IMG/VR virus record: IMGVR_UViG_2693429713_000009
Length of the DNA: 64,000 nt
Source of the DNA: a virus
Lineage: Duplodnaviria > Heunggongvirae > Uroviricota > Caudoviricetes
Strand: one strand, 5' to 3'
Numbering within the stretch: position 1 is the stretch's first letter; each line of letters starts with the position of its first letter. The notes beneath the pieces were generated by a model. That model saw only the letters and a program-made list of their open reading frames with translations. It did not search any database and had not been told where the DNA came from. Position numbers and translations under genes: made by a program. This document shows positions 1 to 64,000 of the stretch, in pieces.

Positions 1-49
1 ATGTGTTAGCCGTGCTCAACAGGGGGATCTTTTCACCGCTTGTTCCGAG

Positions 50-75
50 TTCTCTTAAACCAAGGTTTAGGATTG
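50..75. promoter_or_regulatory. cix/gix-like inversion crossover site
   Basis: Imperfect dyad TTCTCTTAAACC-AA-GGTTTAGGATTG with AAACC-AA-GGTTT core typical of hix/gix/cix sites; overlaps 3' end of the invertase gene at the window edge. Confidence 0.45.
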
Positions 76-627
76 AAATGATGATGCCGGAAACTTCTTA
101 TAAAGCGTGGAAACAGCCACATCATAGATGATTGCAACCTGCTTACGAGGGATGCCCTTCTCCAGCAATCGCCGCATTTGCTGCCATGTTTCTTCTTGGT
201 ATTTAGGCCGACGCCCACCTATACGACCTTCTGCGCGAGCTGCATCAAGTCCAGCGCGTGTACGTTCAATGATAAGCTCACGTTCCATTTCTGCCAGCGC
301 ACCCATTACGTGAAAGAAAAAGCGCCCCATTGGTGTACTGGTGTCGATGGAGTCAGTGAGACTCCGGAAGTTAATGCCTCTGTCACGCAGCTCTTCCACC
401 AGCACAACCAAGTGACGCATGCTGCGCCCAAGGCGATCTAACTTCCATACGACCAGGGTGTCACCTCTGGAAAGAATACGCAGAACCTTTTTTAACCCTG
501 GGCGTTCAGCCTTTTTGCCGCTCGCCTTATCCTCAAAAATTAGCTCACATCCTGCGCTTTCAAGGGCGTTTCGTTGTAAAGCGGTGTTTTGGTCATTAGT
601 TGATACGCGAATGTATCCAATAAGCAT
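67..627 (-). CDS. cin: DNA invertase, Cin/Hin/Gin-family serine recombinase
   Basis: 186 aa; N-terminus MLIGYIRVSTNDQ with catalytic Ser, C-terminal HTH; strong resemblance to Hin/Gin/Cin/Pin. Confidence 0.9.
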   Translation of the reverse strand: MLIGYIRVSTNDQNTALQRNALESAGCELIFEDKASGKKAERPGLKKVLRILSRGDTLVVWKLDRLGRSMRHLVVLVEELRDRGINFRSLTDSIDTSTPMGRFFFHVMGALAEMERELIIERTRAGLDAARAEGRIGGRRPKYQEETWQQMRRLLEKGIPRKQVAIIYDVAVSTLYKKFPASSFQS

Positions 628-732
628 ATGTCCCCCCTTGTATGTTAAGGGGGGAGATTCTAGAAGATGTCCTGTAAGGAAATAACAAACTGACTAAGTT
701 AGTGGCGCATTAGATGTTATTTCTGGAGGGGT

Positions 733-1059
733 ATGTTTGCAGATTATGAAAATCTGGCTGTAGTAGTCATAACATCCCTACTAAGTGGAACCGGCGTATT
801 CCTTCTCGGAGTTAGAGACGGGCGCATTTCTGCGTCCCTGCTCAATCTTGCGAGTGAATTGTTTACTGCGGTAACAGCCGGGCTTGCGGGGTATGGGGTG
901 GCGGTTAGCCAAGAATGGCCTGAAGGTATCATTTTCTGCGTTGTTCTGATTGCCAGTAACAACGGTAGTGAAATTTTACAGGGCTTGAAGTCCAGAGCTA
1001 GTAACGTCTTGAATCTCTTAAGCGTAATAGCGAATGGGGGAAAAGGTGGAGAGAAATAA
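733..1059 (+). CDS. holin-like small membrane protein
   Basis: 108 aa with about three hydrophobic segments; first gene of the rightward Dar operon. Confidence 0.4.
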   Translation: MFADYENLAVVVITSLLSGTGVFLLGVRDGRISASLLNLASELFTAVTAGLAGYGVAVSQEWPEGIIFCVVLIASNNGSEILQGLKSRASNVLNLLSVIANGGKGGEK

Positions 1060-1505
1060 TGGGTAACTTTGGAAATTATTTCATTTTTATCATGGCATTT
1101 GTTGCCATCATTGACCGTTTCATTTTTCGTCGCAAGAGTGTTGAGATTTTGAGTATTGGTGACGCTGTAGTGAAAGAATCCGCTATAGCATTTCCTGTTT
1201 CGCTACGTGTTAAGCGAAGCTGGGTCAGCAATGCTCAAATCGAATATTGGTTGCAAGACCTGAAAAATCCATCTGTGGTTATTTCAGGGAAAACGCGACC
1301 AGTTGACGCCTCAAAACGCGGTGAGAGAGAAGAGTATTTGCTCATCGATACGAAATATCTTGAGCCAACGAAGTGGGATCTGAAAGTCACATTGACTAAC
1401 GGTAACTGTCGACTGAATCCGCTTTATCGCATTTTCCCTATCAATGACTGCATAGAGCGCCAGTTTACGATCGAAAAGCGTGAAGGAGACTGGGATGTCA
1501 AATAA
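1059..1505 (+). CDS. hypothetical protein with N-terminal membrane anchor
   Basis: 148 aa, hydrophobic N-terminus FIFIMAFVAII; start overlaps upstream stop. Confidence 0.4.
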   Translation: MGNFGNYFIFIMAFVAIIDRFIFRRKSVEILSIGDAVVKESAIAFPVSLRVKRSWVSNAQIEYWLQDLKNPSVVISGKTRPVDASKRGEREEYLLIDTKYLEPTKWDLKVTLTNGNCRLNPLYRIFPINDCIERQFTIEKREGDWDVK

Positions 1506-2115
1506 GAATAATTATGTTCTTCTTAATTATGATGAGTTAAACGAAAAGGGGCTGGCAAAACTCGTCAAAGAAATCAGCAAAGGTGGTTACAAGATAGCGA
1601 GGGTGATCCCTGCAAGTAATGGCAGGAAGAAAGATGGGATCATGACGCGCACGTTTACCCTTATTGGTATTGATGAACAGACAATGGAAGTTCAGGTTAA
1701 CGATACCGGTGATATATCTGGGATCAAACTGAATGGTAAAACAGTACCATTCAAGCCAGTAAAAACAATGTCGGCTTTGGGGCAATCTCTTGCGGCTTTA
1801 TTTAATCGCGGAGCAACTTCTTTCCAGAAGTCATTAGCTCGAAAACTTGCTCGTGCAGCAAAAAATATTGATGACGGAAATAAGAAGCGGCAGGGAGTTA
1901 AATCTAACGCTCAGAAATTAGCTGAAGCGAAAGAATCACGTGATGCACTCCGTGAAGATATCGCTAATGCTAACGACAAACTGTCTAAACTCCAGAGCAA
2001 GTCAGACAAAGTAATGCAAGATACGGGTAACGTTAAAGCTGCCTTGTCTCAGGAAGTAGCTAAGACACGTGCTCTTAAAGAAGAAATCGCGCGCCTGGAG
2101 GATGAGCATGATTAA
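1495..2115 (+). CDS. Hdf-like Dar-operon protein
   Basis: ATG at 1495 preceded by AAGGAG; Lys/Ala-rich coiled-coil C-terminus; position immediately upstream of DarA-like gene. Confidence 0.45.
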   Translation: MSNKNNYVLLNYDELNEKGLAKLVKEISKGGYKIARVIPASNGRKKDGIMTRTFTLIGIDEQTMEVQVNDTGDISGIKLNGKTVPFKPVKTMSALGQSLAALFNRGATSFQKSLARKLARAAKNIDDGNKKRQGVKSNAQKLAEAKESRDALREDIANANDKLSKLQSKSDKVMQDTGNVKAALSQEVAKTRALKEEIARLEDEHD

Positions 2116-4063
2116 CAATCCTTTACGAATTAATATTCAGTCTACTTTTGCTGATACGATCCCCGGCTATATGCCAAGTCGCTGGTCTTCAGAAGAATTA
2201 AGCGAAGATGACCTGATTTTTGAGGCGGCGACCTTAGAAGATATTGAGCTTGCCTATATGGGCAATGAAATTCTGGTTGTGTCTGACGAAGCTATGTTTG
2301 AGTCCATAACTACAACCAGAATTCGGTTAGCTCAAACAATGCGAGCTTTCGTCCGTGCGCTGAATCGTGGCCTGAATGGTACGAATATTATGGCAGGGAC
2401 TGATGAAGCTGGGACCGATGAAAATGGACGTAATTGTATTGGAGGTGCGATTATCGGTCGTGTACGTCGGGTAGCTAATATCCCTGTTTTGACCGCGCAG
2501 ATACCGCTTACTGACGGGCAGAGTACAAGCATAATTTTCCACTCTCCAACAGCTGACGGGGCAAAAATAAAGAGTAACGACGAGCTTGTTGCATTTCAGT
2601 TTTTACTTAATAAGCGTAACGTAACTCACGTTGTCGCCCCGATTGGTGGGAGAGATGTTTCTTTAAGCCAGGTATGCCAGGCGCTATCTAATTTGATTGA
2701 GCGTAACAGCGAAAAATTTAAGAAAGCAAAAGAGCGCCAGGACAAAATGAAGGCAGATATTGAGAGTTATCTCAATGAAGCAGATAAACTGGCAGAAGAA
2801 CGGTCAATAATGATTGATCAGGTGGACGTTGCGCAACGTGGGCTGACTGAAAAGCGTGCTGCTCTTACGGAGATGCAAAAAAAACTTGATGCCCAGAAAG
2901 CCATCAACGAGGAATTACAAGAAAAACGCGATAAATTGTTGTCTGCTAAAGGTGAAAAAACGAAGGAACGAGCGTTTAGTGACCAGCTGCGACATGTAAA
3001 ACATAATCTTGCCATTGACGGAAAAACAGTGCTGGATAATGGCGCTGAAGTTAATTATGTCACGTCCGGCAGTGACAATTTCGTTACGATAGTAGCACCT
3101 GAAGGTAAATTCAGTATTGATGCCAGTGCTGTCAAAGGAGGCAGTTTGGCAGATGCTGCAACCAAATTACTTAAAGCCTACCGAGAGCATAACGCAGATA
3201 AATATAAAGTTGATGTGTTACCAGGCCAGCAGGAAGACTCCGAACCACCACAGACAGACCCCGAGACGAACCCAGTATCACAATCAGAAAGCCAAGATGT
3301 AGGTAAATACCACTATGCACTTCAATCTCGCCCGGCTGGTGTTGGTGCTGTGCCGGATGGAAATAAAGCCGTGCTTGATCGTCCTGACCAGGCTGATCAG
3401 TATTACGAATATGCTCGTCACGGTATCATTACGTATGACCGTAAACTGACAGATGAAGAAGTCAGCCAGTACGAGTTGCTCTATCTTCCTGATGAAGATG
3501 AGCTGAAAGATTTTGCAGACCAATTGGTTGCGTCCAGCATGTCGAAACATATTGATGGCTATGTGGACCTGTTTGGCAGTGACCTGAAAACATTCAAGGC
3601 GCAAGTGAAAATTCTTTTCCGCAAAGCGTTTCCAAACGTGGCGTATCCACTTAGTGATGGGGAGAACCTTTTCATTATGGACGTGTATAACGCCCTTCAA
3701 AATCATTCAAGCGAAGTAAAAATAGAGCATATGGTTGAGCCAGAATCACAACCACAACCACAACCACAACCACAACCACAACCACAACTACAACCAGCAC
3801 CAGAACAGGAGCCAGAAGAAACGGGTGAATCAGCAAGTGAAGCTGATCAGGAGGCAGATAAAGCACTGGAGTACCTGAAATCCGTGCCGGAGCAGTTTAC
3901 ATCCCGCGATCTGACGGTCATCAGTGCTGAACTTGATCATGTGCAGGAAGCAGCAAACGCTCTAATCAGTGCAGGTCGATACGACGAGAACGAAGCCACT
4001 GTTGGTGAAGCAGTTGACTACCTGATCAACATTCTGGCTGAAATTCAGCAGGGAGGTGCTTAA
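2102..4063 (+). CDS. darA: DarA-like antirestriction / internal head protein
   Basis: About 650 aa, size and operon position as in P1 darA; internal PQ repeat; overlaps upstream gene. Confidence 0.45.
   Translation: MSMINNPLRINIQSTFADTIPGYMPSRWSSEELSEDDLIFEAATLEDIELAYMGNEILVVSDEAMFESITTTRIRLAQTMRAFVRALNRGLNGTNIMAGTDEAGTDENGRNCIGGAIIGRVRRVANIPVLTAQIPLTDGQSTSIIFHSPTADGAKIKSNDELVAFQFLLNKRNVTHVVAPIGGRDVSLSQVCQALSNLIERNSEKFKKAKERQDKMKADIESYLNEADKLAEERSIMIDQVDVAQRGLTEKRAALTEMQKKLDAQKAINEELQEKRDKLLSAKGEKTKERAFSDQLRHVKHNLAIDGKTVLDNGAEVNYVTSGSDNFVTIVAPEGKFSIDASAVKGGSLADAATKLLKAYREHNADKYKVDVLPGQQEDSEPPQTDPETNPVSQSESQDVGKYHYALQSRPAGVGAVPDGNKAVLDRPDQADQYYEYARHGIITYDRKLTDEEVSQYELLYLPDEDELKDFADQLVASSMSKHIDGYVDLFGSDLKTFKAQVKILFRKAFPNVAYPLSDGENLFIMDVYNALQNHSSEVKIEHMVEPESQPQPQPQPQPQPQLQPAPEQEPEETGESASEADQEADKALEYLKSVPEQFTSRDLTVISAELDHVQEAANALISAGRYDENEATVGEAVDYLINILAEIQQGGA
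3747..3792 (+). repeat. (CAACCA)n hexanucleotide microsatellite inside DarA-like CDS
   Basis: About seven tandem CAACCA units encoding QPQPQPQPQPQP. Confidence 0.7.
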
Positions 4064-4431
4064 TGACCATCTCTGTTTTAGACCGCCTGAAATTAGGTAA
4101 AGAGCTATCAGATCTAATGCAGGCGCAGAAAACTGCGCCAGTATTGCAACGCGTCACCATTGGTAAGCAGATTGTTGATGTGATGCTGAAATTGGGCCTG
4201 GGGACTGCCGCGCAACCGGCAGCGGAACCGCAACAACAGACTGATCCTGTTGTAGATGAAGTCCCTAAGATAGTGACTGACTTCTTGGGCGGTGTGTTCA
4301 CAAAGTCCACACAAATGGAATTTATTGATGCGCTGCGTGGGATCTCAAACTATGTTGGCGAGTTCCTTACGTTGGAGCAGGCTAAAGAGCAGACCATAAG
4401 CTGGGTGAAAGCTAACGGTTATGCCGGGTAA
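4063..4431 (+). CDS. small Dar-operon protein (DdrA-like)
   Basis: 122 aa, start overlaps DarA-like stop. Confidence 0.4.
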   Translation: MTISVLDRLKLGKELSDLMQAQKTAPVLQRVTIGKQIVDVMLKLGLGTAAQPAAEPQQQTDPVVDEVPKIVTDFLGGVFTKSTQMEFIDALRGISNYVGEFLTLEQAKEQTISWVKANGYAG

Positions 4432-4513
4432 TCAAAAGGGGCTGAAATGCCCCTTTCACTTATCTGTTCTCACATAAATCACACACTTTTTACACTCACA
4501 GCTTTCTCTATAG

Positions 4514-5911
4514 TTGGAGTGTATTTTGAACAAATCCGTTACTTCTGCGCTTTCCGGGGCCACAGATATTAACAGCGTCATTGCTCTGGTTTCTTCATTA
4601 GAGAGGAAAGAAACACGCCTGGGGCGAAGTAGCTACGTAGTCACCAGCAAAGGTGCAGAGGTAAAGACGGCTTTTAAGGTCGTTGATGCCAGCAGTCTGA
4701 TCATTTCGAACAACCTTGACGGTACGATTAACCCGGCCTTCCCGGAAGAACTCCAACCACGAGATCGTACCCGGCTATCCAGCAAACTCCAGGTTAACCG
4801 TATTGCCTCCAATTTACGCCCGGCACAATTAACGGATTCCGGTATGAGCAGCCACGGAGCGCCGATAGTTGGTCCGGACAACGTTGTTGAATCCGGCAAC
4901 GGAAGGAGTATGGGTATCTGGCGTGCCTATGAGCAAGGACAGGCGGATGAGTATCGCCAGTACCTGATCGACCATGCGAAAGAGTTTGGTCTGAATCCTG
5001 ACGAAATTTCGCAAATCTCTATGCCCGTACTGGTGCGAGAAAGACTCACAGATGTAGACCGCGCTCAATTTGCCCGCGATTCAAACATTAGCGATCTGCA
5101 AGAGATGGCAGCAAGTGAAAAAGCGTATGCGGATGCGCAATTTCTCACTGAGAGCGTCATGGCGCTATTTAATCCTTCAGATGATGGAAATCTGCTGGCG
5201 CGGTCCAATGATGCGTTTATTCGTGCGTTTTTGCGCGAAATTGGCGATACAGCGACGGCAGGCTTGCTTACTGCCGATGGGCGTCCCACGAAACAGCTTA
5301 TCGATCGCATCCAGAATGCAATTTTTGCCAAAGCGTACAAGGATGAAAGGCTTGTTCGGCTGGTGTCGGAAGAGCCAGATCCGGAAATGCGTAATATCCT
5401 GACCGCATTAAATACGGCAGCCAGCGATTTTGCGCAAATGCAGTCGCTGTCTGGCGACGCTCACCATGACGCAGTAACAGGCTTAGTGGACGGTATAGAG
5501 CAGGTTAATGGCCTGGATACACAGGCGATAGCAGCACTCCAGGAAGCAATTAATCTTGTACGTGAAGCCAAAGACAACGGTCAGGCCGTTGAAGAAGTGA
5601 TCGCCCAAAGGGGGTTATTCGGCGATAGTACACCGGAAGCTGAGGCATTGGCGTTATTCATCGTAGCAAATAATCGCAGTGCGAAGCGTATGGGGGCAGC
5701 ATTCAAAAAAATGGCGCAAAAAATCAACGACGAGCTGACTCATAAACAACAGGCATTGGGCGATATGTTCGGCGGTGGCGATGTTGATCTGCGTCGTATT
5801 TTGTCTGCTGTATCTGATGAAATTGAGGGTGAATTTGGCGAAGGGAAAGGTCTGAACTTTGCTATGTTTGAAAATTCTACAGGTCTAAATAATTGCCGTA
5901 CGGAAAACTAA
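4514..5911 (+). CDS. hypothetical protein, head/Dar module
   Basis: 465 aa ORF, same strand operon, no motif recognised. Confidence 0.35.
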   Translation: MECILNKSVTSALSGATDINSVIALVSSLERKETRLGRSSYVVTSKGAEVKTAFKVVDASSLIISNNLDGTINPAFPEELQPRDRTRLSSKLQVNRIASNLRPAQLTDSGMSSHGAPIVGPDNVVESGNGRSMGIWRAYEQGQADEYRQYLIDHAKEFGLNPDEISQISMPVLVRERLTDVDRAQFARDSNISDLQEMAASEKAYADAQFLTESVMALFNPSDDGNLLARSNDAFIRAFLREIGDTATAGLLTADGRPTKQLIDRIQNAIFAKAYKDERLVRLVSEEPDPEMRNILTALNTAASDFAQMQSLSGDAHHDAVTGLVDGIEQVNGLDTQAIAALQEAINLVREAKDNGQAVEEVIAQRGLFGDSTPEAEALALFIVANNRSAKRMGAAFKKMAQKINDELTHKQQALGDMFGGGDVDLRRILSAVSDEIEGEFGEGKGLNFAMFENSTGLNNCRTEN

Positions 5912-5975
5912 ACCAACCGCTGAAATCACATACTGATTATGCTGCCGCAAAACTGGAAACAATTTGCGGTGATTC

Positions 5976-7658
5976 ATGGCAACGAAAGACAAAAACAAAG
6001 GCTTTCTGTCAGCATTGAAGAAAGCCTTCAACGGTGGTGATGTTACGCCCGCCGATCCGGTCGTTTTTACGAGCGGACATAGTGTCGTTGCTCGTTCCGG
6101 CCTGTCTGCTTTACGTCCAGGCATCCTGGGGAGCAATAGCGATGGCATGACGAGTGAAGCAGATTCAATTTCTTTATCCGCTGAACTGCCCGGCGAGCGC
6201 CTGCAAAAGTACAACATCCTGGAAACGATGGCTAAAAGCCCGACTATCTCGACGGCTTTAAATATTCACATTGCACATGCGCTTGCGCCTTCAAAAAAAA
6301 CCGGACAAGCATTCATCCTTTCGCCAAAGGATGGTTCCGATGCCGAGGCAGTAAGTAGATGTGAAGAGTTAACCGCTGATTTGGGGGCGATGATTAATGA
6401 CGGACTTCCTTCATGGGCCATGATTATGGCGATCTTTGGGGTGTCTTATGTCCGCCCTTATGCTGAACAGGGCAGGGGGATAACAGGCATTGAGTCCAGT
6501 TATTACACTCTGCCACACTTCGTCCAAGAGTTTTATCGTGGTAGCCAGCTGGTAGGTTTCAGTGGTGATTACATCCTGGATACGCATAGTTTGCGCAGAG
6601 TAATAACCGAACCGTGGAATCTGGTTTCCATGAAAAATCCCTATTGGACGCCGCAGCATAAAGTTATTCCGGTTAGCTACGGCACGAAAGGGTACTCACT
6701 GTTAAGTGAGCAGGCTGATAAGCCGTTAATGGAGACGCAGAATTACGGTACTTCATTCCTTGAATACAGCTATGAACCTTACCTGAATTTATGTGCTGCG
6801 CTCGCCGCGCTGAAATCAACGCGAAATAATGCAGCCAAAATTGACCGCCTGATTGCTCTTACGACGAACACACTGGACCCGGTTAATGCGGCGAACTATA
6901 CGCGTGGCGTCAGCCAGGCATTGAAGCGTCATAGTGACCTGGTGGCGCAAAGGTCGATTAATGCCAACGCTATTCCGACTGTGCTTAACCATCTGATACC
7001 TGTTATGGGAGACGGGAAGAACGGCATCACCATTGATACGCAATCCATACCCGCAGATATCAGTGGTATCGAAGACGTTATGTTTCACCTCCGGCAGCTT
7101 GCTGCAAGCCTAGGCATTGACGCAACAATGCTTGGCTGGGCTGATCAGATGAGTGGTGGACTTGGGGAAGGAGGTTGGCAGCAAACAGCTATCCAGGCCG
7201 CATTACGTGCGAACTGGATCAGACAGGCCGCCCAGCGAACTATTTATCGGCTTCATGATATTCACCTCGCTTATAAATACGGGAAGGTTTACACCGAAAA
7301 AAACCGTCCTTATGACGTGCAATTCAACTCAATGAACACTGCTATCCAGGAAGAGGAAAACCGGGAACTGGATGCACGCGCCAACTTTGTTGCTGTCATC
7401 TCCCAAATTATGGACCAGATCCAGAACAACCCGAAACTGGCTGGTAGTGACGCGTTTATGCGTTATCTGTTCACCGAGCAGTTGCACATCGATGATGACA
7501 CTCTCAACACCATGATCAAAGAGTTTAAGGCGAATGAATCAGAGCAAAACAACGAGCATGGTATGTACGAATCCTCGCCGTTGTCGTCCGGTGACGATCC
7601 GGAAAACTGGACGCCAGAACAGTTAATAAACTTTGCAAAATTTGTGATGAGCAATTAA
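5976..7658 (+). CDS. hypothetical protein, possible portal or head morphogenesis protein
   Basis: 560 aa; size and position in head-associated operon only. Confidence 0.3.
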   Translation: MATKDKNKGFLSALKKAFNGGDVTPADPVVFTSGHSVVARSGLSALRPGILGSNSDGMTSEADSISLSAELPGERLQKYNILETMAKSPTISTALNIHIAHALAPSKKTGQAFILSPKDGSDAEAVSRCEELTADLGAMINDGLPSWAMIMAIFGVSYVRPYAEQGRGITGIESSYYTLPHFVQEFYRGSQLVGFSGDYILDTHSLRRVITEPWNLVSMKNPYWTPQHKVIPVSYGTKGYSLLSEQADKPLMETQNYGTSFLEYSYEPYLNLCAALAALKSTRNNAAKIDRLIALTTNTLDPVNAANYTRGVSQALKRHSDLVAQRSINANAIPTVLNHLIPVMGDGKNGITIDTQSIPADISGIEDVMFHLRQLAASLGIDATMLGWADQMSGGLGEGGWQQTAIQAALRANWIRQAAQRTIYRLHDIHLAYKYGKVYTEKNRPYDVQFNSMNTAIQEEENRELDARANFVAVISQIMDQIQNNPKLAGSDAFMRYLFTEQLHIDDDTLNTMIKEFKANESEQNNEHGMYESSPLSSGDDPENWTPEQLINFAKFVMSN

Positions 7659-7671
7659 CCGGAGGGAAATA

Positions 7672-8670
7672 ATGCAATCACTGAATACTGTTACGGATCG
7701 CTTCTCCCTGGTAGAGAAAATCCGCAAACACACACCGCAGAACAACCGAAATTACGTCATTCAGTCGGTACGAGACACATTCAACTCGCCAGAAACAAAA
7801 GAGCGTATCGCGCTGGGTGAGATGTATGGTTATTACGGTCATGGTCGCCGGGCGATGCACTATAACAAAACGAAAAGCCTGAACTTGCCGGAAGTCTCTG
7901 TTGTGATGGTAGATGGGAAGCCTGTTGTATTGGAGAACGTGCCGTCAAACAGGACTATCGACATTTCGATTGACGACAACGGCATTGTTACGCATACGCA
8001 GGAAATACTGGATACAGACACCGGGCGTATTGTTCAGGGCATGATTAATTCTGGTGCTGGTGGTTGGTCGTGGGCTACATCTGGTCCAGATTCATCGGTA
8101 TCCTTGGTAAAGTCTTTCCACGGCTTTGATTACGTAACTGTGCCTAACTATATCAGCCTCGACAAGAAAAGCCTGATGCTTGAATCAGCAGAAGAGCGCG
8201 ATGCGGCTATTCATGCAGCACTTATCGAACAAGGTTTTACCGATAACGCAGCTACGGATCTGGTTCACCACTTTTCAGCAATGAAAAATCAGCAAGCCAT
8301 GCTCGAATCTGCACATCGTGAAGCCCTGGAATCAGAATTGATGCTCCTTGAAGTGGAAAACATACAGCTTCGAGATAAGCTGCGCGCTCAAACAGCGATG
8401 ATGGAAAGCCAAGGGGAAAATGCAAAGCAATGCCGCCGGATTTTGCGTGACGCTATCCAGGAAATGCCTGTTTTTATCAGCGCAGAACAGCGCCGGGCGC
8501 TCTGCCGTATGCAGTCTGAAGATGATGCCCGCATAGTGGCTGCGATGCTTGAATCTCTTGGGGCAAATGCTACTTATGGCTTACCGGTATCAGGCAAGAA
8601 AGAACCAGAGTTATCACCGAAGGAGAACAAAAACACCACCCCGTTACTCTTCGTTTCTAGAAGGGGGTGA
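7672..8670 (+). CDS. hypothetical protein, possible prohead protease/scaffold
   Basis: 332 aa, 13 nt after upstream gene; helical acidic C-terminal half. Confidence 0.3.
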   Translation: MQSLNTVTDRFSLVEKIRKHTPQNNRNYVIQSVRDTFNSPETKERIALGEMYGYYGHGRRAMHYNKTKSLNLPEVSVVMVDGKPVVLENVPSNRTIDISIDDNGIVTHTQEILDTDTGRIVQGMINSGAGGWSWATSGPDSSVSLVKSFHGFDYVTVPNYISLDKKSLMLESAEERDAAIHAALIEQGFTDNAATDLVHHFSAMKNQQAMLESAHREALESELMLLEVENIQLRDKLRAQTAMMESQGENAKQCRRILRDAIQEMPVFISAEQRRALCRMQSEDDARIVAAMLESLGANATYGLPVSGKKEPELSPKENKNTTPLLFVSRRG

Positions 8671-8688
8671 TTGCCTTGTTAAGTTAAA

Positions 8689-8697
8689 TTTCTAACA
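8689..8697. promoter_or_regulatory. C1-type operator-like motif TTTCTAACA
   Basis: Member of recurring TGTTAGAAAA/TTTTCTAACA family; followed by AGTGTA-N6-TACACT dyad and a cluster of three GATC sites (8721-8750) upstream of RepL-like gene. Confidence 0.45.
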
Positions 8698-8785
8698 TAG
8701 TGTATTTATATACACTGTTGATCCTGGTGGATGGGATCGAGTAGGATCGCGGTCACTGCTCCGGTAGCGACTGCCAAAAAAGCAA

Positions 8786-8808
8786 AAGCCGCTGAGAAGC
8801 GGCTTTTT
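8786..8808 (+). terminator. intrinsic terminator
   Basis: AAGCCGC-TGAGAA-GCGGCTT followed by TTTTT. Confidence 0.6.
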
Positions 8809-8870
8809 GGGCGTATAAATCCACTGCCATAGATTTATACGGTAGATAGATTTTTTCACGGAACTATCTG

Positions 8871-9833
8871 GTGAGTATTTTAAATTCAGTTTCAGTAACT
8901 TTCAACACTTCTGAGTATAAAAACAACACTGAATACCACAAAAAAATCAAAGGTCATCAGTTGAGTTTTTTTGCTCGTCATAGCGGTCTTCTTTCCCCTT
9001 CACATAGCGCCATTATTGCCGAGTTCGCCAACCTGGCAGGGTCTACCGATGAATACATGATCCGTCGCTCATATGCTGATATGTCCGAGATTACAGGACG
9101 CAGTATTTCTACTGTGCGCCGGGCATTTGCTGAAGCGACGAAGTGCGGAATGCTTGTTAAGCAACATCAGGTAGCGAATAACAATGCCCAGGTGTGTAAC
9201 GTATATCGGTTTACGACACAATTTCTCCACTTCATTCATGTAGCAATGGAGATAGGGGGTAAGCAGGGCATCAAATTTGCCAACGCCACAAAACTGGTTA
9301 AGCAGTTGATTTCAAAGGTTCGTTATTTTTTTGAAACTGGGAACCCCCTGTTCAAATTGAACAAGTCCCCCCATGTTCAAATTGAACAGCCAATAGAAAA
9401 TAAGAGTCACTCTATAGCAAAAAGAAGAGAAAGATCATGCGCGGTTCAGCCAAAGGCTTCACCAGCAGATAGTTCTCAAGCGGATAATGGGGTACTGGAT
9501 AAAAAACCAGTAATCAGGGAAGAACATACCAACCACTGCCTGGCGGCGGCAAAAGCGAGAGCTGCAAAGCGTCGTTCAGACGAGGGGCACGCAAAACGGC
9601 AGGCTCTGTATCGTACCGCTGAAAAGCTGGCAAAAAAATTTGCATGGATACGTAGTGCCGCTACCGCAGTGAATAAGCCTAAACAATCCAGTGCCCTGGA
9701 TTTCTCAATGGATTATTCTGGCTCCCAGGGGTGTGCAACCATTGGTGAAGCCTTTGACCTGATGAAACAGCGTGGCTATCGGTCTGAATTTGACCGTGAG
9801 GATTGGTCAATCCCGGCGGGCTTTAGGGGATGA
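8871..9833 (+). CDS. RepL-like replication protein
   Basis: 320 aa with HTH-like ITGRSISTVRRAF; operator-controlled promoter; internal twin palindromes. Confidence 0.4.
   Translation: MSILNSVSVTFNTSEYKNNTEYHKKIKGHQLSFFARHSGLLSPSHSAIIAEFANLAGSTDEYMIRRSYADMSEITGRSISTVRRAFAEATKCGMLVKQHQVANNNAQVCNVYRFTTQFLHFIHVAMEIGGKQGIKFANATKLVKQLISKVRYFFETGNPLFKLNKSPHVQIEQPIENKSHSIAKRRERSCAVQPKASPADSSQADNGVLDKKPVIREEHTNHCLAAAKARAAKRRSDEGHAKRQALYRTAEKLAKKFAWIRSAATAVNKPKQSSALDFSMDYSGSQGCATIGEAFDLMKQRGYRSEFDREDWSIPAGFRG
9349..9388. repeat. two copies of 15-bp palindrome TGTTCAAATTGAACA inside RepL-like CDS
   Basis: Perfect dyads at about 9349-9363 and 9374-9388; candidate origin element. Confidence 0.5.
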
Positions 9834-9887
9834 CCTGTGTGTCTACAAAACATCCCAATGATCGGAAAATGCTCGCTCGATGATTTG

Positions 9888-9917
9888 TGTTAGAAAATTA
9901 ATTTGATGTTTCTAAAT
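9888..9917. promoter_or_regulatory. paired operator-like motifs TGTTAGAAAA-N11-TTTCTAAAT
   Basis: Inverted pair of the recurring motif upstream of the icd/antirepressor unit. Confidence 0.5.
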
Positions 9918-10019
9918 CGGAATGTATGATCTGCATCATCGACTGAAGTCATCCATTGCTGAAATTTTTAGTTGATCTTCCATGTTTTCAGGCTTATATT
10001 CATGCCGTCGTAGCAAATT

Positions 10020-10215
10020 CTGCGACCGGGTTTGACAGCCTGAATACTTACGCGGACAACCGCACATTTCCGATATTGCGGTATTTTTGTGTCCGTAAAA
10101 CCACGTTACGCCCGAATTATGGTGGGGCGTGATGGGGAGGCTTCGGCCTGCTGGTTTCGTAAGTGCCAGTCTGTCAACCCTGTCACGTCCTGCCACCTGT
10201 TTGACAGCGGGTCGC
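10020..10215 (+). ncRNA. candidate c4-like antisense RNA region
   Basis: Non-coding leader upstream of icd-like gene with direct repeats GTTTGACAGC (about 10029 and 10199) and complementary CTGTCAACCCTGTCAC (about 10172). Confidence 0.25.
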
Positions 10216-10246
10216 AGGTTGTTTATCAACTTACGAGGCCGTAACT

Positions 10247-10471
10247 ATGGTTAATGCCAATCCTTGCTCACGCCCAGAATTCATCTGGCGTTTCCACTCC
10301 CTGCAAAAACACTGCGATCACTTCGCAATTGCCGCAACCGAAAAAGAAGCCCGTTCTCTGATCCCTGATCAGTATGGTGTTCTTACTGGTCGTTTCTCTA
10401 CTTCCCCACAACCAAACACTAATCCCTGGTATCGCAATATTACCAATCCCGGAATTGCGGAGGCACACTGA
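10247..10471 (+). CDS. Icd-like small protein
   Basis: 74 aa ORF ending in TGATG overlap with antirepressor start, as P1 icd-ant. Confidence 0.35.
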   Translation: MVNANPCSRPEFIWRFHSLQKHCDHFAIAATEKEARSLIPDQYGVLTGRFSTSPQPNTNPWYRNITNPGIAEAH

Positions 10472-11178
10472 TGGAAATCTGCATTCTTGAAAAGCCATCA
10501 ATGACCAGCATTGAGATCGCGGAGCTGGTGGGAAGTCGCCCGGATAACGTTAAACGCACTATTGAACGCTTGAGTAAATCAGGTGTTATTCCACTTCCTC
10601 CAATGGAGGTTTCCGAAAATATCAATAACTTAGGATTTAAAGTTAAAAATTCACACTACGTCTTCGAAGGCGAGCAAGGCAAGCGTGACAGTATCATTGT
10701 CGTTGCGCAGCTTTCTCCCGAATTTACCGCCCGGCTGGTGGACCGCTGGCGCGAACTGGAAGAACAAGTACGCCAGCCGTTGACCGAAATAGAGATGATC
10801 GCCGCAATGGCTGCAAATGCAGTTCAGCAGCAAAAGCGGCTTCATGTTGTTGAGTCAAAGGTTAGCCAGGTGGTAGAAACCGTCGAGCAAATCAAGAAGG
10901 GCAACATGCCAGATGGTTACATTGGCTACCGCCAGCTGGCTGCGAAATGTGGCCTGACCGAAGCCAAATGCCGCAACCTTGTCAACGCTTACCGGATTCC
11001 CACCGATACACATGAGTTTTTAACTCCAGAGGGGGTATTGTCGCGTCGTTCCATCGTGGCCTTATCTCCCTTCATGAATGCTTTTAACCGGATGATGTCG
11101 GAGGCTGAACACCGAGGAAAACGCTGGTATCACCCCAAAATGGGGCAATTCCAGGTGATCGGTTGGGGAGGTGAGTGA
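10471..11178 (+). CDS. antirepressor, Rha/Ant family
   Basis: 235 aa; N-terminal Rha-like regulatory domain. Confidence 0.5.
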   Translation: MEICILEKPSMTSIEIAELVGSRPDNVKRTIERLSKSGVIPLPPMEVSENINNLGFKVKNSHYVFEGEQGKRDSIIVVAQLSPEFTARLVDRWRELEEQVRQPLTEIEMIAAMAANAVQQQKRLHVVESKVSQVVETVEQIKKGNMPDGYIGYRQLAAKCGLTEAKCRNLVNAYRIPTDTHEFLTPEGVLSRRSIVALSPFMNAFNRMMSEAEHRGKRWYHPKMGQFQVIGWGGE

Positions 11179-11375
11179 TGGACATCATGCAGGCGGTAAA
11201 AAAAATCAGGGAAGGACAGGCTGAAGTGTGCCGCCGTAAAGCATGGAGTGTTGGTGTATGGGCCTGGCCTGATAATTACTCTACTACCGGATGGTTTTGT
11301 ATTAATGGACTCCAGATCCGGGAAGTTGATTTATCGACGGCTGATATAGTCGGTAATGATTGGATCGTGACTTGA
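11175..11375 (+). CDS. DUF2829-like small protein
   Basis: 66 aa; REGQAEVCRRKAWSVGVWAW and C-terminal DWIV resemble DUF2829/Tad2 signature; ATGA overlap with upstream gene. Confidence 0.35.
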   Translation: MMDIMQAVKKIREGQAEVCRRKAWSVGVWAWPDNYSTTGWFCINGLQIREVDLSTADIVGNDWIVT

Positions 11376-11383
11376 AGCGTGAT

Positions 11384-11408
11384 GCCCCGGCCTGGCCGGG
11401 GCTTTTTT
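11384..11408 (+). terminator. intrinsic terminator
   Basis: GCCCCGGCC-T-GGCCGGGGC then TTTTTT. Confidence 0.6.
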
Positions 11409-11893
11409 CATGCCTCATTAGTTGAGGTTGCTGCGTCTCCGACTGGTAACAGAGCGGTATTGCGTGGTTCGCCAGCAGGCCAGCGATAGCCAGACACTCT
11501 TGATGTTGGGAATGCGCGAATATTAACCGCATCCCCCTGGTTCCCACCCAGGACAAGCAGATCGCCATTGGCGCGGCGTCCGACAACGAAGCCTACGTGC
11601 CCACCGCCTACGCGGGTAAATACAACGATACATCCGTATGCCGGTGTATCTAATTTCTCGCCCCAATCCAGATAGGATTTTGCCGACTCAAATCTTGTTG
11701 AGCGGATGCCTACACGTTCCAGCATTGCACCGACAAATGCTGCGCACCACGGCGTTTCATCGTCTTTAATTCCGCCGCGCTTGATGTCGCGCCAGAACTG
11801 AACGATTTCAGGGTTGTGTTTAGCGCCTTTTATTTCAGTCAGGCCAATGTGCTTACGGGCTTCAATTAGCCAGCGAGGTTCAATGTTTGCCAT
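11408..11893 (-). CDS. CHAP/NlpC-P60-like cell wall peptidase
   Basis: 161 aa; catalytic-like Cys in TPWCAAFVG and His in GGHVGFVVG. Confidence 0.5.
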   Translation of the reverse strand: MANIEPRWLIEARKHIGLTEIKGAKHNPEIVQFWRDIKRGGIKDDETPWCAAFVGAMLERVGIRSTRFESAKSYLDWGEKLDTPAYGCIVVFTRVGGGHVGFVVGRRANGDLLVLGGNQGDAVNIRAFPTSRVSGYRWPAGEPRNTALLPVGDAATSTNEA

Positions 11894-12044
11894 ATTTTTC
11901 TCCCGGTCATGGGTTAATAAGTAGGCAAACTATGGGGAGTATGTGATTTTGACGGTAGTATCGTCCCCCTGAAAATAACATTCTCCATACCCTCTCAACC
12001 GTACCGCATAGCGGAATTTTTTACGGTTTAGAGGGGGAAATCCT

Positions 12045-15000
12045 TTGGACAAACTACTTCATTCAATCAGTGAAGCCTCCAGCTTAGGCGAACTGATTGA
12101 AATTGTTAGTCGGTTGCATAAATTACGTGCTGTTGCGACCTTTGGCGTCAGGAAAGCCGATGGCGTCAGTATTCAGAAAACACGCCGGGCAGCAAACAAT
12201 GCCGCAGTAAATCTTCTTAATTCCCTTCCGCCCGGCTTCGATGGGGCGAAATTAACTGACGAACAACGTCAGATTCTTGCTGGGTATACCGGTGAAGGCG
12301 GCCTGACAGATGGTGAGGGCAGCCAATACGAATACTACACGCCACAGTTTATGGCTGAAGGTATATGGGATCTGTTTGCTGACTACGGTATTGATGGCGG
12401 GCACGTACTGGAACCATCAGCGGGCACAGGTATTTTCCAGGAGACAAAACGGCAGGGCATGATAATGACCAGCGCGGAACTGTCTCCGATTTCTGGTCGA
12501 ATAAACCAGCTTTTGCACCCGGAAGACGATGTGAATATCGGGGCGTTTGAGGCGCTGGCGGCGAAAGATGCAATGTATGACCACGCTGTTGGTAACGTAC
12601 CGTTTGGTGAAGGGCGTTCCGGCGTTGCCGGGCTTGATCCGGCATATGCAAACGAGAAGAACGTTGGCAATTACTTTGTGCTGCGCACGATCGACAAGGT
12701 TAAGCCTGGTGGGCTTATCGTATTGGTGGTGCCAAATGGCATGACCGATGGTACGAAATATAAAAAATTGCGCGATAAAGTCAGCCGTAAAGCGGAATTT
12801 TTGGGCGCACATCGTATGCCTTCCGGTACGTTCAGCGAATCCGGTACAGATACCGTGGTGGACGTATGGGTATTGCGTAAACACCCGGAAACCTTCCTGG
12901 AGATGATCCCCGACACGGATGATTCAACACTCAAATCGGCAAACGTCCTTTGGGATACCTTCCTCAAAGGAAAATGGTTTACAACCGAAGGGAAGCGATT
13001 TGTTTACGGCGACATGGAACGTACCAGCTTCCGCAATACCTTGGTGGTGAAAAAAGACGGTCGTGTATCCAATGAGTCGATGAAAACCGCGCTATCTCGT
13101 CGCTTTGATAGTCGCATCAATTGGGATTTGCTCGGCGTAACTACTCAGGCATGGCAGGGCGCGAAAGTGGGCGATAAACGCCTTGTAGGCGGTATCTGGC
13201 ATGAGTTTGATGGTCTGAAATGGGTTAAGGACACGACAACCAAATCCTCCGCGCTTGATGTAAGTCGATATGGTGTTTCGACGTTTGGCGATCTGCAGAT
13301 CGCGTTCCAGTCAACAAACGGGATTCTGGCTTTGTCATGGGACCAGATATCGGCGATCGCGTCCGACTATCCATCGGTTGTCAGTGATGAAGTGGCAGCA
13401 ATGATTCGCTTTGCTGGCAAGCAGCGAGAAAAAGACAGGGAGCGCGTTATGCGCGGTGCGCTGATAGGTCAGTTGATCAACAAGGCACTTGATTTGCGTA
13501 ACCTGGGTGTGAACGTTGATGACAAACTGGCAGATGCATCCCGCCTGGCGGCAGCAGAAGTTGCGAAGTATGGACCACCGCACGCCATTAAGCTGAATGG
13601 GCTTGCTGAAGCTGGCGCTAAAAACTGGATGACGTTCACTGGCAATGTGAAACAGGATGGTTCCACTTCTGACCTTCTGGCAGGGCGACTTGATGTAACG
13701 GATGGTGCTGCCGGTATTGACTTTACACGTCCTGAACAAGTGATAGCACATCTTTTCAGTGATGTAGCCCTTAATCCTATAACGCTGGGAGACTTTCGTG
13801 AGGCGTTTGCTGGTGAACTGCCAGAGGACGACGACGCGGCCCTTGAATACCTGGCGAAATTTGATGATATCGCTATTGATGGGTATGGCTGCCTGCTGCC
13901 GATGGACCGCGCCACCAGCGGCGATATTGCAACCAAAACAGCATTGCTGATGGGCTGGCGTGATGCGTCAACAGGTGAGCAGAAAGCGAACTTTGAGCGT
14001 CAGTTGGCGAAAATCGAAGAGAAACGTATTTTCACGCCACTAAATAAAGTCACCGTTAATCTGAATGCCCGCTGGCTGGATCGCCGCTTGATAAAAGAGT
14101 TCCTGGCAGAGCAGGGCTATGACGAGTTTAAGTACACTGAACCTGATCTGAAGGTCGTCGATGGCATTCTGGTATCTCCGGACGATTACGAAGGTAAGGA
14201 CGGGGTATTTACCGGCTATCAGCTACGAACCGTAAACGGCAAAAACGGGAATGAGTTCAAGAAGGCCAACAATAAAGACGGCTTCCTGAACCAGTTAGAA
14301 AACTACCTGAACGGTGTTAAACCGCGTGGGCAGAACGCTAACGAGTACCTGGATAAAATTGCTCAACTGGAAGTTAGTTTTAACGACTGGTTACGCACTC
14401 ACCCGCAGGCTGATCAGATAGCCCGCGAGTATAACGACGCATTCAATGGTTTCATTCCGTTCACGCATTCTGACGCACCGCTTGGCCTGGAAGGGCTTAG
14501 TGGAAAGCGCATTCCTCTTACTTATCAGAATGAAGAAGTTCGGCGCTTGTCAGAAGATGGGCGCGGCATCATGGGATTTGGTACCGGGCTGGGTAAAACC
14601 ACGACCGCGCTTGCGCTTGAGGCGTATAACTTCGAAACAGGTCGCACTAAACGCACGTGTATTGTTGTTCCGAAGGCGGTTTATCAGAACTGGTATCACG
14701 AGGCACAGAGTTTCTACAGTGCTGATGCCTTTGCCAATATGATGTTTATCGGTTTGGATGAAGTTCGTGATGACAGCGGAAATATTCTGACCGCGCCGGT
14801 GCTTGATGAAAATGGCGAACCACGCCTCGACAGTAACGGGCAGCCTCTTACCAGAAATGTTGTGAAAGAGTCCGCCAGCGCCGTTATCGTTCAGCGCATG
14901 AACATGATCCCGTCGTCAAATTGGCGAACGGTCATCATGACAAAAGAACAATTCGCGTCTATCCCGCTACGAGAAAAAACCATCGAGGAGAACTCACAGC

Positions 15001-18000
15001 AAGCTGTCTTTAATGCTGTGGAAATGGGGCGTCTTGACCTGGCGTCCGGTAAACACCGTGATGCGCAGAAGAAGAACAAGATTAAGGATCAGGCCGCGAA
15101 TACCGGTACAACGAAGAAGCAGAATATCCCGTACTTTGAGGATATGAACTTCGATAGCGTGATTGCCGACGAGGGGCATAACTACCGCAACTCCTTTAAT
15201 GCCGGGCGTGAAGCGGGACAACTGGCATATTTGCCTAACCCGGCAGTATCCAAGATGGCCCGCGACATGGCTGTAAAAGCTGCGTACATGATGAAACGCA
15301 ACAACGGGCGTGGTGTAGTCATGCTGACGGCAACTCCGCTGGTGAACAGTCCGATTGATGCCTTCAACATGCTGTCTACTGTCATTCCGCAGGAAGAGTG
15401 GATGCGCATGGGCATCATTACGCCTGATGATTTCGTTCGTGTGTTTGGCAAAACAGCCACAGTTCAGGTCCAGAAAATTTCCGGGGAAGTGGAAGAGAAG
15501 CAGGGGCTGGTGGGCTTCCAGAACCTTGACGGCCTGCGTGGTATTTTCCATCGTTGGACCACTCTGAAGACTGCTGCAGATGTCGGAGCGACGGTTAAAA
15601 TTCCCGACATCATTGAGAACACCTTGCAGATCCCGATGACAGGGGAGCAGGAGATTGCTTATGAAGAGCTTCGTAAGCGTGCTCAGGAGTTAAGTCGCAA
15701 TGATGAGCTGACAGTCGATGAAAACGGGCATATCACTAACGACAAACCGGATGATTTCATCTTCTCCATCATCCGTGACATGGACAAGGTTGCTATAGAC
15801 CCGGATCTGTATGCCAGTGCGATTACATTCCAGTTCCCCGTTGAGCTTGCAGACCAGGTAAAAGCTATTGCTGATGCCTTGCCAAAAGTAGCTGGCGGTA
15901 AAGTGGCAGATGATGTTGATGAGGCCGAGGAAGACGGCGCTGGCGGGCTGGTCAGTACGCGTACCAGCAAGGTAGTGAAGACCGCTTTTAGTGAACATCC
16001 GACGCATGTTGAAATACGTGCCAGCATTGAACTGGAAGCTGAAATACTTAAGGCTATTGCGGCTGCCGGTATTGATATGCAGCAGGTATCGCACCCCATC
16101 CCGCCGAAGTATGCCGCGCTGATCGAAAATCTTCGTGAAGGTCTGAAGAACGGTAAGCAGATCGTCTTTATTGATGAAAAAGCCCAGCACCAGAAGTTGC
16201 GCCGTATTATCGCCAGTGCACTGCAAATGCCGGAACAGGAGATTGGCATTATCAATGCGACGACAGTTAGCCAGGCTGGCGGCATCAAGCTGAAGAAGGT
16301 GAATAAGCCGACCGAACCTACTCCAAACAAAAACGGTGAATACAAAGAAGGGGCATGGGAAACCTACTACAGCAAACTTGCCCAATATGAGGATTATCTC
16401 TCAGCTAAAAATGATGCTGGCCTTGAGGGCATGGAAGGTATTGCCGCCGACTATAACGAAGGTCGCACGCGTATCATAATCTGTAACAAGAAGGCTGAAG
16501 TAGGTATTAACCTGCACATCGGGACAACCGATATCCACCACCTGACACTACCCTGGACACCAGCCAGTATCGACCAACGAAATGGGCGCGGTGCGCGCGT
16601 AGGTTCACCGCAAGAGAAGGTCAATGTTCACTACTATTGTGGCAAAGGCACATTCGACGACTTCCGTCTGGATACGCTGAAACGTAAGAAAGACTGGATC
16701 AAGATGGTGATGACCTCCGACATGTCAGAGATCGCCAATGGTGATGCGGATGATGCTGATGAACGCGCCATTATGCTGGCGGCAAACCCGGAAGAACGCC
16801 GCGCAATCATGGCTCGCCAGGCGCAAGAGCGTGAAGAACGTCTGAAACTGAAAGCACAGCGCGAGGCCAACAATGCTCTCGATATCTACCTGAAAGCGGC
16901 AAACGCCGCCGGAAAAGATATCGGCATGATGGAGACAGAACTGAAAAGCGCGATGGAACAGATAGAGTATTACCAGCGCAATCTTGACGACCTGATAAAA
17001 GCGGGTACGAACAGGAATGGGCAAAAATACGCGCTTGAGCAGTTGAGTAGCTACAGAAAACGTGCGCGGGTGCTGCGGTTTGCGATCACCAGGGCAAAAG
17101 ACGCGGATACCATAATGAAACGCTCTCGTGGTGATGTGGAGCGCGCTATTAAGTCTGGTGTGCTGGATATCAGTATCGATGTTATTCAGAACCCACAGGA
17201 ATATATGCGCACTGACAAGAATATCCTGTTGCATAAAGGTAGTTATTACCGTGCAGTCATTGATGATCGCGAAACAACAGCGATTGTCCGGGTGGAAAAA
17301 ATTGACGGTGAAAAAGCACAATACCTCTGCCGTATCGCCTGGCTGGATAGAGCAAGTCGTTACGCTCGAGCACCGGGGTCAATCGTTACATTGCCGTTTG
17401 ACTCTGTGATTGAAGCGGTAACTTTTGAAGAGGGGGTAGCTGAATCGCGCGCAACGGCTGCGCGTGGTGTTCAGTGCCACCAGCTATCAACAATACTTAC
17501 TCGCGATCAGTTCTATGATGCTATTCGCAATGGGGTAATGAATGTTATTGCTGGTAAACCTGGTAATGCATGGGGCGGTGGGTCAGCTATTAAATACTGG
17601 GCTTATCGCACAGATGATGGTCAGATCGCGCTGTCATCGACCTATGATGGCATGATAGGACAGAAAATCGGGCGTACATCGGATATTGCACCAGAGCAGT
17701 GGATTTACCCTGATATCAACAATGAGGCGCTGAAGCGTGAAGTGGCAAAAATACAAGCCAGTGATAATCCGCTGAATATCGTGGACGGAGAGGGATTCCT
17801 CCAGGCATTGTATGGGTATGATTACATCCAGGGAATGCAGGCATGGGGCGCACAAGCAACGATGGATGATGTTGCCCAGGAGTTCGAAAACTGGATGGCT
17901 GGGCGTGGTCTGTCAGGTCGTTCGCTTAATAAAGTCACTTCTGAAGATATTCTTAGCTTGTTCCGTAAACCGTCCGGAGAAGGTCTGGAATCATTCTGGA

Positions 18001-18881
18001 GGACCGTGCTGGCATACCGTTTATTCCAGGGCAGGATGAAAGCCTTTAGCAATATCGATGATATTGAACGGATGTTTAATCAGGTCAAGATCGCGAAAAT
18101 TAAGGCGAAGATCGAAAAAACACGTTCTGCGCTGGTGGCCTGGCGCGATGCATTGTTTGAGCAATATAAATCACTCAGTGATGCAGATGGATGGGCGGCA
18201 TTGGAACAGCTGGCGAATAATGGGGTAGATGGAGCGAAACTCGCCATTGTTCAGGCTGATAACCCCTTGGAATCACCGGCAGCACAGTGGATTAAGGTTG
18301 GGGCTGTCATCAATGCATTTGATGAAAAACACATTAGTAAGGACGATTTTGCTGATGCTGTTTCTGTTAATCGCCTGGTAGAAATGGCTACCCGTCGCGC
18401 CCGTGAGTTGAAAGACGGCGACTATGTGAATGAGTTGCCGGATGCGCTCAAATCGGCAACGTGGCAGGACTATGTATCGCTGAAAAACGGCGGGGCCACT
18501 GAATCAGAGATCGCGAAAAGGCTTGAGCAGGCTGAAAGCAAAAGAGAAGAGCAGGCGGCAGTGGCTGAAGCCAGAGCTGATGAAGCGGCGAATGATGACT
18601 ATATCATTGTGGTTAATGATAAGCCGATTCGCGCTAAGGCGCGTGTTCGCGGGCGCTGGTGGAGCGTCAGCGAAGACGTTGGCGCGGTTTATCTCATTGC
18701 CGACCAGCCAGGTTCCTCGACAATACGGAACGCCAAAGACGCGATTAAGAAGATTGGCGGGCGTTTCTGGAATTTTGAAGCAAACCCGGTTGCTGATGTG
18801 AACTTTGACCGTCCGGCGTGGATGGTATCTACGCGTTACTCGGTAGATGAACTGCGTAAAATAATCGCCGATGCGGCCTAA
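12045..18881 (+). CDS. darB: DarB-like antirestriction protein, N6-adenine methyltransferase plus helicase
   Basis: 2278 aa; TTG start after GAGGGGG; SAM motif VLEPSAGTGIF and NVPFG; helicase Walker A GFGTGLGKTT and DEGH box. Confidence 0.8.
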   Translation: MDKLLHSISEASSLGELIEIVSRLHKLRAVATFGVRKADGVSIQKTRRAANNAAVNLLNSLPPGFDGAKLTDEQRQILAGYTGEGGLTDGEGSQYEYYTPQFMAEGIWDLFADYGIDGGHVLEPSAGTGIFQETKRQGMIMTSAELSPISGRINQLLHPEDDVNIGAFEALAAKDAMYDHAVGNVPFGEGRSGVAGLDPAYANEKNVGNYFVLRTIDKVKPGGLIVLVVPNGMTDGTKYKKLRDKVSRKAEFLGAHRMPSGTFSESGTDTVVDVWVLRKHPETFLEMIPDTDDSTLKSANVLWDTFLKGKWFTTEGKRFVYGDMERTSFRNTLVVKKDGRVSNESMKTALSRRFDSRINWDLLGVTTQAWQGAKVGDKRLVGGIWHEFDGLKWVKDTTTKSSALDVSRYGVSTFGDLQIAFQSTNGILALSWDQISAIASDYPSVVSDEVAAMIRFAGKQREKDRERVMRGALIGQLINKALDLRNLGVNVDDKLADASRLAAAEVAKYGPPHAIKLNGLAEAGAKNWMTFTGNVKQDGSTSDLLAGRLDVTDGAAGIDFTRPEQVIAHLFSDVALNPITLGDFREAFAGELPEDDDAALEYLAKFDDIAIDGYGCLLPMDRATSGDIATKTALLMGWRDASTGEQKANFERQLAKIEEKRIFTPLNKVTVNLNARWLDRRLIKEFLAEQGYDEFKYTEPDLKVVDGILVSPDDYEGKDGVFTGYQLRTVNGKNGNEFKKANNKDGFLNQLENYLNGVKPRGQNANEYLDKIAQLEVSFNDWLRTHPQADQIAREYNDAFNGFIPFTHSDAPLGLEGLSGKRIPLTYQNEEVRRLSEDGRGIMGFGTGLGKTTTALALEAYNFETGRTKRTCIVVPKAVYQNWYHEAQSFYSADAFANMMFIGLDEVRDDSGNILTAPVLDENGEPRLDSNGQPLTRNVVKESASAVIVQRMNMIPSSNWRTVIMTKEQFASIPLREKTIEENSQQAVFNAVEMGRLDLASGKHRDAQKKNKIKDQAANTGTTKKQNIPYFEDMNFDSVIADEGHNYRNSFNAGREAGQLAYLPNPAVSKMARDMAVKAAYMMKRNNGRGVVMLTATPLVNSPIDAFNMLSTVIPQEEWMRMGIITPDDFVRVFGKTATVQVQKISGEVEEKQGLVGFQNLDGLRGIFHRWTTLKTAADVGATVKIPDIIENTLQIPMTGEQEIAYEELRKRAQELSRNDELTVDENGHITNDKPDDFIFSIIRDMDKVAIDPDLYASAITFQFPVELADQVKAIADALPKVAGGKVADDVDEAEEDGAGGLVSTRTSKVVKTAFSEHPTHVEIRASIELEAEILKAIAAAGIDMQQVSHPIPPKYAALIENLREGLKNGKQIVFIDEKAQHQKLRRIIASALQMPEQEIGIINATTVSQAGGIKLKKVNKPTEPTPNKNGEYKEGAWETYYSKLAQYEDYLSAKNDAGLEGMEGIAADYNEGRTRIIICNKKAEVGINLHIGTTDIHHLTLPWTPASIDQRNGRGARVGSPQEKVNVHYYCGKGTFDDFRLDTLKRKKDWIKMVMTSDMSEIANGDADDADERAIMLAANPEERRAIMARQAQEREERLKLKAQREANNALDIYLKAANAAGKDIGMMETELKSAMEQIEYYQRNLDDLIKAGTNRNGQKYALEQLSSYRKRARVLRFAITRAKDADTIMKRSRGDVERAIKSGVLDISIDVIQNPQEYMRTDKNILLHKGSYYRAVIDDRETTAIVRVEKIDGEKAQYLCRIAWLDRASRYARAPGSIVTLPFDSVIEAVTFEEGVAESRATAARGVQCHQLSTILTRDQFYDAIRNGVMNVIAGKPGNAWGGGSAIKYWAYRTDDGQIALSSTYDGMIGQKIGRTSDIAPEQWIYPDINNEALKREVAKIQASDNPLNIVDGEGFLQALYGYDYIQGMQAWGAQATMDDVAQEFENWMAGRGLSGRSLNKVTSEDILSLFRKPSGEGLESFWRTVLAYRLFQGRMKAFSNIDDIERMFNQVKIAKIKAKIEKTRSALVAWRDALFEQYKSLSDADGWAALEQLANNGVDGAKLAIVQADNPLESPAAQWIKVGAVINAFDEKHISKDDFADAVSVNRLVEMATRRARELKDGDYVNELPDALKSATWQDYVSLKNGGATESEIAKRLEQAESKREEQAAVAEARADEAANDDYIIVVNDKPIRAKARVRGRWWSVSEDVGAVYLIADQPGSSTIRNAKDAIKKIGGRFWNFEANPVADVNFDRPAWMVSTRYSVDELRKIIADAA

Positions 18882-18917
18882 CAGATAAGGAGCGGCCCCA
18901 ACCGGGGCCGAATTTGA

Positions 18918-19352
18918 ATGACGACACTAATTGACACTGTAAAACCGACGGAATCCTACCTTGAGGAAATCTTGCCGCAGGCGCTCAATGGCAGGAGTGA
19001 AGAAGAATACCTGACAGTTTATCTTGATGGCATGGTAGAAAGACTGAAGAAAAATCCACAGCTTTATCACCTTTATGGTCCGTGGTGGCCCGCGCTCAAA
19101 ACGATATTGCTGGAGCGCGGCGACATATCATTTGGACAAGTTGTAGATAGTGATGTGGCAGAGATCTACAAAATGAGTCGCCCGGCGCTTACGGTTTTGG
19201 CTGGGCATCTGTATTCGAGCGATCGCCTGGAAAATGACGCGGTATACAATCCCGTTCATGCTCTGGAAGTCGCACCTTATGCTGATGATACAGAGCCATA
19301 CGTGTACATAAGTTACGACGAGTCTATAGAGAAATATCGAATCATGGGGTAG
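18918..19352 (+). CDS. hypothetical protein
   Basis: 144 aa ORF immediately downstream of darB. Confidence 0.4.
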   Translation: MTTLIDTVKPTESYLEEILPQALNGRSEEEYLTVYLDGMVERLKKNPQLYHLYGPWWPALKTILLERGDISFGQVVDSDVAEIYKMSRPALTVLAGHLYSSDRLENDAVYNPVHALEVAPYADDTEPYVYISYDESIEKYRIMG

Positions 19353-19354
19353 CC

Positions 19355-19615
19355 ATGCGAAAGAATCGTAGGTTTACGGTCGAAGACCTAAAGGAATATT
19401 CCATATCGAAGGGGTATGTCCTTGAGTTCCACCGTTACAAGAAGGTTTTTACGCTGCGAAAAGCAGAAAACCCAGCGAGCTGGAGCTGGGTATACTTCCC
19501 TCATACAGAAGACAAACTGGTAGAGCTTGTTGATGATTTAACCTATGAAGGGTGGTTGATCGCAATCGACAAGACAATCACAGAAATATCCGAACAGGAT
19601 AAAATAACCCTTTAA
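19355..19615 (+). CDS. hypothetical protein
   Basis: 86 aa ORF 3 nt after upstream stop. Confidence 0.35.
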   Translation: MRKNRRFTVEDLKEYSISKGYVLEFHRYKKVFTLRKAENPASWSWVYFPHTEDKLVELVDDLTYEGWLIAIDKTITEISEQDKITL

Positions 19616-19751
19616 AAATAACAGGTTGGGTAAATGCCATGCGATTTACCCTCCTTGTTGATTAAGGTCACTCTTTACTCTAAAAGCAAATCCGACCTGT
19701 TGCATATAGACCATCCTTGAGTAGTATCTCTCTTGTTTTACAAATCTAACG

Positions 19752-20246
19752 TTGTTGTTATTATTTCGCATATTTACTATCAATGGGTGTGTTAGAAAAA
19801 TAGCGCGAAAGAGAAGGCGTCGCAGTGAATATTCTGAAACATCCCCACATGCCGCAGCTCTTAGAGAACTGGAGAAAAATCCAGATCTAATCAAAAGGAA
19901 CCATGAGCATTACGAGCAGGTTCGCGTCCTGGACTGGTTGTATCGCAATATGCGTTATGTGTATGAGCATACTCACGCCACTCCAAACGGTGGCCTGCGA
20001 GGCATAAGGACGGCAATAAAAATGGTGGCAGAGGGCCAAAAGAAGGGATATCCCGATCTTTCTATAGACCTTGCTTGTGGGGGATACCACGGAATGCGCA
20101 TTGAGATGAAACATGGGAGAAATCGCCTGACTCCCGAACAACTCGTCTGGATGACCCGCCTCACTGAAGCCGGTTACTACTGCTTTGAGGCGCGCAGTGC
20201 CGCTGAAGCCATAAAAGCTATCACGGAGTATGTTTGTCTTGATTAA
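19752..20246 (+). CDS. VRR-NUC domain nuclease
   Basis: 164 aa; GYPDL and E-x-K signature; start uncertain (TTG in track, operator-like motif at 19790-19799 lies inside predicted N-terminus). Confidence 0.5.
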   Translation: MLLLFRIFTINGCVRKIARKRRRRSEYSETSPHAAALRELEKNPDLIKRNHEHYEQVRVLDWLYRNMRYVYEHTHATPNGGLRGIRTAIKMVAEGQKKGYPDLSIDLACGGYHGMRIEMKHGRNRLTPEQLVWMTRLTEAGYYCFEARSAAEAIKAITEYVCLD

Positions 20247-20260
20247 ACGGAGAAATCGTT

Positions 20261-20461
20261 TTGCGTTTACTTAACGTGGCAGAACTTATCCCTGCAGGAA
20301 CTAATGCTATCGCTCGTCGTCGCTCATGGCAGCAGGCTCTATGTATTGAGATCTCGAAACGTATCAATGGAAGTTTTGAAGCTCACAATATTGTTACTGG
20401 CGATAAGGTTCACATAACCCCGGAAAGTGCAAGCGCTGATGATTGGGAGTTTGTACATTGA
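20261..20461 (+). CDS. hypothetical protein
   Basis: 66 aa ORF. Confidence 0.3.
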   Translation: MRLLNVAELIPAGTNAIARRRSWQQALCIEISKRINGSFEAHNIVTGDKVHITPESASADDWEFVH

Positions 20462-20757
20462 GCAAAAAATATTATGTGAGTCTGGCGTTCGCTGACGATG
20501 CGGGGAGGACGCGGAGTATCACGTTGAGCACACCGGTTAAGGCTGTGACAGCGCCGTTAATCCGTGAAGCTCTCAGAGAGCTGGAATTGGGGGAAAACTC
20601 GGCACTGTTGTCGGTTAGTTGGTTAGGGAAAATGTCAGAGAAACAATACGTGGATGGAGTTACCCCAATAACAGTAATGAGGCTACTTTCATTGCTGCAA
20701 TGGGCCATCGTACCTGTATTTATCGCGTATCTTATTTATCAGGCTGCAACACAGTAA
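20443..20757 (+). CDS. hypothetical protein with C-terminal transmembrane segment
   Basis: 104 aa, hydrophobic C-terminus; followed by terminator. Confidence 0.35.
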   Translation: MGVCTLSKKYYVSLAFADDAGRTRSITLSTPVKAVTAPLIREALRELELGENSALLSVSWLGKMSEKQYVDGVTPITVMRLLSLLQWAIVPVFIAYLIYQAATQ

Positions 20758-20766
20758 TTGCATAAA

Positions 20767-20790
20767 AACCCGCCAATTAGCGGGTTTTTT
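20767..20790 (+). terminator. intrinsic terminator
   Basis: AACCCGC-CAATTA-GCGGGTT then TTTTTT. Confidence 0.65.
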
Positions 20791-20832
20791 GTTTATTGCA
20801 TCTTCCGATACCGTCATCAAACTAATAAAATA

Positions 20833-20842
20833 TGTTAGAAAA
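20833..20842. promoter_or_regulatory. operator-like motif TGTTAGAAAA
   Basis: Upstream of 407-aa gene. Confidence 0.45.
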
Positions 20843-20855
20843 CTAATTTAACAAA

Positions 20856-22079
20856 GTGACGGGAACAGCAATGAGTCAACACACTGATACTTCTAATCTG
20901 GAAATTATCTCGACAGCAATTGAAACGCTGCGCACACAAATCGCTCTTATACAGAAACGGAATCCGGGTGATGACCTGTCAAAGCGACTGCACGAGAGTG
21001 TCATTGCCACTACAGATAACCTGGTGGCGGAAATCAACAAGCTGCTTGATGATGGGGCAGTTGATTACAATAAGCTGGTGGATCAGTTTGAGGAATACCA
21101 ACAAGCCGTTAATGATGGCTTGATCCGTTTTTCACAAGTCACAGGCGTATCAGCGACAGTTGAAAGCCTGGGCGATGCAGTTAATCAATTTGCCGCGAAT
21201 ATGCGTAATGAGATCGGCAATCTGGAAGCGCGTCTTGAACAGGCAAATACACTGCGTAAATCTGCCGAAGCTGATTTGAACCGTTACAAAAAAGACTATC
21301 CGCCCAGCCTGACAAAGCGGCTGGATGTTGCGGAGAAGGATAACCGCACGCTGAAAAGAGAGCGCCGGGAACTAAAAGAGCGTTTAACCAAGCTCAATCA
21401 GCAATGCATTGATTATCAAGGCGAAGGCGTCACACTGCGTAAAAAGTTGGCTACAGCGCAGAGCATTATCGAAACATTAAAGCGAGAGTGCTCACAGCTT
21501 GGTCACGATCTGAACCGTGCTTGTGGCATGGGACAAAGACCAGAGACATTTCCACTTATGTATGACGGAAGGGATGCCATTGCCTACATCCATGAGTATC
21601 CGCACGGCCTGGTTGCGGAAACTGGGCAGCGTGGCGAAGCACTGCTGACGGCTAATTACCATCAACAAATCAGAACCAATCGCCTGTTAACGATGGATGT
21701 GATCCCATCGGTATGGGGAACGCCGCTTTACTATCGCCTGCCGGGCTTCGAAAAGGACTGGAATACCGACATAGACGAATGTCTCGCAGATAAAATTATG
21801 GCGTACCTGGAGACGGATTTTCCGCGCTTATATCGCCGGATTATGGACTCTAAGGATGCGCCAATCGATGAATTAAAAATGCGTCCGGAGACGCTGGAGG
21901 CAATCAAGCAGACGGAGTTTGATACTGTATTCAGTGTGGCCTGCATTCCAAGCTGTTTCCATGAAAGCATTCCGTTCATGCAAGGAGATCGTCGTCAGGA
22001 AATCATTGACGCTTGCCGGGTATGGGCGAACGAATGGGATAAGAAGAATGGGGGTGTAGAAGATCTTTACGGGAAATAA
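20856..22079 (+). CDS. hypothetical coiled-coil protein
   Basis: 407 aa; GTG in track, alternative ATG at 20871. Confidence 0.45.
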   Translation: MTGTAMSQHTDTSNLEIISTAIETLRTQIALIQKRNPGDDLSKRLHESVIATTDNLVAEINKLLDDGAVDYNKLVDQFEEYQQAVNDGLIRFSQVTGVSATVESLGDAVNQFAANMRNEIGNLEARLEQANTLRKSAEADLNRYKKDYPPSLTKRLDVAEKDNRTLKRERRELKERLTKLNQQCIDYQGEGVTLRKKLATAQSIIETLKRECSQLGHDLNRACGMGQRPETFPLMYDGRDAIAYIHEYPHGLVAETGQRGEALLTANYHQQIRTNRLLTMDVIPSVWGTPLYYRLPGFEKDWNTDIDECLADKIMAYLETDFPRLYRRIMDSKDAPIDELKMRPETLEAIKQTEFDTVFSVACIPSCFHESIPFMQGDRRQEIIDACRVWANEWDKKNGGVEDLYGK

Positions 22080-22081
22080 TG

Positions 22082-22091
22082 TGTTAGAAAT
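22082..22091. promoter_or_regulatory. operator-like motif TGTTAGAAAT
   Basis: At start of the non-coding RNA locus. Confidence 0.4.
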
Positions 22092-22237
22092 CTAAAATCA
22101 CAATTCGAATGTATTGATTGTGAAGGTAACTTAACATAGAATTTTCCTTGCTGGTGGGCGGTACCCACGTTTCGCTTGCTGGGCTTGATAGTCACTTATT
22201 GGTTATTGTTCACCCACCAGCATTTAACAAATTAAAG

Positions 22238-22247
22238 TGTTAGAAAA
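22238..22247. promoter_or_regulatory. operator-like motif TGTTAGAAAA
   Basis: Second site upstream of the tRNA/hairpin locus. Confidence 0.4.
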
Positions 22248-22588
22248 GTATAGTAACGCAAGAGCACGCTTTGGCACCGTGCAGGCCAAAGTTCAGTAGG
22301 TTTAGTGCGGAAAGTGGTTTCAGAGAGAGCACTTTGCGAAGTAAACGACAATACATGTTGAGCCACGGAAGGTCTTTTTAAGGTGTTCATTGATGATGGT
22401 CCGGCAGAGAGTAACGGTACATGCTGCATCTAATCATCAATGCACATCTTCAACATTAAGGAGGCATAGGGATTTTTGTGGCGGTTACCTTTTGCCCTGA
22501 GTCTCCTTAATGTTGCAGTAATGCACCTATGCGGATGTGGCCTTGCATTGTGTCTTGAAAGAATGGGGTAAGGCCGGGGATATCCCCA

Positions 22589-22603
22589 GGGGGAGGCACC
22601 CCC
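22589..22603 (+). repeat. GGGGG-AGGCA-CCCCC hairpin (GGAGGCACC family)
   Basis: One of three hairpins with identical loop AGGCA and covarying stems. Confidence 0.5.
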
Positions 22604-22829
22604 GCTGCAACGAACAGCCACAGACGGCAGTCGAGTGATGGAAACGTGCAAAGACTTTAAACCTCGTTACGGCTGGCGTGGCAAACGCGACAACCGAGAC
22701 AGAGCGGTGACGGGCGGAGAGAGTGCCGCATCAAGAAAGAAGCCGACTTGTGATCCCTTTCAGCGGGCATTTGAAAGTGAATCCAGCTCAGGCAGTCGGC
22801 TTCTTTCTTGTGTGAGATGTAGCGTATTT

Positions 22830-22853
22830 GCCCATCTTCGGGTGGGCTTTTTT
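22830..22853 (+). terminator. intrinsic terminator
   Basis: GCCCA-N-TGGGC hairpin followed by TTTTTT. Confidence 0.5.
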
Positions 22854-23290
22854 AGGGTTTTCGTCATGGTTAGCGACTTTGCGGCGGTTTAGAAACCGAC
22901 CATTAAAGTAAATGCAAACGATGATCTGATGATGGTAGCGGCCTAAGAAGCCAGACGCCACGGGGTATGAGTCGTCCCCCGTCAAAAAATCGACCGCAGA
23001 GTGTCCCCGTCTGTGTATTAGGGAACGGGGAGGCATAACAGGCAAGGGCGCTGGTGTGATTAACCAGATGAATGAGAAGGGTCAGGTCTTTCTGGTCAGC
23101 GCCCTTACCTGTTACGTCCCTCCCGCGTAACAGCCATTGCTTAATGGCATCCTGGGGGAATTTCTTGTAACGGGTATATCCCGTCATGCTGAAGGCGCTA
23201 ATCACGCTGGAAGCCAGGGTTATGCATCCCCTGTTACTGAATTGCAGCCAGGGCGCGGTGCGCCGAAAAGCATACGGAGGTGGAAGCCCT

Positions 23291-23313
23291 CGCCGGAGAC
23301 GTACCCGGCACAG
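23291..23313 (+). other. tRNA leader motif, diverged copy
   Basis: CGCCGGAGACGTACCCGGCACA resembles the conserved leader found at 23754, 24149, 24471. Confidence 0.35.
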
Positions 23314-23314
23314 T

Positions 23315-23391
23315 GGTGGTGTAGCTCAGTAGGATAGAGCAGCAGCCTTCTAAGCTGTCGGTCGGTGGTTCGAATCCACCCACCATCGCCA
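23315..23391 (+). tRNA. tRNA-Arg (anticodon TCT)
   Basis: Cloverleaf by eye: acceptor GGTGGTG/CACCATC, D arm GCTC..GAGC, anticodon loop CTTCTAA, T arm GGTGG-TTCGAAT-CCACC, encoded CCA. Confidence 0.75.
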
Positions 23392-23396
23392 ATTTA

Positions 23397-23483
23397 GGGG
23401 AGTTAGTCCGTAGGGGTAGCGGGGTAGACTGTAAATCTACTGTCATTGCGACTCGGATGGTTCGACTCCATCACTCCCCACCA
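23397..23483 (+). tRNA. tRNA-Tyr (anticodon GTA), long variable arm
   Basis: Acceptor GGGGAGT/ACTCCCC, anticodon stem-loop GTAGA-CTGTAAA-TCTAC, variable arm TGTCATTGCGACTCG, T arm GATGG-TTCGACT-CCATC, CCA. Confidence 0.65.
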
Positions 23484-23487
23484 AATT

Positions 23488-23563
23488 GCCGGTTTTGCTC
23501 AGTTGGTAGAGCGCCTGCCTTGTAAGCAGGATGTCAGCGGTTCGAGTCCGTTAACCGGCACCA
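23488..23563 (+). tRNA. tRNA-Thr (anticodon TGT)
   Basis: Acceptor GCCGGTT/AACCGGC, D arm GCTCAGTTGGTAGAGC, anticodon loop CTTGTAA, T loop TTCGAGT, CCA. Confidence 0.8.
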
Positions 23564-23564
23564 A

Positions 23565-23673
23565 CACAACAGGTAAGGGTATTTTGCGACGTCGGAGATC
23601 GCCGAGCTTGGCAGAGGGTTCGAATCCCTACGAAGTACCCTTACCGTTGTGATGAATGCGCAGGCTGATGCGC
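23565..23673 (+). repeat. long-stem hairpin repeat unit A (tRNA trailer element)
   Basis: CACAAC(A)GGTAAGGGTA pairs with TACCCTTACCGTTGTG; encloses T-arm-like AGGG-TTCGAAT-CCCT; followed by GATGAATGC and GCGCA-GGCTGA-TGCGC hairpin. Confidence 0.6.
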
Positions 23674-23753
23674 GAAAGACATTGCAGCTATTGCGGAAAA
23701 GAGCTGTCCGGCGGGGCAATTAAACGCCCGTGAGAGTCTGAAATAACCGCAAG

Positions 23754-23778
23754 CCGGAGATCAGCACCGGTCATCACA
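23754..23778 (+). other. conserved leader motif CCGGAGATCAGCACCGGTCATCACA
   Basis: One of three near-identical 25-nt copies preceding tRNA or trailer elements. Confidence 0.45.
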
Positions 23779-23856
23779 ACACAACAGGTAAGGGCATTCT
23801 CCTTATGGGGCTTGGCTTAAATGCATCGAGTGCTCTTACCGTTGTGATGAAGTGCA
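23775..23856 (+). repeat. long-stem hairpin repeat unit B
   Basis: ACAACAGGTAAGGGCATTC pairs with GAGTGCTCTTACCGTTGTG, then GATGAAGTGC tail. Confidence 0.55.
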
Positions 23857-23984
23857 GCTCTTAGAAGCAACCAGAAGATAAGCATCTGGCTTCACAACAT
23901 AAACCGCAGGAACGACCAATAAACGGTAGTCCGTATGGAGAACACCCCGTTGAGGAAGAGGCCTGGCCGGAACCGTAACCGGCA

Positions 23985-24101
23985 CTACAACGTTGAGAAC
24001 ACTGGCGTAACGGGGTCATATCCCAATCTATGAATAAATGTTGCGTTGCCGCGTGACAACCAGTGTTCTCAACATTGTGGTGAATGCACAGGCTGATGTG
24101 C
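23985..24101 (+). repeat. long-stem hairpin repeat unit C
   Basis: CTACAACGTTGAGAACACTGG pairs with CCAGTGTTCTCAACATTGTGG; stem sequence differs from unit A but flanks ACAAC and GTGGTGAATGC plus GCACA-GGCTGA-TGTGC hairpin are conserved; preceded by a tRNA-Thr-like 3' remnant. Confidence 0.55.
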
Positions 24102-24148
24102 CGCAACTACAGTAGTGCGCGCTTTGCGGGGCTTGCTACAACCCTGTG

Positions 24149-24173
24149 TCGGAGTTCAGCACCGACCATCACA
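24149..24173 (+). other. conserved leader motif TCGGAGTTCAGCACCGACCATCACA
   Basis: Second copy of 25-nt leader. Confidence 0.45.
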
Positions 24174-24260
24174 GTTTGATTCTCTGGCATGAGCATAACG
24201 CTGAAATAAGTCCAGTCTGGTGCGGTCTGATCACCCGCCGTTAGCTCCACGAAACGGAGC

Positions 24261-24371
24261 GCACAACAGGTAAGAGTATTTGTAGAGTTCGACTCTCTAC
24301 CGTGGGCTTTTTCCCGCGATGCGAGCCATAAATGCTCTTTCCGTTGTGGTGAATGCGCGTTGCTGGCGCGC
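24261..24371 (+). repeat. long-stem hairpin repeat unit D
   Basis: GCACAACAGGTAAGAGTATTT pairs with AAATGCTCTTTCCGTTGTGG; encloses T-arm-like GTAGAG-TTCGACT-CTCTAC; GTGGTGAATGC plus GCGCG hairpin. Confidence 0.55.
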
Positions 24372-24470
24372 AAGTCCGCCCTATGGCAACGAGGCGGTGT
24401 AGTAAATATCGATGCCTCAGTCATCAAGCGTACTGACCGGCCTTATGGGCTATGAAAAAAAGAGGCGCAG

Positions 24471-24494
24471 TCGGCGATCAGCACCGACCATCAC
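24471..24494 (+). other. conserved leader motif TCGGCGATCAGCACCGACCATCACA
   Basis: Third copy, directly upstream of tRNA-Ser-like element. Confidence 0.45.
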
Positions 24495-24501
24495 AATCAC
24501 T

Positions 24502-24588
24502 GGAGAGTAGGGAGCATGGTGCTCAAGCGGCCTTGAAAACCGTCCCATTGCGCAAGCGATGATGGTTCGATTCCATTACTCTCCGCCA
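24502..24588 (+). tRNA. tRNA-Ser-like (anticodon TGA) element, possibly degenerate
   Basis: Acceptor GGAGAGT/ACTCTCC plus G-CCA, anticodon loop CTTGAAA as in bacterial tRNA-Ser(UGA), T arm GATGG-TTCGATT-CCATT, long variable region; D arm and anticodon stem imperfect. Confidence 0.4.
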
Positions 24589-24720
24589 GTGCAACGTTAA
24601 GAGTATTTGGCTAATTAAGCGAATGCCGGAAGCAGAACCGGATCACCAAATGCGTACAGGCGTCATCGCCGCCCAGCCAGCCAAGTGCTCTTACCATTGC
24701 GGTGAATGCGGCTAAGCGCA
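24589..24720 (+). repeat. long-stem hairpin repeat unit E
   Basis: CAACGTTAAGAGTATTTGGCT pairs with AGCCAAGTGCTCTTACCATTGCGG; GTGAATGC plus TGCG-GCTAAG-CGCA hairpin. Confidence 0.5.
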
Positions 24721-24796
24721 CGCGGAACAGTTAAAACAATTTTCCTTAATAGTTAAGTCAAACATCCCGGCGTTAATTGTTAACTGGTTAACGTCA

Positions 24797-24811
24797 CCTG
24801 GAGGCACCAGG
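24797..24811 (+). repeat. CCTGG-AGGCA-CCAGG hairpin (GGAGGCACC family)
   Basis: Same loop as 22589 and 25605 copies with compensatory stem changes. Confidence 0.5.
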
Positions 24812-25211
24812 CACCGCAATCTAATAAAGTTTCAAGCAATGGAGTTTTTGTTGTCAGACTTCAGATATAGATGGTTGTGGAAGGAGAGCCTGTGCATAGT
24901 GCAGTTATTTCTTCCGCTATTTGTCTGCTTTTTCATGCTTCCTGAGCTGAAATACGCAATTTCAGACACTTTAAGCACTATCGTTACTTTTGTGTTTTAT
25001 CTTTACTTTGATTACTTATTGAGCACTAAAATCAATGAATTATCCGAGGAAATGCAAGGTGGCTGTAAGTGATGAATTTTTGGGCGTTTGCCGATAAGAA
25101 CCCTGGTTGGACATTTTTATTTTTGCTGGTGGTTGCATATGGGGTCGAGCAAGCGGCAAAAGCCTTACGCGGTTCTGGCAAAAAGCGTAAGCGGAATTAA
25201 CAGTAATCTGG

Positions 25212-25287
25212 CCCTTTAGCTCAGTGGTTAGAGCAGGCGACTCATAATCGCACGGTCACCGGTTCAAATCCGGTAGGGGCCACCATA
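25212..25287 (+). tRNA. tRNA-Ile2 (anticodon CAT, lysidine type)
   Basis: Near-identical by recall to E. coli ileX: GGCCCTTTAGCTCAGTGGTTAGAGCAGGCGACTCATAATCGC...TTCAAATCC...GGGGCCACCA. Confidence 0.75.
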
Positions 25288-25467
25288 TTTGGTTGTAACA
25301 CGGCGTCTGGCACATGCGTCGTTAGCGGTCTGGTGTAGCTGTTAGGTACCTTACTAACACTGCATGGGCACATCAGGTAGCCGGAATGTGCAAGTCACCG
25401 CTGGAGGGATAGCGGACTCAGGGACTCACCATCCTGGCGATTCGGTGTGACAGCCGGAATAGCACGG

Positions 25468-25537
25468 CGCACAACAGGAAAAGGCGTTTAATTAACGCGA
25501 GCGCCGTTTCCGTTGTGGTAATTGCGGCTATGCGCTC
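25468..25537 (+). repeat. long-stem hairpin repeat unit F
   Basis: CACAACAGGAAAAGGCG pairs with CGCCGTTTCCGTTGTGG; GTGGTAATTGC tail. Confidence 0.45.
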
Positions 25538-25604
25538 GTGACGAAGCCATTTTCATTCACTACGTTCTGATAAGTGACGTCGCCGGGAGTGGCTAACCTG
25601 GCAG

Positions 25605-25619
25605 GTGGAGGCACCACCG
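25605..25619 (+). repeat. GGTGG-AGGCA-CCACC hairpin (GGAGGCACC family)
   Basis: Third copy of loop AGGCA hairpin. Confidence 0.5.
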
Positions 25620-25739
25620 CCACAACTCCTCTCAATTCATCATATAGCCGCTCAGGCTGTACCTCTTAATTAATACGAAGTTACGACATCACTACCGGTA
25701 CTTCCGGGGGATAGTCGCGCGTGTAAAAAAGGAGACGTT

Positions 25740-26315
25740 ATGTTAATGGCGAACGATAACGCATATGCAGAAGAAGATCTCATTTTGAGTGACTTCATAG
25801 GGAAGCGGGAACGCTGGACCCAAAAGCGAGAGGAACTTTACGCCTCATTAGTTCGCAAAGGCGTCAATATCGAAACCGCACAGAGCGGCGATATGACAGT
25901 GGTAAGCGTTGGATTGCACGGTGTAAGCGTGTCAGCAATCAATCATGAGCCATACGTTGCGTTATCCGAGTCAATGGTAAGGTTAGTTAAGTTCCTGAAG
26001 TACACAGAAGCGAATAATGTAATCATTGGCAAAAAGAATATCCCTTTTTCCTCGGCTTTTTACTGGATGATGAAAGGGCTTGATGCCCGGCGGACATCAT
26101 GGCCTAAAGGGAGCTATATATCGATGTTCCGTGGCAGCATTGGCAGCAAAGAAAAGCTCTTCGAATTCTTGCCGGAAGAGGCATTCGATATTGTGGAAGG
26201 GTGCGATGTGATGGTGATGCCTCGCCTGGTAATGATGAATGGGGATTTACAGGCGCAGACAGACTGGTTTGCAACTGGTGTGGATATTATCGCGACTGAC
26301 TGGGAGGCTTTCTGA
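25740..26315 (+). CDS. hypothetical protein with DUF2829-like region
   Basis: 191 aa; SSAFYWMMKGLDARRTSWPKGSYISMF and C-terminal ATDWEAF resemble DUF2829. Confidence 0.4.
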   Translation: MLMANDNAYAEEDLILSDFIGKRERWTQKREELYASLVRKGVNIETAQSGDMTVVSVGLHGVSVSAINHEPYVALSESMVRLVKFLKYTEANNVIIGKKNIPFSSAFYWMMKGLDARRTSWPKGSYISMFRGSIGSKEKLFEFLPEEAFDIVEGCDVMVMPRLVMMNGDLQAQTDWFATGVDIIATDWEAF

Positions 26316-26707
26316 TGTACGGGACTACCAAATTAAGTACTCAACAGGCCACCAATATGGAGTGGTCTATCGCTAACTGTAAGATCGTGTCATGCAATGC
26401 CACGCGTACTGATGTGGGCCATAAAAGCACTATAACAGGCTATCTAGTAATGACCACCAGGGGGATGAGGGTTAGATTTCGCTGGAAAGCAGAGCAAGTA
26501 ACGCCATTCAGAGAGCCATCAATGCCGCTGCAGGTTGAGCAGGATTATCTATGTTTACCAGAAATAGATGGAGGAATGCTGGTGGAGTCTGATGGTAGTA
26601 AGGCTGATTTTGAAGCCAATTTGAAGCTGGCACAGGCCGTAATCAATAGTTATCGCGGAAAGTGGATCGCAAAAGTGAAACATGTTGTTCGTTTGTCTCG
26701 CTGGTAG
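26315..26707 (+). CDS. hypothetical protein
   Basis: 130 aa, start overlaps upstream stop. Confidence 0.4.
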   Translation: MYGTTKLSTQQATNMEWSIANCKIVSCNATRTDVGHKSTITGYLVMTTRGMRVRFRWKAEQVTPFREPSMPLQVEQDYLCLPEIDGGMLVESDGSKADFEANLKLAQAVINSYRGKWIAKVKHVVRLSRW

Positions 26708-26727
26708 CGTTAGGTGTTTAATATTAA

Positions 26728-26737
26728 TTTTCTAATA
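26728..26737. promoter_or_regulatory. operator-like motif TTTTCTAATA overlapping TATAAT
   Basis: Variant of recurring motif fused to a -10-like hexamer upstream of Lpa-like gene. Confidence 0.45.
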
Positions 26738-26815
26738 TAATCATCTTTTTACCAGTCTATACAGTTTTAACATTCTCATTATCATCCCCTCGGTCATTTC
26801 CTGCCCGGGGGATTA

Positions 26816-27208
26816 ATGGAACAAATCAGCAGCGCAGAAATTGCGGATATCATGATCAGGGCTGACTGCTATCTGACAGTCACTGAAATTACCACTCTCG
26901 CCAAAGAAAAATACCCTCATCTCCATGTTTCACGAGTAAGTGTAACTAACATCATTCGTCATTTTGTTCGTTCAAGCAGGGCAATCTGTGAGCTGGATGA
27001 TCGTGTGTATCCACGAAAATACTGGCTACATGGTCTGAACGGATATCAGTTCAAGGTGCGCGGGCGCACGCCTGAATACGGTAGCTTACTGGTTAAAAAC
27101 TGTAGCAGGAAATCAGTCGAACAGGCGCGAAAAGAGCAACGAGAGCTGGTGGACATGGCGAATAAGCTGTGGAATGCCGCCGTTAAAAAGCGTGGTGTTG
27201 CTTTATGA
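26816..27208 (+). CDS. possible late promoter activator (Lpa-like)
   Basis: 130 aa immediately upstream of pacA with operator-controlled promoter, as lpa in P1; assignment by position. Confidence 0.3.
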   Translation: MEQISSAEIADIMIRADCYLTVTEITTLAKEKYPHLHVSRVSVTNIIRHFVRSSRAICELDDRVYPRKYWLHGLNGYQFKVRGRTPEYGSLLVKNCSRKSVEQARKEQRELVDMANKLWNAAVKKRGVAL

Positions 27209-28569
27209 GTCTGGTTAATTGGGAGGAGCACCGCGCCCGCTTTATAGCGTTGCGTGAAGAAAAAGGGATCACTGTAAAGGAATACTGTGAGGAGCATGGC
27301 CTTAGCTTCAATACAGCCAGAAAGCATCTCAATATGAAAAAAAATGAGGTGCGGTCGCAGGTAAAGACAACAAAAAAAAGCACCAAATCACCTGAAAAAA
27401 AACGGGCGGGAAGAGCAACAAAAAAGCTGGAAGAGGGTGCAGAAAAAACAAAATTTACAGAAATTGACAATTCGCAGGGCGCAGGTTCTTTCCGAAGTAT
27501 GCCGAGAAAGAAAACTTCGGATCATGAAAATAATGCAAATAATAACAATGAGATAAAAGAATCTGTCAGGAGATCATTGCGCGAAAAAATGGCGAAAATG
27601 ATCCCCGAAGAAGATAAAAGCGCCCCAAAAATTGAGGGATCTTCAGCAATGATCCCTGGCGGTGCTGTGCAGCGTGCCACATTGCCCACTACGAATGTGG
27701 CTCGCGATATGATGAAGAACGGCGCAGAAGAACACCTGCGGTTAGCAATTCAAATGGCGCAAGAGCGCGCACTTCAGTATCAAAGCATTGTTGATCAGGA
27801 GGCCGAACGTCTACAGGCGGAAATAGACGCCTTGGGCGATAAAGAGCCAGAAGGAATGCACCCTGGGCAGCGCCTTCTCGGTCTAATCAGTGACGCGGCC
27901 TACTACATGAATGATTTTATCAGTAGGTTGGCAGCTATATATCAGTCCGAACAAAAGCTGCGACAGGGGGATGAAAAGCTTCGTCAGAGCGCTCGCCAGC
28001 AAGCATTCAAAGAGGCTGAGGCCAGAGAAAAACTCGAATTAGCACGCCTACAGGCCGAACAGCGTGGCAAAGAGATTGAATATCGCATTGGCGCTGACGC
28101 ACGCGCTGCCAGAGTTATCGCCGCCGCTATACGTATGCGTGAGCGCGAGGAACTGGATGATATCGGTGTTGCTGAATACATCGAGCGCCAGGGGGTCAGC
28201 GTCCCGGCTATCCTCGCGGCGCGCGCGGCGAAAGCTATCACTCTTCTCGAACCACCTGTTTCTGACGTCAATGATGTTGATGATGAACAGCTGGACAAAG
28301 AGGCAAGGGAGTTTGCAACGCTTCAGGCTAACCATCCGCAATGGCTGGCAGAGCGCCGGGCGGATGTGGCAACCATTGTTGAAGAATTGGGGTGCGGAGA
28401 TTACGACCGCAATGGCGAGCGTAAAGCTGGAGAATTCGAGGCCAACGACGAAGAGCTGGATATTGACCCTTCGGCAACGGCTGAAATTTACGGTGATTAT
28501 GATGCATCTGATGCAGGGTATGACGCCGGAGATGATGATATCGCGATAGAACCGCCGGAGGATGATTAA
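27205..28569 (+). CDS. pacA: terminase small subunit PacA-like
   Basis: 454 aa, coupled to terminase large subunit; contains internal GATC-rich pac-like cluster. Confidence 0.65.
   Translation: MSLVNWEEHRARFIALREEKGITVKEYCEEHGLSFNTARKHLNMKKNEVRSQVKTTKKSTKSPEKKRAGRATKKLEEGAEKTKFTEIDNSQGAGSFRSMPRKKTSDHENNANNNNEIKESVRRSLREKMAKMIPEEDKSAPKIEGSSAMIPGGAVQRATLPTTNVARDMMKNGAEEHLRLAIQMAQERALQYQSIVDQEAERLQAEIDALGDKEPEGMHPGQRLLGLISDAAYYMNDFISRLAAIYQSEQKLRQGDEKLRQSARQQAFKEAEAREKLELARLQAEQRGKEIEYRIGADARAARVIAAAIRMREREELDDIGVAEYIERQGVSVPAILAARAAKAITLLEPPVSDVNDVDDEQLDKEAREFATLQANHPQWLAERRADVATIVEELGCGDYDRNGERKAGEFEANDEELDIDPSATAEIYGDYDASDAGYDAGDDDIAIEPPEDD
27520..27654. promoter_or_regulatory. candidate pac site (GATC hexamer cluster)
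   Basis: Five GATC-containing hexamers (GGATCA, AGATCA, TGATCC, GGATCT, TGATCC) within about 135 bp inside pacA, as in the P1 pac site. Confidence 0.45.
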
Positions 28570-30077
28570 TGGCTGGCGGGCGCAAGATTAAATGCGTCAC
28601 CAGCGATCCACGCTGGCGCGATATGGTAATCAAATACCGCTACAACTTTACCCAGGCTGTTGTCGATATTTTTGGGATGTTCCCCTCCCACCAGCAGCAG
28701 CAGATCATTCAGTCAGTGCAGGAAACGGGGAGTAGGACGACCGTCACGTCCGGACACGGAACGGGGAAGTCGTCCCTTACCGCGATGTTGCTGTTGATTT
28801 TTATGATCCTGTTCCCCGATGCCCGTGTCATCATTGTTGCTAACAAGATAGGCCAGGTAAAAACAGGCGTATTCAAATACGTTAAACAGTATTGGGCGAA
28901 TGCAGTTAAGCGTCATGGGTGGTTGCAGACCTATTTTGTCCTCTCTGACACCATGTTTTATGAGCGCTCCCGTAAGGGGATTTGGGAAGTTCTCTGCAAA
29001 GGTTATCGACTCGGCAACGAAGAAGCGCTGGCGGGGGAACATGCGGCACATTTGCTTCTAATTCTGGATGAAGCATCTGGTATATCTGATAAGGCGATCG
29101 GCGTAATGACCGGTGCTCTTACTGAAGAAGATAACCGGATGTTGATGCTATCCCAGCCAACAAGGCCAAGTGGTTATTTCTACGATTCGCACCATTCTCA
29201 AGCAAAAACCCCAGACAACCCGAAAGGGATCTGGACAGCAATTGTTCTTAACTCGGAAGAATCACCGTTCGTCACACCACAATTCATCAAGCAGAAGCTT
29301 CTGGAATATGGCGGGCGCGATTCTATTGAGTACATGGTCAAGGTGCTTGGTCAGTTCCCACGAGAAATTAACGGCTATTTGCTTGGTCGTGATGAATGCG
29401 ATCGCGCAGCTCGCCGCAAGGTGTTGTTGGAGAAAAACTGGGGATGGGTGGCAACGGCTGACGTTGGTAATGGGCGAGATAAGTCGGTCCTCAACATCTG
29501 CAAGGTATCTGGTCACAGGGATAAGCGGCGCGTTGTTAACTTTAAGGTAATGGAGATGCCTGGCACTATGGACCCATTGGCCTTTGCTGACTTCATATAT
29601 AACGAATGTACGCCGGAAAAATACCCGAATATAACAATCGCGGTTGATGCCGATGGTTTTGGTTCTGATACGTGTGCGCAGTTGGTGCGTCGTGGTGCGA
29701 ACCCGGTACGTATTCGGTGGGGAAAACCCATGTTTGCGAACAAAGACAGGGAGCGATTTGTTAATCAGCGTGCCTACGCAAATATTATGGCGCGTGATGC
29801 CATAAAGTCAGGGCGTATGCGGATAGACAGTGACCCTAAAACGGCAGAGCAAGCGTCAAAAATCCCCTTTTTACTGAATGAGGAAGGGAAAATGGCGATG
29901 ATGCGCAAAGAGCACATGCGGCAAAAGCTAAACATCAAATCGCCTGACCGATGGGATACCTACTGCTTCACTATGCTGGTGGACTATGTGCCTGCTAATG
30001 AAGATATTGGTGCCGAAATGGCAACTTTCCGAGATCAGGTTCTGGCGGATATCGAAATGCCAGATCTGGATATATAA
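28569..30077 (+). CDS. pacB: terminase large subunit PacB-like
   Basis: 502 aa; Walker A SGHGTGKSS, Walker B LLLILDEASG. Confidence 0.85.
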   Translation: MAGGRKIKCVTSDPRWRDMVIKYRYNFTQAVVDIFGMFPSHQQQQIIQSVQETGSRTTVTSGHGTGKSSLTAMLLLIFMILFPDARVIIVANKIGQVKTGVFKYVKQYWANAVKRHGWLQTYFVLSDTMFYERSRKGIWEVLCKGYRLGNEEALAGEHAAHLLLILDEASGISDKAIGVMTGALTEEDNRMLMLSQPTRPSGYFYDSHHSQAKTPDNPKGIWTAIVLNSEESPFVTPQFIKQKLLEYGGRDSIEYMVKVLGQFPREINGYLLGRDECDRAARRKVLLEKNWGWVATADVGNGRDKSVLNICKVSGHRDKRRVVNFKVMEMPGTMDPLAFADFIYNECTPEKYPNITIAVDADGFGSDTCAQLVRRGANPVRIRWGKPMFANKDRERFVNQRAYANIMARDAIKSGRMRIDSDPKTAEQASKIPFLLNEEGKMAMMRKEHMRQKLNIKSPDRWDTYCFTMLVDYVPANEDIGAEMATFRDQVLADIEMPDLDI

Positions 30078-30078
30078 A

Positions 30079-30095
30079 GCCCCGCGATGCGGGGC
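30079..30095. terminator. hairpin terminator between convergent pacB and repressor genes
   Basis: GCCCCGC-GAT-GCGGGGC. Confidence 0.45.
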
Positions 30096-30104
30096 CAGTT
30101 GTGA

Positions 30105-31142
30105 TTACCAGAGCTTCGCGGCGTACTGCGTTTGGGGGAATGTGTATCCGTAACGTTCTTCGATTGCTTTGCCGTATTTTTTACGAGCTTCATTCAGTTT
30201 AATGCCGGTCAGGTCGTCTCCAGAGGCCATCATTACGTCTAACAATTCCAGATCCATTTTATCCAGCCTTGCCATTGCTTCACGTGATGTACGTATCTTA
30301 CGCTCAATGATATGGCGAATAGCCGGATCGGCATCCTCCAGCATCTTAGCGGATTTCTGCTTAAGGCTTTCATTGCGAATATCGATGTTCCTTAAGATGT
30401 ACGACTTCGCAACGTAGCTTGGCTGGTGTTTTTCCAGGTCACGAACACGATATAAGTTAAAATCGCCGAGAAGGCTGCAAGGTACCGATTCGACGCCAGA
30501 ATAAATTGTAATGCTCCGGCGTTCACCAACATTATTGACAACGGGGATCGTTGTCTTCGGTAGTCTTGCGAAAACCAATGCGCCATGTGCGCCAACTCTA
30601 AAGCGAGAAAGGGCATTGCTGCCTTCGATGTTTGTTGTCAGCACAACATCTGTATATGCCTCTTTACGCGCCCGGTAGATCTCGCCTTCAGGCTCAGCTT
30701 CAAAGAAGCGCTGTTCTTCTTCAAGAGCACCTACGATTTGAGAAAAAACCCTATTTTTCAGGCTTTTCTTTATGATTTTGTCGTATTTTTTGAGCAATTG
30801 TTCACGTGTAAATGTACGTGTTGTTGTAGCGCTTTGCACAACAACATGCGTGCTTTGATTGGTGTCCTCAATGATGAATGGGATCGGAGAATATACAGAC
30901 TCAACAATGTTCGACGCTTTGCCGTCGGCATCGCGACACATGTCAACGAAGGCTTTCCATTCAGCAAGACATTTTTCAGCTTCTTCTAATATGTTTTGGT
31001 CATGCGTTAATGCAACATGGCGGAATTCCTCGCCAGCATAACTGGTATCATGGAAAACAGAGTTTGCGACCACCAGCTCTTTCCACCGTTCAGCGGTTTG
31101 CAGGAACCGTTTGTACTCTTTCTCGATCGACTTCTTACTCAT
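30105..31142 (-). CDS. C1-like primary repressor (by position)
   Basis: 345 aa, convergent with pacB and divergent from lox-cre as c1 in P1; operator-like motif in its own promoter. Confidence 0.4.
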   Translation of the reverse strand: MSKKSIEKEYKRFLQTAERWKELVVANSVFHDTSYAGEEFRHVALTHDQNILEEAEKCLAEWKAFVDMCRDADGKASNIVESVYSPIPFIIEDTNQSTHVVVQSATTTRTFTREQLLKKYDKIIKKSLKNRVFSQIVGALEEEQRFFEAEPEGEIYRARKEAYTDVVLTTNIEGSNALSRFRVGAHGALVFARLPKTTIPVVNNVGERRSITIYSGVESVPCSLLGDFNLYRVRDLEKHQPSYVAKSYILRNIDIRNESLKQKSAKMLEDADPAIRHIIERKIRTSREAMARLDKMDLELLDVMMASGDDLTGIKLNEARKKYGKAIEERYGYTFPQTQYAAKLW

Positions 31143-31160
31143 TATTCCTACTCGATTTAG

Positions 31161-31170
31161 TTTTCTAACA
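31161..31170. promoter_or_regulatory. operator-like motif TTTTCTAACA in repressor promoter
   Basis: 19 nt upstream of repressor start codon. Confidence 0.5.
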
Positions 31171-31351
31171 TAAAATTACTATGACAAATTTATGTCGAAT
31201 AACAGAGTGAGTAAAGGATCGAACTGTGATTTTTTGTCATCAATTTTAGAAAACCAACTGTATAAACCACACTTCGCAAATTAAAGACCATGAAGGCAAC
31301 GTGTTACTGGTCAGAATCAATCTGTGATGGATTAAAAAAAATCGCCATTTT

Positions 31352-31385
31352 ATAACTTTAAATAATTGGCATTATTTAAAGTTAG
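31352..31385. promoter_or_regulatory. lox-like recombination site
   Basis: ATAACTTTAAATA-ATTGGCAT-TATTTAAAGTTAG: 13-bp inverted arms (12/13) around 8-bp asymmetric spacer, arm ends ATAACTT as in loxP. Confidence 0.7.
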
Positions 31386-31536
31386 GCTATAATCATGTGT
31401 AGATGAACAGTGTTGACATCACTGAAAATACGTGCCTCGAATCAAAGGCTTGTATTTTGAAAATTAACTTATAGCTACCCTGTCATTTTTATATTTTTCG
31501 CGTAGCGTCATCTGTATATAGAGGTCAAATAGTTTC

Positions 31537-32565
31537 ATGAGTGAATTAATTATCTCTGGCAGTTCCGGTGGTTTTCTGCGCAACATTGGCAAAGAGTACC
31601 AGGAAGCCGCAGAAAACTTTATGCGGTTCATGAATGACCAGGGGGCTTATGCGCCGAATACTCTGCGCGACCTCCGTTTGGTGTTTCATTCCTGGGCGCG
31701 CTGGTGTCACGCTCGCCAGCTTGCCTGGTTTCCGATCTCACCAGAAATGGCCCGCGAGTATTTTCTTCAGCTGCATGATGCCGATCTGGCTTCGACCACC
31801 ATTGATAAGCACTACGCCATGCTGAACATGCTGCTTTCGCATTGTGGCCTTCCGCCACTTTCGGATGATAAAAGTGTTTCTCTGGCTATGCGGCGCATCC
31901 GGCGCGAAGCGGCAACTGAAAAAGGCGAACGAACAGGCCAGGCTATACCGCTGCGGTGGGACGATCTGAAACTGCTCGACGTCCTGTTGTCCAGGTCAGA
32001 ACGGCTGGTGGACCTGCGCAACCGGGCTTTTCTCTTTGTTGCATACAATACGCTGATGCGTATGTCGGAAATATCGCGTATTCGTGTAGGTGATCTGGAC
32101 CAAACAGGTGACACTGTCACGCTACATATTTCACACACGAAGACAATAACGACCGCCGCCGGGCTTGATAAGGTGCTTTCCCGTCGCACTACCGCTGTGC
32201 TGAATGACTGGCTGGATGTTTCCGGGCTTCGCGAACACCCTGACGCAGTGCTGTTCCCGCCGATACACCGTAGCAATAAGGCCAGGATCACGACAACGCC
32301 ACTTACTGCACCTGCAATGGAGAAAATATTCAGCGACGCCTGGGTGTTGCTGAATAAAAGAGATGCTACGCCAAACAAAGGAAGATACCGGACGTGGACC
32401 GGGCATAGTGCACGCGTCGGGGCCGCTATTGATATGGCTGAAAAGCAGGTGTCTATGGTGGAGATCATGCAGGAAGGAACCTGGAAGAAACCGGAAACAC
32501 TTATGCGGTATCTCCGCCGTGGCGGCGTGTCTGTGGGGGCTAATAGCCGCCTGATGGATTCGTAA
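31537..32565 (+). CDS. cre: Cre-like tyrosine recombinase
   Basis: 342 aa; SWARWCHARQLAWFP and C-terminal GHSARVGAA closely parallel P1 Cre. Confidence 0.9.
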   Translation: MSELIISGSSGGFLRNIGKEYQEAAENFMRFMNDQGAYAPNTLRDLRLVFHSWARWCHARQLAWFPISPEMAREYFLQLHDADLASTTIDKHYAMLNMLLSHCGLPPLSDDKSVSLAMRRIRREAATEKGERTGQAIPLRWDDLKLLDVLLSRSERLVDLRNRAFLFVAYNTLMRMSEISRIRVGDLDQTGDTVTLHISHTKTITTAAGLDKVLSRRTTAVLNDWLDVSGLREHPDAVLFPPIHRSNKARITTTPLTAPAMEKIFSDAWVLLNKRDATPNKGRYRTWTGHSARVGAAIDMAEKQVSMVEIMQEGTWKKPETLMRYLRRGGVSVGANSRLMDS

Positions 32566-32572
32566 ATTAAAT

Positions 32573-32581
32573 TTCTAACAC
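32573..32581. promoter_or_regulatory. operator-like motif TTTCTAACA
   Basis: Between cre and downstream gene. Confidence 0.4.
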
Positions 32582-32638
32582 ATCTTTTTAGATTAACATC
32601 TTTGCTGTAAAGTACCCTCGCCTACTTAGGAGGGTGCT

Positions 32639-32983
32639 TTGCAGAGTCAAATCACGGAATCAAGACGCTTCAAGGTGGATGGTTACACCGTAACCTTCGC
32701 CGCTGGTGTTAAGAACAGTCATGCTGTCGTTGTGTTCGGCATCATGACCGGGCTTGAGGCCGTCCCTGTGTTTACCCTCGAAAAAAACTGGCGAAATCTG
32801 GCGGAAGCAGAAAGCTACGTCCGGAAAGTAACCATCATTGCCGCCGAAAAACTCCTGGCCCACTATCAGGAAAATTATCGCACTATGGTCGAGAAGATTA
32901 ATCTCGCTTTCACTCGCCCCACTACCGGCTTTATTGCACCGGATACTAATGCAGGTCGATATCCTGCAAGGGGGCGTCGGTGA
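32639..32983 (+). CDS. hypothetical protein
   Basis: 114 aa ORF. Confidence 0.4.
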   Translation: MQSQITESRRFKVDGYTVTFAAGVKNSHAVVVFGIMTGLEAVPVFTLEKNWRNLAEAESYVRKVTIIAAEKLLAHYQENYRTMVEKINLAFTRPTTGFIAPDTNAGRYPARGRR

Positions 32984-33456
32984 AAACTTATTACCCATCT
33001 CTGAATTGTTACCCATCTTCCTATCCAGAATTATCCGGGAAGCTGTTAGCTCTATTAGCTAAAGCACCTACGGAATGGTTTAAGCCAGTCGTTATCAATC
33101 CACACTTCCTGGATTACGGAACTGTTCGCACTCGTAACGAACTCAAAAACCTACTGGCGCATGGATTCATTCGACACCGTGCCGGGAAAGGCTATCAGTT
33201 AGCGATTGCGCCAGAAGAGGCCGTGCGGCTATTCGCATATCGTGACAGCCAGACAAAAGCTCGGGTAATAGCTCAAATACTTCATAACGGCAGCACCTAT
33301 GCCCGCCAGTTTGGCGGCGACACGTCGCAGTTCTTGCGGGCGGTGCGATCGCTGGAGGAGCAAGGAGTTATTGAAAGTTCCTGTCTTCCTGTTCCTACCG
33401 TTCCACATATCAAACGTCGGGTTTACACCTTCACGCAGAGAGCTAAAAAACAATGA
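32980..33456 (+). CDS. hypothetical protein
   Basis: 158 aa ORF, coupled. Confidence 0.4.
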   Translation: MKTYYPSLNCYPSSYPELSGKLLALLAKAPTEWFKPVVINPHFLDYGTVRTRNELKNLLAHGFIRHRAGKGYQLAIAPEEAVRLFAYRDSQTKARVIAQILHNGSTYARQFGGDTSQFLRAVRSLEEQGVIESSCLPVPTVPHIKRRVYTFTQRAKKQ

Positions 33457-33947
33457 TTTACGTAAAAGTGAAACGCCTACATCCGGCAGCAAAACTTCCA
33501 GCTTATGCCACCTCCGGATCGGCGGCGATGGATTTTGAGGCTGTTGAAATAAAACCATGCGTCGATAGCAATGGTGCAATTTCCTCAAGCTGGTGGGTGT
33601 ACACCGGACTGGCTATGGAGATCCCGCCCGGCTGGTGTCTGAAACTCTATCCGCGCTCCGGATTGGGCTGCAAAAAACATACTCGCCTGGCTAACTGCGT
33701 AGGAATTATCGACTCCGATTATCGCGGTGAAATCATGGCAAAACTGATTACTGATCCAGGCGGGGAAGTCGTTCGTCTCAAGCCTGGAATGGCTGTCATG
33801 CAAGGCATTTTTGAGCGTGTTGAACAAGTCTCACTAGTCGAGGTTGAGGAACTCAACGAAACGGAACGTGGTGCTGGTGGCTTTGGTAGCACATCGGAAG
33901 ACCACTTTGAAATCAAGCGCACACCGCTTCAGTACGCAAAGTTTTAA
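33453..33947 (+). CDS. dut: dUTP diphosphatase
   Basis: 164 aa; GIIDSDYRGE and RGAGGFGST motifs. Confidence 0.8.
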   Translation: MIYVKVKRLHPAAKLPAYATSGSAAMDFEAVEIKPCVDSNGAISSSWWVYTGLAMEIPPGWCLKLYPRSGLGCKKHTRLANCVGIIDSDYRGEIMAKLITDPGGEVVRLKPGMAVMQGIFERVEQVSLVEVEELNETERGAGGFGSTSEDHFEIKRTPLQYAKF

Positions 33948-33961
33948 GCAGAGGAAAGGCT

Positions 33962-34612
33962 ATGAATTACATGGCAACGAAAGAGCTTTTTAAGTTCCTT
34001 CCCAAATACAAAGCTCACAAAAACGTTAGTGCATCGAAAATCAAAAATGTTGTTATTTTCGGAGTAACTGATGCCCCACTTTGGGGCTGCATTGAACTCG
34101 TTGAACCAAAAGGGGCAACAGTTTGTGTTGACGCAATATTTTTACAAAAACACCGACCAAAAACTGGCGGGTATCTGATCGTTTATGAAAACGGTTATCT
34201 GTTCTATGCCCCGGAGAAACCATTTGAGGAATGCTATGGCCTGGTTAACGACGCCTCCGAAAATGGAACCACGGTCATCATTACGGATGACAACGGCGTG
34301 ATGATTAATATTACCGGGAGCGTAACTATTTCTGCTGGTGGTACCACTACCCAGCAAGAGGAAATCGACCTTGAAGCAGCCGACTTTTCTGATGCGCTAA
34401 TGTGGCTGAAAGAAGGAAAAAATGTAGCTCGACGCGAGTGGAAAGGCGAAAAGCAATTCTGCTGGTTAGTTCTCGCTGGGAGCGTCAATTTACACGACAT
34501 TCAGGTTCCTTATGGTGACCATTTCGTATTGAAAGATGCACAAAATATGGACAGCGTTTGGTTGCCGTCTGTTGATGATTTACTGGCTTGTGACTGGTTT
34601 GTAGTGGAGTGA
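33962..34612 (+). CDS. two-domain protein with C-terminal DUF2829 (Tad2-like) domain
   Basis: 216 aa; C-terminal FSDALMWLKEGKNVARREWKGEKQFCWLV...ACDWFVVE. Confidence 0.5.
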   Translation: MNYMATKELFKFLPKYKAHKNVSASKIKNVVIFGVTDAPLWGCIELVEPKGATVCVDAIFLQKHRPKTGGYLIVYENGYLFYAPEKPFEECYGLVNDASENGTTVIITDDNGVMINITGSVTISAGGTTTQQEEIDLEAADFSDALMWLKEGKNVARREWKGEKQFCWLVLAGSVNLHDIQVPYGDHFVLKDAQNMDSVWLPSVDDLLACDWFVVE

Positions 34613-34618
34613 TTTGAC

Positions 34619-35386
34619 ATGGAAAGCACCAAAACAATTCAATACCGCTTGCGTAATGGCCTGCTGGTGGCTGTTAACGCCGACATGTCACTGCCGTTTG
34701 ACACGATTGAACGCACTATCATGACGTATCTCGGCTTTAATGAAGAGCTGAATGAAGAGCATGGCGTAGCTATATGGAGTGATGCAGACAGCGGCGTTCG
34801 TCGTTACATCACCGCCAGGGGCAAAGACTACTCTCTGGAAGAACTGTTTGCCCTTGCGCAGTCTTTCGAATGTGTAGCATTAGACCTGTTTAATGATCCT
34901 GCTATAGCGCAACGACTTATACGCGAGCTTGGGCTATCCGTTACACCAATTATCTTTAAAAATGGCAGCCTGACTGGCACATGGCGCGTAGAACGCATCT
35001 CAAACTACCTTCCATATAACCGACAGTTAAATGGAGTAATCTCCGGCGTTAATCAGCCCGTAGCGTGTGAAAATGTAAACCTGGTTGTCGCTGTTTTGGC
35101 AACCGCATGTCGTGTTATCGGTTTGGCTAAACAGGCATTTATTCATTTCCCAAATGGTGCAGAAGGTAGCGCAGAGATTATCGCGTGTGATTTCGAATTT
35201 ACCTGGATGCTACGCGAATATCTGGACCAAACAGTGTTCCGCGCCGAAGAACTGGATATGTATATCACGTCAACGATTCCTGATGATGTGCGTGCTGAAG
35301 CAATCGCTACAGCAAGGGCCAAATGCCGTGCGGCGATTGCAGAGCAGGCCAAAGAAGAAGTTAAGGAAGTGGCAGATGGCGACTAA
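34619..35386 (+). CDS. hypothetical protein coupled to terminase-like paralog
   Basis: 255 aa; stop overlaps start of downstream gene (ATGGCGACTAA). Confidence 0.4.
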   Translation: MESTKTIQYRLRNGLLVAVNADMSLPFDTIERTIMTYLGFNEELNEEHGVAIWSDADSGVRRYITARGKDYSLEELFALAQSFECVALDLFNDPAIAQRLIRELGLSVTPIIFKNGSLTGTWRVERISNYLPYNRQLNGVISGVNQPVACENVNLVVAVLATACRVIGLAKQAFIHFPNGAEGSAEIIACDFEFTWMLREYLDQTVFRAEELDMYITSTIPDDVRAEAIATARAKCRAAIAEQAKEEVKEVADGD

Positions 35387-36470
35387 GAGCAATATTTATA
35401 AAGATCCGCGCTGGCTGTCGCTGGTGGAGAAATATAAAGACAATTGGGTTCTGGCAGCAAAAGAATTGTTTGATATTGATTTAAGCCACCAGCAACAACA
35501 AATTGTTGAAGCTATACAGCCCAATAATGCAAAAGCTACTGTCACCACTCCGCATGGGATCGGACGACCGCAAGTGCTTGCTGTTATTAGTACCCTTTAT
35601 ACGATTATGTATCCTGATTCCCGGACAGTAATTGTTTATCCAAAATCAAATGCTTGCAAAAAAGGAATTGTTGCATATGTGTGGCAATGTTGGGAGGCAT
35701 TACTGAAAAAACAACCTTTTATCATTGAGTATTTTAAGGTCGGTGATAGCGGTCTGATGTTCAATGAATTTTGGGGAATGTGCTTTTGTAACTACCGCCT
35801 TAACTATGAAGATAGCATTGCAGGTCACTACGCCGACCATCTGTTATTCATTATTGTGGATTCCGCACATATAAGCGATCGGGCATACAGTATTGTGTGG
35901 GCAAGCATGACTAGTGGTGATTCACGCATATTGCTCACTTCAATTCCGTCACCAGAGGAAATAGGATTTTTTTATGATTCTCATCATGGGCGTGCTTTAG
36001 CTGAAGATAATCCGAGTGGTGTCTATAAAGCCATTAAGCTGAGTGCTGAGGATTCACCATTTATTACCCAAGAATATCTTGATCATTTTGCCGAAAGGTA
36101 TGGCGGGCGAAATAGTGATGACTACCGTCGTATGATTCTTGGTGAGTTCCCTGGTATTAGGGAGGCTGTTCTTGAATCAGATATGCCGAAAACAATGCGT
36201 TTTTCAATGCCTGATGGCAGTGAATGGACAATGCCATTACGAGTGATAGCCAAGCATCATGCACAGCACCACGCCAAAAAACATGGCGTTACAACATTAG
36301 AGTGGTTGAAATCGCACACCATTCCACTCTTCACTGCAGATCACAATGCTATCGTTGAGTGGGCAAAAACAATTCCGTGGGGGAATGTCGCTGAATACGC
36401 CCACATGCTAAAACCGCCGAAAGACAGGCAAGAAATTAGCTGGCTGACAGCAGAAAAAATCATTGAGTGA
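35376..36470 (+). CDS. degenerate terminase large subunit paralog (ATPase motifs inactivated, nuclease domain absent)
   Basis: 364 aa; aligns with PacB (DPRW, HQQQQI, FYDSHH, EDSPF) but Walker A is HGIGRPQ and Walker B is IIVDSAH. Confidence 0.6.
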   Translation: MATKSNIYKDPRWLSLVEKYKDNWVLAAKELFDIDLSHQQQQIVEAIQPNNAKATVTTPHGIGRPQVLAVISTLYTIMYPDSRTVIVYPKSNACKKGIVAYVWQCWEALLKKQPFIIEYFKVGDSGLMFNEFWGMCFCNYRLNYEDSIAGHYADHLLFIIVDSAHISDRAYSIVWASMTSGDSRILLTSIPSPEEIGFFYDSHHGRALAEDNPSGVYKAIKLSAEDSPFITQEYLDHFAERYGGRNSDDYRRMILGEFPGIREAVLESDMPKTMRFSMPDGSEWTMPLRVIAKHHAQHHAKKHGVTTLEWLKSHTIPLFTADHNAIVEWAKTIPWGNVAEYAHMLKPPKDRQEISWLTAEKIIE

Positions 36471-36478
36471 TAGTAGAA

Positions 36479-36507
36479 AGCCCGCCTGGTTGAGCGGGCT
36501 TCTTTTC
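36479..36507 (+). terminator. intrinsic terminator
   Basis: AGCCCGC-N8-GCGGGCT then TCTTTTC. Confidence 0.55.
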
Positions 36508-36886
36508 AAATATTGGAACCATATAGTTCACGTAGTTTTTCCGCTACTGAAGATACGGGGATTTCACCAGTTGCAGCCCCCACCGCAAGTTCCACCAGCA
36601 CGGGAGAATCATATACCTGTATACCGTTACGGCGTAGAAATAGCAGCGCACTGTTTAGCGCGGTACGCTTATTGGCATCATTGAATATATGCCCTCTCGC
36701 TGTAGCCACCAGGTAGGTGGCGGAGACTTCGAAAAGGTCGGTGATCTCTTCGTAGGCAACTCTGGCCTGAACTCTCCCGATAATGGCCTCTGCCCTACCC
36801 GGATCTGACATTCCCGGCAGGCCGCCGTAGCGGTTTATATTCGCATCATGAAGCGCAATAAGTTCTTCCGGTGATATATGCCTCAT
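36506..36886 (-). CDS. doc: Doc toxin (Fic family)
   Basis: 126 aa near-identical to P1 Doc as recalled. Confidence 0.9.
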
Positions 36887-37107
36887 TATCGGTTAACCAG
36901 TTCCTTGTTGGTGGAGTCCAGGGTGTCAAACAGGGATGCAAATTCAGCATCCAGCGCCGCTTTTTTGTAGGCTTCGAAAGTAGCCTTGCTGACAATTACT
37001 GCTGGCTCACGGCCTCTGCGGGTGATTTCAACCTCTTCCCCGGCTTCAACATTGTTGAGCACTTCAGAAAGGTTGCCGCGCGCGGTACGGAAGTTAATGG
37101 ATTGCAT
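36886..37107 (-). CDS. phd: Phd antitoxin
   Basis: 73 aa [16 protein letters not shown]..., overlaps doc start. Confidence 0.9.
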
Positions 37108-37179
37108 AAACACCTCGTGTACTCGTTATGTGTACACAATTATAAACCTCACAGGCATAAAGCACCAGACCTTTGCAGC

Positions 37180-37569
37180 TTAAATAACCGGACAATCATC
37201 AAACTCCCCACTTCGGGCATCATTGATGACATGAGTGATCACACCAAAAACAGCATTACTCCCCGTGCATCCATCGTCATCCACTGGTAACGCCTCTTTC
37301 TTCCCAGTGCTTAAATCCTCCAGGTGCTGGCGCGGATACTTCCGGTATCTCTTTATGCGATATTCACCCTCCATAGCGCAGACAAGTAGCGAACCATCAA
37401 CCGGAGTAAGTGAGGAATCGACCACCAGCAAAGCACCCTGCAATATTCCCTCACGGTGATGGCTATCAGCTGCCCGCATGAAGTAGGTTGCTGATGGATG
37501 CCTGATTAGTTGCTGATCAAGAGAAATTCGGCTTTCAACATAATCCGCCGCAGGAGAAGGGAAGCCCAT
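37180..37569 (-). CDS. humD: UmuD-like protein HumD
   Basis: 129 aa; S24 peptidase-like with conserved Ser (AADSH) and Lys (RIKRY). Confidence 0.75.
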   Translation of the reverse strand: MGFPSPAADYVESRISLDQQLIRHPSATYFMRAADSHHREGILQGALLVVDSSLTPVDGSLLVCAMEGEYRIKRYRKYPRQHLEDLSTGKKEALPVDDDGCTGSNAVFGVITHVINDARSGEFDDCPVI

Positions 37570-37588
37570 AGCGTTTTCACCTTAATGA

Positions 37589-37608
37589 TACTGTTCATTT
37601 ATACAGTA
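37589..37608. promoter_or_regulatory. LexA (SOS) box
   Basis: TACTGTTCATTTATACAGTA matches CTGT-N8-ACAG about 20 nt upstream of humD. Confidence 0.7.
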
Positions 37609-37834
37609 TACATTAAAGGGACACCTTTGGTGCAAACGCGTTACGTACATCAACCACCGCTGATGATTTTGTGCTCTTTGCTACTATTCATCACCAACGG
37701 ATCAGCGTAACCAAGCCCAGCATGAAGTAGTTCTGAACCGGATTAGAGAAATGCAAAACGATAATAGAGGCTAAATCGAGGTAGAAAACACATTGTTTAA
37801 GGCCACTAATTGTGGCCTCAAAGGGGAGAGATGC

Positions 37835-38359
37835 TTATTGGCTATGGCTAAAAATCAAATGAGACACTTCATGTGGTTGTAGCTCGTCAAGATCCGGGGC
37901 CACAAAACCTTTTCCGAAAGACTTCACAAGTAATTCACCAGCCGCATCATTGTCACCTATTACACGAAAGTCATACGGCAGCATCGCAAGTTGACGGCGT
38001 AATCCTGCGGAGAAAGTCGAACCTAACAGCGCCCACGAATTGCCGCCCGCGTTGTGTACAGCTGCGCTCTTAAAAATAGACTCAGTTATCCATATTGGGC
38101 CATCTTTTAAAGGAAGATAGGTTCCCCAAAGTAACTGTCTGCCGTGTGATCGCGTGAAATACCGGGCCATCTTCGGATTGCTATGCTGCTTAGGTGCACC
38201 TGGTCTATATGTCTGATACCCAGCCAACATCCCATCAAACCTGTAGAGAGGGAATGTAACTACTCCTTCGCTTTCATCGATCCACTGTCTATATGGGTGT
38301 ATATCATGGCGGTAGTTGCGAGTTAGCAAATGAGCTTCCAGCTTTCCAAATTTTGTCAT
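37835..38359 (-). CDS. hypothetical protein
   Basis: 183 aa in track; probable start at internal Met giving ATGA overlap with upstream gene. Confidence 0.4.
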   Translation of the reverse strand: MTKFGKLEAHLLTRNYRHDIHPYRQWIDESEGVVTFPLYRFDGMLAGYQTYRPGAPKQHSNPKMARYFTRSHGRQLLWGTYLPLKDGPIWITESIFKSAAVHNAGGNSWALLGSTFSAGLRRQLAMLPYDFRVIGDNDAAGELLVKSFGKGFVAPDLDELQPHEVSHLIFSHSQ

Positions 38360-38661
38360 ATTCCGTTCTTCCTGCATACTGGGCATGTGTTCTCTGTGAA
38401 ATATGGGAAACTATTATCCAGCTCATCTACCCACTGTTTATGGTCGAAGCAGAAAAATATCTCCCACGGCATTCCATATTCTTCCATCCATAGGCGGATC
38501 TGCATTTCTATTGGAATCGGCGGTATTGCAGACACCATATCAACAGGATAACAGTTCAGACGACGTTCCAGTTCTTCTACTCTCTTCTGGAGATGAAATA
38601 TCCGATCCAGATGCACACGCCGCTCCCGTGCCATTTTAAAATAAAGCTCGCCGGTCATCAT
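38356..38661 (-). CDS. hypothetical Cys-motif protein (paralog pair member)
   Basis: 101 aa; C-terminal W..F.C.DH..W.DELD.SFPYF...CP.CR shared with next gene. Confidence 0.4.
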   Translation of the reverse strand: MMTGELYFKMARERRVHLDRIFHLQKRVEELERRLNCYPVDMVSAIPPIPIEMQIRLWMEEYGMPWEIFFCFDHKQWVDELDNSFPYFTENTCPVCRKNGI

Positions 38662-38957
38662 TAACGCCTACATTCAGGGCAAGAGTTCCCTTCTGCAAAA
38701 TAGGGGAAACTGCTATCAAGCTCATCACACCATCCGCGATGGTCGTAGCACCAAAACGCCTCCCACGGCGCACGGAAATACTTCATCCACCAGGACACTC
38801 GATCTGGTATATCTGCTGGTGGCAGCTCTTCTGGCAATAATTTGCCTGATAATTCCCTTTCCGCCCGTGCCAGCATTCCTTTTAGACTCGCGTTTTCTTT
38901 TTCAAGAATCTCTACGCGAGCCTGTAACTCAGCTTTCGTTGGCATGGCCCGCCTCAT
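38661..38957 (-). CDS. hypothetical Cys-motif protein (paralog pair member)
   Basis: Shares C-terminal motif with 38356-38661; start trimmed to internal Met. Confidence 0.4.
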   Translation of the reverse strand: MRRAMPTKAELQARVEILEKENASLKGMLARAERELSGKLLPEELPPADIPDRVSWWMKYFRAPWEAFWCYDHRGWCDELDSSFPYFAEGNSCPECRR

Positions 38958-39693
38958 GTTTATCAGCCACCAGCGGCAATAAAGCCTTAGCCATTTCATG
39001 AACCAACATGGCATCAATAACGCCTAGCGTATGGCCTGGCTTAATCTTTAATGCGGCCTCAAGATAGCCTCTTTCCAGAGTGGTTTTTACGCTTTTCCTG
39101 GGCGCTTGTTGGGAACTATCCGGAAGAACCGGATGGTTCCCAGCCTCATAGGCTACCCGCAACCAGTGCATGAATGTTTCCGCAGACACACAGCCGCAGT
39201 CCACATCGATTTCCCCGCGTTGCTGCTCCAGCCATTGCTCAAAATCTAACTTGTAAGCCTTACTTTCAGGTTCATCACCATTGAACTCGACTTTCTGCGA
39301 CGCTATGAGAGCGGCTTCGTACTGTTCGCGAGTGACAACCGATGTAAACGCACTGCGATCAAGGTCACTGATATCGCAAATAATGCCATCAATGGAATAA
39401 TTCTTTGATGATTGGTAATTTTTATGGTGCGTACCAAAAAGAACCATAGCGCGACTACTACCTGGCATCGTAATGGATAGATGGCAAAAATCTTTTCCAT
39501 CAGGCCATCCACGCCCCTTAGATAATTCCTTCACTAACAAGTCAATCAGTGTCATAGCGTTACCATCCTTGCAAGGCGCTAAAGCTATTTTGGCAAGCTC
39601 CAATACTTCATCTGCTGCGTATCCAGCACTGTGACCATACATTTCGATGCTGGTGATAATCTCTGATATGCGTTTTTTAGTGATTCTTGTCAT
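38929..39693 (-). CDS. hypothetical protein
   Basis: About 254 aa. Confidence 0.4.
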   Translation of the reverse strand: MTRITKKRISEIITSIEMYGHSAGYAADEVLELAKIALAPCKDGNAMTLIDLLVKELSKGRGWPDGKDFCHLSITMPGSSRAMVLFGTHHKNYQSSKNYSIDGIICDISDLDRSAFTSVVTREQYEAALIASQKVEFNGDEPESKAYKLDFEQWLEQQRGEIDVDCGCVSAETFMHWLRVAYEAGNHPVLPDSSQQAPRKSVKTTLERGYLEAALKIKPGHTLGVIDAMLVHEMAKALLPLVADKHEAGHANES

Positions 39694-39899
39694 AGTTTTA
39701 TTTCCTTGCATGGTTCGCCTTTACGGCAAACAGCTACACGGTCATTTCTTACATTAACCACAGTCACCGTTCCGTCATCGCATTGAATAACGATGAAAGG
39801 GTGTTCATTCTCTTTTGTGCAATGTTGCTGTTCTCCAGCCATTGCAGCCGGAGGAGCAAATAGCGCCAGAACAAATGCCAGCCTTAAAAAATGCTTCAT
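39690..39899 (-). CDS. small exported protein
   Basis: 69 aa with signal peptide MKHFLRLAFVLALFAPPAAMA. Confidence 0.45.
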   Translation of the reverse strand: MKHFLRLAFVLALFAPPAAMAGEQQHCTKENEHPFIVIQCDDGTVTVVNVRNDRVAVCRKGEPCKEIKL

Positions 39900-39984
39900 T
39901 TGGCCTTATCCGTTATCAAAATTGGAATATCCGTTATCACGAGAGTGATATCCGTTATGAAGTGGGGAATAAGACCACTTATCA

Positions 39985-40158
39985 ATACCCTCCGCCTGAC
40001 TCAAAGTTGGCGATAAGCCAGGCTGCGAAAAGAGTAACCCCACTCCAAAAACCACACCCCACCGTACCCCATTTAACACCACCAGCTAATAAAACAAATA
40101 AACCGCAAAGGCATACAAACAAAAAAGTAATCCAAAATTTCTTTCTGTTTTTCATTAT
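39985..40158 (-). CDS. small membrane protein (not in ORF track)
   Basis: 57 aa MKNRKKFWITFLFVCLCGLFVLLAGGVKWG..., two hydrophobic segments, ATGA overlap with upstream gene. Confidence 0.4.
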
Positions 40159-40448
40159 GGTTGACTCCAGTTATCTTCAATAGCAATGCTCAATCTTTGT
40201 AACCATTCTGCTAATTTCAGCATTGCTTCTCTTTCGCTTAAACCACGCGGAAAATCATCAAGCGCTATTGTTGGCTTGAAGTTCCCAAAATTATCCATTT
40301 CAACGGTCAGATTTTGCTCCAGCACGGTATTTCTTACGCGACTATTGTGCCGAAGCAAATATACTGAACGTGATTTATTGGTTTTGTGGTCGAACGTATA
40401 TTCGGTAAGTATCATCTGACTTCCGCCATGATTATTACCGCGCCACAT
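40155..40448 (-). CDS. hypothetical protein
   Basis: 97 aa. Confidence 0.4.
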   Translation of the reverse strand: MWRGNNHGGSQMILTEYTFDHKTNKSRSVYLLRHNSRVRNTVLEQNLTVEMDNFGNFKPTIALDDFPRGLSEREAMLKLAEWLQRLSIAIEDNWSQP

Positions 40449-40471
40449 AATTACTCCGTGTTAATTGAAAT

Positions 40472-40774
40472 TTAGCTATTAATCTTCACTTTTATCGCGA
40501 ACACCTTTACCGGTTTATCACCGAAGTGTGGATGTGTGATTGTTTTTATTTCATATCCGTTATACGGGACGTCAATTCTGCGACTGAAGTCGTCGCGCTT
40601 CGGATATCCCTTTGTGATAATCAGGCGGTCATATTCCCGGAACATGATTCGCTTATTCCAGTAGTCATTACACAGGCGATACTCTTCCGTTTTATCTCCG
40701 CGAATCATGGCATCGAAGTATTCACCTTTGACGGCAAGTTGCAGGTTAGCCATTACCGCTCCTCCAGTCTCCAT
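40472..40774 (-). CDS. hypothetical protein
   Basis: About 95 aa; start probably internal Met. Confidence 0.4.
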   Translation of the reverse strand: METGGAVMANLQLAVKGEYFDAMIRGDKTEEYRLCNDYWNKRIMFREYDRLIITKGYPKRDDFSRRIDVPYNGYEIKTITHPHFGDKPVKVFAIKVKINS

Positions 40775-41013
40775 ACTGCCTGACCAATCCGGCTGGCATG
40801 TTTATCTTTAGATACTGTTCCGTCTTTAGCAATCTCCATAAGAATTTTGCGCAAATCTGCCGAACGCCATTCTTCATCAGGAAATTCCTTCTCCATTGCC
40901 AACCGCAGATTCCAGGTTGCTATCGTGAATGGATATTCCCCGCCGAGAGCTTTCTCTTGCAGGGCAGCACGGGAACGTATCACCTGCAATACCTTCTCTT
41001 TTACATCCATCAT
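40753..41013 (-). CDS. hypothetical protein
   Basis: 86 aa. Confidence 0.4.
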   Translation of the reverse strand: MMDVKEKVLQVIRSRAALQEKALGGEYPFTIATWNLRLAMEKEFPDEEWRSADLRKILMEIAKDGTVSKDKHASRIGQAVWRLEER

Positions 41014-41477
41014 TTTGTCTCCTGCGGCGGTTCTGGTAGCGGCATCCAGTGAGTTGCTTGCTCAATACCATTACCCGGCTTAATCGTTGCATCTCCGCGC
41101 CGAAAGGTGCTTCCGGTATAGCGTGCGGAGCATATTAGCGGTTCAACCAGAGAGCTATCGAAATTCACCGAAATAAGCACGTTCTGGCCCTTTTCAGGCA
41201 TTCGCTCACTACAGCTTATCCAACCATCCGGAGTTACCGAAACTGGCGACGCGGCATATAGTGGTTTAGGCGATATCTCCGCGCGTTTTGCGTATGCTTC
41301 AACTGTGTCAGGGTTAAACAGGATTATGTTTTCACCGCATTCCCACGCTATCGGTTCTGCTTCCAGCGAGGCTAACGCTATTTCATAAGCACGGCGCTCA
41401 ATATTGTCTCTCACGTCCAGGCTACCTATGCGCTCTTTGATTTCTTTAATCAGTTCTTTGTCGGTGAAAGTTGTCAT
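41010..41477 (-). CDS. hypothetical protein
   Basis: 155 aa. Confidence 0.4.
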   Translation of the reverse strand: MTTFTDKELIKEIKERIGSLDVRDNIERRAYEIALASLEAEPIAWECGENIILFNPDTVEAYAKRAEISPKPLYAASPVSVTPDGWISCSERMPEKGQNVLISVNFDSSLVEPLICSARYTGSTFRRGDATIKPGNGIEQATHWMPLPEPPQETK

Positions 41478-41480
41478 GTG

Positions 41481-41789
41481 TTAGTCCTCATCCACTTCAA
41501 CGCCATCTTTCAGCGTGATGCCGTGCCAATCATCAGCCCAACTGGTTAGCCCTGGCGCATCAATGCTAGGCATATAAACGCTTGCAGTGTGGTAGCCCTT
41601 ATCGTTATCAATGCTGGCAACGTGCTCGCCGTTGTATGCGCTCAGCGTGTCCAGGACGCTATAAAACTTTCCTCCGGCTGCCCTGAAATCCTTTACAGCC
41701 TTCACAAGGCGATTCCACGCTTTTTCCTGTTCTGGCGTCAGGTCGATTAATTCCTGCAAAGTTGCCATATCACTCTCCTTTGATGTCAA
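41481..41789 (-). CDS. hypothetical protein
   Basis: 102 aa. Confidence 0.4.
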   Translation of the reverse strand: MTSKESDMATLQELIDLTPEQEKAWNRLVKAVKDFRAAGGKFYSVLDTLSAYNGEHVASIDNDKGYHTASVYMPSIDAPGLTSWADDWHGITLKDGVEVDED

Positions 41790-42219
41790 TGTTTACAGCT
41801 TGGCAAGCCTCTTTGAGCACCCAGTCAACAGCGTCTTTCCATGCTCCGGTTTCGACTGGCGGATTTTCACGCTTAACCTGTTCATAGAAGCGCACTGCTT
41901 TAACCAGTCCTTCTGATGTCACCGGGACTGGCGGGGCAGTGAATAAGGCCTGAATCTCATAGCTCGGCCTGTCGTTGCAATCCTCTTTTGTCGGTACATA
42001 TTTCCAGTCACCAACCCACGAATCCCCCTGAGAGTCCGTAACACCTTTTTTCACGTAGCGATATCGCCACGCGACTGGCTCTGCTTCCAACGATGCCAGT
42101 GCGATACGAAACACATTGGCAAGCAGACTGCTTGAAGATTGGTTATCGTGCGCCGGGTCGCTCAGGAAACCAGTGATGAATGATTTAATTTCCGCGTTTT
42201 CTCTGGTAATAGTGGTCAT
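41770..42219 (-). CDS. hypothetical protein
   Basis: 149 aa. Confidence 0.4.
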   Translation of the reverse strand: MTTITRENAEIKSFITGFLSDPAHDNQSSSSLLANVFRIALASLEAEPVAWRYRYVKKGVTDSQGDSWVGDWKYVPTKEDCNDRPSYEIQALFTAPPVPVTSEGLVKAVRFYEQVKRENPPVETGAWKDAVDWVLKEACQAVNIDIKGE

Positions 42220-42476
42220 TTATTAATCCTCAAAACTTTATGCCCGGGCGCAAAAGCACGTGTTTTGTCTTTGCTTATTCGCCAGCCATCCTTGCGCGCC
42301 TCTTTTGCACAGCCAGCCCATGACGTACCGATATACTCACCGAAGTCTGGCGTTTGATATTTACCATTTGTACACTGGCGACAATCACAGTAGAGATGCA
42401 TGGTGTAACTTGCAGCGATAGCCACATCACTCTCCTTTAGTACGCAAGTGGTTTTTCCAGCGGTTTTGCGCCGCAC
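42216..42476 (-). CDS. hypothetical Cys-rich protein
   Basis: 86 aa with CDCRQC...C pattern. Confidence 0.35.
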   Translation of the reverse strand: MRRKTAGKTTCVLKESDVAIAASYTMHLYCDCRQCTNGKYQTPDFGEYIGTSWAGCAKEARKDGWRISKDKTRAFAPGHKVLRINK

Positions 42477-42619
42477 TGGGCTTTTTGCAACAACTGTGAC
42501 CCATCACCCCGCAACACCCCGCCAACCTCACTCGTCTGTTACTAATCCTCAACCAGCGCCAGATCCCAACACCGTTTCTGCGAGCTAACAGAATTTTTGC
42601 TTTACGGTTTTTCATCGCT

Positions 42620-43402
42620 TTACTCTTCTTCCTCACGCCCAAGATATGAAAGAGATGTGACTGCTGTTGCATGGAAACCACAAACCTTGCTAAGTGCGCT
42701 TTTAAACTCTTCAAGGTCGGATTGCGATTTGATTCTGAAAGGTGACTGCGCAATCCCGGACATGGTAATGCCACTAACATTGCTCACTGCGTTGTAGTGA
42801 TATACGTGCCTATTAGCTGATTGAGTCACGCGTTCCTGTTGGCTGTTTATATTGGCATCCTGCCCTGTGGTGGTCTTCTCCAACTCTTCGATACGTTCAG
42901 CCATCGCAGCACACTCTTCAAAATTGCTTAATGCTTTCCGCTCCCATTCAGCGCATTGTTTTTTCAGTTCTGCAATGCGCTTCTCTGCGGATTCCAGCGC
43001 CGCAACCAATTCGTCTACAGTTCCGGAAGCTTGCAGTGCGTAATCGGTAATAGCCATCTCATGATCAATTTCAGTACCGTTCTCATTCGTTGAGGTGATA
43101 GCAAAATAATCAGAGTCGATTTCGTTATCAGCTAAGTGGCGTAGCGTATCGGCAACAAGCCGGCCGTTTTCGATTAGCAGCTTCCCTACCGTTAGCGCAA
43201 TATCCTCGTTCTCCTGGTCACGGCGTTTGATGTATTGCTGGTTCCTTTCCCGTTCTTCCAGAAGCGCCAGCACAATATGTGGCGTTATCAAGGACTTAAA
43301 TTCGGCAACAGCTTGCTCGCCTCGCTTGTAATTCTTAATCCCACCTAAATTTTTCGCGTTCTGTGCCGCCTCACGCAGTGCCTGGTAATTAATTTCGCTC
43401 AC
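42620..43402 (-). CDS. Ea22-like coiled-coil protein
   Basis: 260 aa; N-terminus MSEINYQALREAA paralogous to next gene. Confidence 0.4.
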   Translation of the reverse strand: MSEINYQALREAAQNAKNLGGIKNYKRGEQAVAEFKSLITPHIVLALLEERERNQQYIKRRDQENEDIALTVGKLLIENGRLVADTLRHLADNEIDSDYFAITSTNENGTEIDHEMAITDYALQASGTVDELVAALESAEKRIAELKKQCAEWERKALSNFEECAAMAERIEELEKTTTGQDANINSQQERVTQSANRHVYHYNAVSNVSGITMSGIAQSPFRIKSQSDLEEFKSALSKVCGFHATAVTSLSYLGREEEE

Positions 43403-43847
43403 TGGTTGCCTCCTTATTAATCAGTTTATACAGGTGCACCACAGTCACAGAGAGTGCATCCATCGCTCGTTTATCCAGGCGCGGGGCCAGAGCAACCAGT
43501 TCATTTATTGCAATCTGAATACGCTGCTCCGCCGCCAGCGTCGCGCGATTGCTCTCCAGTTCTGCAATTCGGCACATGGCATCAATATTTGTGTCTTCCA
43601 GGCGCTTAATTTCGCCCAGGAGTGCCAGCGCAACTTTTGGTGGGATAGCCGCGATATAACGGGCATTAGCACCAGCATTCCTTTGTCCATCAATGCCAGG
43701 CCAGTCAATAAAGTATCCGCAATGCCTACCTTCAGACGTGCGCGCAGGATAAATGCCGTTATGACCCGGCAAAATATATGCTACCCATTCATCTTGCGTT
43801 GCCTGTTCCGCCGCCTCGCGCAGTTCTTGATAGTTAATTTTGCTCAC
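43389..43847 (-). CDS. Ea22-like protein (paralog)
   Basis: 152 aa; MSKINYQELREAA and LESNRATLAAEQ. Confidence 0.4.
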   Translation of the reverse strand: MSKINYQELREAAEQATQDEWVAYILPGHNGIYPARTSEGRHCGYFIDWPGIDGQRNAGANARYIAAIPPKVALALLGEIKRLEDTNIDAMCRIAELESNRATLAAEQRIQIAINELVALAPRLDKRAMDALSVTVVHLYKLINKEATSERN

Positions 43848-44133
43848 TGGTTGCCTCCGCTTCCCACGTTTTCAGACTTTCACCACAGAATGGGCAAAAT
43901 GAAACTCGAATAGGCGATTTAGAAAATTCACCAGACCGCAGCATGATCAGGTCCTGTGAATGAATTAATTCATGGTTATAGACTTTGTATTTCAGCAGGC
44001 CTTTTCGCGTCGTGTATTCAGCATCCTGCTCCAGAGATTGTGCCAGCGCCGCGCACGGTTCTATTTTTCTGCCATTAATCAAACAAGTGGAGATTCTGCA
44101 CTTTGCAGCTCCGTCACCGTTACCTTGACTCAT
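43834..44133 (-). CDS. hypothetical zinc-ribbon-like protein
   Basis: 99 aa; C..C ... CPFC. Confidence 0.35.
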   Translation of the reverse strand: MSQGNGDGAAKCRISTCLINGRKIEPCAALAQSLEQDAEYTTRKGLLKYKVYNHELIHSQDLIMLRSGEFSKSPIRVSFCPFCGESLKTWEAEATSEQN

Positions 44134-44146
44134 TGCGTTGTTCCCA

Positions 44147-45142
44147 TCAGTTATTGAACGTGATCACTCCGCGCTCGATGGCGAAGTCGAAAAGCTGGTT
44201 AGCGGCTACATAAAGGCGTATGCCATGTGCTTTTTCCCATGCCCGGACATCGTTTTCTGCGCTTCTGGCGCAGTCATCGCAAAGAGGAACAGCCCAGCGG
44301 TCGTGTTCGTTTAACGAGCGGGCACGGTACATGAACGGGTGATTAACCTTGCCACCGCAGCCTACACACGGACGAGACACCACAAACCGGAGATAAGCCT
44401 GGCTTTTTCCGAGTAAGGTTTTTGGACGGCGCATATATAGGAGGCCAGAATCCTCATCGACGGACAGATTGACGATCTGCTCTGCGGAAATATCCACCAG
44501 CTCGCGGGTACTATGCTCCCAGGTAATATCCGACTCTTTCAGAGTGCCGGTAGGGATTTCAGTTTTTGGCTGACAAAATGCAATGCGACCAGCTTCATCA
44601 GGCAGTTCGTCTTTAAGATTCCGGCGAATGGCCCAAAAGGTGAGTTCAACCATGCTCAGATCGCGATCTGGCGGAAGTTTTAACTCGCTGGCAGCCCAGT
44701 TCATAATCCAGTTGGCGCGATTCCGTGACAGTTGGTCTTCCAGCTTGCCGTATCCCTTCATCATGTATTCCGCATCATGCTTCCAGCACAGGCGAACGGC
44801 AGAACCGTTATAGAAATGGGTGGTTAGCTGGTGGCTGCAATCGCGCTTATCATGCGCCTGGCAATCGTGAATGTTGGTGCTAACCCAGTGAACGAGAGAA
44901 TCCTCACCACCTAACGCGTTAAATACGCGCTCACTTTGAAAAAAGGGTGCCAGTGACTGGTTGGCAACCAGTGAATAATTCAGGTCAACGACACCATCAG
45001 GGGTTTTTTCAGCCTGTTCACGCGGTAATGGGGATATAAGAAAACGGCGTCCTGCGCCGATGTAATTGCTGGTGGGCTTATCTACAGGAAAGACAGCCAC
45101 ACCAGTTTCATTTACGACATATGGGGTGATTATTGCACTCAT
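44147..45142 (-). CDS. hypothetical protein, DUF968-like
   Basis: 331 aa; C-terminal Cys cluster CVGCGG...CDDC; family assignment from memory. Confidence 0.35.
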   Translation of the reverse strand: MSAIITPYVVNETGVAVFPVDKPTSNYIGAGRRFLISPLPREQAEKTPDGVVDLNYSLVANQSLAPFFQSERVFNALGGEDSLVHWVSTNIHDCQAHDKRDCSHQLTTHFYNGSAVRLCWKHDAEYMMKGYGKLEDQLSRNRANWIMNWAASELKLPPDRDLSMVELTFWAIRRNLKDELPDEAGRIAFCQPKTEIPTGTLKESDITWEHSTRELVDISAEQIVNLSVDEDSGLLYMRRPKTLLGKSQAYLRFVVSRPCVGCGGKVNHPFMYRARSLNEHDRWAVPLCDDCARSAENDVRAWEKAHGIRLYVAANQLFDFAIERGVITFNN

Positions 45143-45184
45143 AATGCATACCGACTCTGTTTTGTTCCGATCGGTAAAATAATA

Positions 45185-45213
45185 TGTTAGAAAACTAAAA
45201 TCAATGTTCTAAC
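45185..45213. promoter_or_regulatory. paired operator-like motifs TGTTAGAAAA-N11-GTTCTAAC
   Basis: Intergenic between phosphatase gene and downstream gene. Confidence 0.45.
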
Positions 45214-45240
45214 GTGATTTTGAGTGCGTAAATGATTTGA

Positions 45241-45933
45241 TCAGACTTTAAGCTGCCCTCCCTTCACCTGCATTAGCGTCAGATTTCCGCAAAAAACCGC
45301 GCCCGTGTCTATGTAGTGCTGATTCCAGTATGCTTTTGGTCTTCGTACCGGTGTGTGCCCAAAGATAAAGCGATCTGCGCCTGTGATTTCTCCACCAATG
45401 CCATCTATCGAATCACCGACGCGACTGCGCGACCAGACAACATCAAAAAGCGACACATCCTTACCGAACTGGTACTCTCCACCTGGATAGTCGGCATGGG
45501 CTATAACGATAGTTTCATGCCCGGTGTTCAACTCAATGATATAGGGCAGACGTCTTACCAGCTCCACCAGCGCCCTGGCTAATATTTCCTGATCAGCGTC
45601 CAGCATGAAGAACCATTGTCCGCCATTCATTAGCCAGTTATTCACGTTGCCATCAGGACTTAACGCATCGATCATTAATCGCTCGTGGTTTCCCATAACC
45701 GACCGAAACCAGGGCATCTGCAATAGCTCCAGGCATTCAACATTTTCGGTGCCGCGATCGATAAGGTCGCCAACCGATATCAGTAAATCCTGCGCCGGGT
45801 CAAAATCCACACGATGGAGTTCGGACATCAGTCTGGTGTAGCAACCATGCAGATCACCAACAACCCATATGTTTCTGTAGCCAGAACCATCAATACGGCT
45901 ATATAAATTCACTTCATGCATAGCCTGGATCAT
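45241..45933 (-). CDS. ppp: Ser/Thr protein phosphatase (lambda PPase-like)
   Basis: GDLHG, GDLIDRG, GNHE metallophosphatase motifs; start trimmed to internal Met. Confidence 0.8.
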
Positions 45934-46241
45934 GCGGCAACCTTCTCCCGCAGCCAGATACAAACTGGACCATCTTCAGTGTCATGGATAGAGCCAACAA
46001 ACCAGCCTTCACCCTCTGGTCGCTCCGGTTCCCAGGCGGCAATATCGGGTCCAGCTGCGTCCAGATCAAAATCATCTTCATCCATACTGCGAATAGTCCA
46101 CTGAAGATTATTTTCCTTCATCCAGGCGTCAAATTCCTCAGTGGAAATATATTCACGACCTGCGCAAAACTTCTCATACTCCGGATGTGTCCAGCAGCCA
46201 TATTCATCACGTTCTACCGGCATTTCTTTAATGATGCTCAC
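45930..46241 (-). CDS. hypothetical protein
   Basis: 103 aa. Confidence 0.4.
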
Positions 46242-46462
46242 TCTTCATCCTCCAAGTCGGCAACGGCCTCCATCACATCAGAACCGCGAATAACCTCAAA
46301 AGCACGGCAGGCCATTTCAAACACCTGTTGTTCTTGCGGATGCGGTGACTCCCAATACTTAAAACCAGGTCGATGCTCGTAACCCATCATGGAATAAAAA
46401 TCGCCAGCAAGTTCAATCGCGGCATCAACAAGTTCGCGATTTGTCATCGTCTGTTCTGTCAT
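46238..46462 (-). CDS. hypothetical protein
   Basis: 74 aa. Confidence 0.35.
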   Translation of the reverse strand: MTEQTMTNRELVDAAIELAGDFYSMMGYEHRPGFKYWESPHPQEQQVFEMACRAFEVIRGSDVMEAVADLEDEE

Positions 46463-46734
46463 TTGGTTTTCTCCTGTCTGAACATCACTATCATCAGGTC
46501 GCCTTTTGTCGCTATTCTGGCTGTTGTGCCTGGTTCAATGCGGCTAAGCTCAAATGCGTCATAGAACGCTTCTAATGCCTTCTGGCGTAGTTCCTGTTTG
46601 CGCCGTTTTTTCCACTCTTTTAGGAAAATGGACCCCAGCCATCGCCAGGTACGGGACATGATGTAAAGCCAACCGAAAAGTGCCAGACCGGTATTTAGGG
46701 CCGTATCGATTGTTATCGTGGTGTCGATATTCAC
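46459..46734 (-). CDS. hypothetical membrane-anchored protein
   Basis: 91 aa with hydrophobic N-terminus. Confidence 0.35.
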   Translation of the reverse strand: MNIDTTITIDTALNTGLALFGWLYIMSRTWRWLGSIFLKEWKKRRKQELRQKALEAFYDAFELSRIEPGTTARIATKGDLMIVMFRQEKTK

Positions 46735-46979
46735 TGTGGTGGCTCCTGCTTTTCTGCCTTCAATACCATGCGAGAACCATCATCCAGCTCCCAATTAATT
46801 TCACCGCCTTCTGCCATGACCAGATGCCAGACGAGTTGAGCGGCCTCGTTGGTTACATCACGACCGCGATCATTGCCAACACGACGTTTTGTTCCATCCC
46901 CTAAGTCACGCATTTTTGCCAACACGATGGTTTTTGATAGCGGTGAAAAACCAAGCTGTAGTCGTGCGGTATTACTCAC
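46731..46979 (-). CDS. hypothetical protein
   Basis: 82 aa. Confidence 0.35.
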   Translation of the reverse strand: MSNTARLQLGFSPLSKTIVLAKMRDLGDGTKRRVGNDRGRDVTNEAAQLVWHLVMAEGGEINWELDDGSRMVLKAEKQEPPQ

Positions 46980-47773
46980 TGTTTACCTCCTTTTCGAAGC
47001 TGTTCGGCGATATCTTCGAGAACGCCATCAGAGAATGAACGGTCAAAATCGCCTTCCCGCGCATTAGCCATAAACTCAGTAGAGGTAAGAATCATCCGGG
47101 CAATATCCGCGGCGTTCTTCGCAGTATCATCAATAAAACCAGCTTCCCAAGCAGCCAGCATCCTGTTCGCCACAAAGTAAGCGCCCTCCTTGCGTGCTTC
47201 AGTCTTCACTTCATCCAGGAAAGTGTCGGTCGCAGGAGTGGTTTTTTGTGGTGATAGGGCGATACGAATTGTTTCAAGCGCTGGATCTATTTCCACTGTT
47301 GGCACCTTGATAAAACCAAGCTGCACGCCATTCATAATGAACGTGCGGCGATCCTCACATATCGCCTTCAGTCTCGCATTCTCCGCAGCCAGCGCCGCGC
47401 GATTACCCTCCAGCTCTGCAATGCGCTGTTTTGCGGTATCAAGTTCAATCGATAATTTTTCCAACTGCTCTTTATGCTTCTTGTATTCCTGATATGCGTG
47501 CCAGGACTGACCTTTGCGCACACTATCAGTAATATCAGTAATCTGTTCTGGTGTTAGCGTAGTCAGTGGCTGTGCTGGGAAAATCAGCACTTTCCCGGAA
47601 TCCCAATCAAAACCAGCGTGAATTGACTGAACCTCAACTGAGGGTGTTGAACCAATGCTGCCAGGCGAATGAACAACGATCGTTACATCCATATCGCGAC
47701 GATGGCTGTGGTTGTTGGACAAAATACGATTCACCAACTCAGAAAATTTGGAGAATTTCATGCGGAGCCTCAA
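46976..47773 (-). CDS. Ea22-like protein
   Basis: 265 aa; LEGNRAALAAENARLK and C-terminal block shared with 48177-48665. Confidence 0.4.
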   Translation of the reverse strand: MRLRMKFSKFSELVNRILSNNHSHRRDMDVTIVVHSPGSIGSTPSVEVQSIHAGFDWDSGKVLIFPAQPLTTLTPEQITDITDSVRKGQSWHAYQEYKKHKEQLEKLSIELDTAKQRIAELEGNRAALAAENARLKAICEDRRTFIMNGVQLGFIKVPTVEIDPALETIRIALSPQKTTPATDTFLDEVKTEARKEGAYFVANRMLAAWEAGFIDDTAKNAADIARMILTSTEFMANAREGDFDRSFSDGVLEDIAEQLRKGGKQ

Positions 47774-48171
47774 TATGCAAAATAGACCGTTGCCACGCCG
47801 TTATAGTGATCAAACGATACGGCGTTTACTTCATAGCTGGCAGGGAGCTTCGAGCCGAGAACATATCCGGGCCACGTTTTCCATGGAATTTCTCTACTCT
47901 CACTATCCCCATATACCGTACATCCAAGTGAACCTACAGCCTCGTCAGAACGTTTGCCGCATGTTATGAAACCTATATTTTTCTTGCCGGTCTTAATGGC
48001 GATTGGGTGAACACTGGCTGATGCATTGGCAGCACGCTGTGACTGTTGGTTTGCGATATTCGCAGAGTTCGCAGCAGCTACAGCAGCCGTGGTCGCGGCG
48101 GTAGATGCCACAATAACTGCTGAAGCCTGCGCCTGTTGGGTAATGGTCAGCAATGCCGCCACAAAAATCAT
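47770..48171 (-). CDS. exported protein with signal peptide
   Basis: MIFVAALLTITQQAQA signal-like N-terminus after trimming start. Confidence 0.4.
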   Translation of the reverse strand: MIFVAALLTITQQAQASAVIVASTAATTAAVAAANSANIANQQSQRAANASASVHPIAIKTGKKNIGFITCGKRSDEAVGSLGCTVYGDSESREIPWKTWPGYVLGSKLPASYEVNAVSFDHYNGVATVYFAY

Positions 48172-48176
48172 CCTCT

Positions 48177-48665
48177 TCACTTGCCAGCTCCTTTGCGAAT
48201 CTGTTCCGCCCATTCTTCAAGGGATTTCTCCGCATATTCACCAGACAGGCCATCAATCGGATGCGCTTCATTAGCCAACTCTTCTTTCGCTGACAAAATC
48301 ATGCGTGTAACGTCGAAAACTTCACGCAAAGACTTATTGATAAATCCGTGATTGAACGCAGCAGCAAGACGGCTGGCGGTATAGTTAATCCCCTCGTTGC
48401 GTGCTTCCGCACGTACTTCAGCCAGGAAAGCATCGGTGGCTGGAGTTTCGCTGTGGTGCAGGGCATCGTTGATAATCATTGCAGCAACTCCGGCCTGCCC
48501 TGCATCCGTGACCGACACATGCTCAAGAGTTACAGCCATTGCATGTTTCAGCCCAGCATTCTCCGCCGCTAGCGCAGCACACGCTTTCTCAAGTCGGGAA
48601 ATTTCCGTTACATACTCAGCGTTACGCTCTGCCAGTTGTGCGGGCGTTAAACCTTCAGACTTCAT
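48177..48665 (-). CDS. Ea22-like protein (paralog)
   Basis: 162 aa sharing ALAAENAGLK and C-terminal block with 46976-47773. Confidence 0.4.
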   Translation of the reverse strand: MKSEGLTPAQLAERNAEYVTEISRLEKACAALAAENAGLKHAMAVTLEHVSVTDAGQAGVAAMIINDALHHSETPATDAFLAEVRAEARNEGINYTASRLAAAFNHGFINKSLREVFDVTRMILSAKEELANEAHPIDGLSGEYAEKSLEEWAEQIRKGAGK

Positions 48666-48972
48666 ACACTCTCCTTTCGAAATAAACGTACTGATTAATC
48701 ATGCCCAGGGGCATTTCGAGTTTTTCCGCGATCTCACGGCGGGGAACACCACACTGATGAAGCTGCCGTGCCAGTTCTATATCGCTCTGCCGGTATTTGG
48801 CTGACGGATGAAAGTCTCCTTTCAGAATCATGCTGATCCCCAACTCCCGCGCTTTAGTCCTGACGGCATCACCGGTACGACCGATCAGCTTCCCAATACT
48901 CTCGACCGTCATAGTTCCGGCGCACTGGCGGAGTATCATGATTTCTGCCCTTCCCCATCCCCGCCAGCTCAC
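48655..48972 (-). CDS. small HTH DNA-binding protein
   Basis: 105 aa; two HTH-like segments. Confidence 0.4.
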   Translation of the reverse strand: MSWRGWGRAEIMILRQCAGTMTVESIGKLIGRTGDAVRTKARELGISMILKGDFHPSAKYRQSDIELARQLHQCGVPRREIAEKLEMPLGMINQYVYFERRVYEV

Positions 48973-49580
48973 GCAGAACTCCTTCTAACCAAAAGAACGC
49001 CATCTTCAGAAACAACGTTGCAGGACTTCAGGTAATTCATTGCCTCTTTCGGTAATGGATTCTTTGGATCGGCGTTTGCCAGGGATTTCGATAACCTCAT
49101 GATAAATTTGATCATTACCTTCTGGCGGAGCTTGTGCTCATGAGATAAAGAAAGGTAATAGGAAATGGTATGGGCTAAACGCTCACGAAGCTGTTCTGTG
49201 CCGTGATATACAGCAGCGATATCACGCAGTGCATTGACCAGTTCCCGGTAAATATGTGGAGCAACCTGGCATTCAATGTTGGTTGGTGACTCATAAATTA
49301 CAGTCAGCCCCAGCTTTTCAGCCAGCGCGTGCTCTGCACGAGCACCAACCGATTCTTCCCATCGATTGAGCAAATAGATCGCATCAGCAGAACGCACCAT
49401 TGCCAGGCAAATATCCATGTATTCACTCTGGCAAAGGCCACCAGGTAACACCGCTGGATTCAGAACGATATGCCCTTCAGCCATCAGCTCGATCGCTTTC
49501 GCATTAAACGCCGCACGGTTGTAATCTGGATAACCAGTCATCGGCCCCGCGATGTAAATTTTCAAAACACGTTTCACCAT
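48969..49580 (-). CDS. nucleoside 2-deoxyribosyltransferase-like / DUF4406-like protein
   Basis: N-terminal KIYIAGPMTG motif; start trimmed. Confidence 0.4.
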   Translation of the reverse strand: MVKRVLKIYIAGPMTGYPDYNRAAFNAKAIELMAEGHIVLNPAVLPGGLCQSEYMDICLAMVRSADAIYLLNRWEESVGARAEHALAEKLGLTVIYESPTNIECQVAPHIYRELVNALRDIAAVYHGTEQLRERLAHTISYYLSLSHEHKLRQKVMIKFIMRLSKSLANADPKNPLPKEAMNYLKSCNVVSEDGVLLVRRSSA

Positions 49581-49735
49581 CAAAATTTCCCCAAAATCGT
49601 GACGCAAAACATAAGCACTGCGAAAAGCTCAATACCAAGTTCAAGTAGCGCCAACGCCCCGAAAAACAACACATAGAACAGGCCAATCTCATTCACAGAT
49701 GGCTGGTGGATCGCACTTAAAGCTATAAGCATCAT
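49580..49735 (-). CDS. small hydrophobic membrane protein (not in ORF track frame)
   Basis: 51 aa MMLIALSAIHQPSVNEIGLFYVLFFGALALLELGIELFAVLMFCVTILGKF, preceded by GGAGGA; first gene of leftward operon. Confidence 0.4.
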   Translation of the reverse strand: MMLIALSAIHQPSVNEIGLFYVLFFGALALLELGIELFAVLMFCVTILGKF

Positions 49736-49774
49736 GTCCTCCAAACAGTTATCAGGAATGATATTAATGTTTTG

Positions 49775-49805
49775 TGTTAGAAAATCTATTTTGAATATCT
49801 AACCA
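49775..49805. promoter_or_regulatory. operator-like motifs in divergent promoter region
   Basis: TGTTAGAAAA at 49775 and ATCTAACCA at 49797 between leftward operon and ref. Confidence 0.45.
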
Positions 49806-49852
49806 TTTTGATCAATCATAGAAAAATCGCTGAAAAGTAAGAGGCTGCCATC

Positions 49853-50431
49853 ATGCAGAAACAGAGCTATTGGGAGAAACAGAGGCAAAAAGCCATGCAA
49901 AAATTGGCTGACCCGGCCTGGCGAGAGGAACAAAGGGCAAAGCGCCTTCAACAAGCTCAACGCCAGCAGCAGCGAGCGAGAGAAAAAGCCGCATCGCCTG
50001 AATATCGGCAAAAAAAAATTGAAAAAGCAAAGCAATATGACCAGCGGAGAAAAGAGAAAGCTGTATCCGCTCCGTCCAAAAAAACACGCACGTCACGCGG
50101 CCTGAAGGGCAGATCACTCACAGCCGATGAACGCCGGATACAGACCGCTATCGGTACTCTCCCCTGCATTGCCTGCCATATTCACGGGAAACATAGCCCA
50201 GTGGTATCCCTGCACCATATCTTCGGGAGAACGGCAGAGAACGCACATAAATATGTCCTCCCTTTGTGTAAATGGCACCACCAGTACGCAGCGCCAGCCG
50301 AGGTCCGAGAACAATATCCCTGGCTGGTCCCTGTTCATGCTGATGGAAAAATAGGCGGAAAAGCAGATTTCATACGGCACAATGCCGATGAAATGGCGTT
50401 GTATCAGATGGCGATTGAATTGATAAATTAG
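49853..50431 (+). CDS. ref: Ref HNH endonuclease
   Basis: 192 aa; LPCIACHIHG...SLHHI.GRT...LPLCKWHHQYAAPAEVREQYPWLVPVHADG matches P1 Ref as recalled. Confidence 0.8.
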   Translation: MQKQSYWEKQRQKAMQKLADPAWREEQRAKRLQQAQRQQQRAREKAASPEYRQKKIEKAKQYDQRRKEKAVSAPSKKTRTSRGLKGRSLTADERRIQTAIGTLPCIACHIHGKHSPVVSLHHIFGRTAENAHKYVLPLCKWHHQYAAPAEVREQYPWLVPVHADGKIGGKADFIRHNADEMALYQMAIELIN

Positions 50432-50440
50432 TTTTCTAAC
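50431..50440. promoter_or_regulatory. operator-like motif TTTTCTAACA
   Basis: Immediately after ref stop. Confidence 0.4.
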
Positions 50441-50763
50441 ATTTTAAGTTGAATTGTGAATTTCCCCGATGTACATTCACTACCGATTGGTACACCGGTC
50501 AACTTTTTGAGACAAACTGTTTAGTTTTTCGTATTATTGCCGCCGCCATACCTATGGCGGTGCAATATAGGTGGCTGAAAAGCCCCCGTTGACTCACGGT
50601 GTTCCAGCCTTTATTGCGCCGCCACCAGACCGTGGAACAGTCGATGGCGGCTCCGAAAGCAAGGAGTCACTACACTATGAACAACTACAGTCTTTTCCCA
50701 TCACTCGTCGTCCACCACTCACGCGATAATCTGCATTCTTTACTCGCGCCGGGGGTGTCAAAA

Positions 50764-50937
50764 TGACTGTTCGCTACCTCAACTTTCAAATCAAGAACAT
50801 TACTGGCGGTTGCTATGACTGGTTTGTCACTCTCGGAAAAGAAGTGATTACTGGTAAACTGGATGAAGTGAAAGCTAAAGCAATGGCCTACGCCTGCAAG
50901 CAAACCAGGAAGAAATCAACCAAGCATAAAGCCTGAA
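50764..50937 (+). CDS. small hypothetical protein (not in ORF track)
   Basis: 57 aa ORF with GGGGGTG upstream. Confidence 0.3.
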
Positions 50938-50998
50938 GGTGTAGGGTTACCCGGGGTCGTCGGGGCTTTAACTACTAAATAACCGGATTCTCCGCACG

Positions 50999-51310
50999 AT
51001 GAAGAAAATAGATTTCACTTACTCTGCTGCCACAATCCAGCGACGTTTCAGTCTCATAAGGGAAGTAGAACTATCAAAAAACTGTTATCAAATTCTACTG
51101 GATGAAGAGTTTTCGCTGATGATAATGGCAGAAAAATTGGCTATGCCGAATGACCGGCACAAAGTCATTGCCAGCCTGGATCTGGTGACAAATAGATACA
51201 GGGAAACAGAGGAACTACGTGAAGCGGGAGCAATGCGTGACCTGATGGATAATTCCGTTCCCCGTCGTTATCGTACGGGGAACGACATCTCCGTGATTAA
51301 AGGGGCTTAA
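50999..51310 (+). CDS. hypothetical protein
   Basis: 103 aa. Confidence 0.4.
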   Translation: MKKIDFTYSAATIQRRFSLIREVELSKNCYQILLDEEFSLMIMAEKLAMPNDRHKVIASLDLVTNRYRETEELREAGAMRDLMDNSVPRRYRTGNDISVIKGA

Positions 51311-51699
51311 AGCTCACCTGTGCGCTGTTTTTCAAGCACAGATTTAACATTTGGCGCTTTCCCTTTAAAAGAATGGAAAGTGCCACATTTTTCTGTTTTA
51401 ACCTCGCGCAGAGCTTCTCCATCGGCGTTCTGCCATTGATGGGATAATGTCATATCACCGCGAGAAGGAACATCCAGCGAGTACAGCGTATAAGTTCCCC
51501 CCATCTCCGCATACTCCTGGAACACATAGCTCATTACGTCAGATTCAGTTTTTCGGTGTGCGTTATCAACCTTATTCCCATTCAGAAATATGGCATCCGG
51601 ATAGATTTTTATATCAAACCGACCGCACTTAACTTGTAAATTTCCGGCGCTCGCGATCAAAGGGAAAGACGCCAGTAAAGCAATAGCCAATCTTTTCAA
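51307..51699 (-). CDS. exported protein
   Basis: 130 aa; signal peptide MKRLAIALLASFPLIASA. Confidence 0.5.
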   Translation of the reverse strand: MKRLAIALLASFPLIASAGNLQVKCGRFDIKIYPDAIFLNGNKVDNAHRKTESDVMSYVFQEYAEMGGTYTLYSLDVPSRGDMTLSHQWQNADGEALREVKTEKCGTFHSFKGKAPNVKSVLEKQRTGEL

Positions 51700-51719
51700 T
51701 TCTGCCTCCGCTGCGTAAC

Positions 51720-52343
51720 TTATTGCCCGTATTTTTTACACCATTGCTCTGCCATTTGTTTGGCTAAAGGCCCGGCTACTGCACTGTATTCTGCTGTTTT
51801 ACTTTGCACACATGAAGCAGATGGTTTTTTATTTCGCTGCTCGGTTAGTTTGCGCTCATAAGCCATCATGCTATCGAACCCGGCAATATCACTTTGGCGA
51901 AGCATTCCCTTTTTAACCAAAAATTGCTGCCCCTCGGGCACCAATGCAAGCATAAAAAGTGGTTGCAATAACTCACCTAATCCTTGCTGGCGATACACTT
52001 CGAATTGCTGCCATCCCTGACTTAATCTGGAAAGAGTATCTTTGGTTGAGTAACCTGTTTTTGTTATAGCTTTGTCCGTCAGATATGCTGTATATGCAAA
52101 AACGCAAAAGTCAGTTTTACCAATAAACTGAGTTCCAACAGGCCGTAATGGAATGCCCTCCCTCTTGCAAAAGTCCATAATGGCCGCTTGTGAATGATCC
52201 CCACCAGCGTTATTCATAACCTGCTGCCCTGCCCTGAATTGTGCAGGTAACGCAGTTGCATTGGCAGTATTAGCAGATACGCATCCCAACATAGCCGCGA
52301 GCGCGGCCCCTAAAACCCTTAACTTCACTACACCATCCTTCAT
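51720..52343 (-). CDS. putative lipoprotein
   Basis: 207 aa; signal peptide with lipobox-like MLGC. Confidence 0.5.
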   Translation of the reverse strand: MKDGVVKLRVLGAALAAMLGCVSANTANATALPAQFRAGQQVMNNAGGDHSQAAIMDFCKREGIPLRPVGTQFIGKTDFCVFAYTAYLTDKAITKTGYSTKDTLSRLSQGWQQFEVYRQQGLGELLQPLFMLALVPEGQQFLVKKGMLRQSDIAGFDSMMAYERKLTEQRNKKPSASCVQSKTAEYSAVAGPLAKQMAEQWCKKYGQ

Positions 52344-52438
52344 GTAAACAAAATGAAGTTTTATGTTATAAAAACAATTAACTACATCAACATGATTTAG
52401 GCCAAATTTCGGTCAAAAAATAAAATCCACAAAAAGTG

Positions 52439-52584
52439 GTTGACACTATTTTGGAAATCACAAACTGCACATAATCCATCGCGCTAACGGCTCCCGTTGA
52501 AGGTTCTTTTGACGATTAACTTTCAGCCGAAGCGCGGTAGGGAGTCATAACGCCAAAGCAGGCCGCCATGTGCGGCCTTTTTTT
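52439..52584 (+). ncRNA. candidate leader or small RNA (promoter-like TTGACA to terminator)
   Basis: TTGACA at about 52439, then about 110 nt ending in AGGCCGC-CATGT-GCGGCCT plus TTTTTTT directly upstream of the 52612 gene. Confidence 0.3.
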
Positions 52585-52611
52585 GTATCCGTCATCCGTG
52601 GAGGAAGGACA

Positions 52612-53265
52612 ATGGAAAAGATCGCAATATTCAGCCTGACCACCAGCAAGCCTCAAATGCTCACTGCAATACTGAAAGACGGTGCTCTCATTATTAACGA
52701 AGTAAAACCCCTTCCCGCGTCAGCATTGGAGCAAAAGCAAAAAATTCCTCCAGCTATAGCAGCCCTGCGGAAAAGCAAATTCAAGGTTCTAGTAGACGAA
52801 ATTACGCCAACGATCTCCGCTGGCACCGGAGCAAGCCAGGTGACTCTCAAGACCCGTCATGCCGATGGTAGAGCAGCAATCATCGTCGGGATGGAAAGAT
52901 ACAGAGAGTTAAAACTCCAGAAACTATTATCCCTGCCGCAAAATAACAAAGGTGCTTTCGAAATCCCCGACTCTATCGTTGATACCGAATACAACGGTAA
53001 CGGAGAAGAAGTCTACAGGGTGAACTGGCAGGATATCAGGCCGGAGCATATTCTGATGATCCTGTGTTGCTACGCGACCGTATACCACAACGTTGCCAGT
53101 GCAGATTACGTAGAGCAGATGACCGGTACAGTCGAGAAAGAGCAAAAAACAGGCATACTCGCTTCGTTCCTGTCCATTATTGGGCATGAAAAAGTTAAAG
53201 CAGGCACCTCCCAGCCAAAGTCACTGGCTGGGAAAGAAGTTGATGAAGATACCGTGATACTTTGA
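52612..53265 (+). CDS. hypothetical protein
   Basis: 217 aa from ATG with GGAGGAAGG upstream. Confidence 0.45.
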   Translation: MEKIAIFSLTTSKPQMLTAILKDGALIINEVKPLPASALEQKQKIPPAIAALRKSKFKVLVDEITPTISAGTGASQVTLKTRHADGRAAIIVGMERYRELKLQKLLSLPQNNKGAFEIPDSIVDTEYNGNGEEVYRVNWQDIRPEHILMILCCYATVYHNVASADYVEQMTGTVEKEQKTGILASFLSIIGHEKVKAGTSQPKSLAGKEVDEDTVIL

Positions 53266-53400
53266 TCACATTAGTAGCTTTGTTAACTCCCTCAATACCA
53301 GGTAGAAGAGTAACAAAAATATTGACGCGAGTATTTGAGTGGTCAATGAAGCGTTCATAAACAGATCAATTAGCATTAATAATTCGAAGATAACATCCAT
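53266..53400 (-). CDS. small hydrophobic peptide (candidate membrane toxin-like)
   Basis: 44 aa MDVIFELLMLIDLFMNASLTTQILASIFLLLFYLVLRELTKLLM with GGAG upstream; hairpins in its 5' region. Confidence 0.25.
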   Translation of the reverse strand: MDVIFELLMLIDLFMNASLTTQILASIFLLLFYLVLRELTKLLM

Positions 53401-53593
53401 GTCATTCACTCCGTTTAATTTTTAATCTAATGCCAGCAAATGAAGCTGGCCCCCGCATAAAGATTAATGAAAGTCACTTGTCACCAGTGAGGGGATTTAT
53501 GAACCACATCCCCCTGAACTGGTGGCCTGTCTGTTTCTCGCATTTCACACCCTGCATACAGTTTCCCCCAGGTTATGACTGAGAGGCTTTGTT

Positions 53594-53923
53594 ATGGGCT
53601 ATAGCAGACTCGACGATAGGTACATTGAAGACGATATTTTTCGTGCGCTGTTTCACCAGGAAATGATTAAGCGGGTATCGGAGTATCACTCTGATAATTT
53701 CCAGTACACGATAAAGATTGATGAAGTATATCGTTCAGACCTTGCAGCCTACAGGGCGTATGGCAATGCAGATTTGCGCTGGGTATTCCGGGTGCTGGTG
53801 GGCCATGAGTCAGAAATGGAAGAAATGCCCGCCGGGACCACGTTAACTCTTCCTGATGTGGCATGGCTGAGGAACAAGATCCGTGATTACGCGAGCGCGG
53901 AACCGGAGATAGAAAATGCCTGA
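53594..53923 (+). CDS. hypothetical protein
   Basis: 109 aa, overlaps start of SWIM gene. Confidence 0.4.
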   Translation: MGYSRLDDRYIEDDIFRALFHQEMIKRVSEYHSDNFQYTIKIDEVYRSDLAAYRAYGNADLRWVFRVLVGHESEMEEMPAGTTLTLPDVAWLRNKIRDYASAEPEIENA

Positions 53924-55112
53924 TTTCCTGAAAAACCAGGACGGGCGCTATATCACTGACGGCCTGTCCTCTAAGGACTTCACGCGTTTATTCGACCTTA
54001 TCAGGAAAGAACAAACCCGTAAGCGCCGACAAGCTCACCGGACGCTGACGCCAGGTAGACTGAGGAACAAATCCGCCGAAGATATTCTCAAGTTAGGGAA
54101 GAAAAAAGGCGGCACGTTCTTCACGCGAGACGACCTGAAAGGTTTCGAAAAGCTACGGAGTAAAACACGCGAAAAATATGACAGCAAGACGGCTGGCATC
54201 ACATACGCCCAGCTGGTGGCATCCAGCCAAGCAATCGATATTAAGCGTGCAAATAACGCCGTGGATGACGGATCTGGTATCAAAAGAGCTACACCCGTAT
54301 CTCTTCGCCACAACGTGATTAATATCCGCGTAGAAGCATCGGATATATCCGTCCACCAGCACCATATCGTCCGGATACGCTTTGAAGAATGGGATCAGAT
54401 GGTCGATGACATCGCAGAAGACGATAAATCAGCCCTGAAAATCACTAAATCACTGTGCGCCGGGCGGGTGTCTTTCGATTGTGACTGTGGTCGTCATCAA
54501 TACTGGTATCGTTACATCGCTACTGCGGGTAACTTTGCCCTGGCCCCGCCAAAAGAATACGCCTATCCAAAAGTTCGTAACCCTAAGCTACAAGGCGTCG
54601 CCTGTAAACACGTGATCCACTCAATGACGCGGTTACAGTCCGCTAGTTGGCAAATGAGTATTGCTCGTGCGTTACAAAAGGCCGCAACGCAAATTGCATT
54701 TGGTGACGATCGCCGCCGTACAACCAAACACTTCTCAAAAGAAGACGAGAGGGAGTTTAATCGCAATCGCAACAGTAAAACAAACGTTGACGTTGCCAAG
54801 CGCGAATGGAGGCTCTATCAGAAGCGCCAGGCCGCTTTAAGCACAAAACTGGCAAAGGACAACGGCAAAATTGACAAGCTACGTGACCAATTGACCAAAG
54901 CCAGAAAGTTGTCAGACGCACAGAAAAAACGGGCGGCAGCAAAAGAAGCGGCCTTGCAACGTGAGAAACAGAAAAACAAGGAGCTTCAGCAACGCCTTGC
55001 CGATCAGTTCGCACTGAAGAAGCAGGCGTTCATTGATGCGCTTGTCATGGCAGGAACGTCACCTGAGCAAGCTGAAAAAATGTTTATGGAGTATGTGAAG
55101 AAAGGTTCTTAA
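53916..55112 (+). CDS. SWIM zinc-finger protein with basic coiled-coil tail
   Basis: 398 aa; CDCGRH...CKH pattern; Lys/Arg-rich helical C-terminus. Confidence 0.45.
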   Translation: MPDFLKNQDGRYITDGLSSKDFTRLFDLIRKEQTRKRRQAHRTLTPGRLRNKSAEDILKLGKKKGGTFFTRDDLKGFEKLRSKTREKYDSKTAGITYAQLVASSQAIDIKRANNAVDDGSGIKRATPVSLRHNVINIRVEASDISVHQHHIVRIRFEEWDQMVDDIAEDDKSALKITKSLCAGRVSFDCDCGRHQYWYRYIATAGNFALAPPKEYAYPKVRNPKLQGVACKHVIHSMTRLQSASWQMSIARALQKAATQIAFGDDRRRTTKHFSKEDEREFNRNRNSKTNVDVAKREWRLYQKRQAALSTKLAKDNGKIDKLRDQLTKARKLSDAQKKRAAAKEAALQREKQKNKELQQRLADQFALKKQAFIDALVMAGTSPEQAEKMFMEYVKKGS

Positions 55113-55121
55113 TTTACAACA

Positions 55122-55146
55122 AAGGCGGTTATCCCGCCTTTTATAT
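55122..55146. terminator. hairpin terminator
   Basis: AAGGCGG-TTATC-CCGCCTT then TTTT. Confidence 0.5.
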
Positions 55147-55883
55147 TACTTGTCCTTTGATGTCGATTGAGACTCATATATTGTCTCCACGTCATCTATT
55201 AATTTATTAATACCCCACAATCCAGTGTCTTTATAAAAATCACTTTCTTCAATTGCTTTTAATAAATCGGCAAAATCTTCTTTGGTGGAAATCCTTTTAT
55301 CTTTTGCTTTATATATATCAACAATTACTTTTATACCGTGATACAGAGCCACTCTGGCACTCTCAATCTCTCTCTTCTTTTCTTCGATTGTATTCAGTAT
55401 TTTTTGTTGACCTTCTATTTGTTCCTCTAATTTTAAAAGCTCTTCCTCTTTTTTCTTTAGGTTTCTCAGTAACGCCTTTACTCTTGCTTTCTCTTCTGAG
55501 TCAAATTCATGGTCAATGTATCTTATTTGCGCATAATTTCTACCAGTTAGTTTTGATATACGCATAGTAATATAAGGCATTACTATGGACGCAATAGTGC
55601 CATATATAAACGGCATCACAAAGTGAGCTAAAAACGGAGATACAATGAAGGTTCCAAAATAAGGGATTTGATATTTATCCCCTACCCATACTATAGACAG
55701 TGTTGTGTATATATCATATTTAGATTTAAACAAAATTAGTATTTCTTGCCAATTAACGACAAAAAATGAAACCACCACATATGCAAATAATTTATTAAAT
55801 AATTTATCTTTTATGGCTTCATCCATTGTGCCCTTGATTGAGTCAATTGTAGATGTGTTTTCTGTTGATGAATTTTTGCTCAT
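55146..55883 (-). CDS. AT-rich membrane protein with cytoplasmic coiled coil
   Basis: About 245 aa; GC content by eye roughly one third, far below flanks; multiple TM segments then Lys/Glu-rich coiled coil. Confidence 0.5.
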   Translation of the reverse strand: MSKNSSTENTSTIDSIKGTMDEAIKDKLFNKLFAYVVVSFFVVNWQEILILFKSKYDIYTTLSIVWVGDKYQIPYFGTFIVSPFLAHFVMPFIYGTIASIVMPYITMRISKLTGRNYAQIRYIDHEFDSEEKARVKALLRNLKKKEEELLKLEEQIEGQQKILNTIEEKKREIESARVALYHGIKVIVDIYKAKDKRISTKEDFADLLKAIEESDFYKDTGLWGINKLIDDVETIYESQSTSKDK

Positions 55884-55945
55884 ACAAGCTATCAAACCTT
55901 CTAATTTTTATTTTAGATAAAAAGCGGTCCTCCAGACCGCCAAAC

Positions 55946-56305
55946 TTAAACACCAACCAGACTTTCCAGTGGAATACCAAACTGGGCATGTAAACGACGA
56001 ATCATAGGTAACGTCAAATTTCGTGTCCCATTAAGCACTTCGTAAACACGGTTTGACTTACCAATTGCCGGTTCCAGATCCTTCACGGTCAGCCCTTGCT
56101 GTTCCATACGGAATTTAATGGCCTCAATAGGTGATGGTGGCTCAATTGGGTAATGTTTTTTCTCGTACTCCTCAATGAGAAGACACATAACCTCAAAGAA
56201 ATCGCCTTCCGGTGTGTTCATTTCCGGTTCATTATCGAACATCGGTTCGACCGCACGCAGTGCGGCCTCATAATCTTGTTCTGTACGGATAGGTTTAATG
56301 TTCAT
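55946..56305 (-). CDS. higA: HigA-like antitoxin (HTH)
   Basis: 119 aa with C-terminal HTH; downstream of toxin. Confidence 0.65.
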   Translation of the reverse strand: MNIKPIRTEQDYEAALRAVEPMFDNEPEMNTPEGDFFEVMCLLIEEYEKKHYPIEPPSPIEAIKFRMEQQGLTVKDLEPAIGKSNRVYEVLNGTRNLTLPMIRRLHAQFGIPLESLVGV

Positions 56306-56308
56306 GAT

Positions 56309-56611
56309 TTACTCCAGTTCTATTGTATCCGCTTCAATGGCATCGTATTCCTTATGTGTTCCAATAAACTTAACGAACATCCATCCTCGCTGATAAGCAA
56401 TTGCGACAATTAACCTGTAATCATTTCCCTTAATATTGAACACCACGCGCCTGTTTTTAAGGATGCTGGCTGTCCGGTACTGTTCTTTGATCTCAGCCGG
56501 ATTTTTCCAGTCAGCCTTTGTTGCTTCATCAACCCATGCCTTTAATGGCTGTTCTGCATCGGGATTCTTCGCCCAGAAATCCCTTAGTGTTTTTACCGAA
56601 ATTATTTTCAT
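56309..56611 (-). CDS. higB: HigB-like toxin (RelE/ParE superfamily)
   Basis: 100 aa from MKIISVKTLRDFW; THKEYD motif; toxin precedes antitoxin. Confidence 0.65.
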   Translation of the reverse strand: MKIISVKTLRDFWAKNPDAEQPLKAWVDEATKADWKNPAEIKEQYRTASILKNRRVVFNIKGNDYRLIVAIAYQRGWMFVKFIGTHKEYDAIEADTIELE

Positions 56612-56638
56612 CACAGATTCCTTCTCTCTGAAAGTATA

Positions 56639-56688
56639 GTAGTCCCAATATGGGACAATGTAAAGCACTTTAGTCCCATGCTGGGATA
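56639..56688. promoter_or_regulatory. higBA operator-like dyads
   Basis: Two TAGTCCCA-N4-TGGGA palindromes upstream of higB. Confidence 0.5.
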
Positions 56689-56756
56689 TGAATTGAAATC
56701 ACAATCTCCAGACAATGCACCCTCGATACCTGATAAATCGACCTTTGAGGATGCTT

Positions 56757-57548
56757 ATGGGCCGTTTTGACGAATGGTTTGCTGACGATGCAAACCTGGC
56801 AAGTAAGAAGTCAGAACATGACAGCACGCAGAGAGAAACGCCAGCGCCGATTGAAGCGAATGCAGGAGGCACGCCGGAACATGGCAATACCGGTTCGGAT
56901 TCATTCAGCATTCTGGAAGAGCAACCCGCCGCCAAAGCTGATAGCCATGATAATTTTGCTGATAGCAACGGTGGCCTTACTCCGGATGCTGGCGAATCAG
57001 ATATAGCCATACTTCCACCTTCCCTGGCTGGCAGAGAACCAACTCCACAGCTAAAAGCACGCTATAACGGGCATAAAGCCTTTAACGACCAAATCCGCGC
57101 AGACTGGATGCTGATTATTGAATCCAGCCCAGACGCGTTTCAGGCTCTCTTATATCGACCAGATGTTGGCACATATGGGGTAGTCAGCGACGAAACAGGA
57201 GAAGAGTCATTCACTGAACTGGATAACAACCAACGCGAACTGACTTACCAGGAACCTGAAATCGTTTATGTGCTGGATAACCCGGACGGGCGTGACTCTT
57301 TCCATGCGATTGACGCAGACGGTGAGCAGGATGGTTTAACCGATGATGTTCTGATTCTGCGTATTGCAGCAAATAACGTCCCCGTCGGATCAATTCTTGA
57401 ATGGAATGAAGAGATGGTAAACGGCGTAGCCCGCCGCTGGTGGTACGTGCACCGTATTTTTAGCTACGGCACACAGCATGTTGGTTCGCTTTACTACTGC
57501 ATACCTGCCAGAAATTTTGATACGACTCAAAACGGAGTGATCGAATGA
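56757..57548 (+). CDS. hypothetical protein, possible tail/baseplate module
   Basis: ATG at 56757 after GAGGATG; acidic N-terminal half. Confidence 0.4.
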   Translation: MGRFDEWFADDANLASKKSEHDSTQRETPAPIEANAGGTPEHGNTGSDSFSILEEQPAAKADSHDNFADSNGGLTPDAGESDIAILPPSLAGREPTPQLKARYNGHKAFNDQIRADWMLIIESSPDAFQALLYRPDVGTYGVVSDETGEESFTELDNNQRELTYQEPEIVYVLDNPDGRDSFHAIDADGEQDGLTDDVLILRIAANNVPVGSILEWNEEMVNGVARRWWYVHRIFSYGTQHVGSLYYCIPARNFDTTQNGVIE

Positions 57549-58312
57549 CTTCAAATAAAACCCTCCTGGCGCGAACAGGTGAATGGCAAACATCACGCAC
57601 AGGAAAATTCCAGACCACGGGCTTTGAAAACGTGGATAACGCGTTTGCTACGCTAATCAGCAATATCTTTTCTGATATCTTACTGGTGGCCCCCGCGCCG
57701 GAAGAAAAACGCTTTGCGTCATTCCTGAATCGTCCACCAGCAGAGCGTGTCTATGTGGCCCGTTTTGACAATGCGATCGAGTTTCTTAAAGCAGTTCGTC
57801 GCGCAAATGCCGGGCAAGGGAGAAAACCTGAAAACCAGAACATTAACCGGGATGCTCTCCCCCTAGTCAATATCTCACGCACTATGGATATCAATTATAT
57901 CAACGATGATCAGCAGATTGACCGCAAAAAAGTAGCCAGTTTTTGCGAACCAGATACCGGAATGCCTTTAGCAGAACTGGAATACACCCAGGCCATTCTG
58001 ACGTATGACGTTACGTTAATGGCAACTGATAAAGCGACCATGAGTCTGATGTGTAATTCGCTGGGCGCACGGCTTCGCCTGATGACAGGTACACAATTTG
58101 AAGCAACCACTCACCTTGTTCGTGTCCCGGTCCCGCTGATTTGCTCGATACAGGATGCCAAAGAAGTCGGCTTTACGGATGTTTCAGCACCAATTGGAGA
58201 AGAGCGTATTTATGCCACACAAGCGCCGATAAGTGTGATTGCAGACGTGATCACAGCATGGGAGTTGGACGCAAAACGTATTATTACCGAAACCTCGATA
58301 TCTATGGGGTGA
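57545..58312 (+). CDS. hypothetical protein, possible baseplate module
   Basis: 255 aa, overlapping starts. Confidence 0.4.
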   Translation: MTSNKTLLARTGEWQTSRTGKFQTTGFENVDNAFATLISNIFSDILLVAPAPEEKRFASFLNRPPAERVYVARFDNAIEFLKAVRRANAGQGRKPENQNINRDALPLVNISRTMDINYINDDQQIDRKKVASFCEPDTGMPLAELEYTQAILTYDVTLMATDKATMSLMCNSLGARLRLMTGTQFEATTHLVRVPVPLICSIQDAKEVGFTDVSAPIGEERIYATQAPISVIADVITAWELDAKRIITETSISMG

Positions 58313-58315
58313 TAA

Positions 58316-59296
58316 GTGGCCCAGGAGTTACAACAATATTTTCTACAGTCAGTGCTCATTAACGATAACAAAGTGCCACGAGACTGGATTTTTACCGCAG
58401 TATATGTAGAAAAAACCAGCCTCAAAGCCCCTTTGCTAAAACTGGAAATTCATGACGCTACCGGCACCGTAATTGATGACTGGAAAGCCAAATACGGTGC
58501 ATCGCTGGTGGCTGAAATGGGCGATCCAAACGGTAATGCAGGCACTTTTAAAACAGATTTCTTTGTTACGTCTGCAATGCTGGCTGGTGATGTTGTTACC
58601 GTTATTGCTGTCAGTGAAGACGTGCGTAGGTTTAAGATCCCCTCCCCGCGCACAAATTTACATACCAACAAAACACCAGACGCTATATTCAAGGCATATT
58701 CCGGCAAGCTTAAAATTACCAGCAGCGTGCTAAAACGCGCAGTTACATATCATCTGAATGCCGGTGACAAACCGTCAAAAATGCTTTCGGAGATAGCGCG
58801 AGACAAAGGTGCATTATGTTGGGTATGCCGGGGGGAATTTAACTTTTACACCCTGGCTGATCTGATGAAGCAAACGCCATCATTTACCTACGAGGGGAAT
58901 AACCCTAAAGCAGAATACACTTTGTCCAAAATGCGCCTACTCCAACAGGAACATGCGACAACAGCAAAGAATCAATATCGTTTTGTTGGGTATTCCATGA
59001 CCGATGGCTACGTCGAATATGGCGATAGCTCACTCCCAGTGCGTTATATATCCGACTCTGATATGGAAACTCTTCGCAATATGCAGCTGTCTCTCGTCCC
59101 CAAAATGGATATAGAAGTCGCAGGCAATCCTGATATAAAACCGGGGATGGTGATAGAGATTATCGTATACCGCTATGACCAGGAAAACCGCATTGATGAA
59201 TCAATGCCCCGTAAGCTAATAGTAAAAAATGTTGCGCACTTTGAAGACCGCGTAGGCTACACAACACGAATGATATTGGGAGTGCCGAACAAATGA
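58316..59296 (+). CDS. hypothetical protein, possible baseplate module
   Basis: 326 aa. Confidence 0.4.
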   Translation: MAQELQQYFLQSVLINDNKVPRDWIFTAVYVEKTSLKAPLLKLEIHDATGTVIDDWKAKYGASLVAEMGDPNGNAGTFKTDFFVTSAMLAGDVVTVIAVSEDVRRFKIPSPRTNLHTNKTPDAIFKAYSGKLKITSSVLKRAVTYHLNAGDKPSKMLSEIARDKGALCWVCRGEFNFYTLADLMKQTPSFTYEGNNPKAEYTLSKMRLLQQEHATTAKNQYRFVGYSMTDGYVEYGDSSLPVRYISDSDMETLRNMQLSLVPKMDIEVAGNPDIKPGMVIEIIVYRYDQENRIDESMPRKLIVKNVAHFEDRVGYTTRMILGVPNK

Positions 59297-59946
59297 AGCG
59301 TAGAGCGCAAATTGTTGGAACTGTGCACCCGGCAGGGCTTATGCGTGCTCAAGTCCGTGTTTTACCTGACTGGAATGGCGTTCCTGATGACGATCTACCC
59401 TGGGCGGAATACCTGTTACCCATCGGTAACGCTTTTGTACCCACAGTCAAAGGTGACCTGGTCTGGGTAGAGTTTCCTTATTTAGATGTTAACGGTCGAA
59501 TAGACACCAGACGCCCAATGATAGTTGGTGCCGCTCAGGATGCACCGGGAGGAATTCCAAACGTTGCACCAGAAGCATCTGGCAAAGGCAACGGCTGGAC
59601 GCCGCCGGAAGTAGATGGAGCACCTCCCCGCCCCCAAATCTCAGCAACGAAAGACTTCGTTATTCACCGCAACAATATTCTTGAAGTACGAACTGCTGGT
59701 GGCGGCTATGAAATTGCCAATACGGCAGCAGGCTCAAGGATTGGCATGAATGAGTCCGGGCAGATATATATCATTGGTCCGGCTGATGTAATCGTGAATG
59801 CAGGAGGGAGTGTTAACGTCAAATCAGCCAACAACATCAATGTTAAAGGGGAAAATATTGCTGTCACCGCTAACGGAGACATAGCTTTCAAGGCAGGAGG
59901 AACCTTTCAGGCCACTGCTAGCAACTTCGATTTCAAGAAAGGATAG
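59293..59946 (+). CDS. possible baseplate spike / gpV-like protein
   Basis: 217 aa; N-terminal OB-like region then Gly/Asn-rich repetitive beta-strand-like tail. Confidence 0.4.
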   Translation: MKRRAQIVGTVHPAGLMRAQVRVLPDWNGVPDDDLPWAEYLLPIGNAFVPTVKGDLVWVEFPYLDVNGRIDTRRPMIVGAAQDAPGGIPNVAPEASGKGNGWTPPEVDGAPPRPQISATKDFVIHRNNILEVRTAGGGYEIANTAAGSRIGMNESGQIYIIGPADVIVNAGGSVNVKSANNINVKGENIAVTANGDIAFKAGGTFQATASNFDFKKG

Positions 59947-59962
59947 AAAATGCACCCATTTA

Positions 59963-59992
59963 TGTTAGATAATTAACATGCATTTTCTAACA
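59963..59992. promoter_or_regulatory. paired operator-like motifs TGTTAGATAA-N10-TTTTCTAACA
   Basis: Inverted pair upstream of rdgC. Confidence 0.5.
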
Positions 59993-60005
59993 CAAATGGT
60001 GAGAC

Positions 60006-60911
60006 ATGAGATCAGTCGCTTTCAAAAATATCTTCATCTATCGTCTTTCACGCGAAGTTAGCTGGGATACTGCAGAAGTAAATGCAGCCCTTAGCAAGTT
60101 TGTGTTTACCCCATGCGGTTCTCAGGATATGGCTAAAGCTGGTTGGACCCCCGTTCTTGGCGACAACCTCACCCATGAATACCAGGGTTTTCTTCTGATA
60201 CAGCATAAACGAGAGGAAAAAATCCTACCCTCTCAAGTGCTCAAAGAAGAGTTACAGAAAAAAATCCTGACACTTGAAGAAGAGCAAGACAGAAAGCTGA
60301 AGAAGACTGAAAAAGATTCGCTGAAGGATGAAGTGCTTCACTCTCTGCTTCCTCGTGCTTTCACGAGAAAATCAGTCGCTAAAATCCTGATAGACCGAAG
60401 CAATCATCTGGTTTTTGTCGAGGCCAGCAGTGCTAAAAAAGCAGAGGATCAGCTGGCTTTGTTACGGAAATCGCTTGGCAGCTTGCCCGTTGTCCCCTTC
60501 TCTCCGAAAGACCCATTAGAACTGACCATCACTGGCTGGATTAAAAATGGCTTCCCGAACGGTTTCCGTGCCGGTGAGGAAGCGACCTTAAAAGCATTGC
60601 TTGATGATGGCGGCGCGGTCCGCTGCAAAAAAGTGGACCTGCTATCCGACGAGATCATGAGTCATATAGAAGCTGGTAAGGTTGCAACCACAGTTGCGGT
60701 TAACTGGCAAGACCGTGCATTTTTCAGACTGAATGACGATATGAGTATCAAGGCTTTGTCGTTCAGCGACGAATTGTACGACCAGAACGACGATATTGAT
60801 CGAGAGGATGTTGCGCAACGATTTGACGCTGACTTTATCCTGTTTACTGCTGAATTATCCGCGATGTTCACTTCGCTGGTGGAGGCCGTTGGTGGTGAAG
60901 CAGAACGTTAA
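60006..60911 (+). CDS. rdgC: recombination-associated protein RdgC
   Basis: 301 aa; [29 protein letters not shown]-terminal [17 protein letters not shown] match RdgC. Confidence 0.8.
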
Positions 60912-60924
60912 CAATAGACCTCTG

Positions 60925-61575
60925 ATGGTGAGTCTTTGTGATTTCACGGGGAAAATGGTCGCCCCCTGGCTGGAGCATGGTATAGATGCTGTTATCGTCG
61001 ATCCACAACACGCAGAGACCAGAGATGAGCTGATGCAATCAGGCGCAGTTCTGACACGTATCAGTGCGATTATCGATAGTGATGAAGTTTATGCTTTTCT
61101 CCGAAATAATTTACAACGTATTGTGTTTTTAGCTGGTTTTCCGCCGTGCACGGACCTTGCTGTTTCCGGTGCGCGCTGGTTTGCGCATAAGGCTGACAAA
61201 GATCCGTTTTTCCAGTTCAAAGCGATGCAGGTCGTCTGGCAGTGTTACGATATTGCAAAGATGATTGGTTGCCCGTACATGATTGAAAACCCGGTCAGCC
61301 AAATATCGACATTCTGGCGTAAACCTGATCACATCTTCCATCCTTACCACTTCACTGCATATTGCAAGGAAGACAATTACACCAAAAAAACATGCCTCTG
61401 GAGCGGGCAAGGCTTTGTCATGCCTGATGCCCTAATGGACGAATCATTAGGCAAGCCAGATAACAGAATCCATACCGCGCCACCTGGACCTGAAAGGGCT
61501 AATTTTCGAAGTGCTACTCCGCATGGATTCGCAAAGGCAGTTTTCGAAGCGAATAAGGGGGTGCTCTATGAGTAA
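60925..61575 (+). CDS. short DNA methyltransferase-like protein (C5-cytosine MTase motifs)
   Basis: About 216 aa; GFPPCTDLAVSG (PC motif) and MIENPV (ENV motif). Confidence 0.4.
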   Translation: MVSLCDFTGKMVAPWLEHGIDAVIVDPQHAETRDELMQSGAVLTRISAIIDSDEVYAFLRNNLQRIVFLAGFPPCTDLAVSGARWFAHKADKDPFFQFKAMQVVWQCYDIAKMIGCPYMIENPVSQISTFWRKPDHIFHPYHFTAYCKEDNYTKKTCLWSGQGFVMPDALMDESLGKPDNRIHTAPPGPERANFRSATPHGFAKAVFEANKGVLYE

Positions 61576-62473
61576 ATCTATAGCAAGCATAGCCATAGAA
61601 AAACAGGATACGATGGCTGAAATTAGCTATATGCGCACCATTCGGACTCAGGATGAATATGAGCGCCCGATCTTCAAATGGGTAGGCGGTAAATTCTCAG
61701 AGTTGCCTACAGTGCTTGAGCATCTACCACACGGCAAGCGGTTAATAGAACCATTCGTTGGTGGCGGTTCCGTATTTACAAATGCAGGATTTCGCCACAA
61801 CCTGCTTAATGATATTAACGGTGACCTGATTAACTTCTATCAGACATTGCAGCGAGAAGGACATTCGCTCGTCACGCTGTCATATAGTTTTTTCCAAAAT
61901 TACAACAACGCTGACGCTTACCTAGAAGTGCGTGAGGCATTTAACAGAGGAAAGTATGACCAGCTACATCATGCTGCCGCCTTTTTGTACCTTAATCGGC
62001 ACTGTTTTAATGGCGTAACGCGGTACAACCAAAATGGCGAGTTCAACGTGGGGTATGGCAAATACAAAGCGCCCTACTTCCCACATGCAGAGATGGAGGC
62101 ATTTTTGGCTGATGACGTACTCAAAAACACGTCCTTTGTATCAGGTGACTTTGCTGGCGTCATCGAGGCGGCTGGTGAAGGCGATGTGATTTTTTGCGAT
62201 CCGCCGTATGAACCGCTGCCGGATACAGAAGGGTTTACCAGTTATTCAGGAAATAGCTTCCGTTTCGACGAACAGAAACGGCTGGTATCTCTATTGGTGG
62301 AAGCCCACCAGCGCGGCGCTAAGGTAGTGATAACAAATAGTGGTGCGCCAAACATCCGTGAACTATATGAAGGAAACGGGTTTAAAGTACATCATATGGC
62401 AGCCAGACGGTCGGTGTCCTGCAAGGCGTCAACACGTGTAGTTGCTAACGATATAATTGCAATAATGAAGTAA
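61568..62473 (+). CDS. dam: DNA adenine methyltransferase (Dam family)
   Basis: About 301 aa; FKWVGGK, PFVGGGS and DPPY motifs. Confidence 0.8.
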   Translation: MSKSIASIAIEKQDTMAEISYMRTIRTQDEYERPIFKWVGGKFSELPTVLEHLPHGKRLIEPFVGGGSVFTNAGFRHNLLNDINGDLINFYQTLQREGHSLVTLSYSFFQNYNNADAYLEVREAFNRGKYDQLHHAAAFLYLNRHCFNGVTRYNQNGEFNVGYGKYKAPYFPHAEMEAFLADDVLKNTSFVSGDFAGVIEAAGEGDVIFCDPPYEPLPDTEGFTSYSGNSFRFDEQKRLVSLLVEAHQRGAKVVITNSGAPNIRELYEGNGFKVHHMAARRSVSCKASTRVVANDIIAIMK

Positions 62474-62475
62474 AA

Positions 62476-62504
62476 AACGCCGCAGTAGCGGCGTTTACTT
62501 TTTT
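62476..62504. terminator. bidirectional intrinsic terminator shared by dam and glnS
   Basis: AACGCCGC-AGTA-GCGGCGTT flanked by A-run and T-run. Confidence 0.7.
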
Positions 62505-62521
62505 ATGTGGCGAAATACCTA

Positions 62522-64000
62522 TTAACCTAACTTCGCCCAGGTATCACGCAGCCCAACGGTGCGGTTAAATACCGGTTTTTCCGCCGTAGAATGGCGGCTG
62601 TCGAGGCAGAAATAACCTTCACGCTCAAACTGGAATGCTTTACCCGCTACCGCTTCTTTCAGCGACGGTTCAGCAAAACCCTGTTTGATCACCAGCGATT
62701 CCGGGTTAATCACCGACAGGAAATCATCCGCAGCACCTGGGTTCGGCACGCTGAACAGACGATCGTACAGGCGGATTTCAACCGGCAGCGCATGTGCCGC
62801 GCTCACCCAGTGAATAACGCCTTTCACTTTACGACCATCTGCCGGATCTTTGCTTAAGGTGTCGGCGTCATAAGTACAGAAGATGGTGGTGATATTGCCT
62901 TCGGCATCTTTCTCCACGCGTTCAGCCTTAATGACGTAAGCATTACGCAGACGCACTTCTTTACCCAGCACCAGACGTTTGTACTGCTTGTTAGCTTCTT
63001 CGCGGAAATCGGCGCGGTCGATCCAAATCTCACCGCTAAACGGCACCTGACGGCTACCCATTTCCGGTTTGTTTGGATGGTTCGGCATGGTGACCATTTC
63101 GCCTTCGCCCTGGTAGTTTTCGATAACCAGTTTCACCGGATCGATAACCGCCATTGCGCGCGGCGCATTTTCGTTGAGATCTTCACGGATGCAGGATTCC
63201 AGCGACGCCATCTCAATGGTGTTGTCCTGCTTGGTCACGCCGATGCGTTTGCAGAACTCACGAATAGAAGCCGCAGTGTAACCACGACGACGCAGACCGG
63301 AAATGGTCGGCATACGCGGGTCATCCCAGCCTTCAACGTGCTTGTCGGTCACCAGCAGGTTCAGCTTACGCTTGGACATCACAGTGTATTCCAGATTCAG
63401 GCGCGAGAATTCGTACTGGCGCGGGTGAACAGGAATGGTGATGTTGTCCAGTACCCAGTCATACAGACGACGGTTGTCCTGGAACTCAAGCGTACACAGA
63501 GAGTGCGTAATACCTTCCAGCGCATCGCTGATGCAGTGGGTGAAGTCGTACATCGGGTAGATGCACCACTTATTGCCAGTCTGGTGGTGTTCAGCAAACT
63601 TAATGCGGTACAGCACCGGGTCGCGCATCACGATAAACGGCGAAACCATGTCGATTTTCGCACGCAGGCAGGCTTTACCTTCTTCAAAACCACCGGCACG
63701 CATTTTTTCGAACAGCGCCAGGTTCTCTTCAACGCTGCGGTCGCGGTACGGGCTGTTTTTACCCGGCTGCGTCAGGGTGCCGCGGTATTCGCGGATCTGT
63801 TCCGGCGTCAGTTCGTCAACATACGCCAGGCCTTTGTTGATCAGTTCAACAGCATAGGCATGGAGTTTGTCAAAATAATCGGAGGAGTAACGGATGTTGC
63901 CAGACCAGTGAAAACCTAACCATTCAACGTCGTTTTTAATCGACTCGACGTACTCGATATCTTCTTTTACCGGGTTAGTGTCGTCGAAACGCAGGTTGCA
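62522..64000 (-). CDS. glnS: glutaminyl-tRNA synthetase, 3' portion (gene continues beyond window)
   Basis: C-terminal 490+ aa ending [29 protein letters not shown], very close to enterobacterial GlnRS; host-like codon usage. Confidence 0.9.

Follow-up and report, generated by a model that had tools for sequence, protein, structure and literature searches.

A mostly non-coding tRNA and hairpin locus of a D6/P1-like phage-plasmid, best explained as a polycistronic RNA operon with stems of a widespread coliphage family

The window, as we term the whole 64-kb stretch of viral DNA that was analysed, is a D6/P1-like phage-plasmid. Its region 22080-25739 holds five tRNA genes, eight long-stem hairpins, four copies of a 'leader' motif and three GGAGGCAC hairpins, all on the + strand, and is best explained as a mostly non-coding polycistronic + strand RNA operon, the counterpart of the P1 ban operon leader. 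The features are given below in order, with bit scores of long stems (T) taken from a covariance model built from the family; second modules are denoted B.

22078-22246, +, putative control region (promoter scan, repeated 13-mer)
22451-22515, +, long stem T0, arms CAACATTAAGGAG / CTCCTTAATGTTG (inverted repeat I1)
22512-22518 / 22605-22611, +, second module B0 after T0, closing GTTGCAG / CTGCAAC
22732-22810, +, perfect 17-bp hairpin (inverted repeat I9)
22830-22855, +, intrinsic terminator, GCCCATCTTCGGGTGGGC plus six T (terminator scan)
23036-23114, +, long stem Tx, arms TAACAGGCAAGGGCGCTG / CAGCGCCCTTACCTGTTA (inverted repeat I2)
23315-23391, +, tRNA-Arg(TCT) (ARAGORN; Rfam tRNA, 70 bits)
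23397-23483, +, tRNA-Tyr(GTA) (ARAGORN; Rfam tRNA, 43.8 bits)
23488-23563, +, tRNA-Thr(TGT) (ARAGORN; Rfam tRNA, 70.4 bits)
23565-23651, +, long stem T1 of Unit 1 (23565-23780), 78 bits
23646-23655 / 23771-23780, +, closing helix GTTGTGATGA / TCATCACAAC of B1, which comprises small hairpin GCGCAGGCTGATGCGC, spacer, 'leader' hairpin CCGGAGATCAGCACCGG and this helix (repeat families D1-D6)
23780-23846, +, long stem T2 of Unit 2 (23780-23898), 66.2 bits
23841-23852 / 23890-23898, +, short module B2, GTTGTGATGAAG / CTTCACAAC around hairpin CCAGAAGATAAGCATCTGG
23966-23983, +, minihelix GCCGGAACCGTAACCGGC of Unit 3 (comparison of remnants)
23983-24082, +, long stem T3 of Unit 3 (23966-24174), 63.7 bits
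24075-24082 / 24167-24174, +, B3, TTGTGGTG / CATCACAG, with small hairpin GCACAGGCTGATGTGC after T3
24262-24348, +, long stem T4 of Unit 4 (24262-24496), 74.8 bits, folded
24344-24351 / 24489-24496, +, B4, TTGTGGTG / CATCACAA, with small hairpin GCGCGTTGCTGGCGCGC after T4
24502-24588, +, tRNA-Ser(TGA), atypical, 87 nt (ARAGORN)
24590-24701, +, long stem T5 of Unit 5 (24590-24819), 47.2 bits
24697-24819, +, STnc100/dicF-dicB-intergenic-like module B5, outer stem TTGCGGTG / CACCGCAA, terminal hairpin CACCTGGAGGCACCAGG
24839-25072, +, hydrophobic ORF of 77 aa (ORF list, translation)
25072 (ATG) or 25069 (GTG) to 25200, +, hydrophobic ORF of 42-43 aa, AAGGTGG upstream of the ATG
25210-25285, +, tRNA-Met/Ile2 (CAT anticodon) (ARAGORN; Rfam tRNA)
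25470-25517, +, long stem T6 of Unit 6 (25470-25626), short cargo, 60.8 bits
25512-25519 / 25619-25626, +, B6, GTTGTGGT / GCCACAAC, terminal hairpin CAGGTGGAGGCACCACC

All five tRNAs claimed in a preliminary description of this DNA are called by ARAGORN, and the Rfam tRNA model backs four of them; for tRNA-Ser(TGA), Rfam yields only a sub-threshold tRNA-Sec match of 40 bits, and in the D6 record its amino acid was left uncalled by tRNAscan-SE. The tRNA-Thr and the CAT-anticodon tRNA each display 97 % identity to a P1 gene (trnT and trnI, respectively, the latter annotated as tRNA-Ile2 in the P1 record), tRNA-Tyr is 92 % identical to that of an rV5-like phage, and tRNA-Ser 89 % identical to that of rV5-like phages.

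At the 5′ end of the locus, a promoter scan of 21900-25900 revealed one sigma-70-like promoter, TTGATT-17-TAGAAT (22114-22142), with a copy of the 13-mer AWWGTGTTAGAAA on either side (22078-22090 and 22234-22246). This 13-mer occurs nine times in the window, against 0.35 occurrences expected by chance, and is a candidate operator for the D6-type C1 repressor. Homologous P1 DNA begins with the C1-controlled Pban/Oban; no operator of the P1 type for C1 is present here. The hairpin and terminator at 22732-22855 are the counterpart of a P1 region annotated 'dicF-like' (judging by how P1 is annotated and where the blast match starts), and an Rfam DicF search of the interval gave no match at E ≤ 10. 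With regard to coding capacity, the initial impression that the locus holds no convincing ORF proved mistaken, as two small ORFs overlap within the coding slot 24839-25200. Neither has a Pfam match; the second is an annotated CDS in two near-identical plasmids (L004 and L006), and is 92-94 % conserved beside tRNA-Ile2 in other cassette types. The coding slot of relatives harbours tciA/tciB (TerB, DUF3927) or an SPFH protein.

The long stem is a widespread coliphage element and not a tRNA trailer family. Six such hairpins had been described as trailers, all of which are real, but the count was too low: the covariance model adds two, and places all eight copies within 22443-25547 on the + strand, with none elsewhere in the 64-kb window. 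T0 is matched at 22443-22548 (24.4 bits, E = 1.6e-6), and Tx, a family variant without the bulged A, at 23037-23113 on both strands (19.6-20.5 bits) because it is near-palindromic. No Rfam family matched any copy scanned. The arms, CACAAC[A]GGTAAGAG…CTCTTWCCGTTGTG, are near-invariant and enclose unrelated cargos of at least 35 families in our sample, with a fixed geometry of approximately 19 bp: 6 bp, a one-nucleotide 5′ bulge, 2 bp, one mismatch position and at least 10 bp. Across 15 diverse copies, both partners have changed in 12 of the 19 stem pairs, and pairing holds in 91.9 % of cells, a result reached by none of 500 shuffles and compared with 35-55 % in slid controls. Such compensation is evident in T6 (GGAAAAGGCG / CGCCGTTTCC; repeat D9) and is complete in T3, where a C.A mismatch replaces the bulge (inverted repeat I4, 23 nt, 91 % complementary). 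Conserved U.G pairs and the confinement of the bulge to the 5′ arm indicate an RNA of the + strand. For Unit 1 the fold energy is -41.4 kcal/mol (z = -5.8); the cargos themselves are no more stably folded than shuffled sequence (mean z = -0.36), and so give no sign of being selected RNAs.

The GTTGTG at the 3′ foot of the stem can alternatively pair with a CACAAC further 3′, thereby closing a second module. In 83 of 106 cases the stem foot has an exact complement 36-280 nt 3′ of it, where our own estimate of the chance expectation is around 21 % (a 5-mer in ~245 nt), and the four flanking nucleotides pair more often than in permutations, the observed value being reached in 1 of 5000. Two of the motifs recorded previously are parts of such modules. 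The four 'leader' copies are indeed present (23749, 23867, 24144 and 24466; repeat family D2), but rather than tRNA leaders they are a small hairpin plus a TCAYCACAAC strand that pairs with the GTTGTGRTGA of the preceding stem and closes its second module. Similarly, the three GGAGGCAC hairpins exist (22587-22604, in which B0 terminates, 24795-24811 and 25602-25618), and these 'AGGCA hairpins' are the ends of STnc100/dicB-leader-like modules. B5 scores 42.5 bits with Rfam STnc100, against a threshold of 47 (model positions 31-147), and both Qin and an Stx1c phage have DNA homologous to it in the dicF-dicB interval. The cargo of T5 is a 65-nt two-hairpin element (24613-24677) with 98.5 % identity to lambda 44866-44930; that of T4 recurs in contig L097, there joined to a lambda-type second module. 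Unit 6, with B6, ends 113 nt upstream of a Tad2-like gene.

Close relatives differ in the content of the locus. Between tRNA-Thr and tRNA-Ser there are two long stems in D6, L004 and L006, three in L003, L005 and L007, and four in the window, with Unit 4 missing from the closest plasmid, L003. The first tRNA slot is occupied by Arg-Tyr or Asn, and the coding slot by three different gene sets. The concept of a cassette array is thus retained as far as a modular arrangement on one strand with units gained and lost amongst relatives is concerned; its depiction of the stems as emptied tRNA slots is not.

Beyond P1-like elements, lambda possesses one long-stem copy (44789-44862), some 8 nt past the T-run of the tR′ terminator, and dozens of lambdoid contigs carry the stem between Q (PF06530) and holin or lysozyme genes, mostly without a tRNA and typically a few nucleotides past tR′. 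RNase III sites of lambda are reportedly treated by Daniels et al. in 1988. Escherichia coli K-12 Qin holds a diverged copy of the same geometry ahead of DicF, and Qin, an Stx1c phage, lambda and T4 of the window share one and the same dot-bracket pattern. As the Qin stem scores only 8.3 bits (E = 0.22), its apparent family membership is based on shared geometry and 14-16 of 20 identical arm positions. Of 95 Qin-type stem contexts, 75 have DicF next, at about +137 nt. A 190-nt DicF species is RNase III-dependent (10.1101/2023.04.14.536235); counting 190 nt back from the annotated DicF 3′ end leads to L133:15246, within the 3′ arm of the stem (15240-15258), a position calculated from the reported length and annotated dicF coordinates rather than a mapped nucleotide. 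In addition, the dicF-dicB intergenic module homologous to B5 has an RNase III-dependent site at 1649470 in a published RNA-seq comparison, although with only 26 reads this is weak evidence.

These distributions bear directly on whether the locus is an array of leader-tRNA-trailer cassettes, most slots of which have become tRNA-less with the processing structures retained. Several features are consistent with such a history: as first described, stems directly follow tRNA-Thr and tRNA-Ser, beginning 1 nt past the CCA of each, and B4 ends 5 nt before tRNA-Ser. The suspected tRNA-Thr remnant is plausible too, in that the Unit 3 minihelix (GCCGG…CGTAACCGGCA, 23966-23983) is likely a collapsed tRNA-Thr acceptor stem, and four lambdoid contigs have the same remnant ahead of their stem. 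Canonical T-arm hairpins occur in the cargos of T1 (GGGTTCGAATCCC), T4 (GTAGAGTTCGACTCTCTAC), L030, L063, L090 and L115, and certain lambdoid contigs have tRNAs 3′ of a stem, at distances from a few to a few hundred nucleotides. Nevertheless, lambda lacks a tRNA near the stem, as do about 100 of the 121 loci sampled, the commonest identifiable upstream neighbour of the stem is a terminator (a T-run in 24 of 72 distinct contexts), its neighbour in Qin-type operons is DicF, and the 'leader' pairs with the 3′ foot of the preceding stem instead of forming part of the next tRNA. We consider the cassette history unlikely.

A DNA-level element without RNA function, be it mobile or palindromic (MITE, REP or attC type) or a recombination linker, with terminal inverted repeats conserved for a recombinase or transposase, would suit near-invariant arms with sharp boundaries around so many unrelated cargos, multiple copies at each locus, occurrence in lambdoid, P1-like and rV5-like phages alike, and the joining of one first-module cargo to differing second modules; the AAC…GTT ends are even faintly like integron attC sites. 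We regard it as quite unlikely, given that all eight copies share one strand with all tRNAs, as do the identified Q or lysis genes with the stem in lambdoid contigs, that the opposite strand would have C.A mismatches in place of the conserved U.G pairs, and that diverged copies hold their geometry by compensatory changes and not by sequence. Furthermore, GTTGTGR misfits the attC core GTTRRRY, and no repeated sequence bounds the arms in the copies read. A conformational RNA switch, in which GTTGTG pairs upstream (long stem) or downstream (second module) to set expression or stability of dicB in Qin, and of the small ORFs and Tad2-like gene here, draws on two pairings that cannot coexist and that each covary, with all three strands of T5/B5 changed jointly (TGCAAC, ATTGCG and CACCGCAA). 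STnc100-like modules end 20-113 nt 5′ of start codons here and in Qin, and when the entire lambda leader is folded, the minimum-energy structure contains the second-module helix in place of the full long stem, a result that also counts against the processing reading. Units 1-4, however, have no downstream ORF, no ligand or other factor is known, and pairing each CACAAC with the GTTGTG before it gives a helix chain free of conflict. Switching is improbable as the main explanation, and being compatible with processing it does not exclude an RNase III-stem reading.

Since the same stem occurs in the lambda late leader and beside DicF, where RNase III reportedly cuts, the stems are most likely RNA-processing punctuation marks and not empty tRNA slots. 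We consider it probable, if well short of certain, that a repressor controls this polycistronic RNA operon and that RNase III-type stems punctuate it, their arms also allowing units to recombine and turn over. Transcription would probably start at the promoter at 22114-22142, between the candidate phage-repressor operators, and yield an RNA comprising five tRNAs, a terminator-ended hairpin RNA, three STnc100/dicB-leader-like modules and two small ORFs, which may continue into the Tad2-like gene. Eight long stems, each enclosing arbitrary cargo, would separate these pieces, and as double-stranded processing sites would most likely be cut by host RNase III. Such cuts would break the long precursor up into units; the tRNAs would keep short flanks, to be trimmed by RNase P and exonucleases, and the small-RNA-like modules would be released or bounded. 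Near-invariant arms are more than a plain RNase III site requires, and so something more specific may recognise them. Being near-identical between units and between unrelated phages, the arms may double as short homologies for recombination, which would explain the gain, loss and swapping of units and cargos.

The long hairpins of the locus at 22080-25739 (+ strand) belong to a family of long-stem hairpins, each built of two conserved arms that enclose a variable sequence, here termed the cargo. Repeat finding and folding bear out the preliminary description in that its six long hairpins are of one design, and that its four copies of a 'leader' motif and three GGAGGCAC hairpins are real. A covariance model trained on 38 members of the family adds two further long stems, at 22443-22548 and 23037-23113, giving eight matches (19.6-78 bits; T0, Tx and T1-T6) and no others in the 64 kb. 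The arms of the family read CACAAC[A]GGTAAGRG / CYCTTWCCGTTGTG, or are compensated variants that keep the same geometry: above a foot of 6 bp (CACAAC/GTTGTG) a single nucleotide bulges from the 5′ strand, and 2 bp separate this bulge from a position at which U.U is the usual mismatch, beyond which come at least 10 pairs including a conserved U.G. The cargo within the stem ranges from 30 to 330 nt.

Covariation in the arms of 15 diverse copies is pronounced, with 12 of 19 pairs changed on both sides and 91.9% of cells paired, a result reached by 0 of 500 shuffles and compared with 35-55% for slid partners; these arms were chosen by eye, which favours structure somewhat, whilst the compensatory changes are independent of that choice. 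Upper stems that are wholly different yet compensated occur within the window itself, in T3 (GTTGAGAACACTG/CAGTGTTCTCAAC), T6 (GGAAAAGGCG/CGCCGTTTCC) and T0 (ATTAAGGAG/CTCCTTAAT). Searches of Rfam, both at gathering thresholds and at E <= 10, return no match to the long stems of the window or of lambda, and a full-text literature search with the arm sequences found nothing relevant.

Beyond the window, unit 5 of the locus matches phage lambda in a distant blast search, and lambda 44789-44862 is a canonical member of the family (CACAACAGGTAAGAGCATTG…CAGTGCTCTTTCCGTTGTG) that begins ~8 nt after the T-run of tR′. In the lambda RefSeq record this stretch bears no feature, and E. coli RefSeq genomes carry no annotation beneath their matches to it. 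In a scan of viral contigs, at least 120 loci carry the 15-nt 5′ arm, a matching 3′ arm follows at 25-400 nt in 94 of the 130 hits among the matches listed, and at least 35 unrelated cargo families are found between near-identical arms. The long stem reverses the arrangement of an ordinary structured RNA, in that the stem sequence is constant and the interior is arbitrary.

Neighbours of the element in lambdoid contigs are Q (PF06530) on one side and holin or lysozyme genes on the other, as seen from a Pfam scan covering four window ORFs and six ORFs that flank the element in these contigs. Amongst 72 distinct contexts from the matches listed, the upstream neighbour is a terminator T-run, of several terminator types, in 24, an intact tRNA-Thr 3′ end in three, and a GCCGG…CGTAACCGGCA minihelix, which looks like a collapsed tRNA-Thr, in four. 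The suggestion that the units are tRNA cassettes that have lost their tRNA does not hold, as a tRNA is nearby at only ~20 of the 121 loci among the matches listed. In one lambdoid contig (L044, 3718-4230), a free-standing ORF resembling an HNH-AP2 homing endonuclease ends ~55 nt upstream of the conserved stem.

Two kinds of element found in cargos recur, at the following positions.

Recurrent elements associated with cargos
24613-24677 (window): 65-nt element, cargo of T5
44866-44930 (lambda): 65-nt element
2609-2672 (phage phita32, L008): 65-nt element
23565-23651 (window): T1, with T-arm hairpin in its cargo
24262-24348 (window): T4, with T-arm hairpin in its cargo
Viral contigs L030, L063, L090 and L115: cargos with T-arm hairpin

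The 65-nt element forms two hairpins (CCGG-AAGCAGAA-CCGG and GGCG-UCAUCGC-CGCC), and the T5 copy is 98.5% identical to that of lambda. The rV5-like virulent phages have tRNA-Tyr (92%), tRNA-Ser (89%) and the 65-nt element (82%) in common with the window; in these phages the element follows tRNA-Ser, with one hairpin bearing the compensated pair GUCG…CGAC. A helix enclosing the element is always present and is different each time, and the element itself has no Rfam match. Canonical T-arm hairpins, with a 5-6 bp stem and a TTCGANT loop, occur in several unrelated cargos, some of which, e.g. that of L030, resemble tRNAs without an anticodon arm mounted on the long stem. Two lambdoid contigs, L083 and L025, have cargos of ~170 nt in which a core resembling the type I hammerhead is found (CUGACGAG…CGAAAC…GUC; 2189-2235 in L083), with a score of 24.7 bits where the threshold is 34 (E = 0.0014). 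Folding energies of the cargos are no better than those of shuffled sequences and their z-scores centre on zero, so that cargo function is neither supported nor excluded.

Seven second modules (B0-B6) follow long stems of the window. The 3′ foot of the stem runs on as GTTGTGRTGA, and the end of the 'leader' motif, TCAYCACAAC, is complementary to this and closes the second module through the following helices.

Closing helices of the second modules
22512-22518 with 22605-22611: B0
23646-23655 with 23771-23780: B1
23841-23852 with 23890-23898: B2
24075-24082 with 24167-24174: B3
24344-24351 with 24489-24496: B4
24697-24704 with 24812-24819: B5
25512-25519 with 25619-25626: B6

The same closing arrangement is present in lambda (GTTGTGCTG…CAGCACAAC). 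In an anchor-based test, an exact complement of the foot is found 36-280 nt downstream in 83 of 106 distinct stems, where some 21% is the estimate for chance, as for a 5-mer within ~245 nt; for the four adjoining nucleotides, 64% of cells pair vs 52% when permuted, with the observed value reached by one of 5000 permutations. As complements of the foot lie both upstream and downstream, the same GTTGTG can pair either way; either the two folds compete, or each CACAAC joins the preceding GTTGTG in a chain. A fold of the whole lambda leader prefers the downstream pairing, and does not single out the long stem.

One of these modules approaches a known RNA family. B5 (24698-24818) aligns to positions 31-147 of 206 of STnc100 (RF02076) at 42.5 bits, below the threshold of 47, and this alignment spans the outer stem, GGUGAAU with a small hairpin, and the terminal CACCNGGAGGCACCNGGCACC. 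Encoded in prophages, the small RNA STnc100 is a relative of PasD (Zhu, Shabalina and Storz, 10.64898/2026.05.13.724894). Unlike B5, which itself remains under the family threshold, the other two GGAGGCAC modules, B0 and B6, resemble STnc100 in their ends alone (outer stem and terminal hairpin), with no Rfam match at E <= 10. The B5 module is also the dicF-dicB spacer in both Qin, a prophage of E. coli K-12, and an Stx1c phage.

With regard to the surroundings of the array, Rfam places a C4 antisense RNA and its targets in the window, and the best blast match to 22080-25739 is Escherichia phage D6 (95.7% identity over 73% of the length), with P1, P7, RCS47 and SJ46 matching over 35-47%; about 1,000 plasmids, mostly non-mobilizable, match as well, the top one at 99.3%. 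On the strength of the C4 RNA and these matches, the window is a D6/P1-like phage-plasmid. The genes that border the array, and the P1 region compared with it, are listed below.

Borders of the locus and corresponding P1 region
20856-22079: pmgS-like gene, upstream border of the locus
25740-26315, + strand: Tad2-like gene, homologue of D6 orf6, with PF11195 (Thoeris anti-defence; E = 1.1e-9), downstream border
4118-4687 of P1 (NC_005856), minus strand: plp/upl region, equivalent to window 23537-24106

Given the PF11195 domain in the gene directly after the array, an anti-defence gene adjoins this set of tRNAs and small RNAs. In P1 the homologous DNA is, according to its record, the leader of the ban operon, comprising C1-controlled Pban/Oban, a 'dicF-like region', trnA, trnT, tciA/B/C, trnI and ban, with plp and upl on the opposite strand. 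The two loci have ~91% identical DNA over 42% of the region and similar types of parts, including four copies of the long stem in P1. In contrast to P1, the D6-like window has its array between pmgS and the Tad2-like gene rather than upstream of ban, and has more stems and other tRNAs; moreover, the P1 ORFs plp and upl run antisense to the stems, and plp is interrupted in the window. These ORFs, the former a 'putative lipoprotein', run precisely opposite three long-stem hairpins and the end of trnT, on the other strand; Plp has many Cys, Arg and Ser residues, and the homologous window DNA is split by an extra unit. P1 plp and upl are probably not genes.

ARAGORN calls the five tRNA genes where they had been described from sequence alone. 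With RF00005, whose threshold is 29 bits, those for Arg, Tyr, Thr and Met/Ile2 reach 43.8-70.4, whilst the Ser(TGA) gene is recognised in Rfam only as tRNA-Sec, with 40 bits where the threshold is 47; it is atypical, yet conserved in the rV5-like phages at the level noted for tRNA-Ser. The rV5-like array of phita32 also has, between its tRNA-Ser and tRNA-Thr, an unannotated tRNA-like gene (L008, 2689-2787); ARAGORN reports it as 'tRNA-???', its anticodon having four bases (atcc), and both its acceptor stem and its T-arm are normal. The earlier statement that the locus holds no convincing ORF is wrong for 24839-25200, where there are two small hydrophobic ORFs, the second with a good Shine-Dalgarno sequence and annotated in near-identical plasmids. 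In relatives this slot holds TerB/DUF3927 (tciA/tciB) or an SPFH protein.

A single sigma-70-like promoter is found in the locus, at 22114-22142, between two copies of the 13-mer AWWGTGTTAGAAA. This 13-mer occurs nine times in the window against 0.35 expected (9884, 20829, 22078, 22234, 32572, 45181, 49771, 50433 and 59984), with one copy about 100 nt upstream of the c4 targets. The P1-type C1 operator, ATTGCTCTAATAAATTT, is absent from the window at up to 3 mismatches; the 13-mer probably serves a heteroimmune D6-type C1 repressor as its operator, as at P1 Pban. The lone intrinsic terminator fitting the locus, a strong one, is at 22830-22855. It follows a perfect 17-bp hairpin within 22732-22855, the region that P1 calls 'dicF-like', which overlaps a doubtful 85-aa ORF (22635-22892) and may be a separate small RNA. 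The DicF model (RF00039) has no match in 21900-25900 at E <= 10, this region included; for comparison, the Stx1c phage scores 35.6 bits.

The proposal of a modular, turnover-prone RNA array is confirmed by comparison with relatives, in which stem number, tRNA content and coding slot all vary. Between tRNA-Thr and tRNA-Ser there are two stems in D6 and two other close relatives (L004 and L006), three in three more (L003, L005 and L007), and four in the window; amongst close relatives, Arg-Tyr alternates with Asn, and the coding slot has three alternative contents. The T4 cargo is joined to a lambda-type second module in another contig, and the lambda cargo to at least 4 different second modules, placing the breakpoints in the conserved arms.

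Several known classes of repeated hairpin were weighed against the long stem. The ends CACAAC / GTTGTGR invite comparison with the integron attC cores RYYYAAC / GTTRRRY, of which two of the four degenerate R′ positions misfit, and here the variable part is inside the hairpin, not between hairpins. A MITE or REP origin is opposed by orientation: all window copies are on the + strand, the bulge is always on the 5′ arm, and Q or lysis genes, where identified in lambdoid contigs, are on the same strand as the element. Strand-specific wobble pairs also oppose both the attC and the MITE readings, which are rejected on these grounds, and the sequences bordering the arms are not repeated in the copies read. 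A reading of the stems as terminators or attenuators is rejected, as they are without a T-run and the only terminator is that at 22830-22855. Bacterial Y RNAs (YrlA-like) gave no Rfam match at E <= 10, and T-arm-like hairpins, sought as the counterpart of the Y RNA tRNA-like domain, are present in some cargos only. PeSL cassettes of T4-type phages (Arbiol et al. 2010) reportedly contain an early promoter and a stem-loop, and are said to bound modular shuffling in plastic regions; these are similar to the present units as short, conserved, repeated stem-loop cassettes marking the boundaries of shuffling, but the units here are without promoter-like sites, of which the 4 kb hold one, less than shuffled sequence gives.

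The stems of the window have 19-23 paired positions, a duplex size that matches the ~20 bp, or two turns, of an RNase III substrate. The stems flanking 16S and 23S rRNA and the T7 early-gene sites are familiar cases of long irregular duplexes at which host RNase III divides a polycistronic precursor. The window stems are similar in form and position, with a predicted role for RNase III; unlike the rRNA and T7 stems, each of which has its own sequence, one arm sequence is here reused with many cargos and in unrelated phages.

A link to cleavage is found in the dicBF operon of Qin. The 5′ end of the 190-nt species of the small RNA DicF is made by RNase III, and this species is lost in an rnc mutant (Ragunathan and Vanderpool, 10.1101/2023.04.14.536235, confirming Faubladier et al. 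1990). A copy of the stem that has diverged in sequence is found upstream of dicF, at about 15174-15258 of L133 (8.3 bits with the covariance model). Its arms are identical to the consensus at 14/20 and 16/20 positions, and in dot-bracket form its predicted fold does not differ from those of lambda, the Stx1c phage and T4 of the window. Counting 190 nt back from the annotated 3′ end of DicF leads to L133:15246, within the 3′ arm (15240-15258), a calculated rather than a mapped nucleotide, and DicF lies at ~+137 nt after a Qin-type stem in 75 of 95 distinct contexts. Published RNA-seq of wild type vs an rnc mutant has, in addition, a weak RNase III site (26 reads) at 1649470, in the B5-homologous spacer.

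Qin and the window thus have in common the stem plan (2 bp between a 1-nt bulge and a 1x1 mismatch, with 6-7 bp below and at least 10 bp above), related arms (CATAACGCGAAAGCGCA… / …TGCGCTTCCGGTTGTG), a partner module, with dicF-dicB DNA homologous to window 24697-24819, and a polycistronic transcript under a repressor, a control that is predicted for the window. In contrast, Qin has one stem with diverged arms, and its sampled cargos are mostly close variants of few related sequences, whilst the window has eight stems, unrelated cargos and interleaved tRNAs; cleavage is established, from the literature, at Qin, and the window stems are predicted substrates. The late leader of lambda at tR′-S is similarly like the window in its canonical stem, followed by the T5-type 65 nt, and its GTTGTG…CACAAC closing helix, but has one copy and no tRNAs. 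RNase III sites on the lambda late transcript in vivo are reported by Daniels et al. (1988, Virology 167:568), and the hairpin is a candidate position for them.

By analogy with these systems, the most likely mechanism, which we favour with moderate confidence, is that a long precursor would be processed at conserved RNase III-type stems, and that the same stems would act as anchors for recombination. A bolder and rather improbable extension holds that the conserved stem might be a generic release scaffold, with RNase III or another reader of the invariant bulged lower stem excising whatever lies between the arms. It would be a plug-in socket for diverse small RNAs, likened to the basal stem of a pri-miRNA that sets the processing of variable hairpins. 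Were this true, tRNA-like minihelices, a hammerhead-like ribozyme and the 65-nt element of lambda would be among the cargos, perhaps with decoys or regulators; recombination in the arms would pass cargos from one phage to another, be it lambdoid, P1-like or rV5-like, and the P1/D6-type locus would be an array of eight sockets. If cargos are released as RNAs, this would be a natural modular system for small-RNA expression, and a possible design template.

No Rfam family matched any scanned copy of the long stem; the records of lambda, P1 and E. coli that were checked leave it unannotated, and no prior description of it as a family was found in the literature. Lambda, P1 and Qin dicBF are amongst the most studied of genetic systems, yet they have this structured RNA element in common, and its recognition flags plp and upl of P1 as probable annotation errors. 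This recognition also supplies a concrete account, open to testing, of the way in which long non-coding phage leaders carrying tRNAs and small RNAs may be cut, ties the step of DicF biogenesis that depends on RNase III to a conserved structure, and offers an explanation for the mosaic tRNA regions of phage-plasmids.

What the first reader, a model, noticed from the sequence alone, without database searches (positions are those of the whole stretch)
23565..25537. Six copies of a roughly 70-130 nt long-stem hairpin with compensatory base changes and conserved flanks
Units at about 23565, 23775, 23985, 24261, 24589 and 25468 share the 5' flank ACAAC(A)GG and the 3' flank GTTGTG(G/A)TGAATGC followed by a small hairpin. 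The stem sequences differ between units (GGTAAGGGTA/TACCCTTACC versus GTTGAGAACACTGG/CCAGTGTTCTCAAC) yet stay complementary, and the 3' small hairpin also covaries (GCGCA/TGCGC, GCACA/TGTGC, GCGCG/CGCGC). Two units enclose T-arm-like GTTCGAaTC hairpins. Covariation argues for a selected RNA (or ssDNA) structure, possibly a tRNA mimic or processing module.
Basis: seen in the sequence. Interest (0 to 1): 0.8.

Follow-up and report, generated by a model that had tools for sequence, protein, structure and literature searches.

The report
Phage RNA clamp hairpins punctuating tRNA array
The six hairpins are real and are copies of an apparently undescribed, widespread phage RNA element: a conserved roughly 19-base-pair stem that closes a highly variable insert and separates tRNAs and tRNA-like small RNAs in a long untranslated transcript of P1-like and lambda-like phages.

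Summary
The window is a D6/P1-like phage-plasmid. All six hairpins sit at the stated coordinates (folding z-scores -4.2 to -6.1), and two more lie upstream at 22450-22517 and 23036-23115.

The "conserved 3' flank plus small hairpin" is the 5' end of a second module, which I call S. S is a closed multi-helix domain related to the prophage sRNA STnc100/PasD. The repeat is therefore a clamp hairpin (L) followed by S or by a tRNA. Together these form a roughly 3.2 kb untranslated array.

The L clamp occurs in more than 120 viral contigs, in 125 phage records and in 340 of 5426 E. coli genomes. In every annotated lambdoid example it lies between antiterminator Q and the holin gene. It is always co-oriented with nearby tRNAs (92 of 92).

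- **Stem:** conserved or co-varying (10 of 19 pairs changed on both sides).
- **Strand:** G·U pairs outnumber A·C mismatches 100 to 9, which points to the sense-strand RNA.
- **Insert:** hypervariable (41 types) and shuffled combinatorially with its neighbours; T-loop hairpins recur in it.
- **Known families:** no Rfam family matches L.

The most likely role is a cis-acting RNA punctuation and scaffold hairpin for processing, stability and insulation, whose invariant arms also act as recombination linkers. One lead remains untested: the 3' arm carries a boxA-like core (UGCUCUUU). Function is inferred, not shown.

The parts
22114..22142 (+). The only sigma-70-like promoter match upstream of the array (TTGATT-17-TAGAAT)
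   Evidence: This is a consensus match only; it was the single + strand match in 22000-25800.
22450..22517 (+). L hairpin (clamp), extra copy outside the finding; stem allele AUUAAGGAGGCAUAGGG/CCCUGAGUCUCCUUAAU
   Evidence: z = -6.1.
22512..22611 (+). S domain closed by GUUGCAG...CUGCAAC, with a 3' hairpin GGGGGAGGCACCCCC
   Evidence: z = -2.9.
22827..22853 (+). Intrinsic terminator of the dicF-like leader segment. It is the only strong + strand terminator in the region and lies upstream of the tRNAs.
   Evidence: and the P1 annotation 'dicF-like region'.
23036..23115 (+). L-like hairpin, extra copy; stem GGCAAGGGCGCUG/CAGCGCCCUUACC, base helix UAACAGG/CCUGUUA, no S domain after it
   Evidence: z = -5.8. 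P1 has the same unit at L001 2320-2410.
23315..23563 (+). tRNA-Arg(UCU), tRNA-Tyr(GUA) and tRNA-Thr(UGU). The Thr 3' end abuts unit 1.
23565..23651 (+). L hairpin, unit 1; stem GGUAAGGGUAUUUU/ACGAAGUACCCUUACC; insert carries a T-loop hairpin at 23615-23629
   Evidence: z = -6.1.
23646..23780 (+). S domain 1: GUUGUGAUG, AAUGC, hairpin GCGCAGGCUGAUGCGC, variable centre, hairpin CCGGAGAUCAGCACCGG, CAUCACAAC
   Evidence: (repeat families D2 and D3).
23780..23846 (+). L hairpin, unit 2
   Evidence: 37.9 bits; z = -5.3.
23841..23898 (+). Short S domain 2 (GUUGUGAUG...CUUCACAAC)
23985..24079 (+). L hairpin, unit 3; diverged stem allele GUUGAGAACACUGG/CCAGUGUUCUCAAC, no bulged A
   Evidence: inverted repeat I1; z = -5.6.
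24074..24175 (+). S domain 3 (AUUGUGGUG...CAUCACAGU)
24262..24348 (+). L hairpin, unit 4; insert is a three-way junction with a T-loop hairpin at 24282-24300
   Evidence: 7 of 30 pairs compensatory across 6 homologues; z = -5.5.
24343..24497 (+). S domain 4 (GUUGUGGUG...CAUCACAAU), followed directly by tRNA-Ser
24502..24588 (+). tRNA-Ser(UGA); its 3' end abuts unit 5
24590..24701 (+). L hairpin, unit 5; stem GUUAAGAGUAUUUGGCU/AGCCAAGUGCUCUUACC. In lambdoid phages the same insert sits inside an S frame.
   Evidence: (z = -4.2).
24696..24820 (+). S domain 5 (AUUGCGGUG...CACCGCAAU); STnc100-like
   Evidence: RF02076 at 42.5 bits against a gathering score of 47, E = 4e-7. One search shows the same architecture in 933W STnc100. 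One search shows a close homologue between dicF and dicB in E. coli K-12.
24839..25200 (+). Two small ORFs inside the array: one of 77 aa with unknown function, and one of 43 aa that is TciC-like
   Evidence: 39% identity to P1 TciC; no similarity to TciB.
25210..25285 (+). tRNA with anticodon CAU (annotated tRNA-Ile2 in P1)
25470..25517 (+). L hairpin, unit 6 (short; stem GGAAAAGGCG/CGCCGUUUCC)
   Evidence: 54.7 bits; z = -5.1.
25512..25626 (+). S domain 6 (GUUGUGGUA...GCCACAAC, with 3' hairpin GGUGGAGGCACCACC)

Best explanation
The hairpins are copies of a transcribed, sense-strand RNA element that I call the L clamp. They sit in a roughly 3.2 kb untranslated, polycistronic array of tRNAs and tRNA-like sRNA domains (S). 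This array corresponds to the leader of the P1 ban operon and to the 'moron' site downstream of pR' in lambdoid phages.

Anatomy. Each L has a roughly 19 bp stem: CACAAC/GUUGUG, then a bulged A, then GGUAAGAGCAUU/AGUGCUCUU(U/A)CC. The stem closes an exchangeable insert of 30-170 nt. The GUUGUG strand of L is shared with the closing helix, or acceptor stem, of the module that follows.

Proposed mechanism (inferred, not shown):
1. L folds co-transcriptionally into a long, nuclease-resistant helix that separates neighbouring modules.
2. This helix brings the 3' trailer of one module and the 5' leader of the next to the base of a single dsRNA stem of RNase III-substrate length. One cut, or the hairpin acting as a barrier to exonucleases and RNase E, would then define both ends.
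3. The hairpins keep the long untranslated RNA structured.
4. The clamp acts as a stable scaffold presenting a variable payload; some payloads are T-loop tRNA mimics.

At the DNA level, the near-invariant arms and the L/S junction serve as short homologies at which inserts, S domains and tRNAs are shuffled between phages.
For: Structure is real and selected:
- Folding z-scores run from -4.2 to -6.1.
- On 28 distinct clamps, 88.3% of cells pair against 82.3% in shuffles (0 of 500 shuffles reach it). Ten of 19 pairs change on both sides. Slid controls reach at most 57%.
- When I condition only on the S 5' motif, 68% of sites have an upstream arm of -23 kcal/mol or better, against 8% at random sites.
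- The diverged stem alleles stay complementary.

RNA sense strand:
- G·U pairs outnumber A·C mismatches 100 to 9.
- All 92 tRNAs within 1.5 kb are co-oriented with L.
- The + strand centroid energy is -420 kcal/mol against -250 for the - strand.

One long transcript: no promoter-like or terminator-like sites lie inside the array.

Fixed partnership: 75 of 91 distinct units (58 S-type, 15 S-variant, 2 tRNA-Arg) are followed by an S start or a tRNA. tRNA-Thr and tRNA-Ser abut L directly. In three contigs tRNA-Arg begins inside the GUUGUGG motif.

S is an expressed RNA type: S5 resembles STnc100. 933W STnc100 has the same architecture and corresponds to EcOnc27, an Hfq-bound RNA of about 235/247 nt on northern blots (PMC4104026 supplement).

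Scaffold and payload:
- There are 41 insert types between near-invariant arms.
- The unit 4 insert is a co-varying three-way junction.
- T-loop hairpins occur in 11 of 67 inserts against 0.005 expected.
- The unit 5 payload recurs inside an S frame in other phages.

Shuffling:
- Eleven of 16 recurrent inserts have more than one downstream partner.
- E. coli matches break at the L/S junction.
- P1-family genomes differ by whole modules.
- This tci region is a known hypervariable region of P1-like phage-plasmids (PMC9603915).
Against: - No expression, cleavage or end-mapping data exist for L itself.
- RNase III or any other nuclease is an inference from helix length alone.
- The arms are far more sequence-conserved than a purely structural helix needs. 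This points either to a sequence-specific partner or to homogenisation by recombination.
- L is dispensable in some phages: the 933W tRNAs and STnc100 have no L.
- About 16 of 91 units precede something other than S or a tRNA.
- The S domains have weak thermodynamic signal (z = -0.4 to -3.0).
- The L base helix and the S closing helix compete for the same GUUGUG strand, so both cannot be fully formed at once.
Confidence: 0.5

Rival explanations
1. The L/S junction is a nut-like, rrn-like antitermination site. The 3' arm of L carries a boxA core that recruits NusB-NusE (the Nus complex). This makes RNA polymerase resistant to Rho across the long untranslated array and tethers the 5' strand of the next closing helix, as in rRNA leaders.
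For: - The major 3' arm alleles read (CA)GUGCUCUUUCC and GUGCUCUUACC. The rrn boxA is UGCUCUUUA (context CACugcucuuuaacaa) and the lambda boxA is CGCUCUUA (nutR cgcucuuacaca) (PMC2724277; the K-12 rrn sequence was verified).
- The commonest allele gives up a base pair (U·U in 18 of 28 clamps) to keep UUU.
- An allele in locus L096 keeps CGCUCUUU in a different register.
- boxA is followed by a GU-rich strand and a small hairpin.
- The array is long, untranslated and has no internal promoters, which is the situation in which boxA acts in rrn operons, in the suhB leader and in CRISPR arrays (established knowledge).
Against: - The boxA-like core is base-paired in a very stable stem, whereas NusB-NusE binds single-stranded boxA.
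- Similarity to rrn is limited to the 8-mer.
- Several alleles (units 1, 3, 6 and the 22450 unit) sit two mismatches from any boxA.
- In lambdoid phages L lies downstream of Q-modified polymerase, which already resists termination.
- I recognised the motif after the fact, so a chance match cannot be excluded (roughly 1e-3 per arm before allowing for other motifs I might have recognised).
Confidence: 0.15
2. The elements act primarily at the DNA level. They would be conserved inverted-repeat linkers or boundary sequences, or ssDNA hairpin sites comparable to integron attC sites or MITEs, that mediate cassette exchange. On this view any RNA hairpin is incidental.
For: - The arms are near-invariant while inserts and neighbours are shuffled combinatorially.
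- P1-family loci differ by whole modules.
- The CUS-3 record annotates 'boundary sequences' flanking the Q-S insert that holds L and S.
- The boundary-sequence model of phage mosaicism is established (cited in PMC3233612).
- The general shape resembles attC: conserved flanks, a variable centre and an extrahelical base.
Against: - Recombination linkers do not need to be inverted repeats, and they do not need compensatory change in diverged alleles.
- The G·U over A·C asymmetry and the strict co-orientation with tRNAs indicate selection on one strand.
- No integron integrase or transposase is associated with the elements. Neighbours are pmgS, lpa and pacA, or Q and the holin gene.
- GTTGTGG does not fit the attC core GTTRRRY.
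- There are no target-site duplications, the copies are not dispersed, and the interior is not conserved, unlike MITEs.
Confidence: 0.12
3. The units are decayed relics of tRNA genes or selfish repeats. They persist in a permissive non-coding 'moron' site and have no function of their own.
For: - T-arm fragments occur inside inserts.
- Real tRNAs occupy equivalent slots.
- L is absent from some related phages.
- Copy number varies within the P1 family.
Against: - The stems are maintained by compensatory change, and the arms are conserved across Escherichia, Klebsiella, Salmonella, Enterobacter, Erwinia, Edwardsiella and Serratia phages or genomes. Neutral relics would decay.
- The insert of unit 4 co-varies as a three-way junction.
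Confidence: 0.12
4. The region encodes proteins on the opposite strand, as annotated in P1 (plp 'putative lipoprotein' and upl).
For: P1 and RCS47 annotate plp and upl across these hairpins. The window has minus-strand ORFs of 81 and 106 aa.
Against: - No Pfam match exists for any of these ORFs or for P1 Plp and Upl.
- The ORFs are created by, and span, palindromic stems and hypervariable inserts.
- Whole-module insertions and deletions between P1, RCS47, D6 and the window break them.
- D6 annotates no gene here.
Confidence: 0.02

Closest known systems
STnc100 (Rfam RF02076) / PasD / EcOnc27 prophage sRNAs
   Same: The 'conserved 3' flank plus small hairpin' of the finding is the 5' end of domains with the STnc100 core architecture. 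That architecture is a closing helix, then AAU, then a small hairpin, a variable centre, a GGAGGCACC-type hairpin, and the closing strand. S5 scores 42.5 bits. STnc100 lies in the same kind of site, the untranslated region downstream of pR' or stx.
   Different: Only one of seven S domains approaches the Rfam threshold, and none reaches it. The array copies have no terminator of their own. The L hairpin, which is the subject of the finding, is not part of STnc100 and is absent upstream of it in 933W.
ERIC/IRU and Correia (NEMIS) transcribed palindromic repeats
   Same: These are imperfect palindromes of 70-130 nt found in transcribed non-coding DNA. They fold as RNA hairpins with conserved arms. 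By established knowledge, Correia hairpins are RNase III substrates and ERIC elements modulate mRNA decay.
   Different: L is restricted to phage operon leaders and is always in one orientation. It sits next to a tRNA or an S domain, has a hypervariable rather than a conserved interior, and shows no target-site duplication or dispersal.
RNase III processing stems of phage T7 early RNA and of rRNA operons (leader-trailer helices with boxA)
   Same: Both have a long dsRNA stem formed by sequences that flank or separate structured RNAs in a polycistronic untranslated transcript. L also has a boxA-like 8-mer adjacent to the 5' strand of the next closing helix.
   Different: No cleavage has been shown. 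The boxA-like core lies inside the stem. There is no homology to rrn leaders or spacers beyond 8 nt.
Integron attC sites and T4-type PeSL mobile regulatory cassettes
   Same: These are arrays of same-orientation cassettes bounded by imperfect inverted repeats with conserved ends and variable centres. The conserved repeats coincide with recombination junctions.
   Different: There is no IntI integrase. GTTGTGG does not match the attC core GTTRRRY. The cassettes here are non-coding RNAs and tRNAs. The strand asymmetry favours the transcribed sense strand.
Bacterial Y RNAs (YrlA)
   Same: Both have a long stem formed by the 5' and 3' ends and, in some units, a distal domain with a T-loop hairpin (PMC4201824).
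   Different: There is no adjacent Ro60/TROVE gene and no Rfam hit even at E of 10 or below. The T-loop is present in only a minority of inserts, and a D-arm counterpart is not evident.

Membership tests
tRNA (RF00005 / ARAGORN) | Cloverleaf that scores above threshold with a covariance model or a tRNA finder | tested here: not met
   ARAGORN and Rfam call only the five genuine tRNAs. No L or S unit is called, even at E of 10 or below. An S variant with a canonical T-arm gives only a 20-bit partial hit to the tmRNA tRNA-like domain.
STnc100 (RF02076) | Score at or above the gathering threshold of 47 bits | tested here: not met
   S5 (24698-24818) scores 42.5 bits, E = 4e-7. The other S domains give no hit. 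None of this concerns the L hairpin itself.
STnc100 (RF02076) | Core architecture: closing helix, 5' small hairpin, 3' GGAGGCACC-type hairpin next to the closing strand | tested here: met
   Comparison of the 933W STnc100 alignment with the folds of S(-1), S5 and S6.
Y RNA / YrlA | Encoded next to a Ro60 (TROVE) gene; Ro-binding stem plus D- and T-arm mimic | tested here: not met
   Neighbours are pmgS, tci, lpa and pacA, or Q and the holin gene. No Rfam hit at E of 10 or below. The T-loop is present in 11 of 67 inserts only.
Integron attC | R' core GTTRRRY and inverse core RYYYAAC at the ends of the palindrome | tested here: not met
   The ends are CACAAC and GTTGTGG. Positions 5 and 7 of the core do not fit (sequence).
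Integron attC | Adjacent IntI integrase with attI, and cassettes that carry ORFs | tested here: not met
   No recombinase is annotated within the flanks of P1, D6, RCS47, HK629, CobraSix or CUS-3. The cassettes are non-coding.
MITE / ERIC / Correia repeats | Dispersed copies in both orientations with target-site duplication and a conserved interior | tested here: not met
   Copies occur only in phage operon leaders and 92 of 92 are co-oriented with tRNAs. There are 41 unrelated interiors. The flanks are inverted, not direct.
RNase III substrate | Roughly two turns (about 20 bp or more) of mostly regular dsRNA | tested here: met
   Stems of 18-26 bp with one bulge or mismatch.
RNase III substrate | Cleavage by RNase III in vivo or in vitro | not testable with these tools
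   No data available.
boxA / nut antitermination site | boxA core sequence (rrn UGCUCUUUA; lambda CGCUCUUA) on the transcript | tested here: met
   The major 3' arm alleles read UGCUCUUUC and UGCUCUUAC, compared with the published sequences (PMC2724277). Minor alleles deviate by 1-2 nt.
boxA / nut antitermination site | boxA accessible as single strand and bound by NusB-NusE; Nus-dependent read-through | tested here: inconclusive
   The core is predicted to be base-paired in the L stem. Binding and read-through cannot be tested here.
Intrinsic terminator | GC-rich hairpin followed by a U tract | tested here: not met
   No L or S unit is called as a terminator. The only strong + strand terminator is at 22827-22853.

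The most novel reading that the evidence does not exclude
Temperate enterobacterial phages (P1-like and lambdoid) carry a dedicated cassette system for non-coding RNA. Arrays of conserved clamps (L) and tRNA-like frames (S) act as natural RNA scaffolds that display and exchange hypervariable payloads, including tRNA mimics and sRNA seeds, possibly decoys in phage-host conflict.

On this reading the clamp's 3' arm is a masked boxA. Each L/S junction would then be a miniature rRNA-type leader: Nus-factor loading, then tethering of the 5' strand of the next closing helix. This would make the long untranslated array Rho-resistant and would chaperone its folding. The same invariant arms would be the recombination sites that shuffle payloads between phages.
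Probability: 0.15. Interest if true: 0.85.

Novelty: new variant of a known kind. Interest (0 to 1): 0.62.

Why it matters
P1 and the lambdoid phages are among the best-studied genomes in biology. Even so, this roughly 3 kb leader is annotated either as empty or as doubtful opposite-strand ORFs (plp, upl).

If the clamp is a processing and scaffold element, three things follow:
- It explains how tRNAs and sRNAs embedded in long untranslated phage operons are separated and stabilised.
- It gives a sequence-level reason why the tci/tRNA region of P1-like phage-plasmids and the Q-S 'moron' site are recombination hot spots.
- It supplies a natural, modular RNA scaffold with dozens of uncharacterised payloads to screen, for example as tRNA mimics or decoys against tRNA-targeting defences.

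The boxA lead, if confirmed, would extend Nus-factor antitermination to phage non-coding arrays.

Tried and rejected
- **Rfam.** I searched at gathering thresholds and at E of 10 or below, on the window and on 28 related loci. Nothing matches L except chance miRNA-precursor hits, which are generic hairpins.
- **Covariance model R1.** I built it from clamps whose inserts were replaced by an artificial GAAA loop. It recovers only the short-insert units in full (25466-25525 and 23780-23846) and 3' halves of the others. It was still useful in showing that no copies exist elsewhere in the window.
- **Search for the S 3' strand.** A G·U-tolerant 9-mer search was not discriminating (score 9.2 against a null of 8.8). 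The S closing helix therefore rests on curated examples.
- **Homology to E. coli rrn leaders and spacers.** Only the 8-mer TGCTCTTT and tRNA similarity were found.
- **E. coli K-12.** DLP12 has no L or S. Qin has only an S5-like domain.
- **Literature.** Eight keyword searches (STnc100, PasD/RIL-seq, P1 ban operon and tRNA, P1 transcriptome, P1-like variable regions, boxA/Nus, YrlA, boundary sequences) plus literal searches for the arm sequences found no description of the hairpin.
- **Opposite-strand coding (plp/upl).** Rejected.
- **Terminator, MITE, attC and Y-RNA memberships.** Rejected; see the membership table.


Full report
**Context.** The window is a P1-family phage-plasmid of the D6 type. 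It carries the C4 antisense RNA and its a1b1 targets at 9994-10200. The region of the finding matches phages D6, RCS47, P7 and P1 at 91-94% identity, but only in four or five pieces covering 47-61% of the query. In P1 this stretch is the long leader of the C1-controlled ban operon: Pban/Op72, a 'dicF-like region', tRNA-Asn and tRNA-Thr, the opposite-strand ORF calls plp and upl, tciABC, tRNA-Ile2, then ban. In D6 and in the window it lies between pmgS and the genes upstream of lpa and pacA. ARAGORN and Rfam find five tRNAs: Arg-UCU, Tyr-GUA, Thr-UGU, Ser-UGA and a CAU tRNA.

**Checking the observation.** All six units exist at the stated places. Each is a single long-stem hairpin. Folding z-scores against dinucleotide shuffles run from -4.2 to -6.1, and none of 200 shuffles folds as well. 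The flanks and the co-varying small 3' hairpins read as described. A covariance model of the clamp finds significant matches only between 22.45 and 25.53 kb on the + strand, and nowhere else in the 64 kb.

**The unit is bipartite.** The conserved 3' flank (GUUGUGRUGAAUGC plus a small hairpin) is the beginning of a second module, S.
- S consists of a closing helix GUUGUGRUG...CAYCACAAC, a 5' hairpin after AAU, a variable centre, and a 3' hairpin (CCGGAGAUCAGCACCGG or CCNGGAGGCACCNGG) that directly abuts the closing strand.
- The closing helix co-varies between copies: GUGAUG/CAUCAC, GUGGUG/CACCAC, GCGGUG/CACCGC and GCAG/CUGC in the window, and GUGCUG/CAGCAC in lambdoid contigs.
- S5 (24696-24820) matches Rfam STnc100 just below threshold (42.5 bits against 47, E = 4e-7).
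- The bona fide STnc100 of Stx2 phage 933W has the same core architecture.
- STnc100 is related to PasD (bioRxiv 10.64898/2026.05.13.724894). Its 933W sequence matches the probe for EcOnc27, an Hfq-bound RNA of about 235/247 nt (PMC4104026 supplement). S-type domains are therefore expressed RNAs in related phages.
- A close homologue of S5 lies between dicF and dicB in E. coli K-12 Qin.

The array reads, in order: L, S, dicF-like leader with terminator, L-like, tRNA-Arg, tRNA-Tyr, tRNA-Thr, L1, S1, L2, S2, L3, S3, L4, S4, tRNA-Ser, L5, S5, two small ORFs, tRNA-CAU, L6, S6. tRNA-Thr and tRNA-Ser abut L1 and L5 with no spacer.

**Distribution.**
- A distant BLAST found 125 phage records from Escherichia, Klebsiella, Salmonella, Enterobacter, Erwinia and Edwardsiella hosts.
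- One insert type alone is present in 340 of 5426 complete E. coli genomes, unannotated.
- A restrictive pattern found the element in Superficieibacter, Enterobacter, Serratia, Citrobacter and Kluyvera species genomes.
- In every annotated lambdoid example (HK629, CobraSix, MII_001, CUS-3, HK620), L lies between antiterminator Q (pR'/tR') and the holin gene. This is the 'moron' site that also holds tRNAs, stx and known sRNAs (PMC4104026).

**Evidence for a selected sense-strand RNA structure.**
- Among 91 distinct units the arms are almost invariant while the interior is unalignable, with total unit lengths of 65-207 nt.
- Conditioning only on the S 5' motif, 68% of sites have an upstream complementary arm of -23 kcal/mol or better that ends exactly at GUUGUG, against 8% at random positions.
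- That unbiased set also reveals diverged stem alleles that stay complementary: GGUAAGGGUAUUUU, GUUGAGAACACUGG, GUUAAGAGUAUUUGGCU, AUUAAGGAGGCAUAGGG, GGGUAGCUCACUUGC, GGAAAAGGCG, GGUAAGGGCGUUG and CAAAGAGCGCGGGCG.
- The 3' arms of these alleles still share the pattern AG-Y-R-Y-Y-C-U-U-W-C/A-C. They are therefore diverged homologues evolving by compensatory change, not unrelated insertions.
- On 28 distinct clamps, 88.3% of cells pair against 82.3% in shuffles (0 of 500 shuffles reach it). Ten of 19 pairs show changes on both sides. The covariation score is 0.273 against 0.163. Slid controls pair in at most 57% of cells. The count is conservative, because alleles lacking the bulged A are one register off in that alignment.
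- G·U and U·G pairs outnumber A·C and C·A mismatches 100 to 9 in 56 distinct stems.
- All 92 tRNAs within 1.5 kb of a unit are on its strand.
- For the 1.26 kb core, the + strand has MFE -470 and centroid -420 kcal/mol. The - strand has -452 and -250.
- Inside the array there is no sigma-70-like promoter and no + strand terminator. The only promoter match is at 22114-22142 and the only strong terminator is at 22827-22853. This fits a single long transcript that must be processed.

**The insert is an exchangeable payload.**
- The 89 units that have sufficient flanking sequence fall into 41 insert clusters, 47 downstream types and 47 upstream types. Eleven of 16 recurrent inserts occur with more than one downstream partner. 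Twelve of 15 recurrent downstream types occur with more than one insert.
- E. coli matches to the HK629 L+S usually stop at the L/S junction.
- P1-family genomes differ by whole modules. P1 has Asn-Thr-L1-L3-Lx. RCS47 adds L2. D6 has L1-Ser-L5. The window has the largest set. This is the tci 'region 7' already listed among eight hypervariable regions of P1-like phage-plasmids (PMC9603915).
- Payloads look functional rather than filler. The unit 4 insert is a three-way junction with a T-loop hairpin, and 7 of 30 pairs are compensatory across six homologues. T-loop hairpins (G-UUCRANN-C closed by at least 4 bp) occur in 11 of 67 distinct inserts, against 0.005 expected. The unit 5 payload is found inside an S frame in lambdoid contigs.
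- Genuine tRNA-Arg(UCU) genes occupy the S slot in three contigs, and their acceptor stem starts inside GUUGUGG. Some S variants have canonical D-like and T arms and give a weak hit to the tRNA-like domain of tmRNA. S is therefore tRNA-like in topology. It is not a tRNA by any model.

**What it most likely does.** Shown: a conserved, co-varying, sense-strand hairpin with a fixed position relative to tRNAs and S domains, in an untranslated polycistronic region, whose arms coincide with recombination junctions. Inferred: L acts in cis as punctuation and scaffold. The stem (6 bp, a bulged A, 12-14 bp, and often more) is of RNase III-substrate length. It brings the 3' trailer of one module and the 5' leader of the next to its base, so a cut or a protective barrier there would define both ends. 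The GUUGUG strand is shared with the next closing helix, which implies ordered or alternative folding. Position 2 of the L base strand, position 5 of the shared strand and the S 3' strand change together (A-U-A to G-C-G in unit 5 and in the P1 unit at L001 3272). This suggests that both helices matter.

**A lead I could not settle.** The major 3' arm is (CA)GUGCUCUUUCC or GUGCUCUUACC. It contains the rrn boxA core UGCUCUUU, or the lambda-type GCUCUUAC (PMC2724277). The commonest allele tolerates a U·U mismatch in order to keep UUU. For a long untranslated array, Nus-factor antitermination would make sense. However, the core is paired in a stable stem, homology to rrn stops at 8 nt, and minor alleles deviate.

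**Comparison with known families.** No Rfam family covers L. It is not a tRNA, Y RNA or YrlA, terminator, attC site or MITE; see the membership table. It works most like transcribed palindromic repeats (ERIC, Correia) and like the RNase III spacer stems of T7 and rRNA operons. It differs in being phage-borne, orientation-locked and partnered with tRNAs or STnc100-like domains, and in carrying a hypervariable payload. The P1 ORF calls plp and upl, which overlap these hairpins on the opposite strand, have no family support and are broken by module insertions and deletions.

**Verdict.** The feature is real and its structure is strongly supported. It appears not to have been described as such, and its function is inferred only. 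Its anatomy needed correcting: the unit is bipartite, there are eight copies, and the arms are sequence-conserved around a cassette-like insert.

Noticed in passing
window 22450-22517 and 23036-23115: Two further clamp hairpins of the same family lie upstream of the finding's coordinates. The first is followed by an S domain at 22512-22611. The second has a different base helix (UAACAGG/CCUGUUA) and no S domain, and it is also present in P1 upstream of tRNA-Asn.
   Followed up: yes
L135 13448-13590 (E. coli K-12 Qin prophage, NC_000913.3 about 1649447-1649589): The untranslated spacer between dicF and dicB in K-12 contains a close homologue of window S5 (UGUGAUGUGGUGAAUGCGGCUGAGCGCACGCGG...CCUGGAGGCACCAGGCACUGCAUCACA). 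It is unannotated in RefSeq. This gives a tractable model locus for the S domain.
   Followed up: partly
L001 2739-3308 (P1 plp and upl); window 23861-24427, minus strand: The P1 genes plp ('putative lipoprotein') and upl are opposite-strand ORFs laid across the L and S hairpins. They have no Pfam support and are not conserved as ORFs among P1, RCS47, D6 and the window. They are probably annotation artefacts.
   Followed up: partly
window 22735-22950; L137 (HK620) 1745-1830; L006 (MII_001) 2575-2660: A 'dicF-like' leader segment ends in a strong intrinsic terminator (22827-22853). It is followed by a conserved motif (UUUUCGUCAUGGUUAGCGACUUUGCGG...AAAUGCAAACGAUGA) that is shared between the P1 family and lambdoid late leaders. 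Rfam DicF does not call it.
   Followed up: no
window 24613-24678; loci L045, L054, L118, L122: The insert of unit 5 (AAUUAAGCGAAUGCCGGAAGCAGAACCGGAUCACCAAAUGCGUACAGGCGUCAUCGCCGCCCAGC) recurs in lambdoid contigs. There it is framed by an S-type closing helix (GUUGUGCUG...CAGCACAAC) instead of an L clamp. It looks like a discrete conserved RNA of unknown function.
   Followed up: partly
window 24839-25200: The window lacks tciA. The 77-aa ORF in the tciB position has no similarity to P1 TciB. The 43-aa ORF is TciC-like (39% identity).
   Followed up: partly
window 9994-10200: C4 antisense RNA (RF01695) and its a1/b1 target element (RF03163) mark the P1-type immI immunity region.
   Followed up: no
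L082 2579-2645; L005 1875-1948; L081 2710-2786: In lambdoid loci that carry L, other Rfam motifs lie close by in the same Q-S leader: int-alpA RNA and isrJ (the short pR' transcript).
   Followed up: no
L136 (CUS-3) 2445-2508 and 2800-3040: The CUS-3 GenBank record annotates 'boundary sequences' bsq4 and bsq3 on either side of the Q-S insert that contains L and S. The mosaic junctions were therefore noticed by its annotators, but the hairpin itself was not annotated.
   Followed up: partly
window 24501-24585: tRNA-Ser(UGA) scores below threshold as tRNA-Sec in Rfam (40 bits against 47) rather than as a standard tRNA. D6 notes that the same gene is not called by tRNAscan-SE.
   Followed up: no

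Follow-up and report, generated by a model that had tools for sequence, protein, structure and literature searches.

The 64,000-nucleotide stretch of phage DNA analysed here (the window) belongs to a P1/P7/D6-like phage-plasmid and contains a tRNA-Ser(UGA)-like gene that deviates from an ordinary serine tRNA in its D arm and anticodon stem. This locus raises the question of whether such a gene encodes a working tRNA of unusual shape, a tRNA that recodes, or a copy on its way to decay. Comparison of the gene with its relatives in phages, plasmids and bacterial genomes led us to regard it as most probably a serine-accepting elongator tRNA with the anticodon UGA that belongs to the non-canonical (8/4) class.

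Neither the gene nor the class is new. Many records already annotate the gene, and the 8/4 tRNA-Ser class is known from published work that includes phages. What we add is covariation evidence that places a widespread tRNA-Ser of enterobacterial phages and plasmids in the 8/4 class, an explanation for its erratic annotation, and the private origin of the anticodon-stem mismatch in this copy. A non-canonical tRNA architecture known mostly from metagenomes thus sits in P7, D6, SSU5-like and rV5-like elements, coliphages and phage-plasmids that have been studied very well.

Anatomy of the tRNA-Ser(UGA) gene

ARAGORN called the gene on the plus strand with coordinates identical to those of the initial annotation (Table 1). 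The perfect acceptor stem, the encoded CCA and the serine-type anticodon loop CUUGAAA described there were all found in place, together with the T loop UUCGAUU. The acceptor stem GGAGAGU/ACUCUCC has no mismatch, and pairing of A8 with U76 lengthens it to 8 bp. The D loop holds a G18G19-type GG followed by a pyrimidine. If A15-U19 is counted, the D stem of the window copy grows to 5 bp and leaves a 3-nt loop; relatives often have 5 bp and a tetraloop. The D arm had been described as both atypical and imperfect. It is indeed atypical with its 4-bp stem and 5-nt loop, but it appears imperfect only when a 7/5 cloverleaf is forced on the sequence, the stem being a perfect 4 bp in the 8/4 form. The stem of the variable arm (24546-24561) directly abuts the T stem, leaving a spacer of zero.

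Table 1. Coordinates of the tRNA-Ser(UGA) gene, its parts and the other tRNA genes of the window.
Feature	Position	Strand	Basis
Whole tRNA-Ser(UGA) gene, 87 nt, CCA encoded	24502-24588	+	ARAGORN; Rfam tRNA-Sec 40 bits; homologues annotated tRNA-Ser
Acceptor stem, 5' strand GGAGAGUA, 8 nt; A24509 is position 8, partner U24577	24502-24509	+	sequence; 8-76 covariation
2-nt linker GG, acceptor stem to D stem	24510-24511	+	register parsed in 68 relatives; G9 invariant in BLAST-derived alignment
D arm: stem GAGC (24512-24515)/GCUC (24521-24524), loop AUGGU (24516-24520)	24512-24524	+	4/4 D-stem pairs covary, 98.7% of cells paired
AA linker, D stem to anticodon stem	24525-24526	+	invariant in BLAST-derived alignment
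Anticodon arm: stem GCGGC/ACCGU with C24531.A24539 mismatch, loop CUUGAAA (24532-24538), anticodon UGA (24534-24536)	24527-24543	+	sequence
CC linker and long variable arm CAUUGC-GCAA-GCGAUG (6 bp, GNRA-type tetraloop)	24544-24561	+	45-60 covariation
T arm: 4-bp stem AUGG/CCAU, loop UUCGAUU	24562-24576	+	96% of cells paired, 2/4 pairs covary
Acceptor 3' strand UACUCUCC (24577-24584), discriminator G (24585), CCA (24586-24588)	24577-24588	+	sequence, covariation
tRNA-Arg(UCU), tRNA-Tyr(GUA), tRNA-Thr(UGU)	23315-23563	+	ARAGORN
CAU tRNA	25210-25285	+	ARAGORN; named tRNA-Ile by PGAP in near-identical plasmids

A four-arm cloverleaf, a T loop of the UUCRANY type, the D-loop GG, the 3' CCA and the call by a tRNA finder are the generic marks of a tRNA, and all of them were found here: 24502-24588 is a real tRNA gene and no artefact. 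The general Rfam tRNA model (RF00005) scored below its gathering score at this gene and above it at the other four tRNAs of the window. The best Rfam match was the model for tRNA-Sec (RF01852), with 40.0 bits (E = 8e-7 in a 301-nt search) against a gathering score of 47 bits; in its alignment to the gene, the acceptor stem is long and the T stem has 4 bp. An E-value scan of the flanks of the gene against Rfam gave nothing credible. The unconstrained minimum free energy fold of the gene (z = -2.8) did not return a cloverleaf and is therefore uninformative on the register.

Covariation and the choice of cloverleaf

Two registers compete for this sequence. In the 7/5 register, A8 is unpaired and G60.U76 makes the fifth T-stem pair; in the 8/4 register, A8-U76 becomes the eighth acceptor pair and G60 pairs with C45 at the base of the variable arm. 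Since the BLAST homologues were invariant at positions 8, 60 and 76, we scanned IMG/VR with a pattern that left those positions free. The scan returned 68 distinct sequences, whose positions were taken from fixed anchors and not from a structure-fitted alignment. GGAG, G9, the AA linker and the NGA anticodon were fixed in the pattern and thus do not count as independent evidence. A Brevundimonas phage stretch from the BLAST-derived alignment was excluded from the covariation set; neither 8-76 nor 60-76 pairs in it, and ARAGORN made no call there.

Among 47 distinct acceptor/T sequences, the pair 8-76 was AU in 32, GC in 9, UG in 2, CG in 1 and something else in 3, with 12 two-sided changes, whereas the pair 60-76 (GU 27, GC 9, AU 3, other 8) had undergone none; such counts are of alignment cells and do not equal independent evolutionary events. 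The 59 distinct relatives gave the same picture for 8-76 (AU 44, GC 10, UG 3, CG 1, other 1), and the pair 45-60 at the base of the variable arm covaried as well (CG 51, UA 3, AU 1, UG 1). Even between two near-identical sequences, L109 and L120, A8-U76 is exchanged for G8-C76. Over the full 8/4 cloverleaf, 95.6% of the pair cells in the 59 relatives were standard, and 18 of the 26 pairs showed two-sided changes. None of 500 shuffles matched the pairing values observed for the 8/4 form, and registers slid along the sequence were likewise far off. Changes among close relatives mostly preserved a pair or were compensatory, as in L038, where a C-G pair has become U-A.

The 8/4 fold is favoured because 8-76 and 45-60 covary and 60-76 does not. 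The suggestion in the initial annotation of a functional but unusual tRNA, possibly of 8/4 form, gains support from these patterns and from the existence of a published class of this shape (PMC5389517). The sequence comparison likewise supports the reading that the features called atypical reflect a non-canonical 8/4 fold.

The anticodon-stem mismatch

The initial annotation had also pointed to a mismatch at the loop-closing pair of the anticodon stem, and this was borne out: the 31-39 pair of the window copy is C24531.A24539. Every close relative has T at position 24531 and hence U31-A39. Exact matches to the C31 allele were found neither in IMG/VR nor in the GTDB representative genomes, and the allele was absent from PLSDB (best match 98.9%) and from the complete E. 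coli genomes (best match 99.2%). With no match in the databases searched, the allele looks private and, by sequence comparison, is a recent T-to-C substitution confined to this copy.

The substitution falls on the least constrained pair of the 8/4 tRNA family, which in the 59 distinct relatives reads UA 38, AU 7, UG 5, GC 2, CG 1 and other 6. At least four further 8/4 tRNAs, all distinct (L042, L109, L120, L121), also have C.A at 31-39. The mismatch costs about 1.7 kcal/mol in the cloverleaf and probably lowers activity without abolishing it. Other P1-like copies carry single mismatches of their own, namely a D6-type C12.U22, an A.G in the variable arm or a U.U at 31-39. The C12.U22 mismatch in the D stem is common to the Ser copy of D6 and the copies that PGAP labels tRNA-OTHER. 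Taken together, such stem mismatches and the labels tRNA-OTHER and 'AA not called' in other copies indicate that selection in P1-like plasmids may be relaxed. The sequences suggest a functional family under structural constraint, with imperfect constraint on individual plasmid copies.

Relatives and annotation

Homologues were found in 335 E. coli records, corresponding to 331 of 5426 complete genomes (about 6%), and 334 of the 336 places lay on plasmids. A further 306 phage records carry homologues, mostly annotated as tRNA-Ser. Among these phage carriers are P7, where the gene is unannotated, the SSU5-like phage Cyrano, rV5-like Vequintavirus phages, and Streptomyces and Pseudomonas phages. 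Klebsiella phages, some of about 110 kb and some of about 166 kb, are carriers too, with one copy flagged 'pseudogene'. D6 also has a homologue, which was found in a search with the 2.2-kb region. The window gene is 91% identical to the rV5-like copy, 78% to the Streptomyces phage copy and 68% to host serT (60/88), a host sequence that we confirmed in all 5426 genomes.

The annotation of the gene varies between tRNA-Ser, tRNA-OTHER, 'pseudogene' and none at all. NCBI's PGAP annotates a copy one base different from the window gene as tRNA-Ser, as it does most E. coli copies; some are tRNA-OTHER, including the D-stem variant. The D6 record remarks that its gene 'has apparent UGA Serine anticodon but AA not called by tRNAscan-SE'. 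The 8/4 fold explains why standard tRNA models under-score the gene.

Several observations on individual records arose alongside. For D6 (NC_050154; L135 1615-2320), the record places the tRNA genes on the strand opposite to that of the ARAGORN calls and of their homologues in the window, which probably reflects a strand mistake in the record. In the Streptomyces phage HaugeAnator (L005 390-473), the neighbouring tRNA-Ser(GCU) fits the 8/4 form (G8-C76, A60.C76), so this form is not limited to readers of UCN codons; the Ser(GCU) gene of the Klebsiella phage Roth39 (L003 396-482) is canonical 7/5. Just 3' of the 8/4 tRNA-Ser, rV5-like phages (Escherichia phage Mangalyan, L002 490-588; also L008 and L012) have a 99-nt tRNA-like gene that is absent from the window. 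This gene combines a 6-bp D stem and tetraloop with a very long variable region; ARAGORN assigns it a 4-base anticodon, and records list it as Lys or OTHER.

The tRNA cluster of the phage-plasmid

The P1-type immunity region immI is represented in the window by the C4 antisense RNA and its a1/b1 targets (9994-10046 and 10115-10200), which score above the Rfam gathering scores. Roughly half of the 2.2 kb around tRNA-Ser matches RCS47, P1, D6 and P7, at about 94-96%. ARAGORN found five tRNA genes in the window, all on the plus strand. P1 has Asn, Thr and Ile tRNA genes at the same locus, between dmt and ban. Unlike the window, P1 itself appears without the Ser gene: less than half of the 2.2-kb query was covered in P1, and P1 is absent among the listed matches to tRNA-Ser. 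The gene is therefore probably dispensable.

The cluster is a mosaic, in which the Arg(UCU)-Tyr(GUA)-Thr(UGU) set of the window stands against Asn-Thr in P1 and D6. The tRNA-Tyr gene (23397-23483) is canonical 7/5; it is 92% identical to an rV5-like phage copy and matches the copy of Punavirus Ro157c2YLVW at 86 of 87 positions. The Ser and Tyr genes of the window thus both have counterparts of about 91-92% identity in rV5-like lytic phages.

Comparison with known tRNA classes

The closest known relatives in shape are the (8/4) tRNA-Ser, a subgroup of the (8/4) allo-tRNAs with an acceptor stem of 8 bp and a T stem of 4 bp, 12 bp in total (PMC5389517). Like them, the window tRNA has a long variable arm, G73 (the class has G73 or U73) and SerRS identity elements, a compact D arm in which GG is followed by a pyrimidine, and an occurrence in phages. 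It also shares with them the serine anticodon UGA, the feature that sets the subgroup apart from recoding allo-tRNAs (PMC5389517). Members of the subgroup have been reported from bacteriophages with serine anticodons (PMC5389517). The window tRNA differs from allo-tRNAs in the anticodon stem, which is longer in the latter; the 5 bp of this stem in the family are reduced in the window copy to 4 bp and a C.A mismatch, and A25 and C43 cannot pair. The D arms may differ as well: allo-tRNAs have a tRNA-Sec-like D arm with a long stem, a tetraloop and Y20, and the window tRNA has a covarying 4-bp stem and the loop AUGGU, with a pyrimidine after its GG.

Host serT of E. coli shares with the window gene the anticodon loop CUUGAAA, G73, the pairs G1-C72, G2-C71 and A3-U70, a long variable arm, the CCA and the codon family. 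It is nevertheless a canonical 7/5 tRNA with U8 and a large D loop. Bacterial tRNA-Sec (selC; RF01852) is a substrate of SerRS, as the window tRNA should be, and resembles it in having a compact D arm, a long variable arm and an acceptor stem that exceeds 7 bp. The 13-bp acceptor branch (8/5) of tRNA-Sec, its 6-bp D stem, anticodon UCA and dependence on SelA and SelB are all missing from the window tRNA. Apart from its architecture, the 8/4 tRNA-Ser looks like an ordinary accessory phage tRNA. As a natural 8/4 tRNA in a tractable E. coli system, it could serve studies of recognition by RNase P, SerRS and EF-Tu.

Proposed decoding role

The identity elements that E. coli SerRS recognizes are the long variable arm, G73 and the pairs G1-C72, G2-C71 and A3-U70. 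With these serine identity elements and a cognate serine anticodon, the tRNA should decode UCA and related UCN codons as serine. Counted over 39 long window ORFs, the usage per 1000 codons was 11.7 for UCA (0.19 of the serine codons), 5.7 for AGA, 14.6 for ACA and 12.3 for AUA. E. coli K-12 uses these codons about 7, 2, 7 and 4 times per 1000, respectively, and relative to such approximate K-12 values all four are enriched 1.6- to 2.8-fold in the window ORFs. Precisely these four codons are the ones that the cluster's Ser, Arg, Thr and Ile tRNAs read, which fits codon compensation. A-ending codons enriched in the window ORFs are the targets of all cluster tRNAs except Tyr. The most likely role of the tRNA is to supplement the reading of UCA, and this codon is enriched in the genes of the element itself.

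We propose the following course for the tRNA. Transcription of the gene would occur together with the rest of the variable tRNA cluster that the P1-like phage-plasmid carries. A promoter and terminator scan of 23200-25400 gave no sigma-70-like promoter, and the only nearby hairpin lay on the opposite strand; with no promoter-like site close by, co-transcription with the neighbours followed by processing is assumed. In the folded RNA, the 12-bp acceptor/T-arm helix would be split 8+4 and not 7+5, with the long variable arm stacked on the T stem. Because the stacked helix retains its normal length of 12 bp, RNase P should process the 5' end, and CCA addition would not be required since the CCA is encoded. 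Host SerRS would charge the tRNA through the identity elements listed above, and EF-Tu would accept it. It would then read UCA, and probably UCG and UCU provided that U34 carries the modification seen in the host tRNA, thereby assisting the host's only tRNA-Ser(UGA) at a codon of which the element makes heavier use. An 8/4 allo-tRNA has been reported to be folded, processed, serylated, delivered by EF-Tu and used by E. coli ribosomes (Mukai et al., 2017, Nucleic Acids Res, PMC5389517).

Alternative explanations

Could the gene instead be a canonical 7/5 class-II tRNA-Ser, with A8 in place of U8, a T stem with a basal G.U pair and an additional nucleotide ahead of the D stem? G60.U76 is able to pair in the window sequence, the 60-76 pair is possible in 39 of the 47 relatives, and the ARAGORN call is that of an ordinary tRNA. 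Moreover, three of the 68 pattern matches (L022, L051, L105) are compatible with 7/5 alone. Across all 68, however, 8/4 is the sole fit for nine distinct base combinations and 7/5 for three. The eight non-pairs and zero two-sided changes at 60-76 contrast with 12-14 two-sided changes at 8-76. Covariation links base 60 to base 45 in the variable arm, the 7/5 fold is less stable than the 8/4 cloverleaf by 3.4 kcal/mol, and the RF00005 threshold was missed. Of the canonical class-II features (a 7-bp acceptor stem, U8, a 5-bp T stem and a large D loop), the gene departs with A8 and its 5-nt D loop. We therefore consider the 7/5 reading very improbable. A recoding function, be it as a selenocysteine tRNA, an opal suppressor or a missense suppressor of the allo-tRNA type, is next to inconceivable. 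Such a function would draw on the best Rfam match being tRNA-Sec and on an architecture that resembles both tRNA-Sec and allo-tRNA. Yet the anticodon UGA reads the serine codon UCA, and an anticodon UCA would be needed to read the UGA stop; the 40 bits fall short of the gathering score; and the acceptor branch measures 12 bp and not 13, the D stem 4 bp and not 6. We reject tRNA-Sec on the strength of the anticodon, the branch of 12 bp and a score under the threshold. The suppressor-like variant considered in the initial annotation falls as well: UGA is a cognate serine anticodon for UCA/UCN, so that identity and anticodon agree and nothing is recoded.

If the gene is an 8/4 tRNA-Ser that reads serine codons, the window copy might still be inactive or kept for another reason. 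The T-to-C change at 24531 would open the anticodon stem, leaving a decaying and unused copy within a functional family, and such a scenario would be consistent with the absence of the C31 variant from all four sequence collections searched, the stem mismatches in other P1-like copies and the appearance of P1 without the gene among the matches listed. It is a single change, though, in a tRNA whose other stems and conserved loop bases are intact; C.A recurs in the four tRNAs named above, 31-39 is non-standard in 6 of 59 relatives, and the energetic cost is small. The pseudogene proposed in the initial annotation is unlikely for the family at large and a minor possibility for the window copy, which stands alone with C31.A39 among its close relatives. 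It has also been documented that phage tRNAs can evade tRNA-targeting defences (PMC10264068; PMC13056530), and the 8/4 shape of this phage lineage might let tRNA-Ser escape host nucleases or toxins that cleave tRNAs, sustaining serine decoding during infection. The lineage is common to phages of very different hosts, and the window gene is nearer to other phage copies than to host serT. Nevertheless, our search of the enterobacterial defence-nuclease literature, covering Schlafen and anticodon nucleases, did not find tRNA-Ser(UGA) named as an E. coli target, nor an E. coli nuclease specific for it. The anticodon loop is identical to that of the host, so anticodon-loop nucleases would not be evaded, and codon compensation is simpler for the whole tRNA set. 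Escape from host defence is very unlikely on these grounds. We likewise regard as unlikely the broader idea that a phage-borne 8/4 lineage, moving among Escherichia, Klebsiella, Pseudomonas and Streptomyces phages, is kept as a poor substrate of host nucleases or toxins, or as a preferred substrate of a phage factor, and not merely for decoding UCA. A serine-inserting 8/4 tRNA that supplements the host in reading UCA is the explanation that we prefer.

Flanking DNA

The roughly 90 nt directly 3' of tRNA-Ser (24589-24679) are conserved with rV5-like lytic phages, with 83% identity over the tRNA and flank. This conservation suggests that gene and flank travelled as one unit from one type of phage to another. 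Folding of the 3' flank gave an unconvincing score (z = -1.8), and the small ORFs around tRNA-Ser were unremarkable. In the 5' flank (24470-24501), a GUCGG...CCGAC hairpin is followed by CCAUCACAAU, and the hairpin covaries between the window and D6. The segment resembles the tRNA-Thr 3' end, CCA and spacer that lie directly upstream of tRNA-Ser in the SSU5-like phage Cyrano, and may be what remains of an ancestral order in which the Thr and Ser genes lay side by side.

Further upstream, about 711 nt downstream of tRNA-Thr (23570-24280) recur with 98.7% identity in many P1-like plasmids, and a query with this segment matched about 780 chromosomal places across all records. The segment is the counterpart of the P1 plp/upl region, without a PGAP feature there. 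It contains a 23-nt inverted repeat (23983-24005/24060-24082) with 91% complementarity, which gave miRNA-precursor-like Rfam matches on both strands.
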